Notes: generated by a model not told the origin, from the letters alone. DNA of 64,000 nucleotides from an uncultured bacterium (GCA_964590255.1 CAZPYA010000003.1:14094-78093), one strand, 5' to 3'. Positions 1 through 64,000 are shown, counted from the stretch's first letter. A program made the numbers and translations.

Positions 1-1651
1 GGGGGTGGTAGAGGGCGCCGTCGGCGGGGGTGGGGGTGTATTCCAGGCGGAATTTCACCGTCATGCCGAAGCCGGTGCCGAGCTCGTCGTAGGGCATGCG
101 GAAGATCCACACCGTGCCGGTGCCGTGGTGCACGGGGCGGCCCACCACCGCGGCGATGGCGGGCAGCGGGTCGCCGGGCGCGCCGTCGTTCAACGGCATC
201 ACCACCGGTTTGCCCCCTTCCGCGCCCGGGCCGGCGGCGCTCACCTGCAGATCCAGGTAGGGAGATTCCGCTTCCGATTGCAGCTTGCCGTCATTGTTGC
301 CGTCGAAGGTGATGACCATGCGCGCGTCTTTGGCGGCCTGTTCGTCCACGCCCACGGCAATGAGCAGACTGCTTGCGCCGCGGATGACGGTGAGCGTGCC
401 GTTGTGCTTACGGACACCGTCGCCGTATTCGATGATTTTCCGGTATTTCAGCAGCAGCGAGAAGTAGCGCTTAATCTCGGGATCGCTGGCGGGCGGCGGC
501 GCCGTTTCTTCGCTCGGGGCAGGCACGACGCGCTCCGGCTGCGGCATGGGCGGCTGCGTGGTGGCGCTGCCGCCGGCGTTCGGGTCGGCGGGCGGCGCGG
601 GTGTTTCGTCGGCGGGCGTGGGCGTGGGTGGCGCGATGGCGCCGTCGCCGGGGTCCATGGGGGCGTCGTCGTCGCCGGGATTCACCACCAGTGCGATCAC
701 CGGGGGCAGCGGCGCGTCAGCCTGCGCCGGCGCTGCGGACATGCGGCCGGTATTGGGGGTGGGGGCGATGACGCCGGCCGGCGCCTTCGCCTTGCCGCGG
801 ATGAGCATCGAACCGGCCAGCCCGCCGACCACCACCGCGGCCAGCAGCCCGACGGCCGCCAGCGCCAGCGACACCCGCACCCGCGGAGCGCGTTTGGACG
901 CGGCCATGCCGCGCGGCGAGGTGAGGTGGTTGATGGGCCGCTGCGTCACGCCCCACACCGTCATCGGGGTGGCGATGCCGCGGATGGGCAACTCGTCCCA
1001 GGACTGCCACTGCAGCTCTTCATTGTCGCCGATGATGAGGCGGGCGTTGTCGTAGACGGGCGGCGACATATAGGTTTGCCCGGGGCCGCCCAGGTCGCAG
1101 AGGCGGCAGGCGATATTCACGTTATGGCCGAAGACATCGCGCGAGGTGCGGCCGCCGCGGGTGACGATGCCCAGGTGCAGGCCGATATGCACCCGGTGCT
1201 GCATGTCGTGCGCGCCGGGGGTGCGCTTCAGCCCGCGCGCCTGAATGGCGGCGAGGACGTCGGCATCCTGTAGGATGCCCTGGTAGTAGCGGAACACCGC
1301 CTCGTGAATGCGCAGCGCGCACTCCACCGCGGTGGCGGGGTTAGCGAAGACGATGAGGATGCCGTCGCCGGCGGTGTTGACGATCTCGCCGGACTGGTCG
1401 CGCTCGATGAGCGGCTGCACGATGGCGGCGTGCAGGGCGAGGATGCGCTGTGATTCGCTGAGGCTGGCGTTGGCGACGGTGGTGAAGCCGCTGACGTCGC
1501 AGAACATCACGCATAACAGCTCGGTGTGCGTGCTGAGGCGATACCGTTCGACCCGATCCAGCTCCTCCTCGGAGAGGTTCAGGTAGTTATGACACTCCAT
1601 GCAGACCAGCTCGGTATCCGGCTGCTCCGCGCCGCACGACGGACAACGCAT
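1..1651 (-). CDS. Class III adenylate/guanylate cyclase with N-terminal zinc ribbon, one TM helix, Pro-rich linker and extracytoplasmic C-terminal domain (3' end runs off the window)
   Basis: Translated by hand; not in the ORF track because it has no stop in the window. AGGAG RBS then ATG at 1651: MRCPSCGAEQPDTELVCMEC (CxxC...CxxC), MFCDVSGFT, VNTAGDG, HIGLHLG, RDVFGHNVNIACRL (class III cyclase motifs), hydrophobic VSLALAAVGLLAAVVVGGLAGSMLI. Frame open to position 2. Confidence 0.88.
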   Translation of the reverse strand, partial: MRCPSCGAEQPDTELVCMECHNYLNLSEEELDRVERYRLSTHTELLCVMFCDVSGFTTVANASLSESQRILALHAAIVQPLIERDQSGEIVNTAGDGILIVFANPATAVECALRIHEAVFRYYQGILQDADVLAAIQARGLKRTPGAHDMQHRVHIGLHLGIVTRGGRTSRDVFGHNVNIACRLCDLGGPGQTYMSPPVYDNARLIIGDNEELQWQSWDELPIRGIATPMTVWGVTQRPINHLTSPRGMAASKRAPRVRVSLALAAVGLLAAVVVGGLAGSMLIRGKAKAPAGVIAPTPNTGRMSAAPAQADAPLPPVIALVVNPGDDDAPMDPGDGAIAPPTPTPADETPAPPADPNAGGSATTQPPMPQPERVVPAPSEETAPPPASDPEIKRYFSLLLKYRKIIEYGDGVRKHNGTLTVIRGASSLLIAVGVDEQAAKDARMVITFDGNNDGKLQSEAESPYLDLQVSAAGPGAEGGKPVVMPLNDGAPGDPLPAIAAVVGRPVHHGTGTVWIFRMPYDELGTGFGMTVKFRLEYTPTPADGALYHP

Positions 1652-1829
1652 CAGGGGGTCTCCTGCGTCGGCGAACCAGACAGCGGTTCCATATATATCA
1701 TACCGCCTTTTCCCCGATTCGGCGAGGAATGACACGCAAATTGTGTGATTTTCAGCAACGGCAGGAATCTTATGCCATTGACGCGTACTTACCAGGGAAC
1801 GGTTTAAACGATTACACGAGGAGCACGAC

Positions 1830-3464
1830 ATGACGGCACTGCGGGTACGAAACGACGCTGGGGAGATTGGCGCACTGACATCTATCGTGGAGCGCACGCT
1901 GTGCGAACGCTGCGGCATCGCCGTCGACTGGGTGACGGACGGCGCCACCCTGACGCTGGCGCTGCAGCCCGGCATCGGCACGGAAGGCTATGCCATCGAA
2001 GACACGCCGGACGGCGTGCGAGTGGCGGGCAACGACCTGCGCGGTCTGCGCGCGGGGGTGGGCAACCTGTTGCACGGGGCGCGCTATGCGCCGGGCGCCT
2101 TCACGCCGGGGCCATGGCGAGGCGCCAGCGTGCCGCAGTGCGCGGTGCGGGGCATGTATTGCGCCTTTAACTTCCACAACTGGTACGCTGACTGCCCGCG
2201 GCCGCTGCTGCGGCGCTACCTGGAAGAACTGTCGCTGTGGGGGTTCAACGCTATCTTCTTCAGCGTGCATTACCCGAATCCCGACGACCCGGCGGCATTC
2301 CAGCAGCACATCGCTGCCACCCGCGAGGTGGTGGCGCTCACCCACGACGCGGGGCTGGCGGTGGGGTTCCTCTCCTGCCCGAACTGCGGCCTCCCCGGTA
2401 TTCCGGGGGCATGGGCGGCGGTCGACGTGCCGGACACTGACCCCGCGCGCCGCGGCAATGTCAACCCGCGCATCTGCCCCAGTCAGCCGGGGGCGATGGC
2501 ATGGCTGGAGGGACGCTACGAGGCCTACTTTACCGGCTACGACGACCTGGGGCTGGACTACGTCTCCACCTTCCCCTACGACGCCGGCGGGTGTGGCTGC
2601 CCGGACTGCTGGCCGTGGGGGGTGAAGGGATTCGTGGAGATTTCCAGACTCTTCTTCGCCGTGGCACGGCGGCACTTCCCGGCGTGCCAGCGCGTGTTGG
2701 CGACATGGTGCTACGACGCGCTGGGTGAGCACGAGGGGGAATACGCCGGCCTGGACCGCCTGCTGCGCGACGACGCGAGCTGGGTGGACTACCTGATGAT
2801 CGACGCGCATGAGGATTTCCCGCGCTGGCCGCTGGAGCACGGCGCGCCGGGCGGGCTGCCGGCGGTGAATTTCGCCGAGATCACCATGTGGGGCCGCTAC
2901 CCGTGGGGCGGCAGCGGCGCCAACCCGCTGCCCGCGCGTTTCGAGCGGCTGTGGCGGCAGGGGAAGGGGATGATGCACGGCGGCTTCCCCTACTCGGAGG
3001 GCATCTTCGAGGACATCAACAAGGTGCTGACCGGGCATTTCTACTGGGACAAGGAAGCGTCCGCCGAAGAGGCGGTGCGCGCCTACGTCGCCTACGAGTT
3101 CAGTCCCGACGTGGTAGACGAAGTCACCGAGGCCATCTACCTGCTGGAGCGGACCTACCCGGCGGAGACGCGCACGCCCGAAGACGTGCGCCGGGCGTGG
3201 GCGCTGCTGGAAGCGGCGGATGCGAAACTGCCCGATTACGCCCGCACCGGCTGGCGCTGGCGCATCCTCTACCTGCGCGCGCTCATCGACGTCGAGGAAT
3301 TGGCGCACGGCGAATTGACCGACCGCGCCGACGCCGCGTTGGAAGAGCTTATCGCCATCTACTGCGCGGAAAACGCCGGCGGCCCGGTGCTGCCGAAGTC
3401 GCGCCGGGTGCGCGAGCTGCGGGCACAGGAAGAGCAGGAGTCGCCGCCGCCGGGGGCGATGTAA
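1830..3464 (+). CDS. Putative glycoside hydrolase-like protein (GH20/GH67-type N-terminal domain plus TIM-barrel-like domain)
   Basis: GAGGAG RBS. N-terminal GIGTEGYAIEDTPDGVRVAGNDLRGLRAGVGNLL resembles the GH20 domain-2 pattern EGY.l.......i.g.d.rG...Gv..L. Family assignment is uncertain. Confidence 0.6.
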   Translation: MTALRVRNDAGEIGALTSIVERTLCERCGIAVDWVTDGATLTLALQPGIGTEGYAIEDTPDGVRVAGNDLRGLRAGVGNLLHGARYAPGAFTPGPWRGASVPQCAVRGMYCAFNFHNWYADCPRPLLRRYLEELSLWGFNAIFFSVHYPNPDDPAAFQQHIAATREVVALTHDAGLAVGFLSCPNCGLPGIPGAWAAVDVPDTDPARRGNVNPRICPSQPGAMAWLEGRYEAYFTGYDDLGLDYVSTFPYDAGGCGCPDCWPWGVKGFVEISRLFFAVARRHFPACQRVLATWCYDALGEHEGEYAGLDRLLRDDASWVDYLMIDAHEDFPRWPLEHGAPGGLPAVNFAEITMWGRYPWGGSGANPLPARFERLWRQGKGMMHGGFPYSEGIFEDINKVLTGHFYWDKEASAEEAVRAYVAYEFSPDVVDEVTEAIYLLERTYPAETRTPEDVRRAWALLEAADAKLPDYARTGWRWRILYLRALIDVEELAHGELTDRADAALEELIAIYCAENAGGPVLPKSRRVRELRAQEEQESPPPGAM

Positions 3465-3475
3465 AATCCGGGTGG

Positions 3476-3588
3476 GCGAGCGTCCTCGCGAGCCGACTCC
3501 GGGTGGATGATTGGTATGTCGTGTTCGACTATACAGTGATCACGACGGCTAAAATTCCCACCCGGAGTCGGCTCGCGAGGACGCTCGC
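3476..3588. repeat. REP doublet: perfect 31-bp inverted repeat
   Basis: GCGAGCGTCCTCGCGAGCCGACTCCGGGTGG (3476-3506) and its exact reverse complement (3558-3588), between convergent genes. The left arm is preceded by GTGG and contains the short palindrome GCGAG-CGTC-CTCGC. Confidence 0.9.
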
Positions 3589-3615
3589 TCGCCCATGCTT
3601 CAATACATTATATGC

Positions 3616-5664
3616 TCAATCCAAAAACACCGCTCCCGGCCCGATGAGCGTCTGGTCGTGGTGGTCGGGTTGCGAGGTCATCTGGATGCGCAGGGTGGCG
3701 GGGCCGGCGAAGCGGAACTGGAAGAGACGGTCGGCGGTCGCGGTGTGGCGGTAGACGACCGTTTCGGCGCTGCCGTCGGCGGCAATGAGCGAGACGCGGG
3801 CGTTGGCGGCGCCGGTGCGGCAGGCGGGCATGAGCAGGGTGAGGCGGTGCTCGTTGTCATCGGCGGGTTGGATAACCAGCTCACCGATGCCGCCGCTGCC
3901 GGGATACGGCAGGCTGCCATACGCGGCCTTACCGGTGTTGACATCAGCCACGCCGTTGACGGTGAACGCGGTGAAGCCGCCGACGGCATTATATGACCAG
4001 TGCATCGAGGTAAAGGAGCCGTCCTTCACCGTGTCGGCGAAGGGGGCGCGGATGACTTTCGTCGGGGTGGCGACCTCGCCGGTCTTCAGCGACGCGGACG
4101 GCGCCTTTTTCTGCCAGTTCCACAGTACGTAGCCGCCGCGGCCGACCTCCTTCACCGGCAGGCCGTCGAAGGTCGCCGCCGGGCCGTCGGCGGTGGAGAT
4201 GGCCACCACTTGCGGTTTGGTGATGGTCGCGGCGCCCGCCAGCAGCGGCAGCGCGGCGGGATCACGCACCGGATTGGCCGTGATGACGACGGGCATGTCC
4301 TGGAAGAGCGCGGAGACGGGGCTGGCGCATTCCATGGCGCCGGTGAGGCCGGTCGCGCGGGCCATCGCCCAGGCAGCGCCGGCCAGTTTCTCGGCGTCGG
4401 TCGCCGGCTGCATTTCCAGATAGGTGAAGCGCTCCTTCGAATTGTACGGGCGCATGGTCGGCAGCGACCACCGCGCGGTGTAGCGGCCGTCGGCGCCCTT
4501 CACCGCCGGTACGGCGACCCATTTCCAGGTGTCGGAGGTGGGGCCGGTCGGGCCGCGGTCGGGATCGATCTCGTATGACGTGGTGACGAAGAACTCAAGC
4601 TTGCCGGGCGCCTCGCCGCGCACCGCCGCCGATGCCACCGCCTCCCGCCCGTCAATCGTCACTGTCACGTCGTTGATGGCCGGACGGCTGCCCTTCCCCT
4701 TCAGCACTTCGTCGAAGAAGAGCACCGTCTGCGGCAGGTTCCAGTAGCCGTGGCCCTCGTTCGGCCCGATGAGGAAGTGCTTGTTGGCGGGCATGGCGGC
4801 GAAGATGCGCATCGCCTTCGTCAGCCGGAAGGTGGGGTCGTTGGCGCCGACGGTGTAGAGGATGGGGCCGGGGCGCTTCGCCAGCGACAGGTAGGAGTCG
4901 AAGCGCGCGCGCCAGGCCCGGGCGTCGGCCTCCGTCCAGCCGCCGGGCAGCATGTTGTACGCCTCCTCTTTTAGGCCGAAATCGGAGGTGTAAACCTGCG
5001 GATTCACCGCCTTCACCCGCGGATCGATGCCGTAGAGCATGGAGGAGAAGATGCCGCCGTAGGAGGAGCCGAAGGCGCCGAGTTTCTCGCCGTCCACCTC
5101 CGGCTGCGCCAGCAGCCAGCTCACCCCGCGCTTCGCCGCCACCATCACCTGGTAATGCAAGCTATCTTTGAAGTCGTTCTCCTTCGACCAGTAGCCGGTT
5201 CTGGCAAAATTGAGCGCGCCGTAGTGGGTGAAGCGGCGGGGCACATCGGGCTTATTCGGATCGTAGTCGGGTGTCGGCTTGAAATCCCAGTCATAAAAGA
5301 GCGTGCAGTAGCCGGCGGTGGCGAAGGTGCGGATGACCGGCCAGTACCACGAGGCGGCGGTGCCGCGGGTGCCGGTGTCGGCGCCGTGGGTGGCGATAAT
5401 GGCGGGCGCCTTGTGTGCGGCGTCTACGCCGTCGGGCACCGCATACACCGCGTGCACCCGCACCGGCTGGCCCTTGTAAACGAGGCTGGTGTAGAGGAAT
5501 TCCGTCCACCGCCACCCCTGCTCCTGCTTCGTCTCGATCACCTGCACGTCATACGGCAGGTCTGCCGGTTCGGCAAAATAGTCCGCCGGCACCGCCGGCT
5601 CCTCGGCATGCGCCATGAGAGCCAGCAGCAGGATAGCCAACAACAGCACAGGGGTAAACGACAT
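3616..5664 (-). CDS. Secreted alpha/beta-hydrolase (acetyl-xylan-esterase/dienelactone-hydrolase-like) with C-terminal domain(s) of unknown function
   Basis: True start taken as ATG 5664 (MSFTPVLLLAILLLALMAHAEE signal peptide). Nucleophile elbow FGSSYGG, acid GANDPTF, His NEGHGYW. The track ORF extension to 6351 overlaps the divergent gene. Confidence 0.75.
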   Translation of the reverse strand: MSFTPVLLLAILLLALMAHAEEPAVPADYFAEPADLPYDVQVIETKQEQGWRWTEFLYTSLVYKGQPVRVHAVYAVPDGVDAAHKAPAIIATHGADTGTRGTAASWYWPVIRTFATAGYCTLFYDWDFKPTPDYDPNKPDVPRRFTHYGALNFARTGYWSKENDFKDSLHYQVMVAAKRGVSWLLAQPEVDGEKLGAFGSSYGGIFSSMLYGIDPRVKAVNPQVYTSDFGLKEEAYNMLPGGWTEADARAWRARFDSYLSLAKRPGPILYTVGANDPTFRLTKAMRIFAAMPANKHFLIGPNEGHGYWNLPQTVLFFDEVLKGKGSRPAINDVTVTIDGREAVASAAVRGEAPGKLEFFVTTSYEIDPDRGPTGPTSDTWKWVAVPAVKGADGRYTARWSLPTMRPYNSKERFTYLEMQPATDAEKLAGAAWAMARATGLTGAMECASPVSALFQDMPVVITANPVRDPAALPLLAGAATITKPQVVAISTADGPAATFDGLPVKEVGRGGYVLWNWQKKAPSASLKTGEVATPTKVIRAPFADTVKDGSFTSMHWSYNAVGGFTAFTVNGVADVNTGKAAYGSLPYPGSGGIGELVIQPADDNEHRLTLLMPACRTGAANARVSLIAADGSAETVVYRHTATADRLFQFRFAGPATLRIQMTSQPDHHDQTLIGPGAVFLD

Positions 5665-5730
5665 GGCGGATAGCCTCCGATGGGTGGATGATTCAGCGAA
5701 GGGAGAGGGAAGTCCTGCCGGGGGGCGAAG

Positions 5731-7401
5731 ATGAGTCGCATGCAGATCTACCTGGCCGATGCCTTCACCAAAATCTGCCCCGATGGCGCGACCATTGGCG
5801 GGGCGCTGCAGCCGATTGGGGATGGCGTGCGGCTGTGCGGTGCCGGGGGCGAGGTGGTGTCGTTTCAGCTTGTGCTGGCGGCGGGGGACGTGTGCCTGGA
5901 CGAGGTGACGGTGGAGTGCGAGCCGCTGCGGGGAGAGGGCGGCGAAATCGGCGGCATCGAGGCGTGGCGCATCGGGTTCCTGCGGGCGCCGAGCGAACCG
6001 TCCACCGGGTGGCGGTCGGCGCGGTGGGTGTCTGATCCGCTCTTTCCGATGGAGTCGTTCCGCGTGGTGCATCGGGATGTGCAGCCGGTGTGGGTGAACA
6101 TGCGCATCCCGCGCGGGGTGTCCGGCGATTTTCGCGGCGTCTGCCGGGTGCGCGCTCGCGGGCAGGAGCCGGTCGAAATTCCCATCGCGATGCGTGTCTG
6201 GGGCTTCGACCTGCCGGCGGCGCCGACGCTGACGAACCTTTTCGACTTCGCCATCGGTGAGTTTTCCGGCGGCTTTCAGCAGGTGTATGGCCCGGTGGAC
6301 GGCGCGGGATTCCCCGCCTTCGCCCGCTTCATGCGCTACCTGCGCGACCACGGCATCAACGGATTATTCTACAACCACCCGCTGGTGAGCAGCGGCCTGC
6401 TGACCTTCAATGAGGCGGACGGCCATTTCCGCGCCGATCTGCGCCGCATCGGGCCGGTGCTCGACCTGCTGCGCGAATTGGGCATGGTCTTCAACCACTG
6501 GCCGGCGCCGGTGTGGCCCACGCACGAGATCTTCTTCGACATTTACACGGCCTTCGCGCCATTCAAAGATCTGGGCGCCGACGTTTACGCCGACCCGCGC
6601 TTCACCCGGGCACTGCTGGAGGTGGGCGAGGCGCTGGCGCGTGCCGTCGACCACGAGGGCTTCGCCTACCTGTACGACGAGCCGCACCTGCCCTGGCACG
6701 GTGACCAGTTGGCGGCGCTGTCGCGCGACTTCCGCGCCCGCTGCCCGCGCAGCCGGCAGATGAGCGCCATCGGCGATCCGGCGATGATCGCCCGCGTGCT
6801 GGACGAGGACCTGCCGGTCGACATCATCGTCGGCCACCTGTCGTTCTACCAGCCGGACCTGCACCGGCGCATTGTGGCGAGCGGGCGCGAGTTCTGGTGG
6901 TACACCAGCAACTGGTCGTCCTCGCATCTCTCCTTCTGGCTGGACGAGCCGATGCTGCATCACCGCCTGCTCTACTGGCTCACCTGGCGCTACGGCGTGC
7001 CGGCGTTGGGCTACTGGAACACCAGCGTGTGGAACTACCGCGAATACGGCTACGAAAACATCGACGCCGGCCGCCGCATGGAGTGGCCCTACGGCAACTG
7101 GAACGTGACCCCCACCGAAGCGTGGGGCCACGGCAACGCCGACGGCCAGCTCGTCTTCCCCGGCCCCGACGGCCCCATCGGCACGCTGCGCTGCGAAGCC
7201 ATCCGCCACGGCGTGCAGGACCACGCCTACCTCACTTTACTCTCGGCCGTCGCGCGGCACGACGATGCCTGCCGGGAGTTGGAAAAGGACATCCGGCGCG
7301 GTATCGGCACGCTAAAACGCCCGACCCGCCAGGCGGAGACGCTGGCCGGCCTGCGCGAGCGGATGGGGACGGCGCTGGAACAGGCACAATACACATCGTA
7401 G
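5731..7401 (+). CDS. DUF4091-domain glycoside hydrolase-like protein (GH123-like)
   Basis: N-terminal GEVVSFQLVL and VQPVWVNMRIP, RVWGFDLP, acid pair YLYDEP, C-terminal DGPIGTLRCEAIRHGVQDHAYL typical of DUF4091. Confidence 0.75.
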   Translation: MSRMQIYLADAFTKICPDGATIGGALQPIGDGVRLCGAGGEVVSFQLVLAAGDVCLDEVTVECEPLRGEGGEIGGIEAWRIGFLRAPSEPSTGWRSARWVSDPLFPMESFRVVHRDVQPVWVNMRIPRGVSGDFRGVCRVRARGQEPVEIPIAMRVWGFDLPAAPTLTNLFDFAIGEFSGGFQQVYGPVDGAGFPAFARFMRYLRDHGINGLFYNHPLVSSGLLTFNEADGHFRADLRRIGPVLDLLRELGMVFNHWPAPVWPTHEIFFDIYTAFAPFKDLGADVYADPRFTRALLEVGEALARAVDHEGFAYLYDEPHLPWHGDQLAALSRDFRARCPRSRQMSAIGDPAMIARVLDEDLPVDIIVGHLSFYQPDLHRRIVASGREFWWYTSNWSSSHLSFWLDEPMLHHRLLYWLTWRYGVPALGYWNTSVWNYREYGYENIDAGRRMEWPYGNWNVTPTEAWGHGNADGQLVFPGPDGPIGTLRCEAIRHGVQDHAYLTLLSAVARHDDACRELEKDIRRGIGTLKRPTRQAETLAGLRERMGTALEQAQYTS

Positions 7402-8429
7402 CGGCACAATGTAGCCGAAGGAGGACGATATGCCGGAGATCATTCGCTGGGAGGAACAAGTAAAAAACGGCGTTTACGAGCGCTATCTCTACGGCTTGCC
7501 GATCTTCGATACCAATGGTGTGCATGGCGTTGAAGATGCCATGGTGACATTTCTGCGTGCATTAGTGTCAGCCTATCCCTGCGCGGCGCAGATTGGTTTG
7601 ATGGCACTGGAGGGAGATGACCCGCGAGCGTTGTTTGCGCCGCTCAAAGAGGGGGTGGACTTTTTTCTTACACAGGTCGACAGTTATGCACTGGCAGAAT
7701 CTGGGTGTCTTCCGATCCGGAAGGCGGTTGCTTCTTCCCCCGTCTACCCGCATCCTTCTTCGATTTACCCTATGACGACACACGGTTACTGATCGACTAC
7801 CTTATTGGTTATGACCAGCCGATTCTTTATCTGAATGTCGACGGAGCTTATTTGCGCCAACTCGAAAACGTGTATCGTCATCCGCCGGCTTGTAATGGTT
7901 CTGCATACGATGATTGCTGGTGGGGTGAAGTGACGAAATGCATACCGCTCGGTCTACGCGGCGGAGGAGATGATGCGATGTATACCGTTTACACCCGAGA
8001 TCAGTCCTATTTCCATCTCCTTGATGCTCCGCTGACTGAAACGTGTGAAGCGATTCGCGCGACGCCCTGGTTTCATGAACATATGCACGAACTGCGCTGG
8101 TGGGATGAAGGAGATGGCCTGTCGCTTATGCTTCCAGAGGTTATCGAAGTGGAGAAGGCTGCGGAAGCACAACGCCAGGAGAACCAGCGCAAGATGGCAC
8201 AGCCGAATGAGGAGGATTAGTCGCAGGACTCACTCCCACTGTGCCGGAATATCTCGAGTAGAACGGAGTAAAAAACCGACCGTGACATCCTGCGTTCGCT
8301 GGCAGCGCGCATCTGCAGGTAGATGTCCCGGTGGGTGTAAGTATATCAGGCATTGCTTGCCGATGCGCCTTCACGATACTTTGCTCCGAAACGTCCGGTA
8401 CGGCTGGCGGAGACGCTGGCCGGCCTGCG
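7332..8429 (+). repeat. 24-bp perfect direct repeat (7332-7355 and 8406-8429) flanking a low-GC islet
   Basis: GGCGGAGACGCTGGCCGGCCTGCG in both places. Imperfect similarity extends about 20 nt upstream (KRPTRQAETLAGLRE vs KRPVRLAETLAGLRE*). Confidence 0.85.
7430..8220 (+). pseudogene. Hypothetical protein, apparently one gene split by a -1 frameshift (or two overlapping ORFs 7430-7792 and 7705-8220)
   Basis: GGAGG RBS before ATG 7430. The second frame is open from 7621 to TAG 8220 and has no good RBS/ATG of its own. Lines counted here are 43-50% GC. No recognisable family. Confidence 0.55.
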
Positions 8430-8579
8430 TGAATAGTTGAGGACGTCGGGTGGTAGTCTGGTCTGTTGTGTCTGACCATCGATCACTGCCTACTCGCCCG
8501 CCCGAGAAGGGATCGCATACCTCAACGCGAAACAGAGCGATGTGACACGCTCCCGGCTACTGCATGAAAGGTATTCGCC

Positions 8580-9149
8580 ATGACCGCACGTTGCGCGCTG
8601 ATTATCATCGACATGCAGAACGATTTCGTCCTGCCCGGGGCGCCGGCGTGCGTGGCGGGGGCGGCGGCGACGGTGCCGGCGATTCGCCGTTTGCTGGAGG
8701 ATTTTCGTGCCCGTGCGTGGCCGGTCTTTCAGGTGGTGCGAGAATACCGGGCGGACGGCAGCGACATCGAGTTGCCGCGGCTGCCTGGCTTTCAACGGCA
8801 ACCGTACCTGGTGCCGGGTACGCCCGGCGGCGAGATCGTCGCCGAACTCGCGCCGCTACCGGGCGAGTACCGCGTCGTAAAAAACCGCTTCAGCGCCTTC
8901 ATGCTCACCGAGCTGGACCTGATGCTGTGCCGGTTGGGCGTCGCTGATGTGGTGATCTGCGGCACGCAGTATCCGAACTGCATCAGGGCGAGCATCTTCG
9001 ATGCGGTAGCGCTGGGCTACCGGGTGACGAACGTGACCGACGCCACCTCGGCGCAAACCCCGGAGGTCGCCGCCGCCAACATCCGCGACATCGCGCATAT
9101 TGGCGTCCAGTGCGTCACGCTGGACGCTTACCTCGCCGATCCTTCGTAG
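8580..9149 (+). CDS. Cysteine hydrolase, isochorismatase family
   Basis: ALIIIDMQNDF, VKNRFSAF, GTQYPNCIRAS (Asp-Lys-Cys triad). Confidence 0.92.
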   Translation: MTARCALIIIDMQNDFVLPGAPACVAGAAATVPAIRRLLEDFRARAWPVFQVVREYRADGSDIELPRLPGFQRQPYLVPGTPGGEIVAELAPLPGEYRVVKNRFSAFMLTELDLMLCRLGVADVVICGTQYPNCIRASIFDAVALGYRVTNVTDATSAQTPEVAAANIRDIAHIGVQCVTLDAYLADPS

Positions 9150-9172
9150 CAAACTGCTTGTGGCGTTCCGCA

Positions 9173-9200
9173 GTGGGCGGGCGAGGACGCTCGCGCGCCC
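9173..9200. repeat. Single REP copy of the GCGAGCGTCCTCGC family
   Basis: GCGAGGACGCTCGC at 9181-9194 is identical to the core of the 3558-3588 arm; lies between convergent genes. Confidence 0.65.
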
Positions 9201-9207
9201 GGCGGTG

Positions 9208-12200
9208 TTATTTCGCGAATTCCGCGGGCATCATCAGTGGCCCGGCCGGCAGTTTGCGCGCTCGCGCGGATTCGTCAATCTCGTGGAAGCGGAGCAGGTT
9301 GCCACCGGCGATGACGCGCTGGGTGATGGCGCCTCTGGCATCCAGGGTGACGAGGGCGAGTTGGGCGTCGCTGTCCAACGGGCCGGCCTGGGCGCGGGCG
9401 CCGGTGGCGTTGAGCATCACCCAGGTGGTCGCGCGGTCCATTTCGCTGATCACTTTGAGCACGGTCAGGTGGTCGTCGTCGCGCACCACCTCGATGCGCG
9501 GCGGCTCTTTGCCGTCCGGCGGGGCGAGCAGCGCGGAGGGTTTCAGCGTCGGCGCGTGGGGCAGTAAAACTGAGGTGAAGGTCACTTCCTGCCCCTGGCG
9601 CGCCATGCCCGACCACGTCTGCCGCAGTTGGATGGGTGAGCCGCGGAAGGGATTTTCCGCATAGCGGTCGGTGACGGTGTGCGCGCGGCCGGCGCGAGGC
9701 GAGAAGTAGACCAGCAGGTCCCAGGCCGGGTTGCGAATGGCCTGCCCCTCGCGGCCCAGGCCCATGGCGGTGTAGTAGAGCCGGTCGTAGTAGCTGTTGA
9801 ACCAGTTGGCGCCGCACTCCGGCCCGAGAATGCGGGTGTTGTAGCATGGGCCCAGCCGCACCTTCATGGTGGCGTCGAAGCGCGCTCGGTCTTTCACCAC
9901 CAGGAAGCCGTTTTTCACGAAGAGCAGGTCGCGGGTGTAGGTGACCGGCAGGTGCTGGTAACCGGGGGTGCTCACGCGCGCGAAGGTGAAAGCTGGATCA
10001 TCCACGTAGAGCGGCACGGTGGTCGCCAGCGGACTGAGGCTGGCGGGCACGCCGTCCAGGTCCTCGATCCAGAGGATATTCTGCAGGTCCGGCGTGTTGT
10101 CAAAATAGCCCTGCCCCGCCAGCAGCGCGGCGTCCTGCTGCATGAGCGCGTGGATATTTCCCGGCAGTTCGCCGCCGTGGCCGGCCAACGGCAGCAGTTC
10201 CACCAGCGCCCACAGGCTCTGCGCGTCGTTGCCGCTGCTCATGATTACTTTATCCGGTATCCAGCGCGAGCCGTCCATGGAATCGATCCAGAAGCCGCCG
10301 TGCGCCTTTTGCTCGGGCGTGGTCGGCACGTTCGGGTGCCGCCAGGTGACGCGGCTGCCCGCCGGCGGCGCTTTGGGCGTCACCGTGTCGTCGGCCAGTA
10401 GGTAGGCCACGGCGAAGTTATTGCGCGCCGCGTTATAGGAGATATGGTACTGCAGGAAGCGCGCATCCAGGTGATTCGTGTAATACTCCGCGATGCGGTG
10501 GCTGCTCCAGCGGAAGCGGCCGTCGCGCGTCACCCGCGAGAGCAGCTCATACGCCCACATGCCCATGCCCACCTCGTGCCAGCCGTTGCCGGAGGCGAAG
10601 GGCGGGCAGGCGCCGCCCGGCGCCACCATCTCCACGTAACGGGCCAGCGTCTTCGTGAATCCCCGGTTCTTGCGGAACGCCTCCCAATCGCCGCTGTGGA
10701 AATAATAGGCGATGGCGGCGTCGAAGAAGACCCAGTGATAGTTGGCGGAGGCGTCGTCCGCATCGCCCACTTCGCCGATGAGCGGGTCGTGGTAGTTGAT
10801 GTAAGCGATCACGCGCGGATCGACGGGCTTGCCGTCCTGCTCCGCCACGTCGCGGGCGATCTTCAGGCCGATGTAGCGCTGCCAGACGCGGTTATGCGTG
10901 CCAGACTCGCCGAAGAAATCCGCTGGCGGGTTGGCCGCCAGCCGGTGCATAAATGCCCGGTAGCGCTTCTCTGCGTCTTTCGGCGCCAGCGGGCTGGCGG
11001 GATCGTCCTTCCAGGTGAGGTAGCGATACAGGGTCAGGCCGGTCAGCCGCGTCCACAGCAGGGCGTTTTCGCCATTGCCTTGCGGGTAGACGTCCAGATA
11101 CATATCCATCACGTCACGCGCCAGTTGCGCGTATGCGGCGTCGCCGGTGGCGCGGTGCAGCGCCAGGCACTGCAGCGCGGTCCAGCAGGCCCAGCCGTTT
11201 TTCGTGCGGATGGCCGTGTTCGCGTCGGCTTTCAGCGTCGGCTCGATGTGCCGGCGGATGAAAGGGAGATAATCGTCTTTGCCACGCACGAAGCCGTGGC
11301 GATAGAAGCCGTCGCGATGGTCCTGCACCGCGTTGTGCAGCAGGCGGTCGGGCTCCATGTGGTTGATCTGGCCTGGCAGCGCGGGCACCACCGTCGCCGC
11401 GGTGGTCGGCGCCACCACCCGCAGCGGCATCCGGGTTACCACCCGGTTACCAGCGAGCGCCTCGATGACGTAGACGCCGGGAGTTTTCACGGCATCGGCC
11501 GCAATATCCCACATCTCGATGGCGGTCATGCCTTTGGGTATCGCCACCGCCAGCGTCTTCTTCGCCACCACGCCACCCCGCGCGTTGCGCACGCGCAGGC
11601 CGGTCAGCGTGGCCGGCGCCCTGCACGCCTCTATGTCGGCGCGCACCGACCAGGCCATCCCCACAGGCAGCGCGTCATGCGACACCGTCAGCGTGCCGAG
11701 GAGATCGTCCCGATCCGTCAGCCGGAAGAGCGCCTGCTGCTTAGGATCGTTGGAGAAGCCCCATCCGAGCTGATTCAGCCCGCGGCCGGGATCGATGTCC
11801 GCGGCCAGCAAGCCCAGGCGCAGCGGTTCGCCCGCCCGAGCCTGGAAGCCCAGGTCGCTCCACGGGATAGCCACTTCGATATCATAACCCTCCGGGGTGT
11901 CCCGCACCTGCCAGCGCGTGTGCGCCGTCAGCTTCCAGTAGCCGTCGCGCGCGTCGAGGATATTGCGGTCATTCGGCAGCAGCGCGCCACGGGCGCCGGG
12001 AGCCATCGGCGCATAGCGCAGGCCGATGAACGGCGCCGTATGATACGGGGAATTCGGTGTCATCGGCTCGCGAAAGGAGGCGAGGTGCAGCATGAGACTG
12101 TCGCAGAACCACGGCGCCGGCCCCTGATTGCCCGCGCTGTCCGGCCGGGCGCCGAGCAAGTGGTCGTCTACCATCCGGGCGGCGATATAGAGGTGCGTTT

Positions 12201-12465
12201 CATCCCAGGCCAGCGCCACGCGGCCGCTCAGATCGGCGTCGTCGCGTATCGGCGCCATGCCGGACATCGGCGTCACCAGCGGATCCTTGCTGAAGGCGCT
12301 GAGGACAATGGGCGTCCGTGCCAGGTCCCACTCGCCCAGCGCGCCGTCGATGATGATCGGCGAGGCCGGTTTCATCAGCAGATACTCCGGCGGGGTGGGC
12401 GCCAGGGTCGCCGCCAGCCCGGCGGTCATCGCACACAGCAGAAGCCCAAGCATTGTCGCGCGCAT
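9208..12465 (-). CDS. Large secreted carbohydrate-active protein: CBM9-like sugar-binding domain plus heparinase II/III- or oligo-alginate-lyase-like helical and beta-sandwich region
   Basis: GGAGGA RBS, ATG 12465, signal peptide MRATMLGLLLCAMTAGLA. CBM9-like IDGALGEW, LAWDETHLYIAARMVDD and GYDIEVAIPW. Later THNRVW, ANYHW and GHGG motifs followed by a beta-rich tail. The lyase call is tentative. Confidence 0.6.
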   Translation of the reverse strand: MRATMLGLLLCAMTAGLAATLAPTPPEYLLMKPASPIIIDGALGEWDLARTPIVLSAFSKDPLVTPMSGMAPIRDDADLSGRVALAWDETHLYIAARMVDDHLLGARPDSAGNQGPAPWFCDSLMLHLASFREPMTPNSPYHTAPFIGLRYAPMAPGARGALLPNDRNILDARDGYWKLTAHTRWQVRDTPEGYDIEVAIPWSDLGFQARAGEPLRLGLLAADIDPGRGLNQLGWGFSNDPKQQALFRLTDRDDLLGTLTVSHDALPVGMAWSVRADIEACRAPATLTGLRVRNARGGVVAKKTLAVAIPKGMTAIEMWDIAADAVKTPGVYVIEALAGNRVVTRMPLRVVAPTTAATVVPALPGQINHMEPDRLLHNAVQDHRDGFYRHGFVRGKDDYLPFIRRHIEPTLKADANTAIRTKNGWACWTALQCLALHRATGDAAYAQLARDVMDMYLDVYPQGNGENALLWTRLTGLTLYRYLTWKDDPASPLAPKDAEKRYRAFMHRLAANPPADFFGESGTHNRVWQRYIGLKIARDVAEQDGKPVDPRVIAYINYHDPLIGEVGDADDASANYHWVFFDAAIAYYFHSGDWEAFRKNRGFTKTLARYVEMVAPGGACPPFASGNGWHEVGMGMWAYELLSRVTRDGRFRWSSHRIAEYYTNHLDARFLQYHISYNAARNNFAVAYLLADDTVTPKAPPAGSRVTWRHPNVPTTPEQKAHGGFWIDSMDGSRWIPDKVIMSSGNDAQSLWALVELLPLAGHGGELPGNIHALMQQDAALLAGQGYFDNTPDLQNILWIEDLDGVPASLSPLATTVPLYVDDPAFTFARVSTPGYQHLPVTYTRDLLFVKNGFLVVKDRARFDATMKVRLGPCYNTRILGPECGANWFNSYYDRLYYTAMGLGREGQAIRNPAWDLLVYFSPRAGRAHTVTDRYAENPFRGSPIQLRQTWSGMARQGQEVTFTSVLLPHAPTLKPSALLAPPDGKEPPRIEVVRDDDHLTVLKVISEMDRATTWVMLNATGARAQAGPLDSDAQLALVTLDARGAITQRVIAGGNLLRFHEIDESARARKLPAGPLMMPAEFAK

Positions 12466-12563
12466 CAGGAATCCTCCGTCCCCCCTACTATTCGCGCGGG
12501 CAAGGGTATCTCCTTGTATCATCACGACGCTCCCTCAACCGGGGAAGGGTTACCCACCCATTG

Positions 12564-14096
12564 TCAGCTCATCCCCTTCTCGGCCATTTCCAGCGCCTTC
12601 AACAGCGCACGCGCCTTGTTTAACGTCTCCTGGTACTCGCTCTCCGGGTCGGAATCAGCGACGATGCCGGCGCCGGCTTGCACGTAGGCGGTGCCGTCGG
12701 CGACCACCACGGTGCGGATGGTGATAGCGGTATCCATGTTGCCGTCGAAGCTGAAGTAGCCGATGGCGCCGCCGTAGGGGCCGCGCCGGGTGGTTTCCAA
12801 TTCGTCGATGATCTGCATGGCGCGCACCTTCGGGGCGCCGCTGAGGGTGCCGGCGGGGAAGCAGGCGCGCAGCACGTCAAAGCCGTCCAGTTCGGGGCGC
12901 AGGCGCCCGCGCACGTTGCTGACGATGTGCATCACGTGCGAGTAGTGCTCGATAACCATCAACTCGTCCACCTGCACGCTGCCGAAGTCGCACACGCGCC
13001 CCAGGTCGTTGCGCCCCAGATCCACCAGCATGATGTGCTCGGCGCGCTCCTTGGCGTCCGCCAACAGGTCGGCGGCCAGCGCCGCGTCCTCGGCGGGCGT
13101 GGCGCCGCGCTTGCGCGTGCCGGCGATGGGCCGGGTGATCACCGTGCCGTCCATGGCGCTCACCAGCCGCTCGGGCGACGAGCCGATGATCTTCAGGTCA
13201 CCGAAGGAGAGATAATACATGTATGGCGAGGGATTGAGGTAGCGCAGCGCTCGGTAGATGTTGAACGGTTGCTCGCACAGCGCGGGGGAGAGGGCGCGCT
13301 GCAGCCGCTGAGACAGCACCACCTGGATGATGTCGCCGTCGGTGATATACTCCTTTGCGCGTTCGACATTCGCCAGGAACTGGTCATGGCTGATGTTTGA
13401 CTCGACCGCGCCCGCTTCCGCTGGCCCGGCGGGGATGAGTCCCAGCGGGCGCGATTCCGGCGCCTGCAGTTGCGCGATGAGGTCGTCGATTTTCGTCAGC
13501 GCGCGGTCATATTCCGCGTCCGGGTTATCTTGCACGTGGGTGTTATGCACCACCAGGATACGGTGGCGCACGTGGTCGAAGATGACGCACGGCTCGGTGA
13601 AGACGAAGCAGCAGTCGGGCAGATGCAGGTCGTCGGCGGGGGCGTCCGGCAGGTGCTCGAAGAAGCGCACCGTGTCGTAGCTCATATACCCCACCGCGCC
13701 GCCGTGGAATTTCGGCAGGCCGGTCACCGGCGCCAGGCGGTAGTCGCCCATCAATCCCTTAATCACGTGCAGCGGGTCCTCGCCATCGGCCAGCGCACGG
13801 GTCTCCGCCACGCCGCCGCGCTCCATGGTCACGGCCCCGTCCTGGCTGCGCAGCACGATAGAGGGCGCGCCGCCCAGAAAGCTGTAGCGGCCCACGCGTT
13901 CGCCGCCTTCCACGCTCTCCAGCATATAGCAGAAACAGCCGTCGTCCAGTTTATGGAAGGCGCTCACCGGCGTGTGCAAGTCGCCGAGGATCTCCCGATA
14001 CACGGGAATCAGGTTATATCTGTCGGCAAGCCGGCGAAACTCCTCGCGCGACAGCGACGGACGGCTCTGCGTTATGGCGTTGGTGCTCTCGGACAT
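12564..14096 (-). CDS. trpE: Anthranilate synthase component I
   Basis: LESVEGGERVGRYSF, GDIIQVVLSQR, NPSPYM (Trp feedback site), GSSPE, PIAGTR, KERAEHIMLVDLGRND, FPAGTLSGAPKVRAM, QAGAGIV. The upstream Trp-codon leader supports trpE over pabB. Confidence 0.95.
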   Translation of the reverse strand: MSESTNAITQSRPSLSREEFRRLADRYNLIPVYREILGDLHTPVSAFHKLDDGCFCYMLESVEGGERVGRYSFLGGAPSIVLRSQDGAVTMERGGVAETRALADGEDPLHVIKGLMGDYRLAPVTGLPKFHGGAVGYMSYDTVRFFEHLPDAPADDLHLPDCCFVFTEPCVIFDHVRHRILVVHNTHVQDNPDAEYDRALTKIDDLIAQLQAPESRPLGLIPAGPAEAGAVESNISHDQFLANVERAKEYITDGDIIQVVLSQRLQRALSPALCEQPFNIYRALRYLNPSPYMYYLSFGDLKIIGSSPERLVSAMDGTVITRPIAGTRKRGATPAEDAALAADLLADAKERAEHIMLVDLGRNDLGRVCDFGSVQVDELMVIEHYSHVMHIVSNVRGRLRPELDGFDVLRACFPAGTLSGAPKVRAMQIIDELETTRRGPYGGAIGYFSFDGNMDTAITIRTVVVADGTAYVQAGAGIVADSDPESEYQETLNKARALLKALEMAEKGMS

Positions 14097-14170
14097 CGGA
14101 ATCTCCTTATCAGGGTCAGCTCATCATACCCCGGAACGGCAAAAGGGTATTGCAGAATGTTATTTTGAGG

Positions 14171-14252
14171 AAATGGGAACAGTAACGCATTTTTCGATGC
14201 TGCTCGTAGTCACCGGGTATCGAAAAGCAAAAATTCGTTGCTGTACCCATTT
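14171..14252. repeat. REPIN-like doublet, AAATGG..AAC family 1
   Basis: AAATGGGAACAGTAACGCATTTT ... AAATTCGTTGCTGTACCCATTT; homologous copies at 47997, 55401, 57433 and 57565. Confidence 0.85.
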
Positions 14253-14265
14253 CCCCCGACCAACC

Positions 14266-14306
14266 AAAACACCCGTCCCCGCCTGCACGCAGGCGGGGAC
14301 GGGTGT
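14266..14306 (-). terminator. Intrinsic terminator of the trpE attenuator
   Basis: Minus-strand ACACCCGTCCCCGCCTGC-GT-GCAGGCGGGGACGGGTGT followed by TTTGGTT, 40 nt after the leader stop codon. Confidence 0.85.
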
Positions 14307-14345
14307 GGATGAACCGCGATAATAGCGGATCGGCCTTCACGGTGC

Positions 14346-14432
14346 CTACGAGGGAGGGGACGTCTCGGACCGCCAGCACCAGGTGCTGGTGTCCTGCTCG
14401 ACCGTGTTCCATCGTACTATAGAAATGATCAT
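14346..14432 (-). CDS. trpL: trp operon leader peptide MIISIVRWNTVEQDTSTWCWRSETSPPS (28 aa, 3 Trp)
   Basis: Translated by hand. ATG 14432, TAG 14346-14348, TGG codons at positions 8, 18 and 20 (W-C-W-R-S). Located between a sigma70-like promoter and a terminator upstream of trpE. Confidence 0.75.
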   Translation of the reverse strand: MIISIVRWNTVEQDTSTWCWRSETSPPS

Positions 14433-14466
14433 CGCACCGTGACTCGGTAGTGCAAAGGGTGACACC

Positions 14467-14495
14467 ATTGTCTCACAAGGGTGCCAGGCTGTCAA
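14467..14495 (-). promoter_or_regulatory. Sigma70-type promoter for trpL-trpE
   Basis: TTGACA (14495-14490), 17-nt spacer, GACAAT (14472-14467). Confidence 0.7.
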
Positions 14496-14837
14496 TAGGC
14501 CCTTAGAGGTGCGCTCACTTCGCTCCGCCTCGGGGAGGGAAAGAGGCGCAGCGTGATCCAGCTATTATTTTCCATATCATGTGCCGATTTACCAGGTGAC
14601 TTCCGTATTTCCTGGTGAGAATTCCTGGCGACGAAGGGGGTGCCGACTAGCGAAACAGTGGTCGACAACACTGCAGTCGGGAGCGCATGCACCCGCACAC
14701 CGGAGCGATAATGCGACGATACGCGCCGCGGGGGGCGCGGACAACCGATTGACGAAACCCCTCACCACTTCATGACTTGACGGAACCCGGCCACATCTTC
14801 ACAATACACACAGGACGTCTTACCGGCGAGGATCACC

Positions 14838-17468
14838 ATGTTGAACTGGCTGCTGCGCATCGTCGTATTGTCGCTGCTCTGGCTGCGCTACCGCATCACC
14901 ATCCGCGGGCTGCGCGAGATCACGGCGCGCGGGAACACGGGCATCCTCTTTCTGCCCACGCATCCGGCGCTCATCGACCCGATCATGCTCACTGCCACGC
15001 TGATGCGGGATTTCCAGGCGCGGCCCTTCGCTGACCAGGACGCGGTGAATCTGCCGGGGGTGCGCTGGCTGGCCAGCCGGGTGCGGGCGCTAACCATCCC
15101 CACCATCGCCAACTACGGCCAGGCGGCGATGGCGCGCATCGCGGCGACGGTGCAGGAGAGCATCACCGCGCTCAACGCCGGCGACAGCATCATCCTCTAT
15201 CCCGCCGGGGCGCTGCTGCGCAGCCGCTATGAGGCGGTGGGCGGCAACAGCGCGGTGGAGACCATCCTGCGCGCGCTGCCCGACGTGCGCGTGGTGCTGG
15301 TGCGTACCCGCGGCCTGTGGGGCAGCAGTTTCGGCCAGGTGAGCGGCAAGGAGGCCAACGCCGGCGCCGTGCTGCAGCGCGCCATCCCGCAAATCCTCTC
15401 TAACCTGTTATTCTTCACCCCGCGCCGTAACGTCGATATTTACTTCGAGGAACCGGCGGATTTCCCCCGCGAGGCCGACCGCGCGACCATCAACGCTTAC
15501 CTGGAGCGCTTCTACAACGTCGAGGCCCCGCCGGCGCTATACGTGCCCTACACGATGTGGGAGCGCGGCGGCCGGCGCGAGCTGCCCGACCCGGAGTGGG
15601 GCGGCCTGCCCGGCAACGTGGAGGACGTGCCCGCCGGTACCCGCGATATCGTGCTGGCGCGCCTGCGCGAGATGACCGGTCGCGTGACCATTGCCGACAC
15701 CGACCGGCTGGAAACCGACCTGAGCATGGACAGCTTGGCCCGCGCCGAGCTGCTGGCGTGGCTGGAGGCGGAATTCGGCTTCCCGCAAGGCAACGCCGAC
15801 TCGCTGCAGACGGTAGCTGACGTGCTGCTGGCGGCGCTGGGCGAAGGCGTGGCCCGAGCCAATGTGACACTGAAACCCGTGCCCGAGGCGTGGTTCGCCC
15901 CCGACACCGACGCCGTGGTGACTGTGGCGCCGGGCGACACTATCGCCGCCGCCTTCCTCAACATGGCCCGCCGCGAACCCAATCGCGTCATCGCCGCCGA
16001 CCAGAACAGCGGCGCGCGCAGCTACCGCGAGCTGGTGATGGGCGTACTGGCGCTACTGCCGGCGGTAAAGGCGCTGCCGGGCGAGCACCTGGGCATCATG
16101 CTGCCAGCCTCGATGGGGGCGATGCTGGCCTACCTGACCACCGTCTTCGCCGGACGCACGCCGGTGATGATCAACTGGACGGTGGGTCGCCGCAACCTGC
16201 TGCACGCGCTGGAACTCACCGGCACCCGGCGCATCCTCACCGCGAAGGCGCTGGTGGCGAAGCTGGAGAAGGCCGGGCTGGACCTGGAGGGGATCAAGGA
16301 ACGCTTCGTCTATCTGGAAGACCTGGCCGCCGGACTGACGAAGGGACAAAAGCTGCGCGCGCTGCTGGGCAGCTACCTCAACTGGGGGGCACTCACGTCC
16401 GCGCGCATCGCTCCCACCGCGGCCGTCCTTTTCACCAGCGGCTCAGAGAGCCTGCCCAAAGCGGTGCCGCTGTCGCACGCCAACATCCTCGCCAACCTGC
16501 GCGACACGCTGCCAATGATCAAGTTGCGTCGCGCTGACCGCATGCTGGCGATGCTGCCGCCCTTCCACTCCTTCGGCCTCTCCGGCAACCTGGCCGCGCC
16601 GCTGGTGGCGGGGCTGCGCGCCGTCTATCATGCCAATCCCACGGAAGGCGGCGTGCTGGGCAAGCTCACCGCGGCCTATCGTGCCACGCTTATCCTCGGC
16701 ACCCCCACCTTCCTGAACGGCGTATTGCGCGCGGCGCCGGCGGCGCACCTGGCCACGGTGCGGCTGGCGGTGACCGGGGCGGAAGAATGCCCGCGCCGCG
16801 TGTATGAGCTGTTCGGCGCGCACTGTCCCAAGGCGACGATCATTGAGGGATACGGCATTACCGAGTGCTCGCCTATCGTCGCCGTCAACGACCCCGACGC
16901 CCCCCGCCCGCACGCCATCGGCAAGCTGCTGCCCTCGCTGGAATTCGCCGTGCTCGACCCGGCCACCGAGACACCGGTGTCGCCCGGCGCCGCGGGCATG
17001 CTGCTGGTGCGCGGCCCGTCCATCTTCGGTGGCTACCTGGGCGACGCCCCCAGCCCCTTTGTCGACTACGACGGCAAAAGCTGGTATCGCACCGGCGACC
17101 TGGTGCGACTGGGCGACGACGGCGTCTTCACCTTCGCCGGGCGGCTGAAGCGCTTCATCAAACTCGGCGGCGAAATGATCTCGCTGCCCGCCATCGAGTC
17201 CGCGCTCCTCGAACGGCTGGGCTCCGCCGAGGACGACGGCCCCATCCTCGCCGTAGGCGCCACCGCCGACGAACGCCCGGAACTGGTGCTCTTCACCGTG
17301 AAGCCCGTCGACCGCGAGGGCGCCAACGCCATCCTCCGCGACGCCGGCCTCTCCGCCCTGCACAATCTCCGCCGCGTCGAACCCGTGGACGCCATCCCCG
17401 TCCTCGGCACCGGCAAGACCGACTACCGGGCCCTGCAGGGATTGCTGATGAATGAGGCGAAGACGTAA
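14838..17468 (+). CDS. Aas-like multidomain protein: PlsC-type acyltransferase, carrier-protein-like domain and AMP-dependent acyl ligase
   Basis: HPALID (HX4D), LYPAG, SMDSLARAEL (phosphopantetheine-site-like DSL), FTSGSESLPKAV, EGYGITE, WYRTGD, GRLKRFIKLGGEMISL, GKTDY. Confidence 0.85.
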   Translation: MLNWLLRIVVLSLLWLRYRITIRGLREITARGNTGILFLPTHPALIDPIMLTATLMRDFQARPFADQDAVNLPGVRWLASRVRALTIPTIANYGQAAMARIAATVQESITALNAGDSIILYPAGALLRSRYEAVGGNSAVETILRALPDVRVVLVRTRGLWGSSFGQVSGKEANAGAVLQRAIPQILSNLLFFTPRRNVDIYFEEPADFPREADRATINAYLERFYNVEAPPALYVPYTMWERGGRRELPDPEWGGLPGNVEDVPAGTRDIVLARLREMTGRVTIADTDRLETDLSMDSLARAELLAWLEAEFGFPQGNADSLQTVADVLLAALGEGVARANVTLKPVPEAWFAPDTDAVVTVAPGDTIAAAFLNMARREPNRVIAADQNSGARSYRELVMGVLALLPAVKALPGEHLGIMLPASMGAMLAYLTTVFAGRTPVMINWTVGRRNLLHALELTGTRRILTAKALVAKLEKAGLDLEGIKERFVYLEDLAAGLTKGQKLRALLGSYLNWGALTSARIAPTAAVLFTSGSESLPKAVPLSHANILANLRDTLPMIKLRRADRMLAMLPPFHSFGLSGNLAAPLVAGLRAVYHANPTEGGVLGKLTAAYRATLILGTPTFLNGVLRAAPAAHLATVRLAVTGAEECPRRVYELFGAHCPKATIIEGYGITECSPIVAVNDPDAPRPHAIGKLLPSLEFAVLDPATETPVSPGAAGMLLVRGPSIFGGYLGDAPSPFVDYDGKSWYRTGDLVRLGDDGVFTFAGRLKRFIKLGGEMISLPAIESALLERLGSAEDDGPILAVGATADERPELVLFTVKPVDREGANAILRDAGLSALHNLRRVEPVDAIPVLGTGKTDYRALQGLLMNEAKT

Positions 17469-17483
17469 GATACTCAGTAAAGC

Positions 17484-17594
17484 GGTGACTGACTGCGCAT
17501 TACCCTTGGCGATGCTGCCCGGTGCGCAAAACGGCAAGGCAATGCATGAGGCAGACACTTTCGCATCCGCATCAGTAATGCGTTGTCTGTCACC
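17484..17594. repeat. REP doublet, GACWGACTRCGCATT family
   Basis: GGTGACTGACTGCGCATTAC (17484-17503) and GTAATGCGTTGTCTGTCACC (17575-17594), 17/20 inverted match. Related copies at 51512-51730 and 55381. Confidence 0.75.
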
Positions 17595-17643
17595 GCTTTT
17601 CCCTGCGATCAAGAGGCGCGTTCGGTGCCGGTTCTGTGGGCGG

Positions 17644-17730
17644 AAAAATGGTGACAGGAACCGTTTTCCGCTGCGCAGATAACCGGTAGCTGTGTCTGGA
17701 CATAGGAAAACGGTTGCTGGCACCATTTTT
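17644..17730. repeat. REPIN-like doublet, AAATGG..AAC family 2
   Basis: AAAAATGGTGACAGGAACCGTTTTCC ... GGAAAACGGTTGCTGGCACCATTTTT; near-identical arms at 47668-47756 and a half copy at 36181. Confidence 0.85.
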
Positions 17731-17758
17731 TGCCGGTGCTGTTGTTTAGAGGTTTATC

Positions 17759-18400
17759 ATGCGCACATCACCCACCTCCCGCCTCATCGACCGCTATCCC
17801 GCCCTCGCGCCGCTGGAGGCGGACATCTGCGCGGCGGCGGAGATGCTCATCGCGTGTTACCGGCGTGGCGGCAAGCTGCTGCTGTGCGGTAACGGCGGCA
17901 GCGCGTCGGACTGTCTGCATATCGCCGGGGAGTTGCTGAAAGGCTTTACCTCTACGCGACCGCTGGGTGATGCCGATCGCGCCGCCTTGACCGCGGCGTA
18001 TGGCGACGAGGGAACGCGGCTGGGCCTGCTGCTGCAGCAGGGGCTGCCGGCTATCGCCTTGCCCGGCGCGCTGGCGCTCACCACCGCCATGGCCAACGAC
18101 GTCGACGCCGACCTCATTTATGCGCAAGGCGTGATGGCGCTGGGGACACCCGGCGACGTGCTGGTGTGCCTCAGTACCTCCGGCACCGCGCACAACGTCC
18201 TCGCCGCCGCCCGCGTCGCCCGCTGGCGCGGCCTCTCCATCCTCGGCCTCACCGGCAAAGGCGGCGGCCCGCTGGCCCCCCTCTGCGATCTCGCCCTCAT
18301 CGCTCCCGGTGCCACCACCGCCGACATCCAGGAGTACCACCTACCCATCTACCACGCTCTGTGCGAAGCGGTCGAGGTGGCGATGTTCGGGGTGGGGTGA
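17759..18400 (+). CDS. gmhA: SIS-domain phosphosugar isomerase, sedoheptulose-7-phosphate isomerase-like
   Basis: LLLCGNGGSASD, ANDVDADLIYAQ, STSG, LTGKGGG, IQEYH. Confidence 0.8.
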   Translation: MRTSPTSRLIDRYPALAPLEADICAAAEMLIACYRRGGKLLLCGNGGSASDCLHIAGELLKGFTSTRPLGDADRAALTAAYGDEGTRLGLLLQQGLPAIALPGALALTTAMANDVDADLIYAQGVMALGTPGDVLVCLSTSGTAHNVLAAARVARWRGLSILGLTGKGGGPLAPLCDLALIAPGATTADIQEYHLPIYHALCEAVEVAMFGVG

Positions 18401-18636
18401 CACAACTCGACTTCTATTCCGGTTCCGCGTTGCTACCGTCTCCCGTGTGCGTGAGGATCGTGACTCCCGCCCGTCGGGGTGTCAGCCGTCTGCCGTCGCG
18501 GCGACGGCCCGCCCCTCCGCCTCCGGAATCGCCCGCGCACCCGACGTTAGGGCGGGCCAACACCGCCCGCGGACACCCATACACACACAAGTGGGGGGAG
18601 AGGAAGCGGCCGGGTGGCTGTTGAAGTAGGGGACGT

Positions 18637-19653
18637 ATGAGCATTGACATCGTGCGCGGGGTGTATGCGCATCCGGGGGCGTTCTGGGACACCGGGGCGC
18701 GGCTGGATGACTACGGGGTGAATGCCGTGTTCGTGCACGGCGGGTCGCTGGACGCGGCGACGGTGGCGCGGGCACGGGACGAGGGGTGCCGGGTCTTCGC
18801 CGAATTTTCCACGCTGAACGGTGCCTACGGCAACTACGTGGCGGAGCATCCGGACGCCCATCCCATCGACGACCAGGGGAACCCGGCGCCGCCGGCGACG
18901 TGGTTCATGGGGGTCTGCCCCACCCATCGCGGCTTTCGCCAGTTCCGCATGGAGGCGCTGCACGAGTTGCTGGGCCGGCTAGAGCTGGACGGGGTGTGGA
19001 TGGACTATGTGCACTGGCACGCGCAGTTCGAGGACCCCTACCCGGTGTTCCTCAAAACCTGCTTCAACGACTGCTGCCTGGCGGCCTTTCAGCAGTGGGC
19101 GAACGTGGAGGTGGCGGGCGCCACGGTGCCCGAGCGCGCGCGGTGGATCTTTCAGCACGCCGGGAAGGCGTGGGAGGACTGGCGCGTCTCGGTGATCGTC
19201 GACTGGGCGCGGGAGTTCCGCGCGGTGGTGAAGGCGGCGCGTCCCGACGCGCTGGTGGGCTGCTTCCACTGCGCCTGGAAGGACGAAGACCTGGGCGGGG
19301 TGCGCCGGCGCTGCCTGGGGCTGGACATCCACGCGCTTACCCCCTACGTCGACGTCTTCTCCCCCATGCCGTACCACGGCCGCTCGGGCAAATCGCCGGA
19401 CTACGTGCGCGATTACGTGGACTACTTCAGCACCCGCTACCCCGTGCAGACCGCGCCGGGGCAATACCCGCGCCTGTGGCCCATCGTGCAGGCCCACGAC
19501 GACCCGCGGGTGAGCCCGGAGGAGTTCGAACAGGTGCTGCGCTACGGGCTGACCGGCAAAAGCACCGGTGTAATGATGTTCACCATCGCCAGCGTCGCCG
19601 CCGACCCGGGGAAGATGGCGGCGATGCGGCGGGTGTATATGGAGTATGCATAA
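18637..19653 (+). CDS. Hypothetical TIM-barrel glycoside-hydrolase-like protein
   Basis: GGGGA RBS; host-like codon usage; VCPTH, ELDGVWMDYVHW and VDVFSPMPYH patterns as in GHL10-like proteins. Confidence 0.6.
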   Translation: MSIDIVRGVYAHPGAFWDTGARLDDYGVNAVFVHGGSLDAATVARARDEGCRVFAEFSTLNGAYGNYVAEHPDAHPIDDQGNPAPPATWFMGVCPTHRGFRQFRMEALHELLGRLELDGVWMDYVHWHAQFEDPYPVFLKTCFNDCCLAAFQQWANVEVAGATVPERARWIFQHAGKAWEDWRVSVIVDWAREFRAVVKAARPDALVGCFHCAWKDEDLGGVRRRCLGLDIHALTPYVDVFSPMPYHGRSGKSPDYVRDYVDYFSTRYPVQTAPGQYPRLWPIVQAHDDPRVSPEEFEQVLRYGLTGKSTGVMMFTIASVAADPGKMAAMRRVYMEYA

Positions 19654-19664
19654 CGGAGGACCAG

Positions 19665-21146
19665 ATGGCGGAAAAGATGAGCGATCTACAGATCGGCTGG
19701 GCGTCCTGCGATCTTACGCCCGACCAACCCGTGCTGGTGGCGGGGCAGTTTCACGCGCGGGTGTCGGAGGGGGTGCTCGATCCGATTACCGCTACCGCGC
19801 TGGCGCTGGAGGGAGCGGACGGCACGCCGGTGATCCTGGTGAGTTGCGACGTGGTCGCCATTCCGGACGGGCTGCGCGACGCGGTGCGGGCGGAGGTCGC
19901 GGCGCGGCTGCCGGCGCTGGACCCGCGGGCGATCATCCTGAATGCCACCCACACGCACGCCGCGCCCGAGCTGCGCACGGCCGCGGATGTGCGGATACTG
20001 GGCGGCGGCACCATGTCGGTGTACCTGGGGGTGGCGCTGGCGGTGATGGCGCCCCAGGCGTATATCGAGACGATCGCGGCGCCGCGTATCGCCGACGCGG
20101 TCGCCCGCGCCTGGGCGGGACGCGCGCCCGGCGGCATCGGCTATGGCCTGGGGCACGCGGTGGTGGGGCATAACCGGCGCATTTGCTATGCCGACGGCGT
20201 CACGCGCATGTATGGCGACACCGACGATCCGCTGTTCAGCCATGTGGAAGGGTATGAAGATCACCGGACGCAGGTGCTGGCTACCTGGGACGCCGACGGG
20301 CGCCTCACCGGTCTTATTGTCAACGTCGCCTGCCCGTCGCAGGTGAGCGAACACGAATACCGGCTGAGCGCAGACTACTGGCACGAGACGCGCGTGGAAC
20401 TGCGCCGCCGGCTGGGCGACGGCCTCTTCGTGCTGCCGCAGAATAGCACTGCGGGCGACCAGTCGCCGCACATTCTCATCGGCAAGCGTGCGGAGGAGCG
20501 GATGTGGCGGCTGCACGGCCGCACCCAGCGCGAGGACATCGCGGTGCGCATCGCCGACGCCGTCACCGCCGTGCTGCCCGCCATTGCGCGGGAGATCGAC
20601 TGGGCGCCGGCGCTGGCGCATATCGTGGAGACGATTCCGCTGAGCCGACGCCAGTTAACCGAGGCAGACGTGCTGGCGGCGGAGGCGGAAAAGACGCGGC
20701 TGCAGGGCGAGTATCAGCGCCTGCTGGCCGAGTTGGAGGCGGACCCGTCGCTGCGCGCGCGGCCGCGCTGGTACGTGCCCATCACTAGCGCCTATCGCGG
20801 GATGGGCTGGAACGGCACGGTGGCGGAACGCTTCATCCGCCAGCACACCGAGCCATCGGTGCCGTTGGAGGTACATGCCGTGCGGCTGGGCGACGTGGCC
20901 TTCGCGACGAACCCCTTTGAGTTCTACCTGGACTACGGCCTGCAGATCACCGCGCGCAGCCGGGCGGTGCAGACCTTTCTGGTGCAGCACGTGGGCGGCG
21001 GTACCTACCTGCCCTCACCGCGCGCGGTGGCCGGGCAAAGCTACGGCGCGGTGCCCGCCAGCACGCCCATCGGGCCGGAGGGCGGCCGTGAGTTGGTGGA
21101 GTGGTCGGTGGCGGCGATTAATGCGTTGATGGCGTTTACTTCCTGA
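19665..21146 (+). CDS. Neutral/alkaline-ceramidase-like amidohydrolase of unknown substrate
   Basis: GGAGGA RBS, ATG 19665; GWASCDLTP, NATHTHAAP, GHNRR, NVACPSQ, SADYW, AGDQSPH. Paralog of 60513-61859. Confidence 0.75.
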   Translation: MAEKMSDLQIGWASCDLTPDQPVLVAGQFHARVSEGVLDPITATALALEGADGTPVILVSCDVVAIPDGLRDAVRAEVAARLPALDPRAIILNATHTHAAPELRTAADVRILGGGTMSVYLGVALAVMAPQAYIETIAAPRIADAVARAWAGRAPGGIGYGLGHAVVGHNRRICYADGVTRMYGDTDDPLFSHVEGYEDHRTQVLATWDADGRLTGLIVNVACPSQVSEHEYRLSADYWHETRVELRRRLGDGLFVLPQNSTAGDQSPHILIGKRAEERMWRLHGRTQREDIAVRIADAVTAVLPAIAREIDWAPALAHIVETIPLSRRQLTEADVLAAEAEKTRLQGEYQRLLAELEADPSLRARPRWYVPITSAYRGMGWNGTVAERFIRQHTEPSVPLEVHAVRLGDVAFATNPFEFYLDYGLQITARSRAVQTFLVQHVGGGTYLPSPRAVAGQSYGAVPASTPIGPEGGRELVEWSVAAINALMAFTS

Positions 21147-21248
21147 TGATGTTTATAAATTATTTATCAATACGACCCGCAACCCGGAAGGCCAACGGAC
21201 ACATGCAGCGAAATTCTCCGCCATCACGCAACTCAAGGAGCACCTCCC

Positions 21249-21653
21249 ATGGCTCTCATCACCTGGCGCGACAGCTACAGTGTCAAGGTGCCGTCCATTG
21301 ACGAACAGCACAAAAAACTCATCGATCTCATCAATAGGCTGCATGACGCGATGTCCAGCGGGCAGGGCAAAGCGGTGTTGGGCGGCGTCGTCGCGGAGTT
21401 GGTGGCGTATACCCGCACCCACTTCACCTATGAAGAGAGCCTGATGTCGCGGGCGATTTACCCGCAGTTGACCGCGCACCGGGCGGCCCACCGCTCGCTG
21501 ATCGAGAAGGTGGGCGGCTTCACGGCGCAAGTCGGCGCGGACGCGACCACCACTATTGAAATGATGACATTCTTGCGCGGTTGGCTGATGGAGCATATCC
21601 AAAAAGAGGATATGGCCTACAGCGACAGCCTGGTGGCGAAGGGCATCCAATAG
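21249..21653 (+). CDS. Bacteriohemerythrin
   Basis: ITWRDSYSV..PSIDEQHKKL, HFTYEE, HRAAH, WLMEHIQKED. Confidence 0.93.
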   Translation: MALITWRDSYSVKVPSIDEQHKKLIDLINRLHDAMSSGQGKAVLGGVVAELVAYTRTHFTYEESLMSRAIYPQLTAHRAAHRSLIEKVGGFTAQVGADATTTIEMMTFLRGWLMEHIQKEDMAYSDSLVAKGIQ

Positions 21654-21656
21654 TCG

Positions 21657-23875
21657 TCACGGCGCGGTGTCCCACAGCACCGTCACCGGGATGGGCCCGG
21701 GCGTCACGTCGAGTTGAATGCTCCACGCGCCGGCCGTGTCGGTTACCGTGGCCGGCAGCAGCGTGGCGTCGCCCGAGCGGTAGGCCTGCACGTTGGCGGG
21801 CTGTGCCGCCAGCGGGCCGATGCGCACTGTGAGCGGGACGTTGTAGATCGCTAAATCCAGCGGCGTGCCCAGGGTGAAAGTGCAGCGGCCCGGTGCGTCC
21901 TCGGCGACGGCGAGTTGCGCCGTATCGCGCTCCAGCACGTAGCGACTGATGACGCCGAAGGTGTCGATCCAGGCGTCGCAGCCTTTCGCATAGGCGAGGT
22001 GGGCGCTCAGCACCTCGCGGCTGATGGGCAGATAGGTGGTGTCCGCCACGCCGTGCAATATAGGCACCAGCCAGCGGCGATTCGCCACCGCGCTATTCAC
22101 CATGGCGTTCGCCTGGGCGGCGGTGAAGTCGGCGCCGCCGTAATTGACGTAGTCGCCCCGCAGCGCCACATGCGTGCGGTGGATGATCTCGTAGACGCGC
22201 GAGTTGCCAGCGGTGTGCGGCAGGGCGAAGCTCACCGGCGTCACGCCCAGCTTCTCGGCGATGAGCCGCGCATTCTCCTCCACCTGCACCGTCGCCTGCG
22301 CCGCGGTCAGCGTGCTCATATTCAGGTGATCCAGGCTATGGTTGCCCACCTCGTGCCCGCGAGCGAGCGCCGTTCGCCACTCCGCCCAACTCACTGAGTC
22401 GTAGTTGCCCGCGGTATCCGGCGTGTAGTGCCCCACGATGTTGAAGGTCGCGCGCAGGCCGTGCTGGTCGAAGATGGGCACGCCGTAGACATACTGGTTC
22501 TTTGTACCGTCGTCAAAGGTGTAGGAGACGGCGGCGGCGCGGTTGCCCTTAAACGGGGCAACCGTCACCTTCGTGGACGGCGTCTCGCCCGGATGGCGGA
22601 TGACTACCGTTTGTGTGTCGTACAGCTCTTTCACGGCGGTCGCGCCGTCGCGCGCCCAGACCAGCAGGCGGTACGCGCCGGCGGCGGTGGGCGTCCAGGT
22701 GCAGGTGGTGGCTGGGCTGAAGTCCTGCAGCACCGTCCATGTCCAGGCGCGGCCGGTCAGCGTGCCGGCGACGAATTGCATCTGTACGGCGCTGCCGCCG
22801 TAGGGCTTCGCGGTGAGTACGATGGGCGAGTGTATCTCGCGCGAGGCTGACGACAGGCTCAACGCCACGTCACCGAGCGGATCCGTGACACCGGTGACGG
22901 TGAAGGCCAGCGAGGCGATGCGCGGCGTGGCGTCGGGCGTAGCCGCATCACGGGCAGCCACCTCGAAGACATAGTTGCCGGCAGCGGATGGCGTCCATCG
23001 ATACGCTGGATCGGCGGCGTAGTCGCGCAGTATCACCCAGGTGGTGCCGGCGGCCGTCACCGTGCCATGCCAGAAACGATAGTGGAGATCAGCGCCGCCG
23101 GTGGGCGTCGCGGTGAGGGTGATGGGGGTGCTTTGTATCTGCGGCGACGGCGGGTCGGCAGCAAGGCGCACCCCGGACAGAGCGGGAGTGCCTGTCACCG
23201 TGTAGGCGATGGCTTTGTTGACCATCACGGCGTCATCGCGCGCGATAACCTCGATGATGTAGCTGCCCGCGCCGGGCGTCCAGCGGAAGACGGGATCGGC
23301 AGCGAAGTCGCGCGCCAGTGTCCAGGTGGTGGTGCCATTGACGGTGACGCCCAGCCAGAAGCTGTATAGCGCCGCCGATCCACCGACAGCCGTCGCGGTG
23401 CAGGTGATGGTGGCGCCCGCCGGATGGGGCCCGGCCGGGGTGGTCGCCAGTGTCACCGCTGCCAGTGCCGGCGTGCCGGTGATGGTATACGCGAGGGATT
23501 TGCTCACCAGTCCGGTGGTTGCGGTGCCTTCGCGCGCGATGACTTCAATAATGCGGTGCCTTCGCGCGCGATGACTTCAATAATATAGTTGCCCGCGCCA
23601 GGCGTCCAGCGGAAGACGGGATCGACGGCGAAAGCGCGGACGACTTTCCAGGTGGTGGCGCCGTTGACGGTGGTGCCCAGCCAGTAGCAATACTGCACCG
23701 CGGTGCCACCGACGGCCGTGGCGGTGAGCGTGACGGTGGCACCGGACGGCTGCGGCGCGGGTGGGGTGACTGCCAATGTCACCCCGGTGAGGGCCGCGCC
23801 CCACGCCAGGTGCGCCAGTAGCAACAGGCTCATCAGCAGCGTTGCCCGGCCACATGTTCCATCATGGAACCGCAT
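21657..23875 (-). pseudogene. Secreted NodB-type polysaccharide deacetylase with four N-terminal Ig-like (Y_Y_Y-like) repeats, frameshifted by a 32-bp tandem duplication
   Basis: Track ORFs 23504-23875 and 21657-23507 join (..IIEVIAREGTATTGLVSKSLAY..) if one 32-bp copy is removed. Signal peptide LLMSLLLLAHLAWGA; deacetylase motifs SYTFDDG, HEVGNHSLDH, SFALPH, ILHGV. Confidence 0.85.
23521..23584. repeat. Perfect 2 x 32-bp tandem duplication
   Basis: GCGGTGCCTTCGCGCGCGATGACTTCAATAAT at 23521-23552 and 23553-23584. Confidence 0.95.
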
Positions 23876-24156
23876 CGTCGTCCCTCCTGGTCGTCCCCTA
23901 TCATCCGATGGGGGGAGATGGTGTGATGAGTATGCCGGATTACCGCTACAGGAGTGTCACAATACGCTGACGCGCAACCGCCGCGCCGGCTGCGCGAGGG
24001 CATGATGTAGGAAAAAGCTGACTGTTTCCCCGGTCGATCCGCCGGATATCTTCCCGGCGATTCCGTGATCGATTTTCGCGCCATTCTCCGCCGTCTAGCC
24101 TCATGCGCCGGGCGGATGCACGGCCACCGCCCGCCTCGCCCGCCAATCGACGGCAG

Positions 24157-24184
24157 TTTACAATAGAATGACTTCGTGTATAAT
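24157..24184 (+). promoter_or_regulatory. Candidate sigma70 promoter of the polysaccharide locus
   Basis: TTTACA, 16-nt spacer, TATAAT in an AT-rich patch about 160 nt upstream of ATG 24346. Confidence 0.55.
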
Positions 24185-24345
24185 AACTCATGTTTCTGCC
24201 CGGCGCTGGCTGCTGTCGGCGTAAACCGTGCGCAGCCGGCGCGGGCCGCGGTCATGGATGACGCGATGCATGAACCCGTATTTGACGTCAATGTCGCCGT
24301 TTCAACCTTCACGATGACGGCGGCTATCATGAGGAGTTGTGATTC

Positions 24346-27300
24346 ATGGCCCGTACCGTGTGTGTATTCGTCGCCGTTCTCGTGTTGATTACCACAGTGA
24401 TCTCGCTACCGCTGCTGGCGCAGGATGCCGCCGCCCCCACGCCGCCGCCCGCGACCGCGCCCGCGGCGCCCGATGGCGGAGCGCCCCCCGTGGTGACCGC
24501 GGAGCCTGTCCTCCCCACGCCGGCGCCCACCCAGCTGGATGTCCCGGCCCCGGCGAAGCTGCCGATTTTCGGGCGTGAGTTCTTCAGCGTGGCGGGCGGC
24601 AGCTTTGAGCCGAATATCGAGGCGCCGGTGCCGTCGAATTACTTGCTAGGCGCGGGCGACACGCTGACGGTGGCCTGCTGGTACGGCACCACCGAGTACG
24701 AGCGCGCGGCGGTGACGATCAACCCGGGGGGGGAGATTTATCTCAAGCGCCTGGGTACGGTGACGGTGAGCGGCCGCACGGTGGCGCATGTCACCGACGA
24801 CCTGCGGACGCGCTACGCGAAGCAATTCACGAAATTCGAGCTGTCCGTGCGCGTCACCGGCCGGCGCACCATCCCCATCTGGGCGATGGGCGAGGTCAAC
24901 AAGCCGGGCAAATACCTGCTGTCGAGCATGGCGACGGTGTTCACCGCGCTCTACGCCGCCGGCGGGCCCACCGACTTCGGCTCCCTGCGCACCATCCGCC
25001 TGATGCGCAACGGCAAGCCGGTCGGCGCGGACATCGACATCTACCAGTACCTGCTCTCCGGCAAGGACGTTTCGGTGCCGCTGGAGGCCGGCGACACGCT
25101 CTTCGTCCCCTTCACCAAGGTACTGGTGACGCTGACCGGTGAAGTGCGGCGCCCGGCGCTATACGAGCTGCGCGAGGAAGAGTGCGCGCTGGGCGCGGCG
25201 CTGTTGCTGGCCGGCGGCACCACCCCGGACAGCGCGGAGCTGCTCAGTATCGAGCGGGTGAACGCGGCGCATGACCGCCAGACCATCGACTGCACGCTGC
25301 CCCGAGACGCGAAGTTCACCCTGAACAACGGTGACGTGGTGCGCGTGCAGGCGGTGCCCCCGCCGGTGAAGAACGCGGTGGCGGTGCTGGGCGGCGTCTA
25401 CCGCCCCGGTCAGTTCGCCATCGAGACCGCGTCGTCGGTCACCGCGCTGCTGAAGCTGGCAGGCGGGCTGGTGCCGGACGCGTACCTGGAGCAGGCGGTG
25501 CTGAAGCGCATGCGCGCGGATGGCACCACCGAGCGGCTGGTGGTGAACCTGCGCGAGATGCTGGCGCCGGGCTCGAAAGCCGAGCAGGCCATGGCTCCCG
25601 GCGATTCCCTGCTGGTCTACACCCGCGGCGAGCTGCCCGAACTGCTGGATATCGTGACGGTGCAGGGCGAAGTAGTGCAACCGGGCACCTTTGAATACCA
25701 GCCGGGCATGCGCGTGGCAGACGTGATGAAGCTGGCCTTCGGGCCAACGACTAAGACGTATCTGGCGCAAGCCTATCTGCAGCGCTTCCCCATCGCGGCC
25801 ACTGCTTCGCAATTGACGCTGAATCTGGGCCAGGCGCTAGCCGGCGACGCCGTCGCGAACCTGACACTACAACCGCGCGACCGGTTGATCGTCTTCAATC
25901 GCAACGAACTGCCCGAGTTGCTGGATTCGGTGAGCATTCAGGGCGAAGTGGTGAAGCCGGGAACGTTCCCCTTCCAGGACGGCATGCGCGTGGCGGATTT
26001 GATAAAGCTAGCCTTCGGCCCCACCACGAAAACCTACCTGGCGCAGGCATATCTGTACCGGTATCCGATGGCCGACACCTCGATCCAACTGACCATCGAC
26101 CTGGGCAAAGCTATCAGCGGTGACGCAAAGGCCAACCTGGCACTGCAGCCGCGCGACCGCGTGGTCGTCTTCAACCGCAGCGAGTTGCCTGAGTTCCTCG
26201 ATTCGATCACCGTGCAGGGAGAAGTCATCAAGCCGGGCACCTATCCGTATCAACCGGCGATGCGCATTGCCGATCTGCTGAAAGTGGCGCTGGGCCCCAC
26301 GACGCTGGCCTACCTGCCGCAGGCCTACCTGTATAGCTACCCCTACGGCGACACGGCGGTGATGACACCGGTGGACCTGACAAAGGTGCTGGCGGGGGAC
26401 GCAACCGCGAATCTGCCATTGCGCACCCGCGACCGGCTGGTCATCAAATCACGTAACGACATCCTGGACACCGCCGTGGCGGTGGACGGCGAAGTCGAGA
26501 AACCCGGCGCCTTTCCCTTCGCGAATGGCCTGCGTGTCTCAGACGCGGTGTTCCTCGCCGGCGGGTTGAAAATCAACGCGCTGCTGGACCGCGCGCTGCT
26601 AACACGGCTGAACCGCGCCACCTACACCGAAGAGCTCATCGAAGTGTCGCTGCGCGAGGCGATGGCGAAGCAGCCGGCGAAGAACCTGCTGCTGAAGGAA
26701 GGCGACCGGCTGACGATTTATCCGATCTCGCAGATCGGCGATGAGCAGTTCGTGACGGTGGACGGCGCCATTACCACGCCGGGCACATATGCCTATCGCG
26801 GCGAGATGCGGGTGAGCCACCTGCTGTTTCTGGCGAAAGGACTGCAAGTGGTGGCCTACGCGCCGCGCGCCGACCTGTATCGCCTACGCCCGGACAACAC
26901 GACTGAGATTATCTCGGTGGACCTGACGGTGGCGATGAAGGGCGCGTTGACCGACGGCAACCCGCTGTTGCGCCCGCGCGACCGCCTGCACATCTCCCGC
27001 CAGGACGAGGTGTCCGAACTGCCGGCGGTGAAGATCGACGGGCTGGTGCGCAAGCCCGGCCGCTACCCGCTGACCGTCGGATTGAAGCTGTCCGACCTGC
27101 TGCACCTGGCCGGCGGCCTGCAGCCCGGTGCCAACCCGACCGTGGAGGTGTGGCGCGAAGTGGACGGAAAGCTGTCCACCACGACGTATACAACCGCCGT
27201 GGTCGACGATAAGCTGACGCTGGCGGTCGATCCGTTCCTGCAGGACAAGGATCTGATCAACGTAATGACCAATATCGCGTTTCGCGATCCGACTGACAAT

Positions 27301-28095
27301 TATGTGATCGCCGGGCAGGTGGGCCAGCCGGGAAGCTACCCGCTGTACCAGAGTACCGGGTACCAGCCGAAGACGCTGTATCAGGTGCTGCGCACGATGA
27401 CGCTGCAGGCGGACGCATATGTCCCCGGCATCACTATCTTCCGCAAGCGAGAGCGCATCCGCGATGCCCGCCAGCAGGACGAACTGGTGCGCTACATGCG
27501 CGAACTCGACCAGCGGGCCGGGGTGGGCGCGGGGGCGCCGGGCGCCATCGCGGAAGGCGACGCCGCCAAATCCCAGTCCGTGCTGAACATGAGTCACGCG
27601 GTGGCGCAGGCTATCGCCACTGATGACGGATCGAGCATCAGCCTGGTCATCCCGCCGCGCAGCATGCAGCAGCAGACTTTCGGCCTGTCGCTGGCGGTGG
27701 ACGTCGAGACGCTGATGCGCTCGAAAGGCAAGCATGGCGACTTGACGCTGATGCCTGGCGACCTCATCGTGGTGCCGAAGACGCCGGAGACCGTCACCGT
27801 GCTGGGCGGCGTGATGAACAACGGCACCGTCCGCTTCCAGGAGAAGTCGTCCATCGACACCTACCTGCGCCTGTCAGGCGGCCTCGCCCCGGACGGCGAC
27901 CGGGCGAAGACAGTGGTGCTGCGCATCAACGGGCAGGTGCTGCCGGCGAAGTCCGTAAAGCATGTCAACCCGGGCGACGCCATCATCGTCCCAACGAAGC
28001 ATATCGTGCAGACCATCCAGACGAAGGGTCTATTCATGCAGGCGCTCAAGACGCTGTCCGAAATGGCGCTGATCGCCCTGCCGTTCTCGAAATAA
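24346..28095 (+). CDS. Polysaccharide export protein (Wza/KpsD-like) with about 11 SLBB repeats
   Basis: Signal peptide; PIFGREFF and NYLLGAGD Poly_export motifs; 11 occurrences of the V.G.V..PG.Y/F pattern. Confidence 0.9.
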   Translation: MARTVCVFVAVLVLITTVISLPLLAQDAAAPTPPPATAPAAPDGGAPPVVTAEPVLPTPAPTQLDVPAPAKLPIFGREFFSVAGGSFEPNIEAPVPSNYLLGAGDTLTVACWYGTTEYERAAVTINPGGEIYLKRLGTVTVSGRTVAHVTDDLRTRYAKQFTKFELSVRVTGRRTIPIWAMGEVNKPGKYLLSSMATVFTALYAAGGPTDFGSLRTIRLMRNGKPVGADIDIYQYLLSGKDVSVPLEAGDTLFVPFTKVLVTLTGEVRRPALYELREEECALGAALLLAGGTTPDSAELLSIERVNAAHDRQTIDCTLPRDAKFTLNNGDVVRVQAVPPPVKNAVAVLGGVYRPGQFAIETASSVTALLKLAGGLVPDAYLEQAVLKRMRADGTTERLVVNLREMLAPGSKAEQAMAPGDSLLVYTRGELPELLDIVTVQGEVVQPGTFEYQPGMRVADVMKLAFGPTTKTYLAQAYLQRFPIAATASQLTLNLGQALAGDAVANLTLQPRDRLIVFNRNELPELLDSVSIQGEVVKPGTFPFQDGMRVADLIKLAFGPTTKTYLAQAYLYRYPMADTSIQLTIDLGKAISGDAKANLALQPRDRVVVFNRSELPEFLDSITVQGEVIKPGTYPYQPAMRIADLLKVALGPTTLAYLPQAYLYSYPYGDTAVMTPVDLTKVLAGDATANLPLRTRDRLVIKSRNDILDTAVAVDGEVEKPGAFPFANGLRVSDAVFLAGGLKINALLDRALLTRLNRATYTEELIEVSLREAMAKQPAKNLLLKEGDRLTIYPISQIGDEQFVTVDGAITTPGTYAYRGEMRVSHLLFLAKGLQVVAYAPRADLYRLRPDNTTEIISVDLTVAMKGALTDGNPLLRPRDRLHISRQDEVSELPAVKIDGLVRKPGRYPLTVGLKLSDLLHLAGGLQPGANPTVEVWREVDGKLSTTTYTTAVVDDKLTLAVDPFLQDKDLINVMTNIAFRDPTDNYVIAGQVGQPGSYPLYQSTGYQPKTLYQVLRTMTLQADAYVPGITIFRKRERIRDARQQDELVRYMRELDQRAGVGAGAPGAIAEGDAAKSQSVLNMSHAVAQAIATDDGSSISLVIPPRSMQQQTFGLSLAVDVETLMRSKGKHGDLTLMPGDLIVVPKTPETVTVLGGVMNNGTVRFQEKSSIDTYLRLSGGLAPDGDRAKTVVLRINGQVLPAKSVKHVNPGDAIIVPTKHIVQTIQTKGLFMQALKTLSEMALIALPFSK

Positions 28096-28156
28096 TGCCG
28101 GATGCGCCGCCGGGCGGCGGGGATGCCCACCCCCAGCGGCATAGGGAGTCAATATC

Positions 28157-29554
28157 GTGGCCAATACACCCGCGGAACCCCAGGCCGCCCTGCAGACCCT
28201 GCAGGGCGCCAGGTTCTTCCTGAAACCGTATCGCAGACTAATCATCATCGGCGCACTCGTCGGCATGCTCGCCGGCGTGCTCATCGGCCTGTTCCGCCCG
28301 ATCGAATACGCGACCAATGCGACGCTGCTCTTCCCGGCGTCGGCCACCGGCGTTGCCGGCCTGGCCGCGCTGGGCGGGGGCGAGCAGATGTCCAGCGTGC
28401 CGCTGCTGGGCGGCTTGCTGCAGGTGCCGCGCCCGGGCACAAACGCGAAAACAGCCATCATCCTGCTGCGCAGCCGTCCGGTACAGAATGTGATCATCGC
28501 CAAATATCGGCTGAGCGAGCACTGGAAGCTGAAGAAACCGGCGGCTATCCGCAAGCGGCTGATGAAGCAGTTGGCGCTGCGTGAAGGGGAGGCGGGCGAT
28601 TTGAGCCTGACATTTGTCGACTCGGATCGCGACCTGTCATACAACGTCACGCGCACTTTCGTCGACGAGTTGAAGCGGCAGTCCACGAAGCTGGGCATCA
28701 ATCCGGCCGAGCAGACGGTGGCGTTCCTCACCAAACAGGTGCAGGCGGCGGAAGACGACGTGATGGCTATCCAACAGGACGTGCAGCGCTTCGAGGAACG
28801 CCACGGTATGGTGTCGCTGCCGGAACAGGTGATCGCGCTGGCGCGGCAATACAGTAGCCTGCAGGACGACGTGGAAAAGGCGCGCATCGAGTCGACCGTG
28901 GCCACGAGCTACGCGACGATGCTGACCACCAAGGCGCAGCAGCTCATCGCGAAAAGCATGGATCCCGCGCCGAACCAGACGCAGTTGAACGGGCTGTACC
29001 AGAAGGTGGCGGAGCTGGAAGCACAGCGCGAACTGCTCCGCGACCGCTACACCACCACCAGCCCGGAGGTTGAAGAGGTGGCGCTGCAACTGAAAGTCGC
29101 CCGGCAGCGGCTCTCCGACGAGATGACCCGTCAGCTCAGCCTGGTAGACGGCGGCACCTCGCCGGTGGTGGGCGAGGCCATCATCGACGCCGCGCTGAAG
29201 CAGACGCGGCTGACCCGCCTCAACGGCCTGCTGGACGAGTTGAAGAAAGAGATCGGGACGTATCCGGTGATGAAGAGCCGCTTCGCGCGCCTGACGCTGG
29301 ACGCCACTACCCGGGAAGCCCGGCTGACGCTGCTGCGCACCGAACTGGAAAAGGCGAGGATCATCGCGCAAAGCCAGGGGCCGGCGTTCATCGAAGCCGA
29401 GCCGGCGGCGCCCGCGGAAGAACCGCAGGAGCGCCGACTGCTGATTATCCTGGTGATGACGGTCCTTGGCACGCTGGTCACCGCCATGATACCATTCTTC
29501 AAATGGCAGCAGGCTCTCAACACCCAGGCGGATGCCGTACGCGGCAGTGTATAA
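28157..29554 (+). CDS. Polysaccharide co-polymerase / chain-length determinant (Wzz/GumC-like, no tyrosine-kinase domain)
   Basis: GGGAG RBS, GTG start, two TM helices flanking a coiled coil, RYTTTSPEV, C-terminal IEAEPAAP.E. Confidence 0.8.
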   Translation: MANTPAEPQAALQTLQGARFFLKPYRRLIIIGALVGMLAGVLIGLFRPIEYATNATLLFPASATGVAGLAALGGGEQMSSVPLLGGLLQVPRPGTNAKTAIILLRSRPVQNVIIAKYRLSEHWKLKKPAAIRKRLMKQLALREGEAGDLSLTFVDSDRDLSYNVTRTFVDELKRQSTKLGINPAEQTVAFLTKQVQAAEDDVMAIQQDVQRFEERHGMVSLPEQVIALARQYSSLQDDVEKARIESTVATSYATMLTTKAQQLIAKSMDPAPNQTQLNGLYQKVAELEAQRELLRDRYTTTSPEVEEVALQLKVARQRLSDEMTRQLSLVDGGTSPVVGEAIIDAALKQTRLTRLNGLLDELKKEIGTYPVMKSRFARLTLDATTREARLTLLRTELEKARIIAQSQGPAFIEAEPAAPAEEPQERRLLIILVMTVLGTLVTAMIPFFKWQQALNTQADAVRGSV

Positions 29555-29672
29555 CATAATTCTAGGCTCGCGAGCGGTCGTGTAGCCATGCCGGGTATAC
29601 AACCGCCTGATAATTTGCATTTCGCCGCAATGGATCGAGGGACCCCAAAGGTCTATGTAATAAAGGACACGC

Positions 29673-30956
29673 ATGACTGAACGAATTGCCGTTATTGGTT
29701 TAGGCTACGTCGGCCTGCCGGTCGCCGTCGCATTTGCCGACATCTTTCCCGGCACCGTCGGCTTCGACATCAACCCGGCGCGGGTCGCCGCGCTGGCGCA
29801 GGGTGTGGATAAGACGGGCGAGTGCGCCGCGGAGACGCTGCGCGCCAGCACCATCACCTGGAGCGCCAACCCGGACGACCTGCGCGCCGCGACCTTCTTC
29901 GTGGTGGCCGTGCCCACGCCGGTGGACGCCGCCAAGCGCCCGGATCTGACCCCAGTCATCCGCGCCTCGGAAACGGTCGGGCGGGTCATTCAGCCCGGCG
30001 CGGTGGTGGTGTTCGAGTCGACGGTCTACCCCGGCGTCACCGAGGATATCTGCGGCCCGATCATCGCCCGCGAATCCGGCCTGACGCAGGGGACGGATTT
30101 CACGCTTGGCTACTCGCCCGAGCGCATTAACCCCGGCGATAAAGCGCACTCGCTGATGACCATCACCAAGGTGGTGTCCGGCGAGGACGCCGCGACGCTG
30201 GAGCGCGTGGCCGCCGCCTACGGCGCCATCATCACCGCCGGCGTGCATCGCGCCCCGTCCATCAAGGTGGCGGAGGCGGCCAAAGTCATCGAGAATACGC
30301 AGCGCGACCTGAACATCGCGCTGATGAACGAGCTGGCCTGCATCTTCGACCGGCTGGGCATCGCCACCCGCGACGTGCTCGCCGCCGCGCGGACGAAGTG
30401 GAACTTCCTCCCCTTCACCCCCGGGCTGGTGGGCGGGCACTGCATCGGCGTCGACCCGTATTACCTGACCACCATCGCCGAGCAGCTCGGTTACCACCCG
30501 CAGGTGATCCTGGCCGGGCGGCGCATCAACGACGGCATGGGCGGCTTCATCGCCACCAAGCTGGTGAAGATGCTGGTGCGCAACGACGTGCCGGTGAAAC
30601 GCGCGCGCGTCGCCATCCTCGGGCTTACTTTCAAAGAGAATGTGCCGGACATCCGCAACAGCCGCATCCCGGACATCGTGGAAGAGCTGCGGCAATACGG
30701 CATCGATCCGCTGGTGCACGATCCGCTGGCCGACTCGGCGGACGCCCTGCACGAATACGGCATCATCCTGTCGCCACTGGAAGCACTGCGCAATCTGGAC
30801 GCCATCATTCTGGCGGTGCCGCACCGGACATACCTTGAAACCCTGTCTTCCGCACAGATCAATCAGATGCTGGGGGGGCGCGGTGTCCTGGTGGATGTCA
30901 AGTCCGCTCTAGTGCCGCCGCCGATACCGTTCGGCGTCGATTATTGGTCATTGTAA
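29673..30956 (+). CDS. Nucleotide-sugar 6-dehydrogenase (UDP-GlcNAc/GalNAc dehydrogenase, WbpO/TviB/WecC family)
   Basis: GLGYVGLP, VAVPTP, FESTVYPG, YSPERINPGD, KVIENTQRD, PGLVGGHCIGVDP, GLTFKEN. Confidence 0.92.
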   Translation: MTERIAVIGLGYVGLPVAVAFADIFPGTVGFDINPARVAALAQGVDKTGECAAETLRASTITWSANPDDLRAATFFVVAVPTPVDAAKRPDLTPVIRASETVGRVIQPGAVVVFESTVYPGVTEDICGPIIARESGLTQGTDFTLGYSPERINPGDKAHSLMTITKVVSGEDAATLERVAAAYGAIITAGVHRAPSIKVAEAAKVIENTQRDLNIALMNELACIFDRLGIATRDVLAAARTKWNFLPFTPGLVGGHCIGVDPYYLTTIAEQLGYHPQVILAGRRINDGMGGFIATKLVKMLVRNDVPVKRARVAILGLTFKENVPDIRNSRIPDIVEELRQYGIDPLVHDPLADSADALHEYGIILSPLEALRNLDAIILAVPHRTYLETLSSAQINQMLGGRGVLVDVKSALVPPPIPFGVDYWSL

Positions 30957-31030
30957 CATGCGGTCTGCTGGGGCGCGCCGACTGGTTGCCGGTGAGAACC
31001 CCCGCGCCGCGTATGAAAAGTGTATTATTC

Positions 31031-32395
31031 ATGACAACGCCATCTGTGCAAGAACAGCCATACGCGTACCAGGATCCTGATCAACCGCCACGCAAAGGGC
31101 TCTCTTTGCGTCGCAACTTCTCATGGACGCTGGTCGGCAACATCATCTATGCCGGATGCCAGTGGGCAATGCTGATGCTCATCGCGAAAATCGGCAATCC
31201 TGAGATGGTTGGGCGTTTTGCGCTTGGTTTGGCGATCACGGCACCCATCATCATGTTCAGCAACCTCGATCTGCGCGTCGTCCAGGCGACGGATGCTCGA
31301 GAGGACTACACCTTTCGTTCGTATCTCGCGCTACGCGTAATCACGACCTCCCTTGCTACGCTGGTCATCGTGGGTATCGTGGTATGCGCACGGTACCCCT
31401 GGGAGACGATGCTGACGGTAATCCTCATCGGTGTCGCCAAGGCGTTTGAGGCGATTAGTGATATCTATTATGGACTGTTTCAGCAGCATGAACGCCTGGA
31501 TCGCATCGCGACATCCATGATATTGAAAGGCTTCCTGTCGCTGCTCCTGCTCGGTGCCGGCGTCTATCTCACCGGCAGCATCCTCTGGGGTGCCATCGGG
31601 TTGGCATGTGCGTGGGCCTTGACGCTGCTCACCTACGATATTCGCAACGCACGCTCGGTGTTGCTCTTGTCAATGCCCGGCGAAGCGCACGCCATCCAGA
31701 CCGCTCTGACGCCGCAATGGCATGCGACTCTACTCTGGCAGCTCACCCTGTTCACCCTGCCGCTCGGCGTAATGGTGCTGCTGCAGTCGCTCAACGCGAA
31801 TATCCCGCGGTACTTCGTAGATCATCATCTCGGCGAGCACGCGCTGGGTATTTTCGCTGCGTTGACCTACATCATGGTCGCCGGCACCACGATCGTTCGC
31901 GCGCTCGGACAGTCTGCCAGCCCCGTCCTAGCGAAACAGTATGTGGCCGGTCGACTGGTGCCGTTCTTTCGGCTCATCGCCTTGCTCATTGGTACGGGAT
32001 TCATTATTGGTGTTGTCGGCGTCGGCATCGCGGCAGTCGCGGGCCGCTGGATCCTGCGTATCTTGTATACGCCGGAATATGCGAACTACGCATCACTCTT
32101 TGTCAGCCTGATGTTCGCGTCGATCTTCCTATATATCGCGCAATTCCTCGACTACTGTACCACCATTGTCCGCAATTTCCGCGCGCAAATGCTGCTGTCA
32201 GTGCTCGTCACCGGGGTGACATTGGCCCTGTGTGTCTGGCTCATTCCCCGCGCTGGGTTGTTTGGTGCGAGCCAGGCGCTGCTCTGGTGTGGCGTGGTGA
32301 AAGTGGTCGGCAATCTTGCGATTCTCGGGTATGCAGCCCGTGCGGCAAGGCGGACGCTCGCATCCGCGGCGGCTCCCGTGCACCAGGATCTATGA
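31031..32395 (+). CDS. wzx: Oligosaccharide flippase
   Basis: Multi-TM protein; LRRNFSWTLVGNIIYAGCQW; GEHALGIFAA motif; position in the locus. Confidence 0.85.
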   Translation: MTTPSVQEQPYAYQDPDQPPRKGLSLRRNFSWTLVGNIIYAGCQWAMLMLIAKIGNPEMVGRFALGLAITAPIIMFSNLDLRVVQATDAREDYTFRSYLALRVITTSLATLVIVGIVVCARYPWETMLTVILIGVAKAFEAISDIYYGLFQQHERLDRIATSMILKGFLSLLLLGAGVYLTGSILWGAIGLACAWALTLLTYDIRNARSVLLLSMPGEAHAIQTALTPQWHATLLWQLTLFTLPLGVMVLLQSLNANIPRYFVDHHLGEHALGIFAALTYIMVAGTTIVRALGQSASPVLAKQYVAGRLVPFFRLIALLIGTGFIIGVVGVGIAAVAGRWILRILYTPEYANYASLFVSLMFASIFLYIAQFLDYCTTIVRNFRAQMLLSVLVTGVTLALCVWLIPRAGLFGASQALLWCGVVKVVGNLAILGYAARAARRTLASAAAPVHQDL

Positions 32396-33630
32396 TGCAG
32401 CAAACTCTACCACGAACTGCGGCGACCAAGGTGTTCCTCGTCAAGGTATTTGCGTTGGCGGCAGCAATGCTGGCAGTCATTCTGCTGCTCATCGGGCGGT
32501 GGACGCCCTTCCGGGGTGAGGATGTCAGTCTGCTATTACAACCCCGTGTCTGGTTACTGTCGCTCCTGGTGTTGCTCGCGGTCCTGCTGAGCCTGGGTGG
32601 GGTGACACGCAGTCCCCGCGGTGTTCCTCTGCCTGGAGAAACCCTTCTGCTCGGTTGCACAGCGGCTTTCCTGCTGTATACATTCGCCAGTATACTGTGG
32701 GCGCCAGACCTTGAAGCGGCCGTGCCGAAAGCGGCGGATATCATCATCATCCTCCTTACAGTGGGCTGTTACCGGTATATTCAGCTTGCTTGCGGACGTC
32801 TGGCTTTCCTCGAAGCCTTCTGGGGGAGTCTGCTGCTGGTGGCGACAGTGCTGGCGCTGCTCACCCTCGCGACGGGCATTTCGGCGGATGCCACTCGTAC
32901 GAACAGTCTGGGAGGTGGTCCGAATATCTTCGGACGTATCATGGGATTACTCTGCATCGCGGCGTTATACGTCGCGATGCAGCGACGTTGGCGCTGGGCT
33001 TACGGCCTCTTCAGTATTGGCGCGCTCCTCGTCCTCCTCTCCGGTTCGCGCGGCGCGCTCCTCGCGTCTTTCACCGGAGGTATGACGCTCCTCCTTGCCA
33101 GCCGCATGCGCTGGTATAAGCTTTTCACGCTGGTGTTAGTTAGTCTGGGCCTTGCTGGAACCGCTTTGTATTTTACCCCTCTCGGCCGGCGTGCTCTAGA
33201 GACATTTCAGCAGCGTGTGCTGCTGCTTACGCTGAAGGAACACCACGATGCCGGACGCACAGGCTTGCATGAGAAGGCCATCGCAATGGGCCTTGAGGAT
33301 CCGCTCATCGGTGCCGGCCTCTCTGCGTTCTCGATTCGCACCGGCGATGTCTATCCACATAATGTGTTTCTCGAAATCTTCGCTGAAGGTGGATGCATCG
33401 GTCTGCTACTGTTTCTTGCGATGCTTGGCGCTACAGGGTTGATGTTTTGGCAGCACCGTGACACACTAAATACGGCTGCAGTCGCGGCCTTCGTGCTCAT
33501 CTTGGTGGCCAGTCAGTTCAGCGGTGATCTCTATGATTCGCGCGGCCTATTCCTCTTTCCGATCCTGGCCATTGTCACCGGGACAGGAAGGACGGTTGTA
33601 CGGCCGATGTCCAATCATCCGGGAAAGTGA
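32392..33630 (+). CDS. O-antigen ligase / Wzy polymerase family membrane protein
   Basis: ATGA overlap with the wzx stop; GGGPNIFGR, LLSGSRGALL, GR..L, PLIGAG, YPHNVFLEIFAEGG. Confidence 0.85.
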   Translation: MMQQTLPRTAATKVFLVKVFALAAAMLAVILLLIGRWTPFRGEDVSLLLQPRVWLLSLLVLLAVLLSLGGVTRSPRGVPLPGETLLLGCTAAFLLYTFASILWAPDLEAAVPKAADIIIILLTVGCYRYIQLACGRLAFLEAFWGSLLLVATVLALLTLATGISADATRTNSLGGGPNIFGRIMGLLCIAALYVAMQRRWRWAYGLFSIGALLVLLSGSRGALLASFTGGMTLLLASRMRWYKLFTLVLVSLGLAGTALYFTPLGRRALETFQQRVLLLTLKEHHDAGRTGLHEKAIAMGLEDPLIGAGLSAFSIRTGDVYPHNVFLEIFAEGGCIGLLLFLAMLGATGLMFWQHRDTLNTAAVAAFVLILVASQFSGDLYDSRGLFLFPILAIVTGTGRTVVRPMSNHPGK

Positions 33631-33642
33631 GGCCAATTTCGT

Positions 33643-34863
33643 ATGAATATTCTCTATATCGTGCAGCATTTAGCGGGGCTGTCCGGTTCCGGCAGCTTGC
33701 GGCCGTATGAGTTCTCCCAGCGGCTGGTCGCCATGGGACACAAGGTGACCGTGCTCTGCGGCAGTTCCAGCAAGTCATCACCACGGGATATCGCGGAAGC
33801 ACGGAGCGTTGGCGTAGAGGTGGTACAGGCGCCAATTCATTACGCGCAGCACCTGTCATACCTGGACCGCCTGCTGGTTTTCCGCCGGTTCATGGTGTGG
33901 GCGATTCGCACCGGAAGAGCTTTGCCAAAGCCGGATATCGTGTTCGCCAGTTCAACCCCGCTCACCATTGGGGAGGTTGGACGTCAAGTGGCGGCGCACC
34001 ACCGCGTGCCGTTTGTCTTTGAGGTGCGTGATCTGTGGCCAGAAGTGCCCATTGCGCTTGGTGCACTCAATAATCCCATCCTGCGTTGGATGGCCAACCG
34101 CATGGCTCGGCACGTCTACGGTGCCGCGGATCATGTTGTCGCCCTCTCGCCGGGGATGCGGGATGGCGTGTTGGCCTGGGGCGTACCAGTGGACCGCATC
34201 ACGGTGATCCCGAACTGCAGCGACACGCACCTCTTCGGTGGACAGGCGGGACGCGAGGAAGTGCGTGCCCAATACGGCGTTGAATCCAGTCTCTTTTGCA
34301 TCCACCCTGGCGCCATGGGACTGGTCAATGGCCTGGATTACCTACTCGAGTGCGGCAAGGAGCTAGATGCGCGCGGCGTGACCGATATCCACATTGCGCT
34401 CATTGGCGATGGCACGCAAAAGAGTCGGTTGATAGCACGGCTGGCACAAGAGCAGATTCGTTCAGTCACTATCCACGATTCCATACAAAAGCGTGAGATG
34501 CCGCGGTTGCTGGCCGCCGCGGATGTTGGCATTGTCTCGGTAATGCCGCATCCCGCGATGGAAGCGAACTCGGCGAATAAATTCTTCGATTTTCTCGCCG
34601 CCGGCATCCCGGTTCTGTTGAATTATGGCGGCTGGCAGGCGGAAGCGCTACACACGGCACAGGCCGGCCTCAGTGTGTCACCGCATGAGCCTGTCGCTAT
34701 GGCTGATGTGCTGATGACGCTGCGGGATGACCCTGAGGCCCGAAAGACCATGGGACGCAATGGCCGCCGACTCGCCGAAGAAGAGTATGACCGCGACTTA
34801 CTCGCGCATAAGCTAGAAGGAGTGTTGACCAGGGTTGCAGATGCTCGTGCGCACCGTGCGTAG
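33643..34863 (+). CDS. Glycosyltransferase family 4 (WbuB-like)
   Basis: ASSTPL, FEVRDLWPE, IPNC, GAMG..NG, NSANKFFDFLAAGIPV. Confidence 0.9.
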   Translation: MNILYIVQHLAGLSGSGSLRPYEFSQRLVAMGHKVTVLCGSSSKSSPRDIAEARSVGVEVVQAPIHYAQHLSYLDRLLVFRRFMVWAIRTGRALPKPDIVFASSTPLTIGEVGRQVAAHHRVPFVFEVRDLWPEVPIALGALNNPILRWMANRMARHVYGAADHVVALSPGMRDGVLAWGVPVDRITVIPNCSDTHLFGGQAGREEVRAQYGVESSLFCIHPGAMGLVNGLDYLLECGKELDARGVTDIHIALIGDGTQKSRLIARLAQEQIRSVTIHDSIQKREMPRLLAAADVGIVSVMPHPAMEANSANKFFDFLAAGIPVLLNYGGWQAEALHTAQAGLSVSPHEPVAMADVLMTLRDDPEARKTMGRNGRRLAEEEYDRDLLAHKLEGVLTRVADARAHRA

Positions 34864-34981
34864 GCCAATCTCCGTGTGCAAAGCTTGGCGATAGCTTCAA
34901 TCGTCCGGACCCCAAATTGTCATCCCGGCACAAAACGTCTACAATGATTCAAAGCATGATGGTCGCAGCAAAGGAACACTC

Positions 34982-36145
34982 GTGATTATCGACGCCGCCG
35001 TGCAGCAGTCGCAGACGCTGCAGTTCAGTTTAAAAGCGCAGGAGCTGAAGAAGCAGGGACGTGACATCATTTCGCTGGGGTTGGGCGAGCCGGATTACGA
35101 CACCCCCGACCACATCAAACAGGCGGCAGCCGACGCGCTGGCGGCGGGGCTGACGCGCTACGGCGCGGCGCCGGGCCTGCCCGAGCTGCGCGAACTGGTG
35201 GCGTGCAAGCTGCAGGCGGACAACGGCATTCCCGCAAAAGCGAACGAGGTGCTCATCGTGCCGGGGGCAAAGAACGCACTGTTCCTGGCCTGCGCCGCGG
35301 TGCTGCGTCCGGGTGACGAGGTGATCAACCTCACCCCATGCTACGTCAGCAACGTGCCCATTTTGAAGCTGGCCGAGCCGGGGTGCGTCATCCGCAACAT
35401 CCCACTGCTGCCCGACACCTTTCGGCTGGACCGCGACCGCATCCTGGCGGCGCTGACGCCAGCCACCCGTCTCCTCCTCATCAACTACCCGAACAACCCG
35501 AGCGGGAAGATGCTGGACGCCGACGACGCCGTCTTCCTGCGCGGCGCTATCGCCGAGCGCGACTGCTACCTGCTCTCCGACGAGATCTACGAGCGGCTGG
35601 CCATCGCCGACACGGCGCACATCTCGCCGGCGGCTTTCCCGGAGATCGCCGCGCAGGTCATCACCGTCAACGGCTTCAGCAAGTCCTACTCGATGACCGG
35701 CTGGCGCATCGGCTACACCCACGCCGCGCCGGCGGTCACCGCGGTGATGCTGAAGATTCACCAGCAGCTCAACACGAACACCGCCGCCTTCATCCAGAAG
35801 GCCGCCGTCGCCGCGCTGGCCGGCCCGCAGGAGCGCCTGCACCAGTTCATCGGTGACCTGAAATCCCGCGCTAAGTTGTATAATGACTTCTGCGCCCGCA
35901 CGCCGTCGGTGCGCACCGCGCCGGTGGAAGGCGGCTTCTTCGGCTTCCTGCACGTCGGCGCGGCGGGGATGGCCTCCGACGCCTTCGCCACCGCGCTGCT
36001 CGAAGACACCGGCGTGGCGGTGATCCCCGGCGTTTCCTTCGGCGACGATTTCGACGCCTGGGTGCGCATCTCGCTGGCCGCCTCCACCGCCGAGTTGACC
36101 GAGGGGTTGAAGCGGATTGGGGAGTTTATGGGACGGCATGCGTGA
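34982..36145 (+). CDS. PLP-dependent aminotransferase class I/II (AspC-like)
   Basis: LGLGEPDYDTP, NYPNNPSG, LSDEIY, NGFSKSYSMTGWRIG. Confidence 0.9.
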   Translation: MIIDAAVQQSQTLQFSLKAQELKKQGRDIISLGLGEPDYDTPDHIKQAAADALAAGLTRYGAAPGLPELRELVACKLQADNGIPAKANEVLIVPGAKNALFLACAAVLRPGDEVINLTPCYVSNVPILKLAEPGCVIRNIPLLPDTFRLDRDRILAALTPATRLLLINYPNNPSGKMLDADDAVFLRGAIAERDCYLLSDEIYERLAIADTAHISPAAFPEIAAQVITVNGFSKSYSMTGWRIGYTHAAPAVTAVMLKIHQQLNTNTAAFIQKAAVAALAGPQERLHQFIGDLKSRAKLYNDFCARTPSVRTAPVEGGFFGFLHVGAAGMASDAFATALLEDTGVAVIPGVSFGDDFDAWVRISLAASTAELTEGLKRIGEFMGRHA

Positions 36146-36180
36146 AGGTGATGATGCGGTTCCGGCAGCAGAAGACGGAT

Positions 36181-36320
36181 AAATGGTGACAGGAACCGTT
36201 TATCTGATGGATGCATAACCAGTTGGAAACTGGTGGCAACACGGAGACAGTGAAGTCGGGATTTCTGGTGCCATCGGCAGTCGCGCGGACCCCTCCCCCT
36301 CCCCTAGCAGGAGAGGGGAG
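36181..36320. repeat. REP cluster inside the polysaccharide locus
   Basis: Half copy of family 2 (AAATGGTGACAGGAACCGTTT, 36181-36201) and a CCCCT...AGGGGAG palindrome (36290-36320). Confidence 0.65.
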
Positions 36321-36413
36321 CTATCCAGTGGAAGGGATTACATTAGGGGCCGTAGTGGCATACATGTGGCAAAGTGTAATTCGGGGCTTGATCGCAATAA
36401 TGAGGCGCAATTT

Positions 36414-37412
36414 ATGATCCGAGTTCTATTAACCCGCGCATTTTTCGCCGAGGACCTGGCCTTTTTACAGGCCGGGCTGCGGCCGGACGTCGAGCTGATC
36501 GTGCCACCAGCCTTCACGCCGGAGGCGCTGGCGGAGGCGGTGGGCGAAGCCGACGTGCTGTTGGGCGACAATATCACCCGCGAGTTGCTGGCGCGCGGCA
36601 CGCGGCTGCGCCTCATTCAGGTGCCGTGGACGGGCGTCGATCGGCTGGACTTTGCGCTGTTGCGCGACTTCAACGTGCCGGTGTGCAATTCGCACAGTAA
36701 CGCGCTGCCGGTAGCGGAGATGGCGGTGAGCTTGATGCTGGCCATCACGAAAAAAATCCCGCTGCACGACGCGCGGCTGCGCCAGGGCAACTGGATGCGC
36801 CCGACGCGCGGCGAGCCGGATTCGCACGTGCCGCCGACGCTGGTCAGCGGGCGAACCGCCGGCTTCATCGGCTTCGGCGCCATCGCCCGGCTCATCGCCG
36901 AGTTGCTGGGTGGGTTTCACATGCGCTTTATCGCCACCGACGCCCGCACGGGTGAAACGCCCGCGCCGTTGGACGCTGTCTACCCGCCCGACGCGGTGAC
37001 CGAGGTCGCGGCGCAAAGCGACATCCTCTTCGTCACCGTGCCGCTCACCCCCGCCACCCGCGGGCTGGTGAACGCCGACATCTTCGCGGTGATGCAGCCA
37101 TCCGCCTATCTCATCAACACCTCGCGCGGCGAGGTGGTCGACGAAGCGGCGCTCTACGCCGCGCTAAGCACGCGGCAAATCGCTGGTGCCGGCATCGACA
37201 CCTGGTATCAGTATCCGAAGGCGGGCGAGGCGGCGACGCTGCCCTCGGCGCGCTTTCCCTTCCACGAACTGGACAACCTGGTGCTGTCGCCGCACCGCGC
37301 GGGTTTCGCGGAAGGTCTACTGCCGCACCTGCAGGACGTCATCGACAATCTCAACCGCCTGGCCGCCGGCGACGCGCCGCGCAACCAGGTGGACGTGACC
37401 GCGGGGTTTTAA
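36414..37412 (+). CDS. D-isomer-specific 2-hydroxyacid dehydrogenase
   Basis: TGVD, VAEMAV, IGFGAIA, PLTPATRGL, INTSRG, GAGIDTW, SPHRAG. Confidence 0.9.
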   Translation: MIRVLLTRAFFAEDLAFLQAGLRPDVELIVPPAFTPEALAEAVGEADVLLGDNITRELLARGTRLRLIQVPWTGVDRLDFALLRDFNVPVCNSHSNALPVAEMAVSLMLAITKKIPLHDARLRQGNWMRPTRGEPDSHVPPTLVSGRTAGFIGFGAIARLIAELLGGFHMRFIATDARTGETPAPLDAVYPPDAVTEVAAQSDILFVTVPLTPATRGLVNADIFAVMQPSAYLINTSRGEVVDEAALYAALSTRQIAGAGIDTWYQYPKAGEAATLPSARFPFHELDNLVLSPHRAGFAEGLLPHLQDVIDNLNRLAAGDAPRNQVDVTAGF

Positions 37413-37417
37413 CGACT

Positions 37418-38152
37418 ATGGTAGACTTCTACGCACCCGAGATCGCCGCCGCGCTCAAGGAAAACCCGCCGCTGCCGCGCAAAACGGGGTATGACCTGCT
37501 TGTGCGCGCCATCGACATCCTCGCCGCCGGGCTGGCGCTGGTGGTGTTCGGCGCGCCGATGCTGGCCATCGCTATCGCCATCAAGCTGCAGGACGGCGGG
37601 TCGGTCTTCTTCCGCCAGGAGCGTATGGGCAAGGACGGCAAGGCCTTCCGTATCTTCAAGTTCCGCTCGATGATCGTCAACGCCGAGCAGACCGGCGCGA
37701 AGTGGCGGATGACGAAGGGCGACAGCCGCGTCACCCGCATCGGCAAGCTGCTGCGCGAATTCCACCTGGACGAACTGCCGCAGCTCTTCAACGTGCTGTC
37801 CGGGCAGATGTCGCTGGTGGGCCCGCGTCCGGCGCTCATGTTCCAGCAGGACTACTACGAAGCGTGGGAGAAGCCGCGACTGGCGGTGACGCCGGGCATG
37901 ACCGGGCTGTCGCAGGTGTCCGGCGGCAACGCCCTCAACTGGGACGAGCGCATCCTTATCGACGTCTATTATGTGCGCCATCGCACCGTGGGAATGTACC
38001 TGTCCATCCTCATCCGTACCGTGCTGCAGATCTTCGTAAAAAAGGGCATCTACACCAAGGACGGCGCGGTGAAGGGCTGGACGCGTGGCGTGCCCGACTG
38101 GTATACCGAAGGCGAAGCGAAGCCGAAAGACGAGGTGACCACCAATGCTTGA
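37418..38152 (+). CDS. Initiating phosphoglycosyl transferase (bacterial sugar transferase, PglC-like)
   Basis: VFFRQERMG, KFRSM, LDELPQLFNVLSGQMSLVGPRP, PGMTGLSQV. Confidence 0.93.
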   Translation: MVDFYAPEIAAALKENPPLPRKTGYDLLVRAIDILAAGLALVVFGAPMLAIAIAIKLQDGGSVFFRQERMGKDGKAFRIFKFRSMIVNAEQTGAKWRMTKGDSRVTRIGKLLREFHLDELPQLFNVLSGQMSLVGPRPALMFQQDYYEAWEKPRLAVTPGMTGLSQVSGGNALNWDERILIDVYYVRHRTVGMYLSILIRTVLQIFVKKGIYTKDGAVKGWTRGVPDWYTEGEAKPKDEVTTNA

Positions 38153-38687
38153 TGCGACACAAATTTACCTGCGCCCGCTGGAAGAGCCGGACCTGCCGCT
38201 GCGCGTGAAATGGGTGAATGACCCGGATATCCGCCCGATGCTGATGTTCGACTACCCGATCTCGCTGGCAAAAACCCGCGCCTGGTTCCAGAAGGCAGTG
38301 ACGGATTCGACGAAAGTCAACTTCTCCATCGTCGACAAGGAAACCGACCGGGTCATCGGCATGACCGGGCTCATCGAGATCAATATCAAGCACCAGCGCG
38401 CCCAGCTCTACATCACCATCGGCGAGAAGGAATACTGGGGCCACCGCCTGGCCGACGAGGTGATCCAACTGGTGCTGGAATACGGCTTCATCGAGCTGAA
38501 CCTGAACAAGATCTACCTCTACACCCTGCCCGCCAACGAGCGCGGCCGCAAGGTCTACGCCCGTAACGGCTTCGTCACCGAAGGCGTGCTGCGCCAGCAC
38601 TACTACTGCGTGGGCGCCTACCAGGACCTGACCCAGCAAAGCGTGCTGCGCGCCGAATGGGAAGCCCGGCAGGCCGAACGATCATAA
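38145..38687 (+). CDS. GNAT family N-acetyltransferase (RimJ/RimL-like)
   Basis: IYLRPLEE.DL, IGEKEYWGH, LNLNKIYL, GF..EG.LR; overlaps the upstream stop. Confidence 0.88.
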   Translation: MLDATQIYLRPLEEPDLPLRVKWVNDPDIRPMLMFDYPISLAKTRAWFQKAVTDSTKVNFSIVDKETDRVIGMTGLIEINIKHQRAQLYITIGEKEYWGHRLADEVIQLVLEYGFIELNLNKIYLYTLPANERGRKVYARNGFVTEGVLRQHYYCVGAYQDLTQQSVLRAEWEARQAERS

Positions 38688-38725
38688 ACGGCCGCCCAGT
38701 CGGCGCAGGCCGACTTCGTCTCTCC

Positions 38726-38892
38726 AGCCCCGGATTTCAATCCGGGGAACCAAGGTGACCGGTCGAAACCAGACGATACCGGTAATCATGAATCACAGAG
38801 CATCAATCCGGGGAACCAGGGGCATCGAACTATCCGTCAAAACCCCCTTCAGGGGGCGTAGTTCAGTAGCCCGGCCATTTATGACCGGACGG
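38726..38892. repeat. REP cluster (AGCCCCGGATTTCAATCCGGGG and GTAGCCCGGCCATTTATGACCGG types)
   Basis: Palindrome at 38726-38747, partial repeat CAATCCGGGGAACCA near 38804, and element 38842-38892 homologous to 60457-60505. Confidence 0.7.
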
Positions 38893-38914
38893 CGGCGGGG
38901 CTTGGGAATTATCA

Positions 38915-39946
38915 ATGATGAACATTCTTTTCACCTGCGCCGGTCGGCGCAACTATTTGCTGCAGTATTTCCGCGAGGCGCTGGGGGGGCGAGGGCAGGT
39001 CTTCGCCACTGATGCCTCGCCCACCGCGCCGGCGATGATGGAGGCAGACCGCGCCTTCGTGGTGCCATACGTCAGCGATCCGACCTATTTCGACGTGATC
39101 ATCGGGCTGGCGCGGGAGCACAACGCGCAAATGCTTATCTCGCTGAACGACCTGGAGCTGCCGTTCCTGGCTCGCGAAAAGGGGCGGCTGCAGGCGATGG
39201 GCATCCTGCCCATCGTCTCCGATCCATGGGTCATCGACGCCTGCTTCGACAAAGCGCGCACGGCGGAGCTGCTGACGGAGATCGGGCTGGCAACGCCGAA
39301 AACCTGCCTGACGCTGGACGACGCGCAGGCGGCGCTGGCGTCGGGCGAGTTGGCCTTCCCGCTGGTGGTGAAGCCGCGCTGGGGCACCGGCTCCATCGGG
39401 CTGGAGTTCCCGCAGGACATGCGCGAGCTGGAACTAGCCTACGCGCTGGTGTCGCTGCGCCTGTCGCGCACCATCATCGCCGAAGCAAGCGCCGCCGATC
39501 CCGGTCGCGGCGTGCTCATCCAGGGGCGGCTGCCCGGCCAGGAATACGGCCTGGACATCGTGAACGACCTGGACGGCAACCACGTGACCACCTTCGTAAA
39601 GAAGAAGCTGGCCATGCGCGCCGGCGAAACAGACAAGGCGGAAACCGTCGACGAGCCCGTGCTGCGCGAGATCGGCGCCCGCATCGCCGCCCGCCTGCGC
39701 CACGTCGGCAACCTGGACTGCGACGTCTTCATGACCCCAGACGGCCCGGCCGTGCTGGAACTGAATCCGCGCTTCGGTGGCGGCTATCCCTTCTCACATG
39801 TCGCCGGCGCGAACCTGCCCGCCGCCTTCCTCGCCTGGGTGGAGCGACGCACGCCCGATCCGGCGTGGCTGCGCGTGACCCCCGGCATTATCGCCGCGAA
39901 GTGTGATCGGCTCGTCGCGCGGTCGCGGGCAGAGATTGGTGCGTAA
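38915..39946 (+). CDS. ATP-grasp domain protein (carbamoyl-phosphate-synthase/PylC-like)
   Basis: MNILFTCAGRR, DKA, FPLVVKPRWGTGS, GQEYGLD, ELNPRFGGGYP. Confidence 0.9.
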   Translation: MMNILFTCAGRRNYLLQYFREALGGRGQVFATDASPTAPAMMEADRAFVVPYVSDPTYFDVIIGLAREHNAQMLISLNDLELPFLAREKGRLQAMGILPIVSDPWVIDACFDKARTAELLTEIGLATPKTCLTLDDAQAALASGELAFPLVVKPRWGTGSIGLEFPQDMRELELAYALVSLRLSRTIIAEASAADPGRGVLIQGRLPGQEYGLDIVNDLDGNHVTTFVKKKLAMRAGETDKAETVDEPVLREIGARIAARLRHVGNLDCDVFMTPDGPAVLELNPRFGGGYPFSHVAGANLPAAFLAWVERRTPDPAWLRVTPGIIAAKCDRLVARSRAEIGA

Positions 39947-40059
39947 CAGCGTCCATATCCGTGGACAATCCCGTACCTTGCTCCAGCGACGGAAAACAGG
40001 TATGATGGCGCTTCGTGTGCCCGATACTGGGGGCAACGCGCGCATGAAAGGTGGCAGAT

Positions 40060-40497
40060 ATGGCGCAGGCGGATAAGGGCGATACCGTGAAAGTGCATTA
40101 CACCGGATCGCTGGCAGACGGCTCGGTGTTCGACTCGTCGGAGGGACAAGAGCCGCTGGAATTCACCCTCGGCGACGGACAGGTGATCCCCGGTTTCGAG
40201 GATGGCGTGCAGGGCATGAACGTCGGCGACGAAAAGACGGTGACCATCCCCGCCGCACAGGCCTACGGCGACGCCCGCGAAGACCTCGTCGGCCAGGTGC
40301 CGCGGTCGCAGTTCCCCCCGCAGCTCAACCCCGAACCCGGCATGGAACTGCAGATGACGCTGCCCACCGGCCAGCCCATTCCGGTCATCGTCCGCGAAGT
40401 CACCGACGACCACGTCCTCCTTGATGCCAACCACCCCCTCGCAGGGAAAGACTTGACCTTCAAGCTGCAACTGGTAGACGTGCAGAAAACAGCGTAA
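40060..40497 (+). CDS. FKBP-type peptidyl-prolyl isomerase (SlyD-like, no His-rich tail)
   Basis: GDTVKVHYTG, FDSS, VIPGFE, AYG, DANHPLAGKDLTF. Confidence 0.92.
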   Translation: MAQADKGDTVKVHYTGSLADGSVFDSSEGQEPLEFTLGDGQVIPGFEDGVQGMNVGDEKTVTIPAAQAYGDAREDLVGQVPRSQFPPQLNPEPGMELQMTLPTGQPIPVIVREVTDDHVLLDANHPLAGKDLTFKLQLVDVQKTA

Positions 40498-40606
40498 CGC
40501 AGCCAATATGGTTTGTAATCGCAGCGGAAGCCGCGTCAGGCATGTGTCGCAGACACGCTTGACACGGCTTCCGCCGCGACTACGAATCGGTTCTACACTC
40601 CAGGGT

Positions 40607-41959
40607 TTACGCCGCCGCGCTCAACTCCTCGCGTATCACCCCCGCCAGGTAGGCGGTCCAGTGCTCCACCTGCTCGGTCTGCACGGCTTCCACCATCACG
40701 CGGATTTTCGGTTCGGTGCCGCTGGCGCGGACGACGACGCGGCCGTCCGCGCCCAGCGCGCTTTCCGCGGCGGCGATGGCGTCCTGGATGCGGGCGTGGG
40801 CGTCCCAGCCCTTCACGCTGGTGACATTGATGTTCACCAGCTTCTGCGGGCATTCCTGCAGCACGCCGGCCAGCGCGGAGAGGGGAGCGCCGGCGTCGCG
40901 CAGCACGCGCAGCACCATCAGCGCGGTCACCAGGCCGTCGCCGGTGGTGGCGTGGTCGAGGAAAATGACGTGGCCGCTCTGCTCGCCGCCCAGCACCGCG
41001 CCCAGCCGCTGCATCTCTTCCAGAACATAGCGGTCGCCTACCTGCGTGCGCACCAGCCGCAGGCCGTGGCGCGCCAGCGCGCGCTCTAGCCCCAGGTTGC
41101 TCATCACCGTGCCTACCACCGCGCCGCCGGGCAGTTTCCCTTGCGCGTGCAGCGCCAGCCCGGCCAGCGCCAGCATGTGGTCGCCGTGGACGATCTGGCC
41201 GCGCTCGTCGGCGAGGATGAGCCGGTCGGCATCACCGTCGAAGGCTAGGCCGATATCCGCGCCTAACTCGCGCACCGCCGCCGCCACCACCTCCGGATGG
41301 GTGGCGCCGCATCCGGTGTTGATGTTGATGCCGTCCGGTGAATCATGCAGCGCGGTGACCTTCGCCCCCAGCGCGCGGAACAGGTCGGGGGCCAACGGCG
41401 AGGCCGCGCCGTTGGCGCAGTCCACCACCAGGTGCATCCCCGCCAGGCTTTGGGGCGCCAGGCCGCGCAGGTATTCGCGGTACTGCTCCTGCGCGTCGCC
41501 GGCGGGCAGCCGCCGCCCCAGGCCGTCGCCGGTGGGGTGGTCCAGGTGCTCGGTGGAGTGCACGCGCGCCTCGATGGCCGCCTCTACCGTGTCGGGCAGC
41601 TTGTAGCCTTCGTGCGAGAAGAATTTGATGCCGTTGAATTCAAAGGGGTTGTGCGACGCCGAGATCACCGCGCCTACGTCAACCTGCATCACCCGCGCCA
41701 GGAAGGCGATGCCCGCGGTGGGAATCACGCCCACCGGGATGACATCCGCCCCCGCCGAGCAAAACCCGGCGATCATTGCCGCCTCGATCATGTCGCCGGA
41801 GACGCGCGTATCGCGCCCGATCACCACCCGCGGCCGGCAGCCGTCGCCGCATCGCCGTAATACTGTCGCCGCCGCCCGCGCAATGCGCAGGCTCACATGC
41901 ACCGTCAGGTCGGCGTTGGCCACGCCCCGCACGCCATCCGTCCCGAAGAGTTCTCGCAC
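40607..41959 (-). CDS. glmM: Phosphoglucosamine mutase
   Basis: GAAGG RBS, GTG 41959: MRELFGTDGVRG, GRDTRVSG, ISASHNP, NGIKFF, FDGDADR, GGEQSGH, RASGTEPKIRVMVE. Confidence 0.95.
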   Translation of the reverse strand: MRELFGTDGVRGVANADLTVHVSLRIARAAATVLRRCGDGCRPRVVIGRDTRVSGDMIEAAMIAGFCSAGADVIPVGVIPTAGIAFLARVMQVDVGAVISASHNPFEFNGIKFFSHEGYKLPDTVEAAIEARVHSTEHLDHPTGDGLGRRLPAGDAQEQYREYLRGLAPQSLAGMHLVVDCANGAASPLAPDLFRALGAKVTALHDSPDGININTGCGATHPEVVAAAVRELGADIGLAFDGDADRLILADERGQIVHGDHMLALAGLALHAQGKLPGGAVVGTVMSNLGLERALARHGLRLVRTQVGDRYVLEEMQRLGAVLGGEQSGHVIFLDHATTGDGLVTALMVLRVLRDAGAPLSALAGVLQECPQKLVNINVTSVKGWDAHARIQDAIAAAESALGADGRVVVRASGTEPKIRVMVEAVQTEQVEHWTAYLAGVIREELSAAA

Positions 41960-42366
41960 AATGATCCTTCCGCCGACAAGTTCCGGCCCGCAACCGGGCC
42001 GGCCATGCGAAGTATGCCCGACACCCGCCACCATTAACCGCGCACGCCCGCCACGAAATGCCACCGGCATCGTGCCGGGCGGGGCACGGAAACCGTGCGG
42101 GCTGTCGCATGCAAAAGGGTCTCGCATCGCGCCAGCGACATCTTGCCGGGCGGGGGTGTGGGGTGCGTGGGGCTGTTGCCGGTGATTGTCGGGGGGTCGG
42201 CGGCGCCATGCACGGGGGATTTGTCACCGTGCCGGCCTGAATGTGCGCGGAATCCCCATCCGTGTGCGGACGCGTCGCATCTCACCCCTCCCGATTGTTT
42301 GCCACGATAGTGCAAGGTGTATACGGCAAATGAAGCCACCTATTTTCACCTGAAGGAGGAGAGGCT

Positions 42367-43305
42367 ATGGGCAACACATGGGGCGTGAAGCTTCTGATAT
42401 TCAGCAGTCTGCTGCTGCTGGCATCCGGGGCGCTGGCGCAATACGGCACGCAACTGTCTCCGCGGTTTATGCCGGGCAGCGCGGTGGATGGTAGCAACCT
42501 GGTCCCGTATCTGCAGGCGGAGCTGAATGGGATCGCGCTGCTGACGGCACAGAGCAACTACCTGATGCAGCAGGGCGACACCGTGGGGTCGGTGCTGGTA
42601 TCGAGCTACATTCCCGATCACCAGATGCAGGCGTCGATGCTGGCGCAGGAGATTCGCAACCGCGGCGGCGATCCCGATACCGTGCAGGCGAATCTCAGCA
42701 CCCCGTACCTGGGCACACGGGCGCAAATACTCGCCTACGATAGTCAACAATACGTGCAGGCGGCGACCAGTTATCGTCGGCTGACGAAGGCGGGCACGGA
42801 AGACTCGCGGATGCTGGGCATGAGCGGACTGAGCAACGCCGAACGGCATTTCGCGTCGCTGCAGGTCGCCCATGGCGCGACGATCGGCGGGCCGATAGCG
42901 GTGCTGAACGGGCTGAATTACGCCCTGCAGCTCGAGCGGACGGCGATCCTCGACATCCAGACGCAGGCGTCGCAACTGAACCGGATGAATGATCCGGCCA
43001 CCGCCAACCGGCTGCTGAGCCTGATCCCGGCGCACCAGGCGCAGGCGGCAACGCTGGAATCGCTCATTACGCGGATGGGCGGCAACCCGGCGGCGGTGCA
43101 GACCGCCACGGTGGCACTGCTGCCCACCCGGGACGCCATCATGGCGCACTTCCGCTCGGCGGATATCCAGATAGCCAATACCTACGCGACGCAGATCGCC
43201 GGATTCTCCAGCGCCAGCCCGATCTATGTCGCCAGCCTGCAGGGGCAGCGCAACGCGCTGACCGCCATCGCGGTGCTCTTCGGCACAGTCGTGCCGACGG
43301 TGTAG
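42367..43305 (+). CDS. Secreted protein with two tandem ferritin-like four-helix repeats
   Basis: GGAGGAGAGG RBS; signal peptide; internal repeat IPDHQMQASML..RNRGGDP / IPAHQAQAATL..TRMGGNP. Confidence 0.6.
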   Translation: MGNTWGVKLLIFSSLLLLASGALAQYGTQLSPRFMPGSAVDGSNLVPYLQAELNGIALLTAQSNYLMQQGDTVGSVLVSSYIPDHQMQASMLAQEIRNRGGDPDTVQANLSTPYLGTRAQILAYDSQQYVQAATSYRRLTKAGTEDSRMLGMSGLSNAERHFASLQVAHGATIGGPIAVLNGLNYALQLERTAILDIQTQASQLNRMNDPATANRLLSLIPAHQAQAATLESLITRMGGNPAAVQTATVALLPTRDAIMAHFRSADIQIANTYATQIAGFSSASPIYVASLQGQRNALTAIAVLFGTVVPTV

Positions 43306-43310
43306 CAGGA

Positions 43311-43384
43311 CTCCCCATATCTCCCCCTCTCCCAGCATTGGGAGAGGGGGCAGGGGGTGAGGGCGCGCGCGGGAGCGCGCAACG
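43311..43384. repeat. REP element, CCCTCTCCC..GGGAGAGGG family with GCGCGCAACG tail
   Basis: CCCCTCTCCCAGCATTGGGAGAGGGGGCAGGGGGTGAGGGCGCGCGCGGGAGCGCGCAACG; homologous to 53689-53757 and 54757-54816. Confidence 0.8.
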
Positions 43385-43403
43385 AGAAATGGGGACGGAC
43401 GCT

Positions 43404-43907
43404 ATGGGCACGCGCGAATTACTGGTTTATCGCCTGCAGGAACTGTATGGGTTTCACCACGACCTGCTGCCGATTTTTGACGCGATGCACCAGCGGGCGC
43501 TCAGCGAGCGACTGCGGGTGATGCTGGGACGGCAGCGGGACATGCTGCGGACGGAACTCGACACGCTGGAGCAGGCGCTCAACCTGCTCGGTGCGCGCTT
43601 CTCGCTGGAGCACAGCACGGTGGCGCCGGCCTTCCGCGAAGCGATGGCGCGGTTTCGCGCGCGCACCGATCCCCCCCCGGACATCCTGGACATCGCCACC
43701 GTGCTGGACCTGATGAAGACGGCGCACCTGGCCATCGGCACATACGAAGGCAGCATCGAGCTGGCGCGGGCTATCGGCGAGGGCGACGTCGCCACCCTTC
43801 TCGACGAGTTGCTGCAGCACCAGGTCGCCGATCTGGCCGCATTGCGCGACTTCGCGCTGTCGCTCATCAGCGAGATCAGCGAGGAGGAAGGGCGTCAGGC
43901 GGCGTAA
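43404..43907 (+). CDS. Ferritin-like DUF892/YciF-family protein
   Basis: ATG 43404 (the track extension lies in a REP). RELLVYRLQELYG, LEQALNLLG, AHLAIGTYEG, LLDELLQHQ. Confidence 0.65.
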   Translation: MGTRELLVYRLQELYGFHHDLLPIFDAMHQRALSERLRVMLGRQRDMLRTELDTLEQALNLLGARFSLEHSTVAPAFREAMARFRARTDPPPDILDIATVLDLMKTAHLAIGTYEGSIELARAIGEGDVATLLDELLQHQVADLAALRDFALSLISEISEEEGRQAA

Positions 43908-43915
43908 CGGCACGA

Positions 43916-44767
43916 TCAAGTCAGGCCTGGCGCGGCCGGGTCGTGGTTGGCGTGGCGGCGGAGTGCCTCGCCCGCGCGGTGGGTGGCGTAGCAATACACG
44001 CAGCCGCGCGGGCAGGTGTCGTAGGCGCCGAGATCTTTGCTGGGGGCGCAGCCGCAGGCGGGGCGCTGGCCGCCGTCCCGTACCGGCTTCACCACGACGC
44101 CCAATTCGCAATACAACTGAAGCGGGTCGATGCAACGCCCGGCAGGAATACCCGGGAGAGCGCCGGCGCAGCTCTCGATGGCCATGCCGTGGGCGGCGGC
44201 GATGGTGGCCACCTGCCGGCACAGGCCGGCGATGTCCGCGTCGCCCAGCGGGGTGATGCCCAGCCGGCCCAGGCGCCCGTCGGCATGCCGGTATGGCTGG
44301 TACAGGCTGATTTTCACCCGTGTCGTCGCGCCGGCCAGGCGATCAGCGAGCCGCGCAAACTGCGCCGCGTGCCAGTCCGGCGGCATGTCCGCGGTCAGCA
44401 GTATCGGGTCATACCGCCATGTCAGCCGTCCGGGCCCGACATGCGCCGCCAGCCGGTGCATTGTCTCCAGAGCCGGGCCGGTGGCGGGCGACCCCGGCTC
44501 CAGCGCCGCCCCATAGCCGGTGAGGGTATACCCGAAGAGGTAGCGATATCCGCGGCCGTCCAGCTCGGACAGGTGCGGCAGCAGCGGCGCCGCGTCGCGC
44601 GTCCAGAAGACGATAGCGTCTACGTCCTCCGGCATCAGCGATACCCGCGCCACCTGCCGCGGGTTCATCGGGTTGGCCGCCATGCACCACCCCGCGCGCA
44701 ATCGCGCCAGCAGCCACGGCGTGTAATAGGCCGGGATATCCGTCCGCCGGCTTGCGCTGATGATCAT
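43916..44767 (-). CDS. DUF1848 domain protein
   Basis: MIISASRRTDIPAYY, IVFWTR, WRYDPI, CGCAPSKDLGAYDTCPRGCVYCYA. Confidence 0.9.
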   Translation of the reverse strand: MIISASRRTDIPAYYTPWLLARLRAGWCMAANPMNPRQVARVSLMPEDVDAIVFWTRDAAPLLPHLSELDGRGYRYLFGYTLTGYGAALEPGSPATGPALETMHRLAAHVGPGRLTWRYDPILLTADMPPDWHAAQFARLADRLAGATTRVKISLYQPYRHADGRLGRLGITPLGDADIAGLCRQVATIAAAHGMAIESCAGALPGIPAGRCIDPLQLYCELGVVVKPVRDGGQRPACGCAPSKDLGAYDTCPRGCVYCYATHRAGEALRRHANHDPAAPGLT

Positions 44768-44795
44768 CGGGTGCTCTTCCCCGCGGGCGGTGCCG

Positions 44796-45767
44796 TCAGT
44801 AGGCCCCCTCCGCGCGCCATGTTGCCAGCATCGCCTCGTAGTGCGCGGTGGGAATCTGGGGGAAGATGGCGTTGGAGCCGCCCAGCACGAATCCCCCGCC
44901 CGGCTTCGCCACGGCGAGCACGCGCGAGATTTCCACGGTGATGGCTTCAGCCGGGCCGAACTGCAGCAGCCCGCAGTCCAGGTTGCCGCACAGGCACAGC
45001 CTGTCGCCCACCGCTGCCTTCACCGCGCCGATTTCCATGCCCGCAATGGGGTCGATGGCCTGCAGGCCGTGGATGTCGCTGTCCGCCAATTGGTCGATAA
45101 TGGCGGTCAGGTTGCCGTCCGAATGCAAGATGCCGCAGAGGTCGGCGTCGCGCGCGGCGGTCGCCCAGCGGCGGTAATACGGCAGCCAGAAGGCGTCCAA
45201 CTGCGCCGGCGGGAAAAACACGCCGTGGTTGTCGGCGATGTCGCAGGCACATACCGCCGCGTCCGCCCCCAGGTCGCGCGCCCGGCTCAGCGCCTCGATG
45301 CCGCCGGCCAGCATGGCCTCCGCCCGCTCGGTCACCTCGTCCGGCGCATCGAATAGCCAGTAGCAGAACTCCTCGTACCCCGCGCCGATGGGCGGCATCA
45401 GCAGCCCGCCCACGCCTTTCGCCAGCGCGATCTCCTCGCCTACCACCGCGCGCAGGATGCGCAGTTGCTCCCACGAGGCATCGCCCGGCAGCCAGTAATA
45501 CGCCGGTTCGCCCGGCGCGATCTCCCAGTACCCGCCCGGACTGGTCAACGCCGAAAACCCCAGGTGCCGCGCCACCGACGCCATCAACTCCGCGTTTCGC
45601 CACAGCGCCCGCTCCTGCTCGCTCGCCGACAACGCCGCGAACGCGTGCCCCAGCACCAGCGCATGCCCGCTGTACCGGTCAAACAGGTGAAACTCGATCT
45701 CCCACAGCGGCACCACATCCGGCTGCTGCCCATGCAAGGCCGTAATAAACCGATTCCGCGGCGTCAT
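44796..45767 (-). CDS. Uroporphyrinogen decarboxylase / MtaA-CmuA methyltransferase family protein
   Basis: MTPRNRFITALHGQQPDVVP, CDIA, ILHSDGN, CLCGNLD, GGGFVLGGSN. Confidence 0.85.
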   Translation of the reverse strand: MTPRNRFITALHGQQPDVVPLWEIEFHLFDRYSGHALVLGHAFAALSASEQERALWRNAELMASVARHLGFSALTSPGGYWEIAPGEPAYYWLPGDASWEQLRILRAVVGEEIALAKGVGGLLMPPIGAGYEEFCYWLFDAPDEVTERAEAMLAGGIEALSRARDLGADAAVCACDIADNHGVFFPPAQLDAFWLPYYRRWATAARDADLCGILHSDGNLTAIIDQLADSDIHGLQAIDPIAGMEIGAVKAAVGDRLCLCGNLDCGLLQFGPAEAITVEISRVLAVAKPGGGFVLGGSNAIFPQIPTAHYEAMLATWRAEGAY

Positions 45768-45778
45768 ACTCCCCCCCA

Positions 45779-45992
45779 CTCAACCAAAAAGGGTCGTAGT
45801 CTTCCACTCCGGCCCTTTTCTTGTGTCCTTTGCGTTCTTTTGCGGCTAACTCCCGTCCCCCCAAAGGGGGCCAACACCGCCTCCGTGCCCTCTGTGTCTC
45901 TGTGGTTATTAACATCCCCTCACTCAACCACCAAGGGCTGTAGCCTTCCGCTCCGACCCTTCCTTGTGTTCTTTGTGTTCTTTTGCGGCTAA
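45779..45992. repeat. ~70-bp imperfect direct repeat pair with an intervening AACCACAGAGACACAGAG-type element
   Basis: CTCAACC..AAGGG..GTAG.CTTCC.CTCCG.CCCTT.CTTGTGT.CTTTG.GTTCTTTTGCGGCTAA at 45779-45849 and 45923-45992; CTCCGTGCCCTCTGTGTCTCTGTGGTT at about 45881-45907. Confidence 0.75.
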
Positions 45993-46002
45993 ATACCGTC
46001 CC

Positions 46003-46725
46003 CTACGCCTTCACTGTCCGCACCAGCAGCCCGGCGTCGTCGGCAATAATCCCGTCCACGCCCATCGCCGCCAGCGTGCGCATGCGCTCGGCGTCGTTCA
46101 CCGTCCAGGCGATCACCCCGATGCGCGCCCGGTGGATCGCCTCCACATGCGCCGTGTGCAGCACGCGCTCCGGGATGCCCAGCGCCCCGGCGCTCACCTC
46201 GCGCGCCAACCCCATCCAGTCGGCGAAGGCGGCCGCGTCGTCCAGCGGCGTCCAGTTTCCCAGCAACAGCCGGCGCATGGACGGTGCCAGATGCGCCACC
46301 TCGCGCAGCCAGTCGGCGTTGAAGGAAAAGATGATCGCCTGGTTCTCCATCTCCATCTCGCGCAGCAACGCCACCGTGGGCAGCGCCGTGCCCGGCGCTT
46401 TCAGCTCGATGCACAACGCCAGCGTGCCGCGCAGCGAGGACAGCGCCTCCACCAGCGTGGGAATGCGCTCGCCGGCGTAGCGGGGCGAGGTGCGCGACCC
46501 CGCGTCCAGCGCCTTCAACTCCGCCACCGTCATCTCGCGCACCACGCCGCTGCCGTTCGTGGTGCGGTCCACCACCTCGTCGTGGATCACCACCGGCACG
46601 CCGTCCGCCGACAGGCGCACGTCGAACTCGATGCCCTCCACCCCCTGCGCCATCGCCTGGCGAAACGCCGCCAGCGTGTTTTCGGGGGCATTGGCACTAT
46701 GGCCGCGATGGGCGATGCGCAACAT
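46003..46725 (-). CDS. Glycerophosphodiester phosphodiesterase family protein
   Basis: IAHRGHSANAPENTLAAF, IEFDV, VVIHD, RIPTL, IELK, AWTVND, GIIAD. Confidence 0.92.
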   Translation of the reverse strand: MLRIAHRGHSANAPENTLAAFRQAMAQGVEGIEFDVRLSADGVPVVIHDEVVDRTTNGSGVVREMTVAELKALDAGSRTSPRYAGERIPTLVEALSSLRGTLALCIELKAPGTALPTVALLREMEMENQAIIFSFNADWLREVAHLAPSMRRLLLGNWTPLDDAAAFADWMGLAREVSAGALGIPERVLHTAHVEAIHRARIGVIAWTVNDAERMRTLAAMGVDGIIADDAGLLVRTVKA

Positions 46726-47552
46726 CAGTCACCCTCCACCACGCGGCGCAGCTTCCGCAGCCCCGTCGCCGCCGCCTCAAAGGCGTCCATGGCGTAATAC
46801 TCCGCGTTGAAGAGTTCCAGCGAGAGCATGCCGGTGAAGCCCGCGTGCGCCAGGTCGGCGAAAATCTGCCCCAGCGGGGCGACGCCGTCGCCAGGGAAGA
46901 CGCGCTGGCTGTCATTGATGACCGCGCGCGGCGGGTCGGCGGGGTAGTCGTTCACGTGGAACAGCCCCAGCATCTCCGGCCCCAGCAGACGCAGCGCGGC
47001 GAAGTCGCCGCTGCCCTTGTAGATGTGGAAGACGTCGGCGAGGAGGCAGGCGTCGTGCCGGCCGCATTCCGCCGCCACGTAGAGCGCCTCGCTCATCCGC
47101 CCCAGGCTTTTCGACATCCCCCAGAACTCCAGCATCGGCGTCACGCCGTACTCCGCGCCGATCTCGAGCAATGCCGCGTATCGCTCGGCGGCGGCGTCCA
47201 GGTTCAGCCCGCCGTCAGTAGCGCCCACTGGCGGCGCCGCCAGCCGCTGCGCCCCCACGCGCCGCGCCAGCTCCAGGTTCCGCCGCGCCTCCGCCAGTCC
47301 CGCGGCCCGCTGCGCGTCGTCATCCACCGCCCACGGGAAAAAGCCGATCAGGTTCGGCACGGCCAGCCCGGCGTCGGCGATGCGCCGGCCCAGTTCGTCC
47401 AGGTCGCCCCCCGATGCCGCATACGCGTCCAACTCGCTCACCCACGGCTCGATGCCCTCATATCCCGCCCGCGCCGCGATGTCGATCTCCTCCAGCAGCG
47501 ACAACCCCTGCCCCTTGATGGTGCTGGTGTTCAAACAATACCCGAATGCCAT
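46725..47552 (-). CDS. Sugar phosphate isomerase/epimerase (AP-endonuclease-2 TIM barrel)
   Basis: GYEGIEPW, MLEFWG, DVFH, FHVND, RVFPGDG, LSLELF. Confidence 0.88.
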   Translation of the reverse strand: MAFGYCLNTSTIKGQGLSLLEEIDIAARAGYEGIEPWVSELDAYAASGGDLDELGRRIADAGLAVPNLIGFFPWAVDDDAQRAAGLAEARRNLELARRVGAQRLAAPPVGATDGGLNLDAAAERYAALLEIGAEYGVTPMLEFWGMSKSLGRMSEALYVAAECGRHDACLLADVFHIYKGSGDFAALRLLGPEMLGLFHVNDYPADPPRAVINDSQRVFPGDGVAPLGQIFADLAHAGFTGMLSLELFNAEYYAMDAFEAAATGLRKLRRVVEGD

Positions 47553-47602
47553 GCTTCCCCTCCGTTTCCCCATACCTTCGCCACAGAATCACCCGCGTCC
47601 TC

Positions 47603-48082
47603 CTCGCACTCGTGCTCGTGCTCGTGCTCGACAATGAAGTATGGTTCGGTGGCGGCGGCTGTAGGCGGAAAAATAGTGACAGGAACCGTTTTCCTGATAG
47701 ATAGTAACCGCTGGGCTATCCTGGACTTGGGAAAACGGTTGCTGGCACTATTTTTCTGGCAGTTGGATGGTCTGGAGGGCGAGACTCCGTCGAGCCGCTG
47801 AGTGCCTAATCGGCACCCCTCCCCGACCCTTCCCCGTCCTCTCCACTGCGTTCCGCGGACAGGGGAAGGGAGTATATATTGGCACTCCCTCCCCTGTGCA
47901 TGAAGGACACGAGGGGAGGGCTTGGCCGATCAGGCAATCCAGTAACGAGTTCTGACGGCTCGACAGCGTCTCGCCCTCCAGGATATCCACCTACCAGAAA
48001 TGGGGACTGTAACGAATTTCTCGATCATAAAACAGGGTGACGATCCCTGTTCAACCAGAAATTCGTTGCTGTACCCATTTCC
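47603..48082. repeat. Composite, partly nested REP array (at least 5 families in about 480 nt)
   Basis: CTCGTG hexamer run 47603-47630; family-2 doublet 47668-47756; GGAGGGCGAGACTC doublet 47772-47796 / 47956-47981 enclosing a TGCCTAATCGGC...GCCGATCAGGCA element (47801-47936); family-1 doublet 47997-48081. Confidence 0.85.
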
Positions 48083-48160
48083 GAAAATCCCCTGCCCGCG
48101 TTGACATCCCACCCCGCCCGTCCTATGCTAGGGGAGCATTCCGACACAGGAGACCTGCCC

Positions 48161-49501
48161 ATGACCGAACACCAGCGCGACCTTGCGCGCATCGAGCGCA
48201 TTCTGGACGAAACTCCGGCCATCGACCGTAGTTACATGGCGCCGAAGGAAGAATTCCTCGAGCGCGTGGAGCGGGTGAACGTGGCGCTGGCGGCTGCCGG
48301 GCATACCGTGGGCATCGTCTTCAGCGACGAGCATTACCGCGGCGACGTGCCGTACCTTGGCGGCAACACCAACCTGTCCATCGAGCAGGTGGCCGGTGTC
48401 GTCGGCCCCACCGGTTTCCACATCGTGGCCGGGCTGGAGGGCGGCTACGTGGCTGAACAGCTTGCGCCCCGCTCCGGCGCCCGTGTGCACAAGGCGGAGC
48501 TGCTGCAACTGGCCGATGAGCAGTACCCCATCCAGGCGGAGCGGCTGGAAGACATCATCGCCATGGCCGGCGAAGGCCCGGTGGACCACGTGGCGCTGCT
48601 CACCCCACGCCAGGTCATCCCCGCCGGCATCGTCGAGTACCTGGAAGGCCTCTACGGCAAGGACGGCGTGGTGGATGCGCAGGAACTCTATTACAAGGTC
48701 AAATACGAAAAAAGCGATATCGAGATGCGCCTCATCGCCGACGCCTGCACCATCGCCGACGCCATGATGCGCGCCATGCTCGCCGTGCTGCGCCCCGGCC
48801 GACTGGAAACCGAGTTGGTGGCCTGGGCGCAGTTCGTCGGCCGCATGCTCGGCTCCGAATCCGACGGCTTCAAAATCATCGTCGGCGCCAACGAGGCGAA
48901 TCGCACCCTCATCGGCCCCGGCCTCAACCGGCCCATCCGCGAGGGCGATTGGGTGCACCTGGGTGTGGCCCCGCAGCGCGACGGCCTCACCTCCTGCATC
49001 CGCCGCTCGGTCATCGCCGTCGACCACCCGAAGAAAGTCACCGACGAGCAGCGCTACTGGTTGAGCATGGTGGAGGACGCCTACGCCGTGGGCGAGCAGT
49101 GGTACCGCAAAGTCGCCGTCGAGAACCTGCCCGCGCGGCTGCAGGAGCAGGCGCTGGTCGACTACTTCTCCGGCCGCTCCGCCGAGGTGTCCGCCCGCCT
49201 TGGAAAACCTGTCGACCTCGCCCGGCAAAAACCCTACACCGGCACCCACAACGCCGGCTACACCGAGTGCCAGGAATTCTACGGCGCCATCACCCTCGAC
49301 AGCCACGCGCCGCTCGGTCGCCAGATCGTCACCATGCTCGACGTCGCCCTGCGCGGCATCGGCGACTACTGGGACGACATCGTCCTCCCCGGCTTCGACT
49401 ACGCGCTGGTGGAAAACACCCTCGGCAAATACGGCCCGCGTGTCGAAGTGCTCACTAAAGTCCCGGTGAATGTGCAGGCCCTCGTCGGCCGGGGTATATA
49501 A
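48161..49501 (+). CDS. M24 (aminopeptidase P / creatinase) fold protein with degenerate metal site
   Basis: GGAG RBS; KYEKSDIEM, LRPGRLETE, REGDWV, EVLT framework. The two Asp ligands read as G and C. Confidence 0.7.
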   Translation: MTEHQRDLARIERILDETPAIDRSYMAPKEEFLERVERVNVALAAAGHTVGIVFSDEHYRGDVPYLGGNTNLSIEQVAGVVGPTGFHIVAGLEGGYVAEQLAPRSGARVHKAELLQLADEQYPIQAERLEDIIAMAGEGPVDHVALLTPRQVIPAGIVEYLEGLYGKDGVVDAQELYYKVKYEKSDIEMRLIADACTIADAMMRAMLAVLRPGRLETELVAWAQFVGRMLGSESDGFKIIVGANEANRTLIGPGLNRPIREGDWVHLGVAPQRDGLTSCIRRSVIAVDHPKKVTDEQRYWLSMVEDAYAVGEQWYRKVAVENLPARLQEQALVDYFSGRSAEVSARLGKPVDLARQKPYTGTHNAGYTECQEFYGAITLDSHAPLGRQIVTMLDVALRGIGDYWDDIVLPGFDYALVENTLGKYGPRVEVLTKVPVNVQALVGRGI

Positions 49502-49555
49502 TGAAAATCGGCATTGCATGCCGCACTCCACAATGACCCACCCATGGAGGCTGCC

Positions 49556-50656
49556 ATGTTCGCGCACAAAGTCCGCTCCGTCTACATCGTCGCCTTGCTG
49601 CTCATCGCCGCGGCGGCGGTCTACCTCTTCTGGCCCCGTGAACGGCCCGAGCAGATGCGCGCGGGGTATATTCCGCCGATTCCCGGGTTGAAGGCGGAGG
49701 AATACCCGGCGGTGGGCGGCTCCCCAGTTACAGAAGTGCTGCGACAGGTGATTCTAGCTAAGGCGTTGCAGTTGCCCGGCGAAGTGCGCCGCATCCCTGA
49801 CAACACCGTAGCCGTCACTTTTCCGCGCTCGATGGACGTAGCGAAGGTGAAGGTATATCAGCACAAGCTGGGGCAGGCCGGTATTATTTCTGCCGATAGT
49901 GCATATACCGTTTTACTCAACGGAAACGGCCCGCGCCTGCTGCTGATGGCCAGCGAGCCGTCGGCGGCCATAGTGCAACGCGCCAGAACAAAAGATGTCG
50001 GATTCGAGGTGAAACCGATTGCGCTGAATGCATTTGTCTTTGTAGTCAACAACAAGAACCCGGTCAAATCGCTACTCATCGACGATTTGCGCGGCATCTT
50101 CAGTGGAAAAATCACCAATTGGAAGCAGGTAGGAGGAGCGGATGCGCCGATCACCGTCCTTGACGGTGATTCTCCCGTACCCGCTCTTGCAGCCAACTCG
50201 ATGAGTCCGGGATCAAGGGCACGGCAGATGGCCACCCGGCTAGAATTTTATAGCTCCGCCCATCCCACGACCAAACACATGATGCTGGACAACTGGGTGA
50301 TGAACGGCAAGGCCATATGGGTGACGGGCCTTCGCGCGCAGGGAGAGACCGCTGATCGCGTCGCCGAAGACCCCAACGCCATCTCCTTCTCCACCTTCTA
50401 CGAGGAAGGCGTCCTCAACCCCAACAGCCACAACCGCCTGCTGGCCATCCAGGACGTCCAGCCCACCGTGCAGAGCATCATCGACGCCAGCTACCCCTTC
50501 ATCGAGCCCATCTACGCCGTGGTGCGCGCCGACGCCAAGCCCGGCAGCCCGGAGGTGCGCCTGCGCGACTGGCTGACCAGCAAGAACGGCCAGCAACTGG
50601 TGATGCAAGCCGGCTTCATCCCGCTGACAATGGTGAAGAACGTGCCGGAAGAGTAG
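49556..50656 (+). CDS. PstS-like periplasmic substrate-binding protein
   Basis: GGAGG RBS, N-terminal TM, PIALNAFVFVVNNKNPV, LRGIFSGKITNWKQVGG, DPNAISFS, YPF...YAV, GQQLV..AGF. Confidence 0.8.
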   Translation: MFAHKVRSVYIVALLLIAAAAVYLFWPRERPEQMRAGYIPPIPGLKAEEYPAVGGSPVTEVLRQVILAKALQLPGEVRRIPDNTVAVTFPRSMDVAKVKVYQHKLGQAGIISADSAYTVLLNGNGPRLLLMASEPSAAIVQRARTKDVGFEVKPIALNAFVFVVNNKNPVKSLLIDDLRGIFSGKITNWKQVGGADAPITVLDGDSPVPALAANSMSPGSRARQMATRLEFYSSAHPTTKHMMLDNWVMNGKAIWVTGLRAQGETADRVAEDPNAISFSTFYEEGVLNPNSHNRLLAIQDVQPTVQSIIDASYPFIEPIYAVVRADAKPGSPEVRLRDWLTSKNGQQLVMQAGFIPLTMVKNVPEE

Positions 50657-50662
50657 ATTCTG

Positions 50663-50722
50663 GAGCGCGGATTTGTAATCCGCATGTGTTACTGCAATCG
50701 TGCGGATTACAAATCCGCGCTC
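50663..50722. repeat. REP doublet, GGAGCGCGGATTTGTAATCCGC family
   Basis: 22-bp perfect inverted repeat at 50663-50684 and 50701-50722. Confidence 0.88.
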
Positions 50723-50738
50723 CCAGTCTGGAGGAACC

Positions 50739-51518
50739 ATGCCAACCGTCCTTGCCATCTGCGCCCATCCCGACGACGCCGAAATCCGCTGCGGCGGCAC
50801 GCTGATATTGCTCGCCCACCGCGGGTGGGACGTGCACATCGCCACCGTTTCCACCGGCAACTGCGGCAGCGCCGAGCTATCCTCGAATGCCATCGCCACC
50901 ATCCGCCGGGCGGAGGCGCAGGCCGCGGCGGCGGCGCTGGGCGGCACCTATCACTGCCTGGACGGCCTGGACCTGCAGATTTACGACGACCAGGAGATGC
51001 GCGGCAAGGCGGTGGCGCTGGTGCGCCGCGTGCGCCCCGACTGCATCATCACCCACTACCCCTCCGATTACATGGCCGACCACGACGCCGCCGGCGCCAT
51101 CGCCCGCACCGCCGCCTTCACCGCCGGCATCCCCAACTACGACGTCGGCCCCGCCTCGGTGGAAAAACCGCTGGACGGCGTGGTGCCGCTCTACTACGTT
51201 GGCCCCATCGGCGACACCGACTACTTCGGCAACCCCATCATCGCCCCGTGGTTCGTCGACATCTCCGCCGTCATCGAGGAAAAAGCCGAACTGCTGGGCC
51301 AGCACGTCTCCCAGCGCGAATGGCTGCGCCGCCAGAACGGCATCGACCAATACATCGAAGAGATGAAACACTGGGACCGCACCGCCGGTGCCCACTGCAA
51401 CGCCGACTACGCCGAAGGCTTCTTCCAACACCGCGGCCACGGCTACCCGCAGACGCCCGTCCTGCAGGACGCCCTGCGGGAGTTGGTACGGGAGCGGATA
51501 GCGTCACACCGGAACTGA
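50739..51518 (+). CDS. PIG-L family deacetylase
   Basis: AHPDDAE, THYPSD..DH, H.SQ, YAEGF. Confidence 0.9.
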   Translation: MPTVLAICAHPDDAEIRCGGTLILLAHRGWDVHIATVSTGNCGSAELSSNAIATIRRAEAQAAAAALGGTYHCLDGLDLQIYDDQEMRGKAVALVRRVRPDCIITHYPSDYMADHDAAGAIARTAAFTAGIPNYDVGPASVEKPLDGVVPLYYVGPIGDTDYFGNPIIAPWFVDISAVIEEKAELLGQHVSQREWLRRQNGIDQYIEEMKHWDRTAGAHCNADYAEGFFQHRGHGYPQTPVLQDALRELVRERIASHRN

Positions 51519-51730
51519 CTGCGCAAGACCGCTGCGCAACCTGTCATCACTACACAATGCCGCACATCGCCGTGCGCCATACCTTGTCATGCGTAGTCTG
51601 TCCCTATCATTCCGTTCTCGTTCGAAAGTCGGGTGCAAGGGACAGACTACGCATTGCGAAGCAGACCTGACTCCGCCACGTTTTCACCTATCGTGACTAC
51701 GGCAGCATGCCCGGCAATGCGCAGTCAGTC
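51512..51730. repeat. REP cluster, GACWGACTRCGCATT family (four arms)
   Basis: ATGCGTAGTCTGTCCCT (51589-51605) / AGGGACAGACTACGCAT (51638-51654) perfect 17-bp IR, plus ACTGACTGCGCA near 51514 and GCAATGCGCAGTCAGTC at 51714-51730. Confidence 0.75.
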
Positions 51731-51740
51731 CCGGTGACAG

Positions 51741-53588
51741 CTACCCCTCCCACACCGGCATCGCCACCGCGCCAATTTTCTTCGCCGCCACCCCGCGGCG
51801 TTCCAGCCGCAGGTGGATGCCCCAGGCGGCGCCCTTGTTGATGTCCAGCGCCACCACTACCTCGTGCGTGCCGGCGGCGGCGGTGACCGGGATGATGCCC
51901 TGGTCGGCGTAGGCGGGGTTGATGCCGTTCGGGTCGGTGTAGCGGGCGACGCCGTCCACCCACGCGCGCACCGGGCCGTCATAGCCCAGGCACACGTTCA
52001 GCTTCATCGGCTCGGGGCAGGTGAAGCGGCAGGCGTAGTAGACCACGCCGCTCGTGACGCCGCCGGCGAGGATGTCCGGGTGCAAATCGCTGAAGTCCTG
52101 CGCGAAGGTCTTCGGCCGCAGCGCCAGGCCGGCCAGGTCGGGGAAGGCCAGTTTGGTCACCGCGCTACCGGCCGGCTGCACGCCGCTGACGCGGTACTGG
52201 CACGCGAAGGGCGTCAGCGCCCGCGCGTCGCCGATGGTCACCGGGCCGAGCACCGGCAGCGCGCGGTCGGCGGCGTCGGTGATGTTGCAGAACGGCGCCA
52301 GCCCCAGCCCGTAGTGCAGCGATTTGCCGAGCAACTCATTCTGGTTCATGCCGGTGTGCAGGATGGCGGTGCTGCCGTCCAGGTCGACGCGGAAGATCGT
52401 ATCGATGAACCCCGCGTCGCCGGCGATGGCGAAGCCGTTGGGCCGCCCGTCCGCCCGCAGCGCGCCGATGACGTTGGCAAATTCCACCACCACGTCGGTG
52501 CTGCCGCGCAGCGGGTTCACTTTCACGCGGATGGACTTCAGCGCGATGGGCGGCGGGTCGCTGCTGACGCCGGTCAGTGTCGCCATCGCCCCTGCCAGCC
52601 GCCTGCCCAGCCGCTGCTGGTCTTCGCCGCTGATGTGGATGCCGTCGTCCAGCCCCAGGTCGATGGCCGGCACGGTGAGTACCCGCGGCAGCCGCTCGGG
52701 CAGCTTGCGCTGCTGCTCCTGGATGCTGTTCCACGACGCGATGTTGTTGGGGTCCCAGCCGTGCACGCTGGCGATCTGCACCAGCACGAAGGGCAGCTTC
52801 CCGTCTTTACAGTCGCGCCGAAAGGCTTTCACCAGCGCGACCATCGCCTCGGTATACACCGCCGCCGCGCCCGGCCAGGCGTCGCTGCACCCCTGGTACC
52901 AGGCGATGCCCGCCACCCGCCCGCCGTTTTTGTGCACGCGGCGCAGCGTGGCGCTATACAGCGTGCTGCCGCTGGGCGTCGTCAACGTCGGGTCCCACTG
53001 CGCCATGCTGGTGCCGCCGTGGGCGCAAGCCAGCACGCCCTGCGGCACGCCCGTCAACCGGTGCATTTCCTGCGCAAAGGCCACGCCCGGGCCCACCCCG
53101 CGTACCGCGTCGCGCGTCGGCCGTACCCCACCGCACAGGTCGATGTGTACCGAGTCCACACAGTCGCACATATTGTGGATGGGGTCCTGCGCCACGGCCC
53201 AGCGGTCGTCCGTGTAGAAGGCGCGCACCAGTGGCCGCGGTGTCGCCGCCTGCGCCCGCGCGCCGCAGCCCTGCATGTTCGACTGCCCACCGCATATCCA
53301 CACGTCGCCCACCAGCACGTCGTCGACGACGGCCGTCTCTCGCCCGATACTCAGCTCTACCGTATACGGCCCGCCCACCGGCACGCCCGCCAGCCGCGCG
53401 GTGAATGTGCCCTTCCGTGCCTGCCCGATGTTCACGCTGTCAAAGCCCGGAAGCACGCCGTCGCTGCCGCGCACCGTCGCCGTCACCGGCCCCGTCGTCG
53501 CCCGGCACGTCCCGCTGATCGGCGCATCGGATGCCTCCCCCGCGCGCTGCAGCACCATATGCGCAAACAACCCCTGCTGGATATGCAT
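51741..53588 (-). CDS. Sialate O-acetylesterase (SGNH/SASA) family protein with C-terminal beta domain
   Basis: AGGAG RBS; LFAHMVLQR, GGPY, GDVWICGGQSNM, AHGGT, WYQGCSD, FVLVQIA, DGIH. Confidence 0.88.
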   Translation of the reverse strand: MHIQQGLFAHMVLQRAGEASDAPISGTCRATTGPVTATVRGSDGVLPGFDSVNIGQARKGTFTARLAGVPVGGPYTVELSIGRETAVVDDVLVGDVWICGGQSNMQGCGARAQAATPRPLVRAFYTDDRWAVAQDPIHNMCDCVDSVHIDLCGGVRPTRDAVRGVGPGVAFAQEMHRLTGVPQGVLACAHGGTSMAQWDPTLTTPSGSTLYSATLRRVHKNGGRVAGIAWYQGCSDAWPGAAAVYTEAMVALVKAFRRDCKDGKLPFVLVQIASVHGWDPNNIASWNSIQEQQRKLPERLPRVLTVPAIDLGLDDGIHISGEDQQRLGRRLAGAMATLTGVSSDPPPIALKSIRVKVNPLRGSTDVVVEFANVIGALRADGRPNGFAIAGDAGFIDTIFRVDLDGSTAILHTGMNQNELLGKSLHYGLGLAPFCNITDAADRALPVLGPVTIGDARALTPFACQYRVSGVQPAGSAVTKLAFPDLAGLALRPKTFAQDFSDLHPDILAGGVTSGVVYYACRFTCPEPMKLNVCLGYDGPVRAWVDGVARYTDPNGINPAYADQGIIPVTAAAGTHEVVVALDINKGAAWGIHLRLERRGVAAKKIGAVAMPVWEG

Positions 53589-53688
53589 GATGACACTCCT
53601 TCTGAAGACCTGCAGGTGTATTTCGTGAGCCGCCGGCGCTCTCCTGCCGATCCTCTGATGATTCACAGATAGTTATTCGCGTCCCACG

Positions 53689-53757
53689 CCCCATACCTCC
53701 CCCTTTCCATGTAGGGAAGGGGGGCGGGGGGAGAGGTGCGCGCGGGAGCGCGCAACG
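53689..53757. repeat. REP element, CCCT..AGGG family with GCGCGCAACG tail
   Basis: Homologous to 43311-43384. Confidence 0.75.
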
Positions 53758-53854
53758 TTTCCACGCGCCTTTGTACCAATCCCCCAACGAATACCCATCC
53801 CTGTGTCGCCGAACCAACAGGAGGGCCCATGGCCCCCCGGCGAACCCAACTCCC

Positions 53855-55390
53855 ATGGTGCAGACCTTTTCCACTGGTATCGTCACCCTGTATGTGGACC
53901 CGCGCGGCAACGATGCCTGGTCCGGCCGCCTGCTCGCGCCGAACCGGGTGGGCTTCGATGGCCCCGTCGCCACGCTGGCGCGCGCGCTGCAGTTGGCCTG
54001 GGGCCGGCCGACGCGGGTGCTGCTGCGTGGCGGCCGGTACACCCGGCGTACGCACATCGCCGAGGGCGCGCTCATCGCCGCCTATCCCGGCGAGTGCCCG
54101 GCCTTGGCCGGCGAGACGACCCTCGCCGCGCGGGGCATCCAGATGGAGGGCGTGGCGCTGGGCGCCGTGCGGCTGGACGGCACGGGGCACGGCATCCTGT
54201 GCAACTGCCGCATCGCCGGCCCGGTGACGGTGGCGGGCGGGCACGGCAACCGCCTGCTGGCCTGCGTTATCGACGGCGACGTGCATCTGGGCGGGGAAAC
54301 GCTGCTGTCCGACTGCATTATCCGCGGCCGGGTCACCGTCGCCGCGGATGGTTGCCGGCTGCGGCACAACCGGCTCGAAGATTGCGAGATTATGCCCTGC
54401 GCCGGCACGCTGCTCGAGAATAATCGCCTGGACGCCCTCTGTTTGCGCGGCGCACAACCCGGCGTCCGGGTATGTGGCAACGTCATCGTTGCCGGCATCA
54501 CCGCCGAGGGCTGCGCCGGCGCGCTCATCGAGGATAACGATGTCGGCGGCGGCTACTGCCAGCGGGGCGGGCGCGACAACATGCTGCGTAACAATTGTGT
54601 CGCCGGCGCGGTCGTCGCCGACGCCGCCCCCTGGCTGCGCCCGCTCATCCTCGACGGCAATCTCCTCGCCGCCCCGGCGCACGCCAACCACGCCCTCCTC
54701 CTCCGCAACTTCTACTCATACTCGTCCTCGCCACCTCCCCTCATCCAGAATGTAATCCCCCCCTCTCCTCGGGGAGAGGGGGCAGGGGGTGAGGGGGCAC
54801 GCGAGAGCGCGCAACGATCTTCTACACAGGTCCTCCCCTCCCTTGCGCAGCGAAGCGGAGCGGGGGAGGGGCCGGGGGTGGGGGCCGAAAATAGCCACAA
54901 GGCAGGGGGGGAGGGCCGACGTCCGACTCCGCACGGGCGTGGGATCCTTTCGAACACTCCTCCTCTGCGCGACGACCACCCCGCCCTCGCCTACGGCTTC
55001 GGCCCGCTCGATCTCGCGCTCGCCGGCCCGCGCCTGACCGATATCCTCCCCGAGGTCGACGCCTGGGACACCGAGCCGGAGCCGCCGGCGCCCGCCCTCG
55101 CCTGCCGGCTGGAGCCCGACGGCGCCGACGGCTACCGTCTGACCATCGACAACCGCGGCGCCGTCGCCGCCATGGGCGAGGTGGCGCTGGGCATCACCCC
55201 CGCCGACGCCGGCGAATTGCTCGATGACGACCGCTACGCCTACGTCCTCGCCCCCGGCGAGGCGGTCACCTACCTCGGCTGCCTGCGCCCCCATGCCGAC
55301 CTTCTGCTGGAAACCTTCCCTCGCGGAGAAGGAATATTGCCCACGGCGCTGTATTGTACGAGTGGAGAATGTATAGAAACCGGTGACTGA
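53855..55390 (+). CDS. Right-handed parallel beta-helix protein carrying an 88-codon in-frame REP-derived insertion
   Basis: LYVDPRGNDAWSG...GPVATLARA N-terminal motif; repeated I..N/C.I turns; C-terminal L(R)DDHPALAYGFGPLDLALAGPR interrupted by the insertion. Confidence 0.75.
   Translation: MVQTFSTGIVTLYVDPRGNDAWSGRLLAPNRVGFDGPVATLARALQLAWGRPTRVLLRGGRYTRRTHIAEGALIAAYPGECPALAGETTLAARGIQMEGVALGAVRLDGTGHGILCNCRIAGPVTVAGGHGNRLLACVIDGDVHLGGETLLSDCIIRGRVTVAADGCRLRHNRLEDCEIMPCAGTLLENNRLDALCLRGAQPGVRVCGNVIVAGITAEGCAGALIEDNDVGGGYCQRGGRDNMLRNNCVAGAVVADAAPWLRPLILDGNLLAAPAHANHALLLRNFYSYSSSPPPLIQNVIPPSPRGEGAGGEGARESAQRSSTQVLPSLAQRSGAGEGPGVGAENSHKAGGEGRRPTPHGRGILSNTPPLRDDHPALAYGFGPLDLALAGPRLTDILPEVDAWDTEPEPPAPALACRLEPDGADGYRLTIDNRGAVAAMGEVALGITPADAGELLDDDRYAYVLAPGEAVTYLGCLRPHADLLLETFPRGEGILPTALYCTSGECIETGD
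54707..54970. repeat. 264-nt composite REP element inside a coding sequence
   Basis: Contains TACTCATACTCGTCCTCG, CCCCTCTCCTCGGGGAGAGGGGGCAGGGGGTGAGGGGGCACGCGAGAGCGCGCAACG and CCCTCCCTTGCGCAGCGAAGCGGAGCGGGGGAGGGG. Confidence 0.8.
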
Positions 55391-55400
55391 CTGCGCACCG

Positions 55401-55485
55401 GCAATGGGGACTGTAACGAATTTCGCGATCTTCCGCTCGGAATCGAGATGCTGACAAGCCAGAAATTCGTTGCTGTACCCATTGC
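55401..55485. repeat. REPIN-like doublet, family 1
   Basis: GCAATGGGGACTGTAACGAATTTC ... GAAATTCGTTGCTGTACCCATTGC. Confidence 0.85.
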
Positions 55486-55518
55486 TTGACCGATTTCCCG
55501 TCTAGAAAGGCCAACGCC

Positions 55519-56658
55519 ATGACCACCGATCTCGACCGCTTTATCGCCTGCATGGAATACCAGCCATGCGACCGCCGGCCCAACCACGAACTGGCGGCCT
55601 GGGCACAAACGAAAGTGCGTTGGCGCGAAGAGGCGCCGGAGATCGTGGGTGATTTCCACTGGTACTGGTTCGAGCAGGAAGCGAAGCTGCAACTCGATCG
55701 CCGTGAGTATATCCGCATGGATTACGGCTTCATCCCCCCTTTCGACTACGAGGTGCTGGAGGAAGACGATCGCTATCTCATCGCGCGCAATAACCGCGGC
55801 ATCGTGACGAAGGCGCTGAAAGACGGCACCGTGGACGGCGGACGCATGAGCATGGACGAATATATGCGCTTCCCGGTGGAGTCGCCGGAGGACTGGCCGG
55901 GCGTGAAGGCGCGCCTGGTGGCTGATCTACCGCAGCGTTGGGCGACGATGACGCCGGAGAAGGTGGCGGAGTGGACCGGGCCGCGCGAGCACCCGCTCAT
56001 CCTCGGTCATAACTGCGACGCCAACGGCTTCTACTGGCGCGCCCGCGAGTTCATGGGCACTGAAAACCTGTCCTATGCCTGGTACGACTACCCCGAGATG
56101 ATGCACGACATGATGGAGACCTATTGCGATCTCATCATCGAGGTCAGCAAGCCGGTGCTGGCGCAGGTGGATGTCGAATACTTCACCCTCAACGAAGACC
56201 TGTCCATGAAAAATGGGCCGCTGCTCAGTCCCGACACCTTCAAGGAGTTCATCTTCCCGCACCTCAAGCGGCTGGTGGAATTCATGAAGAGCAACGGCGT
56301 GCGCTACTTCGCGCTGGACACCGACGGCAATCCCACCGTGCTCATCCCCCTCTTCATGGATGCCGGCGTCGACGTGCTCTGGCCGCTGGAGCGCGCCTCC
56401 GACGTGAGTCCGATGGACTATCGCAAGCAGTTCGGCAAATCGCTGCGCATGTGGGGCGGCGTCGATAAGCGCGTGCTGCCGCTCGGCCCGGCCGCCATCA
56501 ACGCCCACCTGCGCGAGATGATCCCGCTCATCGAGGAAGGCGGCTTCATTCCCACCATCGACCACACCGTGCCGCCCGATGTCTCCTGGGACAACTTCCG
56601 CTACTACATGGACGCGAAATGGGCGCTGCTCACCGGGGATTACGACAAACTGGAATAG
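55519..56658 (+). CDS. Uroporphyrinogen decarboxylase / methyltransferase family protein
   Basis: DRFIACMEYQPCDRRP, FPVESPEDW, EDLS, DTDGN, MWGGVDKR, GGFIPTIDH.VPPDV. Confidence 0.85.
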   Translation: MTTDLDRFIACMEYQPCDRRPNHELAAWAQTKVRWREEAPEIVGDFHWYWFEQEAKLQLDRREYIRMDYGFIPPFDYEVLEEDDRYLIARNNRGIVTKALKDGTVDGGRMSMDEYMRFPVESPEDWPGVKARLVADLPQRWATMTPEKVAEWTGPREHPLILGHNCDANGFYWRAREFMGTENLSYAWYDYPEMMHDMMETYCDLIIEVSKPVLAQVDVEYFTLNEDLSMKNGPLLSPDTFKEFIFPHLKRLVEFMKSNGVRYFALDTDGNPTVLIPLFMDAGVDVLWPLERASDVSPMDYRKQFGKSLRMWGGVDKRVLPLGPAAINAHLREMIPLIEEGGFIPTIDHTVPPDVSWDNFRYYMDAKWALLTGDYDKLE

Positions 56659-56667
56659 GAGGCCACT

Positions 56668-57423
56668 ATGTCCCTCGCGCTCGACCTGCACGACCTGATG
56701 AAGAGCAATCTCCAGCGTCGGTACCCCGCCGGCACGGCGGAAATCACCGTCGATGCCGCAGATGCCTGGCGCCTCGACGCTGCGTTCACCCTGCCGGATT
56801 CAGGCCGTTTCCGCATCCGCAACGTGTGCCGGGGCGATGTGCTGGCCTTCCACGCCTTCGGCGCGGGCCTGGGCGAGCAATCGAAAGACCTCTTCTCTCC
56901 CTATCCCTGGCACGAACCCGCGCAACTCGACGGCGCCTTCCAGGCCGCCATCGACGCGTCGGTGAACCGCGTCGACGCCGCCTATTTCCTCGAATGCGAA
57001 GGCGAGCCGGTGGGGCACTTCTTCCTGTGGAAAGCCGGCGGCAACCCCCACGCGCAAGCCCACGGCGTCGAAGTGCCCGAGTTGGGCGTGGCCGCCGCCG
57101 ACGCCTGGCAGGGCCGCGGCTTCGGCGGGCTGATGGTACGCGCCCTCACCGCCGTCGCCCGCAGCCTCAATGCCGACGCCGTCGAACTCACCACTGCCCT
57201 CGACAACGAACCCGGCTGGCAGACCTACCTCCGCGCCGGCTACGAATACACCGGCATCATCCGCAACCCCCAGTTCGTCGACGTCACCGCCGTCGCCAAC
57301 GGCACCGCCACCGCCACCACCTGGCGCGACGAACGCCAGATGATCCTCCTCCTCAACGAAACTAAACGCGACGCCGTCCTCCACTACCTCGCCGTGAAGC
57401 GGGAAGAAGCGCAACGGATGTAG
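56668..57423 (+). CDS. GNAT family N-acetyltransferase
   Basis: GGAGG RBS; LGVAAADAWQGRGFG acetyl-CoA motif A; N..G...Y..AGY. Confidence 0.85.
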   Translation: MSLALDLHDLMKSNLQRRYPAGTAEITVDAADAWRLDAAFTLPDSGRFRIRNVCRGDVLAFHAFGAGLGEQSKDLFSPYPWHEPAQLDGAFQAAIDASVNRVDAAYFLECEGEPVGHFFLWKAGGNPHAQAHGVEVPELGVAAADAWQGRGFGGLMVRALTAVARSLNADAVELTTALDNEPGWQTYLRAGYEYTGIIRNPQFVDVTAVANGTATATTWRDERQMILLLNETKRDAVLHYLAVKREEAQRM

Positions 57424-57432
57424 GAAAGTAAA

Positions 57433-57649
57433 AAATGGGGACTGTAACGCATTTCCTGGCATAACGCTGTTTTCGAATCCCAATACAACCTGAAAAAGAT
57501 TAGCGCGCCGCCGCATCTCCACTCCGAGGAAATGCGTTGCTGTACCCATTGTCCGATAGAACAGGAAATGGGTACAGCAACGAATTTCGCGCTCTTCAAT
57601 GCTCGCGCACGCGGTGCATACTCGTGAAATTCGTTACAGTCCCCATTTC
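57433..57649. repeat. Two adjacent family-1 doublets in opposite orientation
   Basis: AATGGGGACTGTAACGCATTT...AAATGCGTTGCTGTACCCATT (57433-57550) and GAAATGGGTACAGCAACGAATTTC...GAAATTCGTTACAGTCCCCATTTC (57565-57649). Confidence 0.85.
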
Positions 57650-57657
57650 CCGCTTTC

Positions 57658-58725
57658 CTACCCCGCCTTCATCTCCCCCTCAAACGCCTCAATCGCCGCC
57701 ACCCCGTCCAGCGCGGTGATCTCCAGCATGTAGTCGCGGCTCTCGCCCGGTTGCAGCATCACCAGCGTGCCGCGCTCGCGTTCCTTGTCGCGGCCTTCCA
57801 CGCCGCAGTTGGCGGGCTCCAGGCCCAGCACGTAGTGGCCGAATCCCATCTGCTTCCACTGCACGAAGCGCGGCAGGGTCTGCTTGTGGTAGCGCAGGCC
57901 TACGCCCAGCTTCAGTTCCGGGTTGATGAGCGCCACGCGGGCGTCGCCGGCAGTGTCGGCCGGCAGGTCATGGTAAAACACCTGCTCGAAGTAGCCGGGG
58001 GTAGGTTCCTGGAAGGTCGACCACTGCGTCAGGTCGCCGGCCACGTCGCGCGGCACCACCACGTCGCCGCCGCCGGTGCTCAGCCGGCTGGCGGGGCTCA
58101 GCAGCGGCCAGCCGAAGTTGCAATGGTACAGCATCATGTGCGGCGCCGGCTCGCCGCTGATATTTTCCACCGTGTCCTGGAAGAGCACGCTGGTGCCGCC
58201 CAGCTTCGCGCTGATCTTCCGCGTCAGGCGCAGCGGCGTGCCGAAGAGCACACCTTCGGTCATGGTGCCGGTGATGTGCATCCAGTAGTCGTCGCCCCGC
58301 CACTCGCCCCAGTAGCCCAGCTCTTCGGCCGGCAACGCCGAGATGCGACCGTGTAGCGGCAGCGGCTTGCCTTCGTCCACGCACGACGCGCCGGCCGTCG
58401 CCAGCCCGCAGGTGGTCACCGCCCCGCCCGGGAAGGTCTGCAGCCACCCCGCGCCGTCTTCCTCGTAATACGCCGGGTGCGCCTGCCCGCTGGGGGTCAG
58501 GTGCGCCATCGGCACCCCGCGGAACGCCATGCGCGTGATGTCCAGCGCGCGGTCCGCCAGCACCGTGAACTCGAACCCGCTGCCGGTGATCACGTCGAAT
58601 CCCCGCACCCCGCGCTCACGCCCCGCCGCCAGCTCAATCGGCCGAATCCCGCCGATCTGCCCCAGGTTGCTGGTATAGCTCAGCACCTCCCGCCGCGTCA
58701 TCTCCCGCCCGAATAACCGAACCAT
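57658..58725 (-). CDS. Aldose-1-epimerase-like / DUF4432 family protein
   Basis: GFEFTVLADRALDI, TTCGL, LHGRIS, LYHCNFG, WKQMGFGHYVLGLEP. Confidence 0.85.
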   Translation of the reverse strand: MVRLFGREMTRREVLSYTSNLGQIGGIRPIELAAGRERGVRGFDVITGSGFEFTVLADRALDITRMAFRGVPMAHLTPSGQAHPAYYEEDGAGWLQTFPGGAVTTCGLATAGASCVDEGKPLPLHGRISALPAEELGYWGEWRGDDYWMHITGTMTEGVLFGTPLRLTRKISAKLGGTSVLFQDTVENISGEPAPHMMLYHCNFGWPLLSPASRLSTGGGDVVVPRDVAGDLTQWSTFQEPTPGYFEQVFYHDLPADTAGDARVALINPELKLGVGLRYHKQTLPRFVQWKQMGFGHYVLGLEPANCGVEGRDKERERGTLVMLQPGESRDYMLEITALDGVAAIEAFEGEMKAG

Positions 58726-58800
58726 GCCCCACCTCCGTTCATCATTTTCTCACAACTTCTGCGCGGAAGGGGGCTTCCCTGCCGACCATCAATACTGCCG

Positions 58801-58990
58801 AGTGCCTAATCGGCCCCCCTCTCCGGCCCTCATACGCGCTGCGTTTGGCCAGAGTCGGCCCCCATCCCCAGCCCTTCCCCCGTGCCAGCGGGCACAGGGG
58901 AAGGGAGTATATGACGTCTCCCTCCCCCTGTTCGCTCAGCACAGCGGAGAGAGCGGGGGGAGGGCCGGGGAGGGGGGCCGATGACAGGCG
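58801..58990. repeat. Composite REP element homologous to 47801-47936
   Basis: AGTGCCTAATCGGC start, CCCTTCCCC..CAGGGGAAGGGAGTATAT core, CTCCCTCCCC.. second hairpin, GCCGATGACAGGCG end. Confidence 0.8.
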
Positions 58991-59039
58991 AAGGCCTGGT
59001 AGATTTGTCTTAACCACCCCCACCGGGTATCATACCGGT

Positions 59040-60326
59040 ATGCACTACACCATCATCGCCGTCGGTTCCCGCGGCGACGTGCAGCCGTATATCGCGCTGG
59101 GGGCAGGGCTACGGCGGGCCGGGCATGCCGTGCGGCTGGCCACGCACGAGGAATTTCGGACGCTGGCGGAAGAGCAGGGGCTGGAATGGATTCCCATCTC
59201 CGGCAGCCCGCGGGAAATGCTGGAGACGGATGCCGCGCGGGCGATGCTCAACGCGCGCATGAGCCCGCTACAATTCGTCATTCACTTTAACCGGCTCACC
59301 ACGCCGTACTTCGCGCAGGCGCTGGACGAGATGCGCGCGGCCGCCGCCGGCGCCGACGCACTGGTGCTCTCCGGCACCGCCATCTTCCCCGGCTTTCCCA
59401 TCGCTGAGTCGCTGGGCATCCCCGCCTGCGCCGGGGTGCTGCAGCCGCTGTCCACCACCACCGCTTTCGAAAACGCCTTCTTCCCGGCGTGTCCGCGCTG
59501 GTTCCCCGCCCGCGGGCTCTATCACCGGCTCACTCACCTCGCCTTCATGGCGCTGGTGGCGGCGTTCTTCGGCAAGGGTATACAGCCCATGCGCCGCCGG
59601 TTAGAGCTGCCGCCCATGACGCTGGGCGACATGTTCGCCCGTCTCAAGTCGCCTCCCGGCCTCACCCTCTACGGCATCAGCCCCAGCGTGCTGCCCCAGC
59701 CCACCGACTGGCCTGCCTGCTGCCGCATGACCGGTTACTGGTTCCTCGACGCCGCCGACGGCTGGACGCCCCCCGCCGACCTGGAAGCGTTCCTGGAGGA
59801 TGGCCCGCCGCCCGTCTACATCGGCTTCGGCAGCATGCGCAACGAAGACCCGGCGGCCATGGCGCGCATCGTGGTGCAGGCGCTAGAGCGCGCGGGCCAG
59901 CGCGGCATCCTCTTCCGCGGCTGGGGCGGTCTGCAGCCCGGCGATCTGCCCCCCACCATCCACGCCATCGACCCAGTGCCCCACGCCTGGCTCTTCCAGC
60001 GCATGGCGGCGGTGGCCCACCACGGCGGCGCCGGCACCACCGCCGCCACCTTCCGCGCCGGTGTCCCCGGCATCGCCATGCCCGTTTTCGCCGACCAGCC
60101 CTTCTGGGCCCGTCAGGTCCAACGCCTCGGCACCGGCCCCGCCCCCGTACCCCACTGGCAGCTCACCCCCGACCGCCTCGCCGACGCCATCCGCCAGGCC
60201 GTCGAAGACCCGCACATCCGCGCCAACGCCGCCGCCCTCGGCCAACACATCCGCGCGGAAGACGGCGTCAGCACCGCAGTGCACATGATAGAAGACGCCT
60301 GCGCGACCAAAACCATGGTGGGATAA
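59040..60326 (+). CDS. Glycosyltransferase, GT1/GT28 (sterol/lipid glucosyltransferase-like)
   Basis: GSRGDVQPYIALG, TGYWF, PVYIGFGSM, VPHAWLF, HHGGAGTTA, PVFADQPFW. Confidence 0.92.
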   Translation: MHYTIIAVGSRGDVQPYIALGAGLRRAGHAVRLATHEEFRTLAEEQGLEWIPISGSPREMLETDAARAMLNARMSPLQFVIHFNRLTTPYFAQALDEMRAAAAGADALVLSGTAIFPGFPIAESLGIPACAGVLQPLSTTTAFENAFFPACPRWFPARGLYHRLTHLAFMALVAAFFGKGIQPMRRRLELPPMTLGDMFARLKSPPGLTLYGISPSVLPQPTDWPACCRMTGYWFLDAADGWTPPADLEAFLEDGPPPVYIGFGSMRNEDPAAMARIVVQALERAGQRGILFRGWGGLQPGDLPPTIHAIDPVPHAWLFQRMAAVAHHGGAGTTAATFRAGVPGIAMPVFADQPFWARQVQRLGTGPAPVPHWQLTPDRLADAIRQAVEDPHIRANAAALGQHIRAEDGVSTAVHMIEDACATKTMVG

Positions 60327-60335
60327 CACAACCGT

Positions 60336-60505
60336 AGCGCGTGCCCGCCGCGGCACGCCAGCTTGCCGAAGATGCTACCTAAAACGAAGGAACCACTCCG
60401 TTCTCGACCACGAAAACAGAGTGGTTCCTCAAGCCATCCGACCTGTTCCCCCCAATCCCCCTTCCAGGGGGCGTCGTTCGATAGCCCGGCCGTTTACGAC
60501 CGGGG
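60336..60505. repeat. REP cluster between convergent genes
   Basis: GTAG-CGCGTGCC-CGCCGC-GGCACGC near 60334 and element 60457-60505 homologous to 38842-38892. Confidence 0.65.
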
Positions 60506-60512
60506 ATGGTCT

Positions 60513-61859
60513 TCACTCCCACAGGCGCTCGATCACCGCCAGCGTGCGCTCGACGAACTGCTGGCCGCCATCCGGGCCGACGAAGTTGTCCGCCGCCAGG
60601 CCGCCGTAATGCTTGGCCACCGCTTTCTCGGACGGCAGGTAGTAGCCCCAGCCGCCGGTGATCTGCGCCATGAAGGTCTGCCCGGCGCGGCTGCGGGCGT
60701 GGATGCGCGTGGCGTAGTCCAGATACAGCTCGAAGGGGCAGGTGACCAGCGCCATGTCGCCCAACCGCAGCACGTGCAGTTCCATGGTGAAGGGCGGCTT
60801 CTGCCCGCCCTCTTCATACTGCTTGATCATGTTGCGCAGGCGGTGCTGCGCCCAGCTCGTCTTCGGGTCCTGGTCCAGCACCGTCTGCAGCTCCGCCAGT
60901 GCGTACTGGTAGTCCGCCTCGGTGATGGTGCGTCCGGGCAGCGTCAGCGCCTCCACGTGGTGGCGTACCGGCAAGTCGCCCGACGCGGCGTCCTGCACCA
61001 CCGGATATACCTCGACGACCGTCGCGGCGATGCGGCGGGCGATCTCCTGCCGCCGGGTGAGACCACGCAGGCGCAGCATGTAGTCCTCCGCCGGCTGCAT
61101 CACCAGCAGGTGCGGCGACTGGTCGCCGGCCGGCGCGCACAGCGGCAGGATGGCCACGCCCACGCCGAACGCCCGGTGCAGCTCGACGCGCACCTCGTGC
61201 CAGAAGTCGGCGGAGACGGTGTAGTCGTTCTCCGTCTCCTGCGAGGGGCAGGCGATATTCACCACGATGCCGGTGAGTTGCCCACTGGCGTCATGGGTGT
61301 AGACGAGGTGCACGCCGTGGTCTTCATAGCCTTCAATGTGGCTGAAATTCGGGGTGTTGGTGTTGCCATACATGCGCGCGGTGCCGTCCAGATAGCAGGC
61401 ACGGCGGTTGTGCCCCACCACCGCGAAGCCGTAGCCCCGCGCGGCGCTGCCCGGCGCGCGCCCCTGCCACGCCGCCACGGCCGCGTCCGCCGCCTGCGCC
61501 ACCAGGAAGGCGAACACCTCGTCCGGCACCATGATATCCGCGCCGTCCGGCGCCTGGTAGTGCGCATGGGTGAATACCGGCCCGGTGTGCGTGTGGGTGG
61601 AGGCCATAATCAGCTTGCAGCCATCGAACGCCGGCAGCAGCTCCGCCAGCCGCGCCCGCGTCGCCGCCACCAGCTCCTCGGGGATGAACGCTAGGTCGCA
61701 GGTGACGATCACCGCCCCCTCTCCGCCATTCTCCACCGCCAGCGCCGTCGCCCACAACGGATTCTCCACCCCCGTCGAGATGCGCACATGCATCTGTCCC
61801 TGCAGCATCACTGGCTTCTCCGGCGTAATACTGCGCACCGCCCAACCGATATTCAGCAT
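60513..61859 (-). CDS. Neutral/alkaline-ceramidase-like amidohydrolase of unknown substrate (paralog of 19665-21146)
   Basis: GWAVRSITP, ASTHTHTGP, GHNRR, NIACPSQ, SADFW, AGDQSPH. Confidence 0.75.
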   Translation of the reverse strand: MLNIGWAVRSITPEKPVMLQGQMHVRISTGVENPLWATALAVENGGEGAVIVTCDLAFIPEELVAATRARLAELLPAFDGCKLIMASTHTHTGPVFTHAHYQAPDGADIMVPDEVFAFLVAQAADAAVAAWQGRAPGSAARGYGFAVVGHNRRACYLDGTARMYGNTNTPNFSHIEGYEDHGVHLVYTHDASGQLTGIVVNIACPSQETENDYTVSADFWHEVRVELHRAFGVGVAILPLCAPAGDQSPHLLVMQPAEDYMLRLRGLTRRQEIARRIAATVVEVYPVVQDAASGDLPVRHHVEALTLPGRTITEADYQYALAELQTVLDQDPKTSWAQHRLRNMIKQYEEGGQKPPFTMELHVLRLGDMALVTCPFELYLDYATRIHARSRAGQTFMAQITGGWGYYLPSEKAVAKHYGGLAADNFVGPDGGQQFVERTLAVIERLWE

Positions 61860-61880
61860 GGTTTACTCCCTGTGTATATA

Positions 61881-61996
61881 CTCGGACCCCTCCCCGAACC
61901 GGGTGAGGGGGAGTGATCGCAATTAGATACCCGGCATATCATCAGGCCTCTCCCCCTCACCCGGTTCGGGGAGGGGGGTGGGGGGAGGGGTCCGAG
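61881..61996. repeat. REP doublet, CCCCTCCCC family
   Basis: CCCCTCCCCGAACCGGGTGAGGGGGAG (61887-61913) with its exact reverse complement at 61950-61976; outer CTCGGACCCC / GGGGTCCGAG. Confidence 0.85.
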
Positions 61997-62008
61997 TTTA
62001 GGTCAACC

Positions 62009-63118
62009 TCATACCGCTGCCAGCGCCAACGCCGTCGACACTGACTGCTCCAGCACGTCGGCGGCGGAGACTTCGCAGCCCAGGCGGTCGGAGAGGTAGA
62101 TGCCTTCCGAGATGAGCATGGTGTCCAGCGCGATCTTCGCGGTGGGCAGCAGCGGTACGCGGCCTTGCAGCGCGGCTACCCAGTGCTGCTGCGAGCTGTC
62201 GTAGGCGTCGGCGTTCTCACGAAGCTGGTGCCAGCGGTAGCTGGTTTCGCCCAGGTTCATCGTGCTGCTCAGCGAAAAATCGCCCAGGCTGGTGAAGAAG
62301 CCGAACGGATCCAGGCGAATGCCGCCCTTGTTGCCGACGATGCTGGAGCCCTCAAAGCCGTCGAGCTGGATGGCCCACGACTCGATGATGTCCAGCGTGA
62401 TGTTGTCGGCGAATTTCACGAAGCCCATGCCCAGCTCTTCCACGTTGTATAGGTGCGAGTCGGGACGGGTCATGTCATAGTCGGTTTCCTGGTAGATTTT
62501 GCCGCTGATGCGCTGCACCGCCTGACTGCCCAGCAGGTAGAGCATCATGGCGATGTGGTAGACGCCCATGTCGTAGAACGCCCCACCGCCGGAGATGGAT
62601 TTCTGCACGAAGGAGGAGGTGCCGTAACCGTCCACATACGGGCGGCCGCGCCGGCGGAAGCCGGTAGAGCGGGCGTGGTAGACTTTGCCCAGGTGCCCGT
62701 CCTCGATGAGCTGCTTCGCCGCCCGCGTCTCGTTGGAGTAGAGGGTGGAAAGCTGGATGCTCAGCTTGCGGCCCAGCGCCTGCGCGGCGTCATACATCGT
62801 CTTCGCGTCGGTGTAGGAGCCGGCCATCGGCTTCTCGCAGTAGACGTCCTTGCCCGCCTCCAGCGCCGCCACCGTCACCGGCATGTGCAGGTTGTTGTGC
62901 AGGCACACGTCCACCGCCTGGATGTCGTCGCGCCGCAGCAGCTCGCGGAAGTCGGTGTAGACGTTGGGAATCTTATATTCCTCGCTCACCCGCTTCCCTT
63001 CCGGCACGTCGATGTCGGCCAACGCCACCATCTCCACGCCGGGAATCTTCGCGTAGTTCTGCAGATGGTGCTTGCCAATCTGCCCCACGCCAACAATGCC
63101 AAGACGAACAGGTTCCAT
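62009..63118 (-). CDS. Gfo/Idh/MocA family oxidoreductase
   Basis: ATG 63118; [27 protein letters not shown]. Confidence 0.92.
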
Positions 63119-63135
63119 AATTGCCTCCACAAAAT

Positions 63136-63528
63136 CGTAGTCGTACTCGTGCTCGTGCTCGTACTCGAAAAGGTCGCCGTCAATCCACCCTGTTGCACCG
63201 CGTCCCTGCAGAGGGACGCCCGGCCGCACGGCCCAGCAGGTGGGGATTTCAATCTCCGCTTGAGCTGGCGGGCGAGACTCTGTCGAGCCGCGAGCACGGG
63301 CATCAGTATGTGAGTTGGCGGTGCCAGGCTCTACGCTCAACCTCTCCCCTCGCCCCTCCCCTGCATGGGGAGGGGAGAAGCTGTGTCAGAAAATATCCGG
63401 TTATATCGTTCAACTTACTCCCCCTCCCCACATAGGGGAGGGGGTCGGGGGGAGAGGTCGAGCGAGTGAACCGGTGGTGCGTTTCCTCGCGGAAAATACG
63501 GGGTCGGCGGCTCGACAGAGTCTCGCCC
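63136..63528. repeat. Nested REP array
   Basis: TCGTRC hexamer run 63136-63167; perfect 22-bp IR GGGCGAGACTCTGTCGAGCCGC (63270-63291 / 63507-63528) enclosing a CCCCTCCCC-family doublet (about 63339-63458). Confidence 0.85.
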
Positions 63529-63543
63529 TCCAGGAATACCGGT

Positions 63544-64000
63544 CTACACCCCCGCCAACTCCCACCCCTTCAACACCCGCGCCACCTCGCTCATCTGCCA
63601 CGCCACCTCGGCGTATTCGTTCTTGCCGCTGTGGTGCTCCACGCCCCAGTAGCCGGCGTAATTGGCGTCGCGCAGGATGGCCATGCGCTCCTCCAGGCAG
63701 GCGCGGGTGATGCGGGCGTCCACGTGGGTGTGCATGGTGAAGTCGACCACCGCGGCGTCATTCGTCGCTTCGTCGCCGGCGGTCCAGTGGCCGATATGCA
63801 GCAGCAGGCCGTAGGCGGGATGGTTCACCGCGTCGCGCAGCTTGAGTTGGTTGTCCAGCCGCAGCGAGGCGCCCCAGTGCGTCTCCGGCCCTACGCGGAA
63901 GCCGTGGTCGGCGGCGAAGCGCGCGTATTCCTGGTAGCGCATCACGATGTAGTCGAACGCCTCATCGCTGATGGCGTCCTCGCGCACGCCCACGTCGATG
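63544..64000 (-). CDS. Sugar phosphate isomerase/epimerase family TIM-barrel protein (5' end outside the window)
   Basis: GFRVGPETHWG, LLHIGHW, HTHVD, YWGVEHH; frame open to the right edge. Confidence 0.7.
   Translation of the reverse strand, partial: IDVGVREDAISDEAFDYIVMRYQEYARFAADHGFRVGPETHWGASLRLDNQLKLRDAVNHPAYGLLLHIGHWTAGDEATNDAAVVDFTMHTHVDARITRACLEERMAILRDANYAGYWGVEHHSGKNEYAEVAWQMSEVARVLKGWELAGV

Follow-up and report, generated by a model that had tools for sequence, protein, structure and literature searches.

The beta-helix gene described here carries, between its two structural domains, an in-frame block made in good part of short palindromic units of the REP type, which elsewhere in the same genome lie almost entirely between genes; the block is absent from the orthologs of the gene. 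Entry of a REP cluster into the gene, in frame, is overall the best explanation of this arrangement, and we assign it a probability of roughly 0.8. Further in-frame copies of such units occur in other genes of the genome.

The stretch examined is a window of 64,000 nt from an uncultured Armatimonadota bacterium (GCA_964590255.1 CAZPYA010000003.1:14094-78093), whose genome is a 5.09-Mb MAG of 160 contigs with 64% G+C. An ORF scan finds one uninterrupted open frame (53771/53855-55390) that covers the beta-helix gene. By window position, the features of the locus are:

43319-43388, plus strand: intergenic copy of REP family A (nhmmer E 2.6e-17), between a TAG at 43303-43305 and an ATG at about 43404
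53693-53763, plus strand: intergenic copy of family A just upstream of the host gene (nhmmer E 4e-9)
53855-55390, plus strand: host gene, 511 codons, right-handed beta-helix and C-terminal beta-sandwich (from the ORF, orthologs and an AlphaFold2 model)
53855-54709, plus strand: native N-terminal part, beta-helix, residues 1-285, ending ..AHANHALLLRN (orthologs at 45-50% identity; GC3 0.8-1.0; pLDDT mostly above 85)
54710-54943, plus strand: inserted block, best estimate, 78 codons (from the ortholog gap, GC3 and pLDDT; right edge uncertain by about 30 nt)
54754-54822, plus strand: REP family A unit, with hairpin CCCCCTCTCC/GGAGAGGGGG, G-rich tail CAGGGGGTGAGGGG, second GC stem and foot AACGA (nhmmer E 2e-14, 55 bits)
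54824-54897, plus strand: REP family B unit, with a CCTCCCCTCCC..GGGGGAGGGG hairpin and then the tail CCGGGGGTGGGGGCCGA (nhmmer E 4e-17, 63.5 bits)
54900-54920, plus strand: putative partial extra B-type tail AGGCAGGGGGGGAGGGCCGAC, hairpin absent (a weak assignment, by eye against B-family tails)
54944-55390, plus strand: native C-terminal part, with the conserved motif LRDDHPALAYGFGPLDLALAGPRL and then the beta-sandwich (54% identity to the G002 ortholog; GC3 at least 0.9; residues 415-507 confident)
55388-55390, plus strand: stop codon of the host gene, TGA

Homologs of the host gene in large protein libraries are labelled "right-handed parallel beta-helix repeat-containing", and a Pfam scan of the entire protein matched no family or domain. 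In Foldseek searches, the helix part gives weak matches to PL6 alginate lyases, mannuronan C-5 epimerases and a rhamnogalacturonan lyase (best E about 1e-3), and the C-terminus gives weak matches to Ig/MG-like domains. Because these matches are weak, the name is limited to the level of the fold, and the protein can at most be called a probable "right-handed beta-helix, carbohydrate-enzyme-like" protein. Two further observations concern the 3′ end of the gene: another repeat has changed the C-terminal tail of the protein, and the stop codon at 55388 is supplied by a REP end.

The closest full-length homolog, P0002, is a protein of 447 aa from an Armatimonadota MAG. A genome search locates the same gene in both other species of the genus, namely in G002, where it is identical to P0002, and in G001, where it is partial. 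Both copies adjoin the same downstream neighbour as the host gene, a gene starting M..TDL(D/E)RFIACMEYQPCDRRPNHELAAWAQTK, and are thus syntenic orthologs. A third ortholog, the fragment P0009, comes from a HMMER search of 1.8 billion representatives; that search, which sought closer orthologs or an empty-site allele, added fragments alone, and a metagenome scan with the same aim returned a single distant relative of 45% identity. The family is rare, with three or four orthologs across the very large libraries searched.

Comparison with these orthologs reveals the insertion directly. In the BLASTP alignment to P0002, residues 1-271 of the window protein pair with 1-285 and residues 371-500 pair with 310-443, so that the orthologous reading frame is continuous across the site apart from a gap, as expected if this is one gene and not two, which is how the earlier note had read it. 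The distance from "ILDGNLL" to "LR(E/D)D.PALA.GFGPLD" is 23-24 residues in the three orthologs (G002, G001 and P0009), the inter-motif segments being RGCRGWDDRALARRNSRLAAVGAA, RGCRAWDDRALARRNSRLLHAEGC and HGRCEWDDRLLAWRNWHDTPHSS, as against 99 in the window protein, for a net gain of 75-76 aa. At the edges, window AAPAHANHALLLRN aligns with ortholog ..DDR(A/L)LA(R/W)RN, and window ..SNTPP-LRDD with ortholog ..TPHSS-LRDD, and it is on these alignments that the limits 54710-54943 are placed. The earlier note had predicted a gap of 88 residues from an insertion at 54707-54970; the gap is indeed at this place, and is smaller than predicted, with 78 codons as the likeliest size of the block. The segment 54707-54970 has a length divisible by three (264 nt) and no stop in the gene frame, as had been claimed, and it translates as NFYSYSSSPPPLIQNVIPPSPRGEGAGGEGARESAQRSS...GILSNTPPLR, so that these limits would likewise be compatible with the sequence. 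Since the orthologs are just 45-50% identical, boundaries exact to the base cannot be fixed; those given are approximate, and 8-9 native linker residues, a segment of the SRLAAVGAA type, may or may not have been lost in exchange.

The same orthologs bear on the junctions. The repeated CT(C/G)CGC that had been pointed out at the two ends is present in the sequence, but it is native: orthologs that have no insert carry CTC GCG CGC CGC AAC and CTC CGC GAG GAC there. A target-site duplication of the form CTCCTCCTC(C/TG)CGC is rejected on this ground, the same L.RRN and LRED codons being found in insert-free orthologs.

The block is also set apart by its composition and by the predicted structure of its product. 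GC3 is 0.8-1.0 (about 0.9) along the host gene and falls to 0.60-0.73 in windows within 54725-54964. The AlphaFold2 model, built from a 21-sequence alignment (mean pLDDT 74.7, pTM 0.72), is confident for the beta-helix at residues of about 10-288 and for the beta-sandwich at 415-507, and contains one long stretch of pLDDT below 50, residues 291-369, between the two confident domains. This domain layout puts the block in the linker that leads from the last helix rung to the conserved capping motif. The peptides that it is predicted to encode include GEGAGGEGAR, SSTQVLPSLAQR and SGAGEGPGVGAENSHK. Counted in the six frames, the insert holds 0, 1, 2 / 1, 1, 2 stops, and with so few, keeping the gene open needs little beyond a length divisible by three. 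The chance of an open frame across the insert is therefore not especially low (roughly 1/3 for length, times about 1/3 to 1/2 for freedom from stops), and for this reason the open frame is by itself no proof of selection for function.

The origin of much of the block is evident from its copies. When the 264 nt are compared with their own genome by blastn, 325 HSPs are returned, all of them on insert positions of about 50-112 or 124-192, and insert positions 1-47 and about 215-264 have no match elsewhere in the genome. The two matching segments correspond to the A and B units recovered by nhmmer, which upholds the earlier proposal that the block derives from palindromes found between genes, with the qualification that recognisable repeat accounts for no more than about 145-165 of the 264 nt. 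Some 85 nt of the block, at 54710-54753 and at about 54921-54943 or beyond, belong to no repeat family. The intergenic copies that had been placed at 43311 and 53689 are those listed above at 43319-43388 and 53693-53763, and the first of them, in its part from 43340, does read GEGAGGEGARGSAQR when translated, as had been stated. The A unit in the gene shares 93% identity with the intergenic copy at 43340-43385 and 76% with the one at 53713-53758. By score, it stands at the 69th percentile of the 249 family A matches, and the B unit at the 91st percentile of the 205 family B matches, and both units are therefore little decayed.

About 10 intergenic loci show the same order, A then B on one strand. 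At one, C26:3643-3782, the spacer between A and B is shared with the gene block as well, at 85% identity over 117 nt (match C26:3663-3777). The recurrence of this order and the shared spacer together suggest that a pre-existing A-B composite entered the gene, rather than two separate insertions. A donor locus for the entire 264 nt was sought in the genome, and none was found; it is the A-spacer-B core alone that has a close relative, at C26.

Genome-wide, both families have the stem-loop character of REPs, with C-run/G-run arms of 10-11 nt. The family A consensus, of about 60 nt, runs CCCCTCTCCC-loop-GGGAGAGGGG, nCAGGGGTGAGGG, a GCGCGC..GCGCGC stem and an AACGA end, and that of family B, of about 60-75 nt, consists of CCCCTCCCTTGCGCAGCGCAGCGGAGCGGGGGAGGGG and then CCAGGGGTGGGGGCCGA. 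The 249 A and 205 B matches found by nhmmer resolve into 443 non-overlapping units in 342 clusters, a copy number in keeping with REPs. Coding-like sequence makes up 81% of the genome, yet among 413 units 337 lack a coding-like flank altogether and just 6 have one on each side. Families A and B are predominantly extragenic, with about 98-99% of copies outside genes, which agrees with the premise of the earlier note that REPs normally lie there; the special standing that it gave to a genic copy was overstated, as intragenic REPs are already published (PMC3733652, PMC10969869). Family A is old: beyond the host genome it occurs in G001, G002, G006, G007 and G013, a set that takes in both congeners, two further genera of the same taxonomic family and a second family of the class. 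Families A and B are lacking in G003, G004 and G009.

A link of A and B to a RAYT was considered and is rejected, as the RAYT-type genes of the genome are flanked by other REP types. The genome has nine Y1_Tnp matches, and none of these nine genes lies between A or B units, as a cognate RAYT would. The C49 protein passes the NCBIfam cut-off for a REP-associated tyrosine transposase (90.7 bits) and the C96 protein falls just under it (70 bits); the genes for both are flanked on each side by other hairpins, GGAGCGCGGATT..AATCCGC and GATAACGGGGGACAG..CTGTCCCCCGTTATC. The nearest associations with A and B are one-sided: a single A unit 65 nt from one IS200-like gene, and a weak B-type match (E 3.6e-4) 110 nt upstream of the RAYT-like gene of C96.

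The host gene is not the only one to have taken up these repeats. A census of open-frame units with coding-like flanks, drawn from the profile matches and from a looser hairpin-plus-tail pattern (536 sites), gave five further in-frame cases, so that the suggestion that a proteome check would turn up other coding copies is borne out by at least five of them:

GH65-like phosphorylase gene, C2: inverted doublet of A-type hairpins, a clean 36-aa insertion absent in G001, G002 and G004
Mfd: REP-like peptides of 12, about 27 and about 29 residues in G000, G001 and G002, in the same linker, absent in G004
IleS: hairpin-encoded segment of 7 aa common to G000 and G002, absent in G003-G005
PFL-like glycyl-radical enzyme: HSPLASGRGGQGGEGAW, net gain of 6 aa versus G001 and G003
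methyltransferase: PPPQPSPRPLRGQGEGG, an opposite-strand reading, with G002 12 aa shorter there

Ortholog alignments establish four of these five as insertions. For the GH65-like gene, the C-terminal flank is 77% identical in G001, 77% in G002 and 60% in G004, and no duplication is seen at the insert junctions. Neither frame nor strand is constant among the in-frame units, which appear as PPSPRGEGAGGEG, SPLASGRGGQGGEG and SPSPGGGGVGEG on one strand and as PPPQPSPRPLRGQGEG and TPPPGPLPLQERGSD when read from the other. Nine other same-strand clusters have coding-like flanks, and in each of them a stop falls inside the cluster or immediately ahead of it, and the coding sequence beyond is in another frame. 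Judged from this layout, they look like short spacers between co-directional genes, none of which splits a gene, and a genome-wide check of clusters found no frame-breaking intragenic copy of A or B.

These observations can be assembled into a probable history of the locus. An A unit followed by a B unit, together with a partial third unit and filler, would have entered the beta-helix gene after its lineage split from the two known congeners, at a site coding for the linker that joins the last beta-helix rung to the LRxD.PALA..GF.P.D motif. The copy would have survived by a conjunction of three circumstances, namely a length that keeps the frame, G+C-rich palindromes that are nearly free of stops, and a permissive position between domains. 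Translation would then run through the block and yield a disordered loop of about 78 residues in which Gly, Pro, Ser, Arg and Glu abound. More generally, the simplest view is that selection acts as a filter, sparing only those genic copies that keep the frame, contain no stop and sit in a tolerant loop or linker, and the in-frame copies are probably what such selection leaves behind, rather than the mark of any special property of the element. The insert is probably translated, as the earlier note's picture of newly created protein sequence presupposes, and the host protein is probably still functional.

The last of these points is where the strongest rival diverges, since the insertion could be real and the gene nonetheless crippled, its frame open by chance in a young pseudogene that has yet to decay. 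Such a reading draws some force from the insert itself, which is long (75-88 aa) and lacks a coding signature, and from the low cost of a stop-free state in a block with few stops in any frame. The host-gene family, moreover, is probably dispensable, given three or four orthologs in the libraries searched, and the C-terminal tail of the protein has likewise been changed by a repeat. Against it, both flanking domains retain a strong coding signature and conserved motifs, the site is an inter-domain linker of the kind in which IleS and Mfd tolerate the same sorts of repeat, and the lack of any frame-breaking intragenic copy in the genome argues that broken genes are quickly purged. A crippled gene thus seems unlikely, and the in-frame cluster within a working gene remains the preferred reading.

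An error of assembly, by which the repeat cluster was threaded into an uninterrupted gene, is a natural concern in a 160-contig MAG where A and B units occur hundreds of times, frequently at contig ends. However, the block joins two halves of one gene in order and in frame, and it contains about 85 nt of unique sequence together with its own variants of A and B. A contig of 1700 nt from JGI metagenome 3300044990 (Ga0485166_0129825), possibly from the same sample as the MAG, is 100% identical to 54151-55850 with the insert in place, and the GH65-like gene offers a clean parallel insertion. An artefact is therefore very improbable. Removal of the block after transcription or translation (by an intron, an intein or translational bypass), to leave a mature protein that lacks it, is scarcely credible: the insert RNA is predicted to fold strongly (-135.8 kcal/mol, z = -3.2 versus shuffles), as is expected for palindromes, and hairpin-rich inserts can in principle be processed, but no Rfam intron or other family comes near threshold, the low-complexity Gly/Pro/Ser/Arg peptide has no intein splicing blocks, and the presence of A and B units in other genes, in varied frames and on both strands, fits poorly with a dedicated processing signal.

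Several specific identities for the block were likewise tried and set aside. The Rfam search of 53500-55600, at E up to 1, returned chance-level matches only (best E 0.03-0.4, far under the gathering scores), which rules out a known RNA, and no intrinsic terminator was found inside the insert. An intein or self-splicing intron is rejected in view of the lack of a splicing motif, of an Rfam intron structure and of a Pfam domain in the protein. The block has no terminal inverted repeats, and neither the window gene nor the GH65-like insert has a target-site duplication, so that a MITE is rejected as well.

As an in-frame REP cluster, the block is a concrete case of selfish intergenic palindromes lengthening a protein without breaking it. 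The insertion is datable, being absent in two congeners and composed of repeat units that still score high within the range of their families, and at 75-88 residues it is unusually large. It extends a phenomenon of the Rickettsia type to a free-living, G+C-rich member of a barely studied phylum. The natural insertion variants in the beta-helix protein, the GH65-like protein, Mfd and IleS could be used for testing the tolerance of loops, and for annotation they carry a warning, since peptides such as GEGAGGEG, PSPRGEG and SGRGGQGGEG within conserved proteins are repeat-derived. The variation in the Mfd linker, the beta-helix cluster and the IleS segment inherited by two species have also led us to consider whether REP units are a standing source of new disordered linkers in the genus, with some linkers serving as landing pads in which units are gained, multiplied and lost; this wider reading is a tentative one, and we regard it as rather doubtful. 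Should the Gly/Pro-rich loops or the mRNA hairpins prove to be used, as domain spacers or translation pauses, a free-living bacterium would have domesticated its REPs as coding material.

Among known systems, the closest counterparts are REPs that are "entirely located within ORFs", which have been described in several species (Di Nocera, De Gregorio, Rocco 2013, BMC Genomics 14:522, PMC3733652). More than half of those intragenic REPs are in dimers or groups, with clusters encoding 43-82 aa in Thauera and R. conorii; the genes hit are often those for DNA repair or tRNA synthetases, and a stop codon can come from a REP end (PMC3733652). Like families A and B, the GTAG/CGTC-tagged REPs are short palindromes that are mostly intergenic, with a minority wholly inside ORFs. 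They share with the present genome the targeting of DNA-repair and tRNA synthetase genes, here Mfd and IleS, and the use of a REP end as the stop of a neighbouring ORF, here at 55388. The differences lie in the phylum, which here is Armatimonadota, in the repeat sequences, and in the units, which here are longer (55-70 nt) and consist of a C-run/G-run hairpin and a G-rich tail, to which family A adds a second GC stem. As to the tag, none is clear here: the family A consensus ends in ..GCGCGCGGGAGCGCGCAACGA and thus reads TCGTT-GCGCGC... on the reverse strand, where the CGTT beside the GC stem is one mismatch from CGTC, and in the family B consensus neither GTAG nor CGTC is seen. Compared with the published clusters of 43-82 aa, the insert of 75-88 aa is at or above the top of the range.

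The Rickettsia palindromic elements (RPEs), to which the earlier note had likened the block, are apt as an analogy for the way of working. In-frame fusions by intragenic MITEs have been called "not unusual", with RPEs as the extreme case (2024 review, PMC10969869); in that review's passage on RPEs, nearly half of the copies from three of ten families are inside ORFs, with one conserved peptide per family. As with RPEs, the palindromes here lie in frame in unrelated genes, housekeeping genes included, and add peptide segments at positions compatible with the fold, which is the case in the window gene and in the five further genes. The RPEs were reportedly set out by Ogata et al. (2000 Science 290:347; 2002 Genome Res 12:808). 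Here, by contrast, genes contain about 1-2% of the units, and neither their frame nor their strand is constant, so that neither the single peptide nor the high intragenic share of RPEs is seen; there is no sequence relationship, and the host is free-living and G+C-rich.

By definition, REPINs are doublets that lie outside genes and are replicated by RAYTs (Bertels and Rainey 2011, PMC3116915). Families A and B resemble them as high-copy extragenic palindromes that form doublets and higher clusters, and the inverted A doublet of the GH65-like gene is REPIN-like in form, whereas the insert of the window gene is a direct A-B composite and not an inverted doublet, and A and B flank no Y1 transposase gene. 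The BIMEs of E. coli are mosaic clusters of REPs, extragenic in location, that bind IHF and gyrase. A similar combination of REP types with fixed spacers is seen in the A-spacer-B arrangement at about 10 loci here. Intragenic REPs and RPEs are already established and no new question is opened by this locus; the block is an intragenic REP cluster, made of new sequence families and found in a new phylum.

A third repeat family, GGTGACTGACTGCGCA, is present at the 3′ end of the beta-helix gene (511 aa), where one copy encloses the stop codon (TGA, 55388-55390). Three matches to the pattern were found, versus 0.06 expected:

Window 55382-55397, copy enclosing the beta-helix stop codon
Window 17484-17499 and 51718-51733 minus, further copies

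The protein ends in ..GECIETGD, the last ~7 residues of which have no counterpart in orthologs, and GC3 at the 3′ end of the gene drops to 0.47. Together with the position of the stop codon within the repeat, these features show that the C-terminus has been remodelled by a second repeat.

Doublets of a further family, AATGGGGACTGTAACGAATTTC with its inverse GAAATTCGTTGCTGTACCCATTTCC (repeat families D3, D5, I10 and I11), occupy several intergenic gaps of the window (14166-14254, 47993-48082, 55397-55486 and 57428-57650), including that directly 3′ of the beta-helix gene. Elsewhere, there is a 243-nt direct repeat (23228-23796; two copies 326 nt apart, 77% identity), as well as a perfect 32-nt tandem duplication (23520-23583); these are repeat families D1 and D15.

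Coding repeats also appear in other genes of this genome (G000) and its relatives.

G000 C154:5275-7164, IleS fragment; counterpart L024 in G002
G000 C65:27039-30752, Mfd; orthologs L030 (G002), L032 (G001) and L031 (G004)

In IleS, a hairpin-encoded segment (PLPLQERGSD / PLPQGERGGE) is common to two species of the genus, G000 and G002, and is absent from three other genera of the family; it is an older, inherited in-frame repeat insertion. A single Mfd linker carries REP-like Gly/Pro/Ser peptides in each of the genus's three species, with lengths that differ (12, ~27 and ~29 aa), but carries none in the other genus compared (G004), which suggests that coding REP units have been repeatedly gained, duplicated or lost at this site.

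Two RAYT-type genes, each in a classic REPtron, are flanked by hairpins (GGAGCGCGGATTTTCAATCCGC / GCGGATTACAAATCCGCGCTCC, and GATAACGGGGGACAGCCTCCGGTGTCCCCCGTTATC-type) that differ from families A and B, the constituents of the beta-helix insert:

G000 C49:~14650-15500, RAYT-type gene
G000 C96:~11500-12300, RAYT-type gene

Another in-frame insert lies within a GH65-like gene (kojibiose or maltose phosphorylase family):

G000 C2:30853-33552, minus strand, GH65-like gene
G000 C2:32370-32483, clean in-frame insert of 36 aa

This insert, absent from G001, G002 and G004, is built from A-type hairpins arranged as an inverted doublet, an organization that resembles a REPIN.
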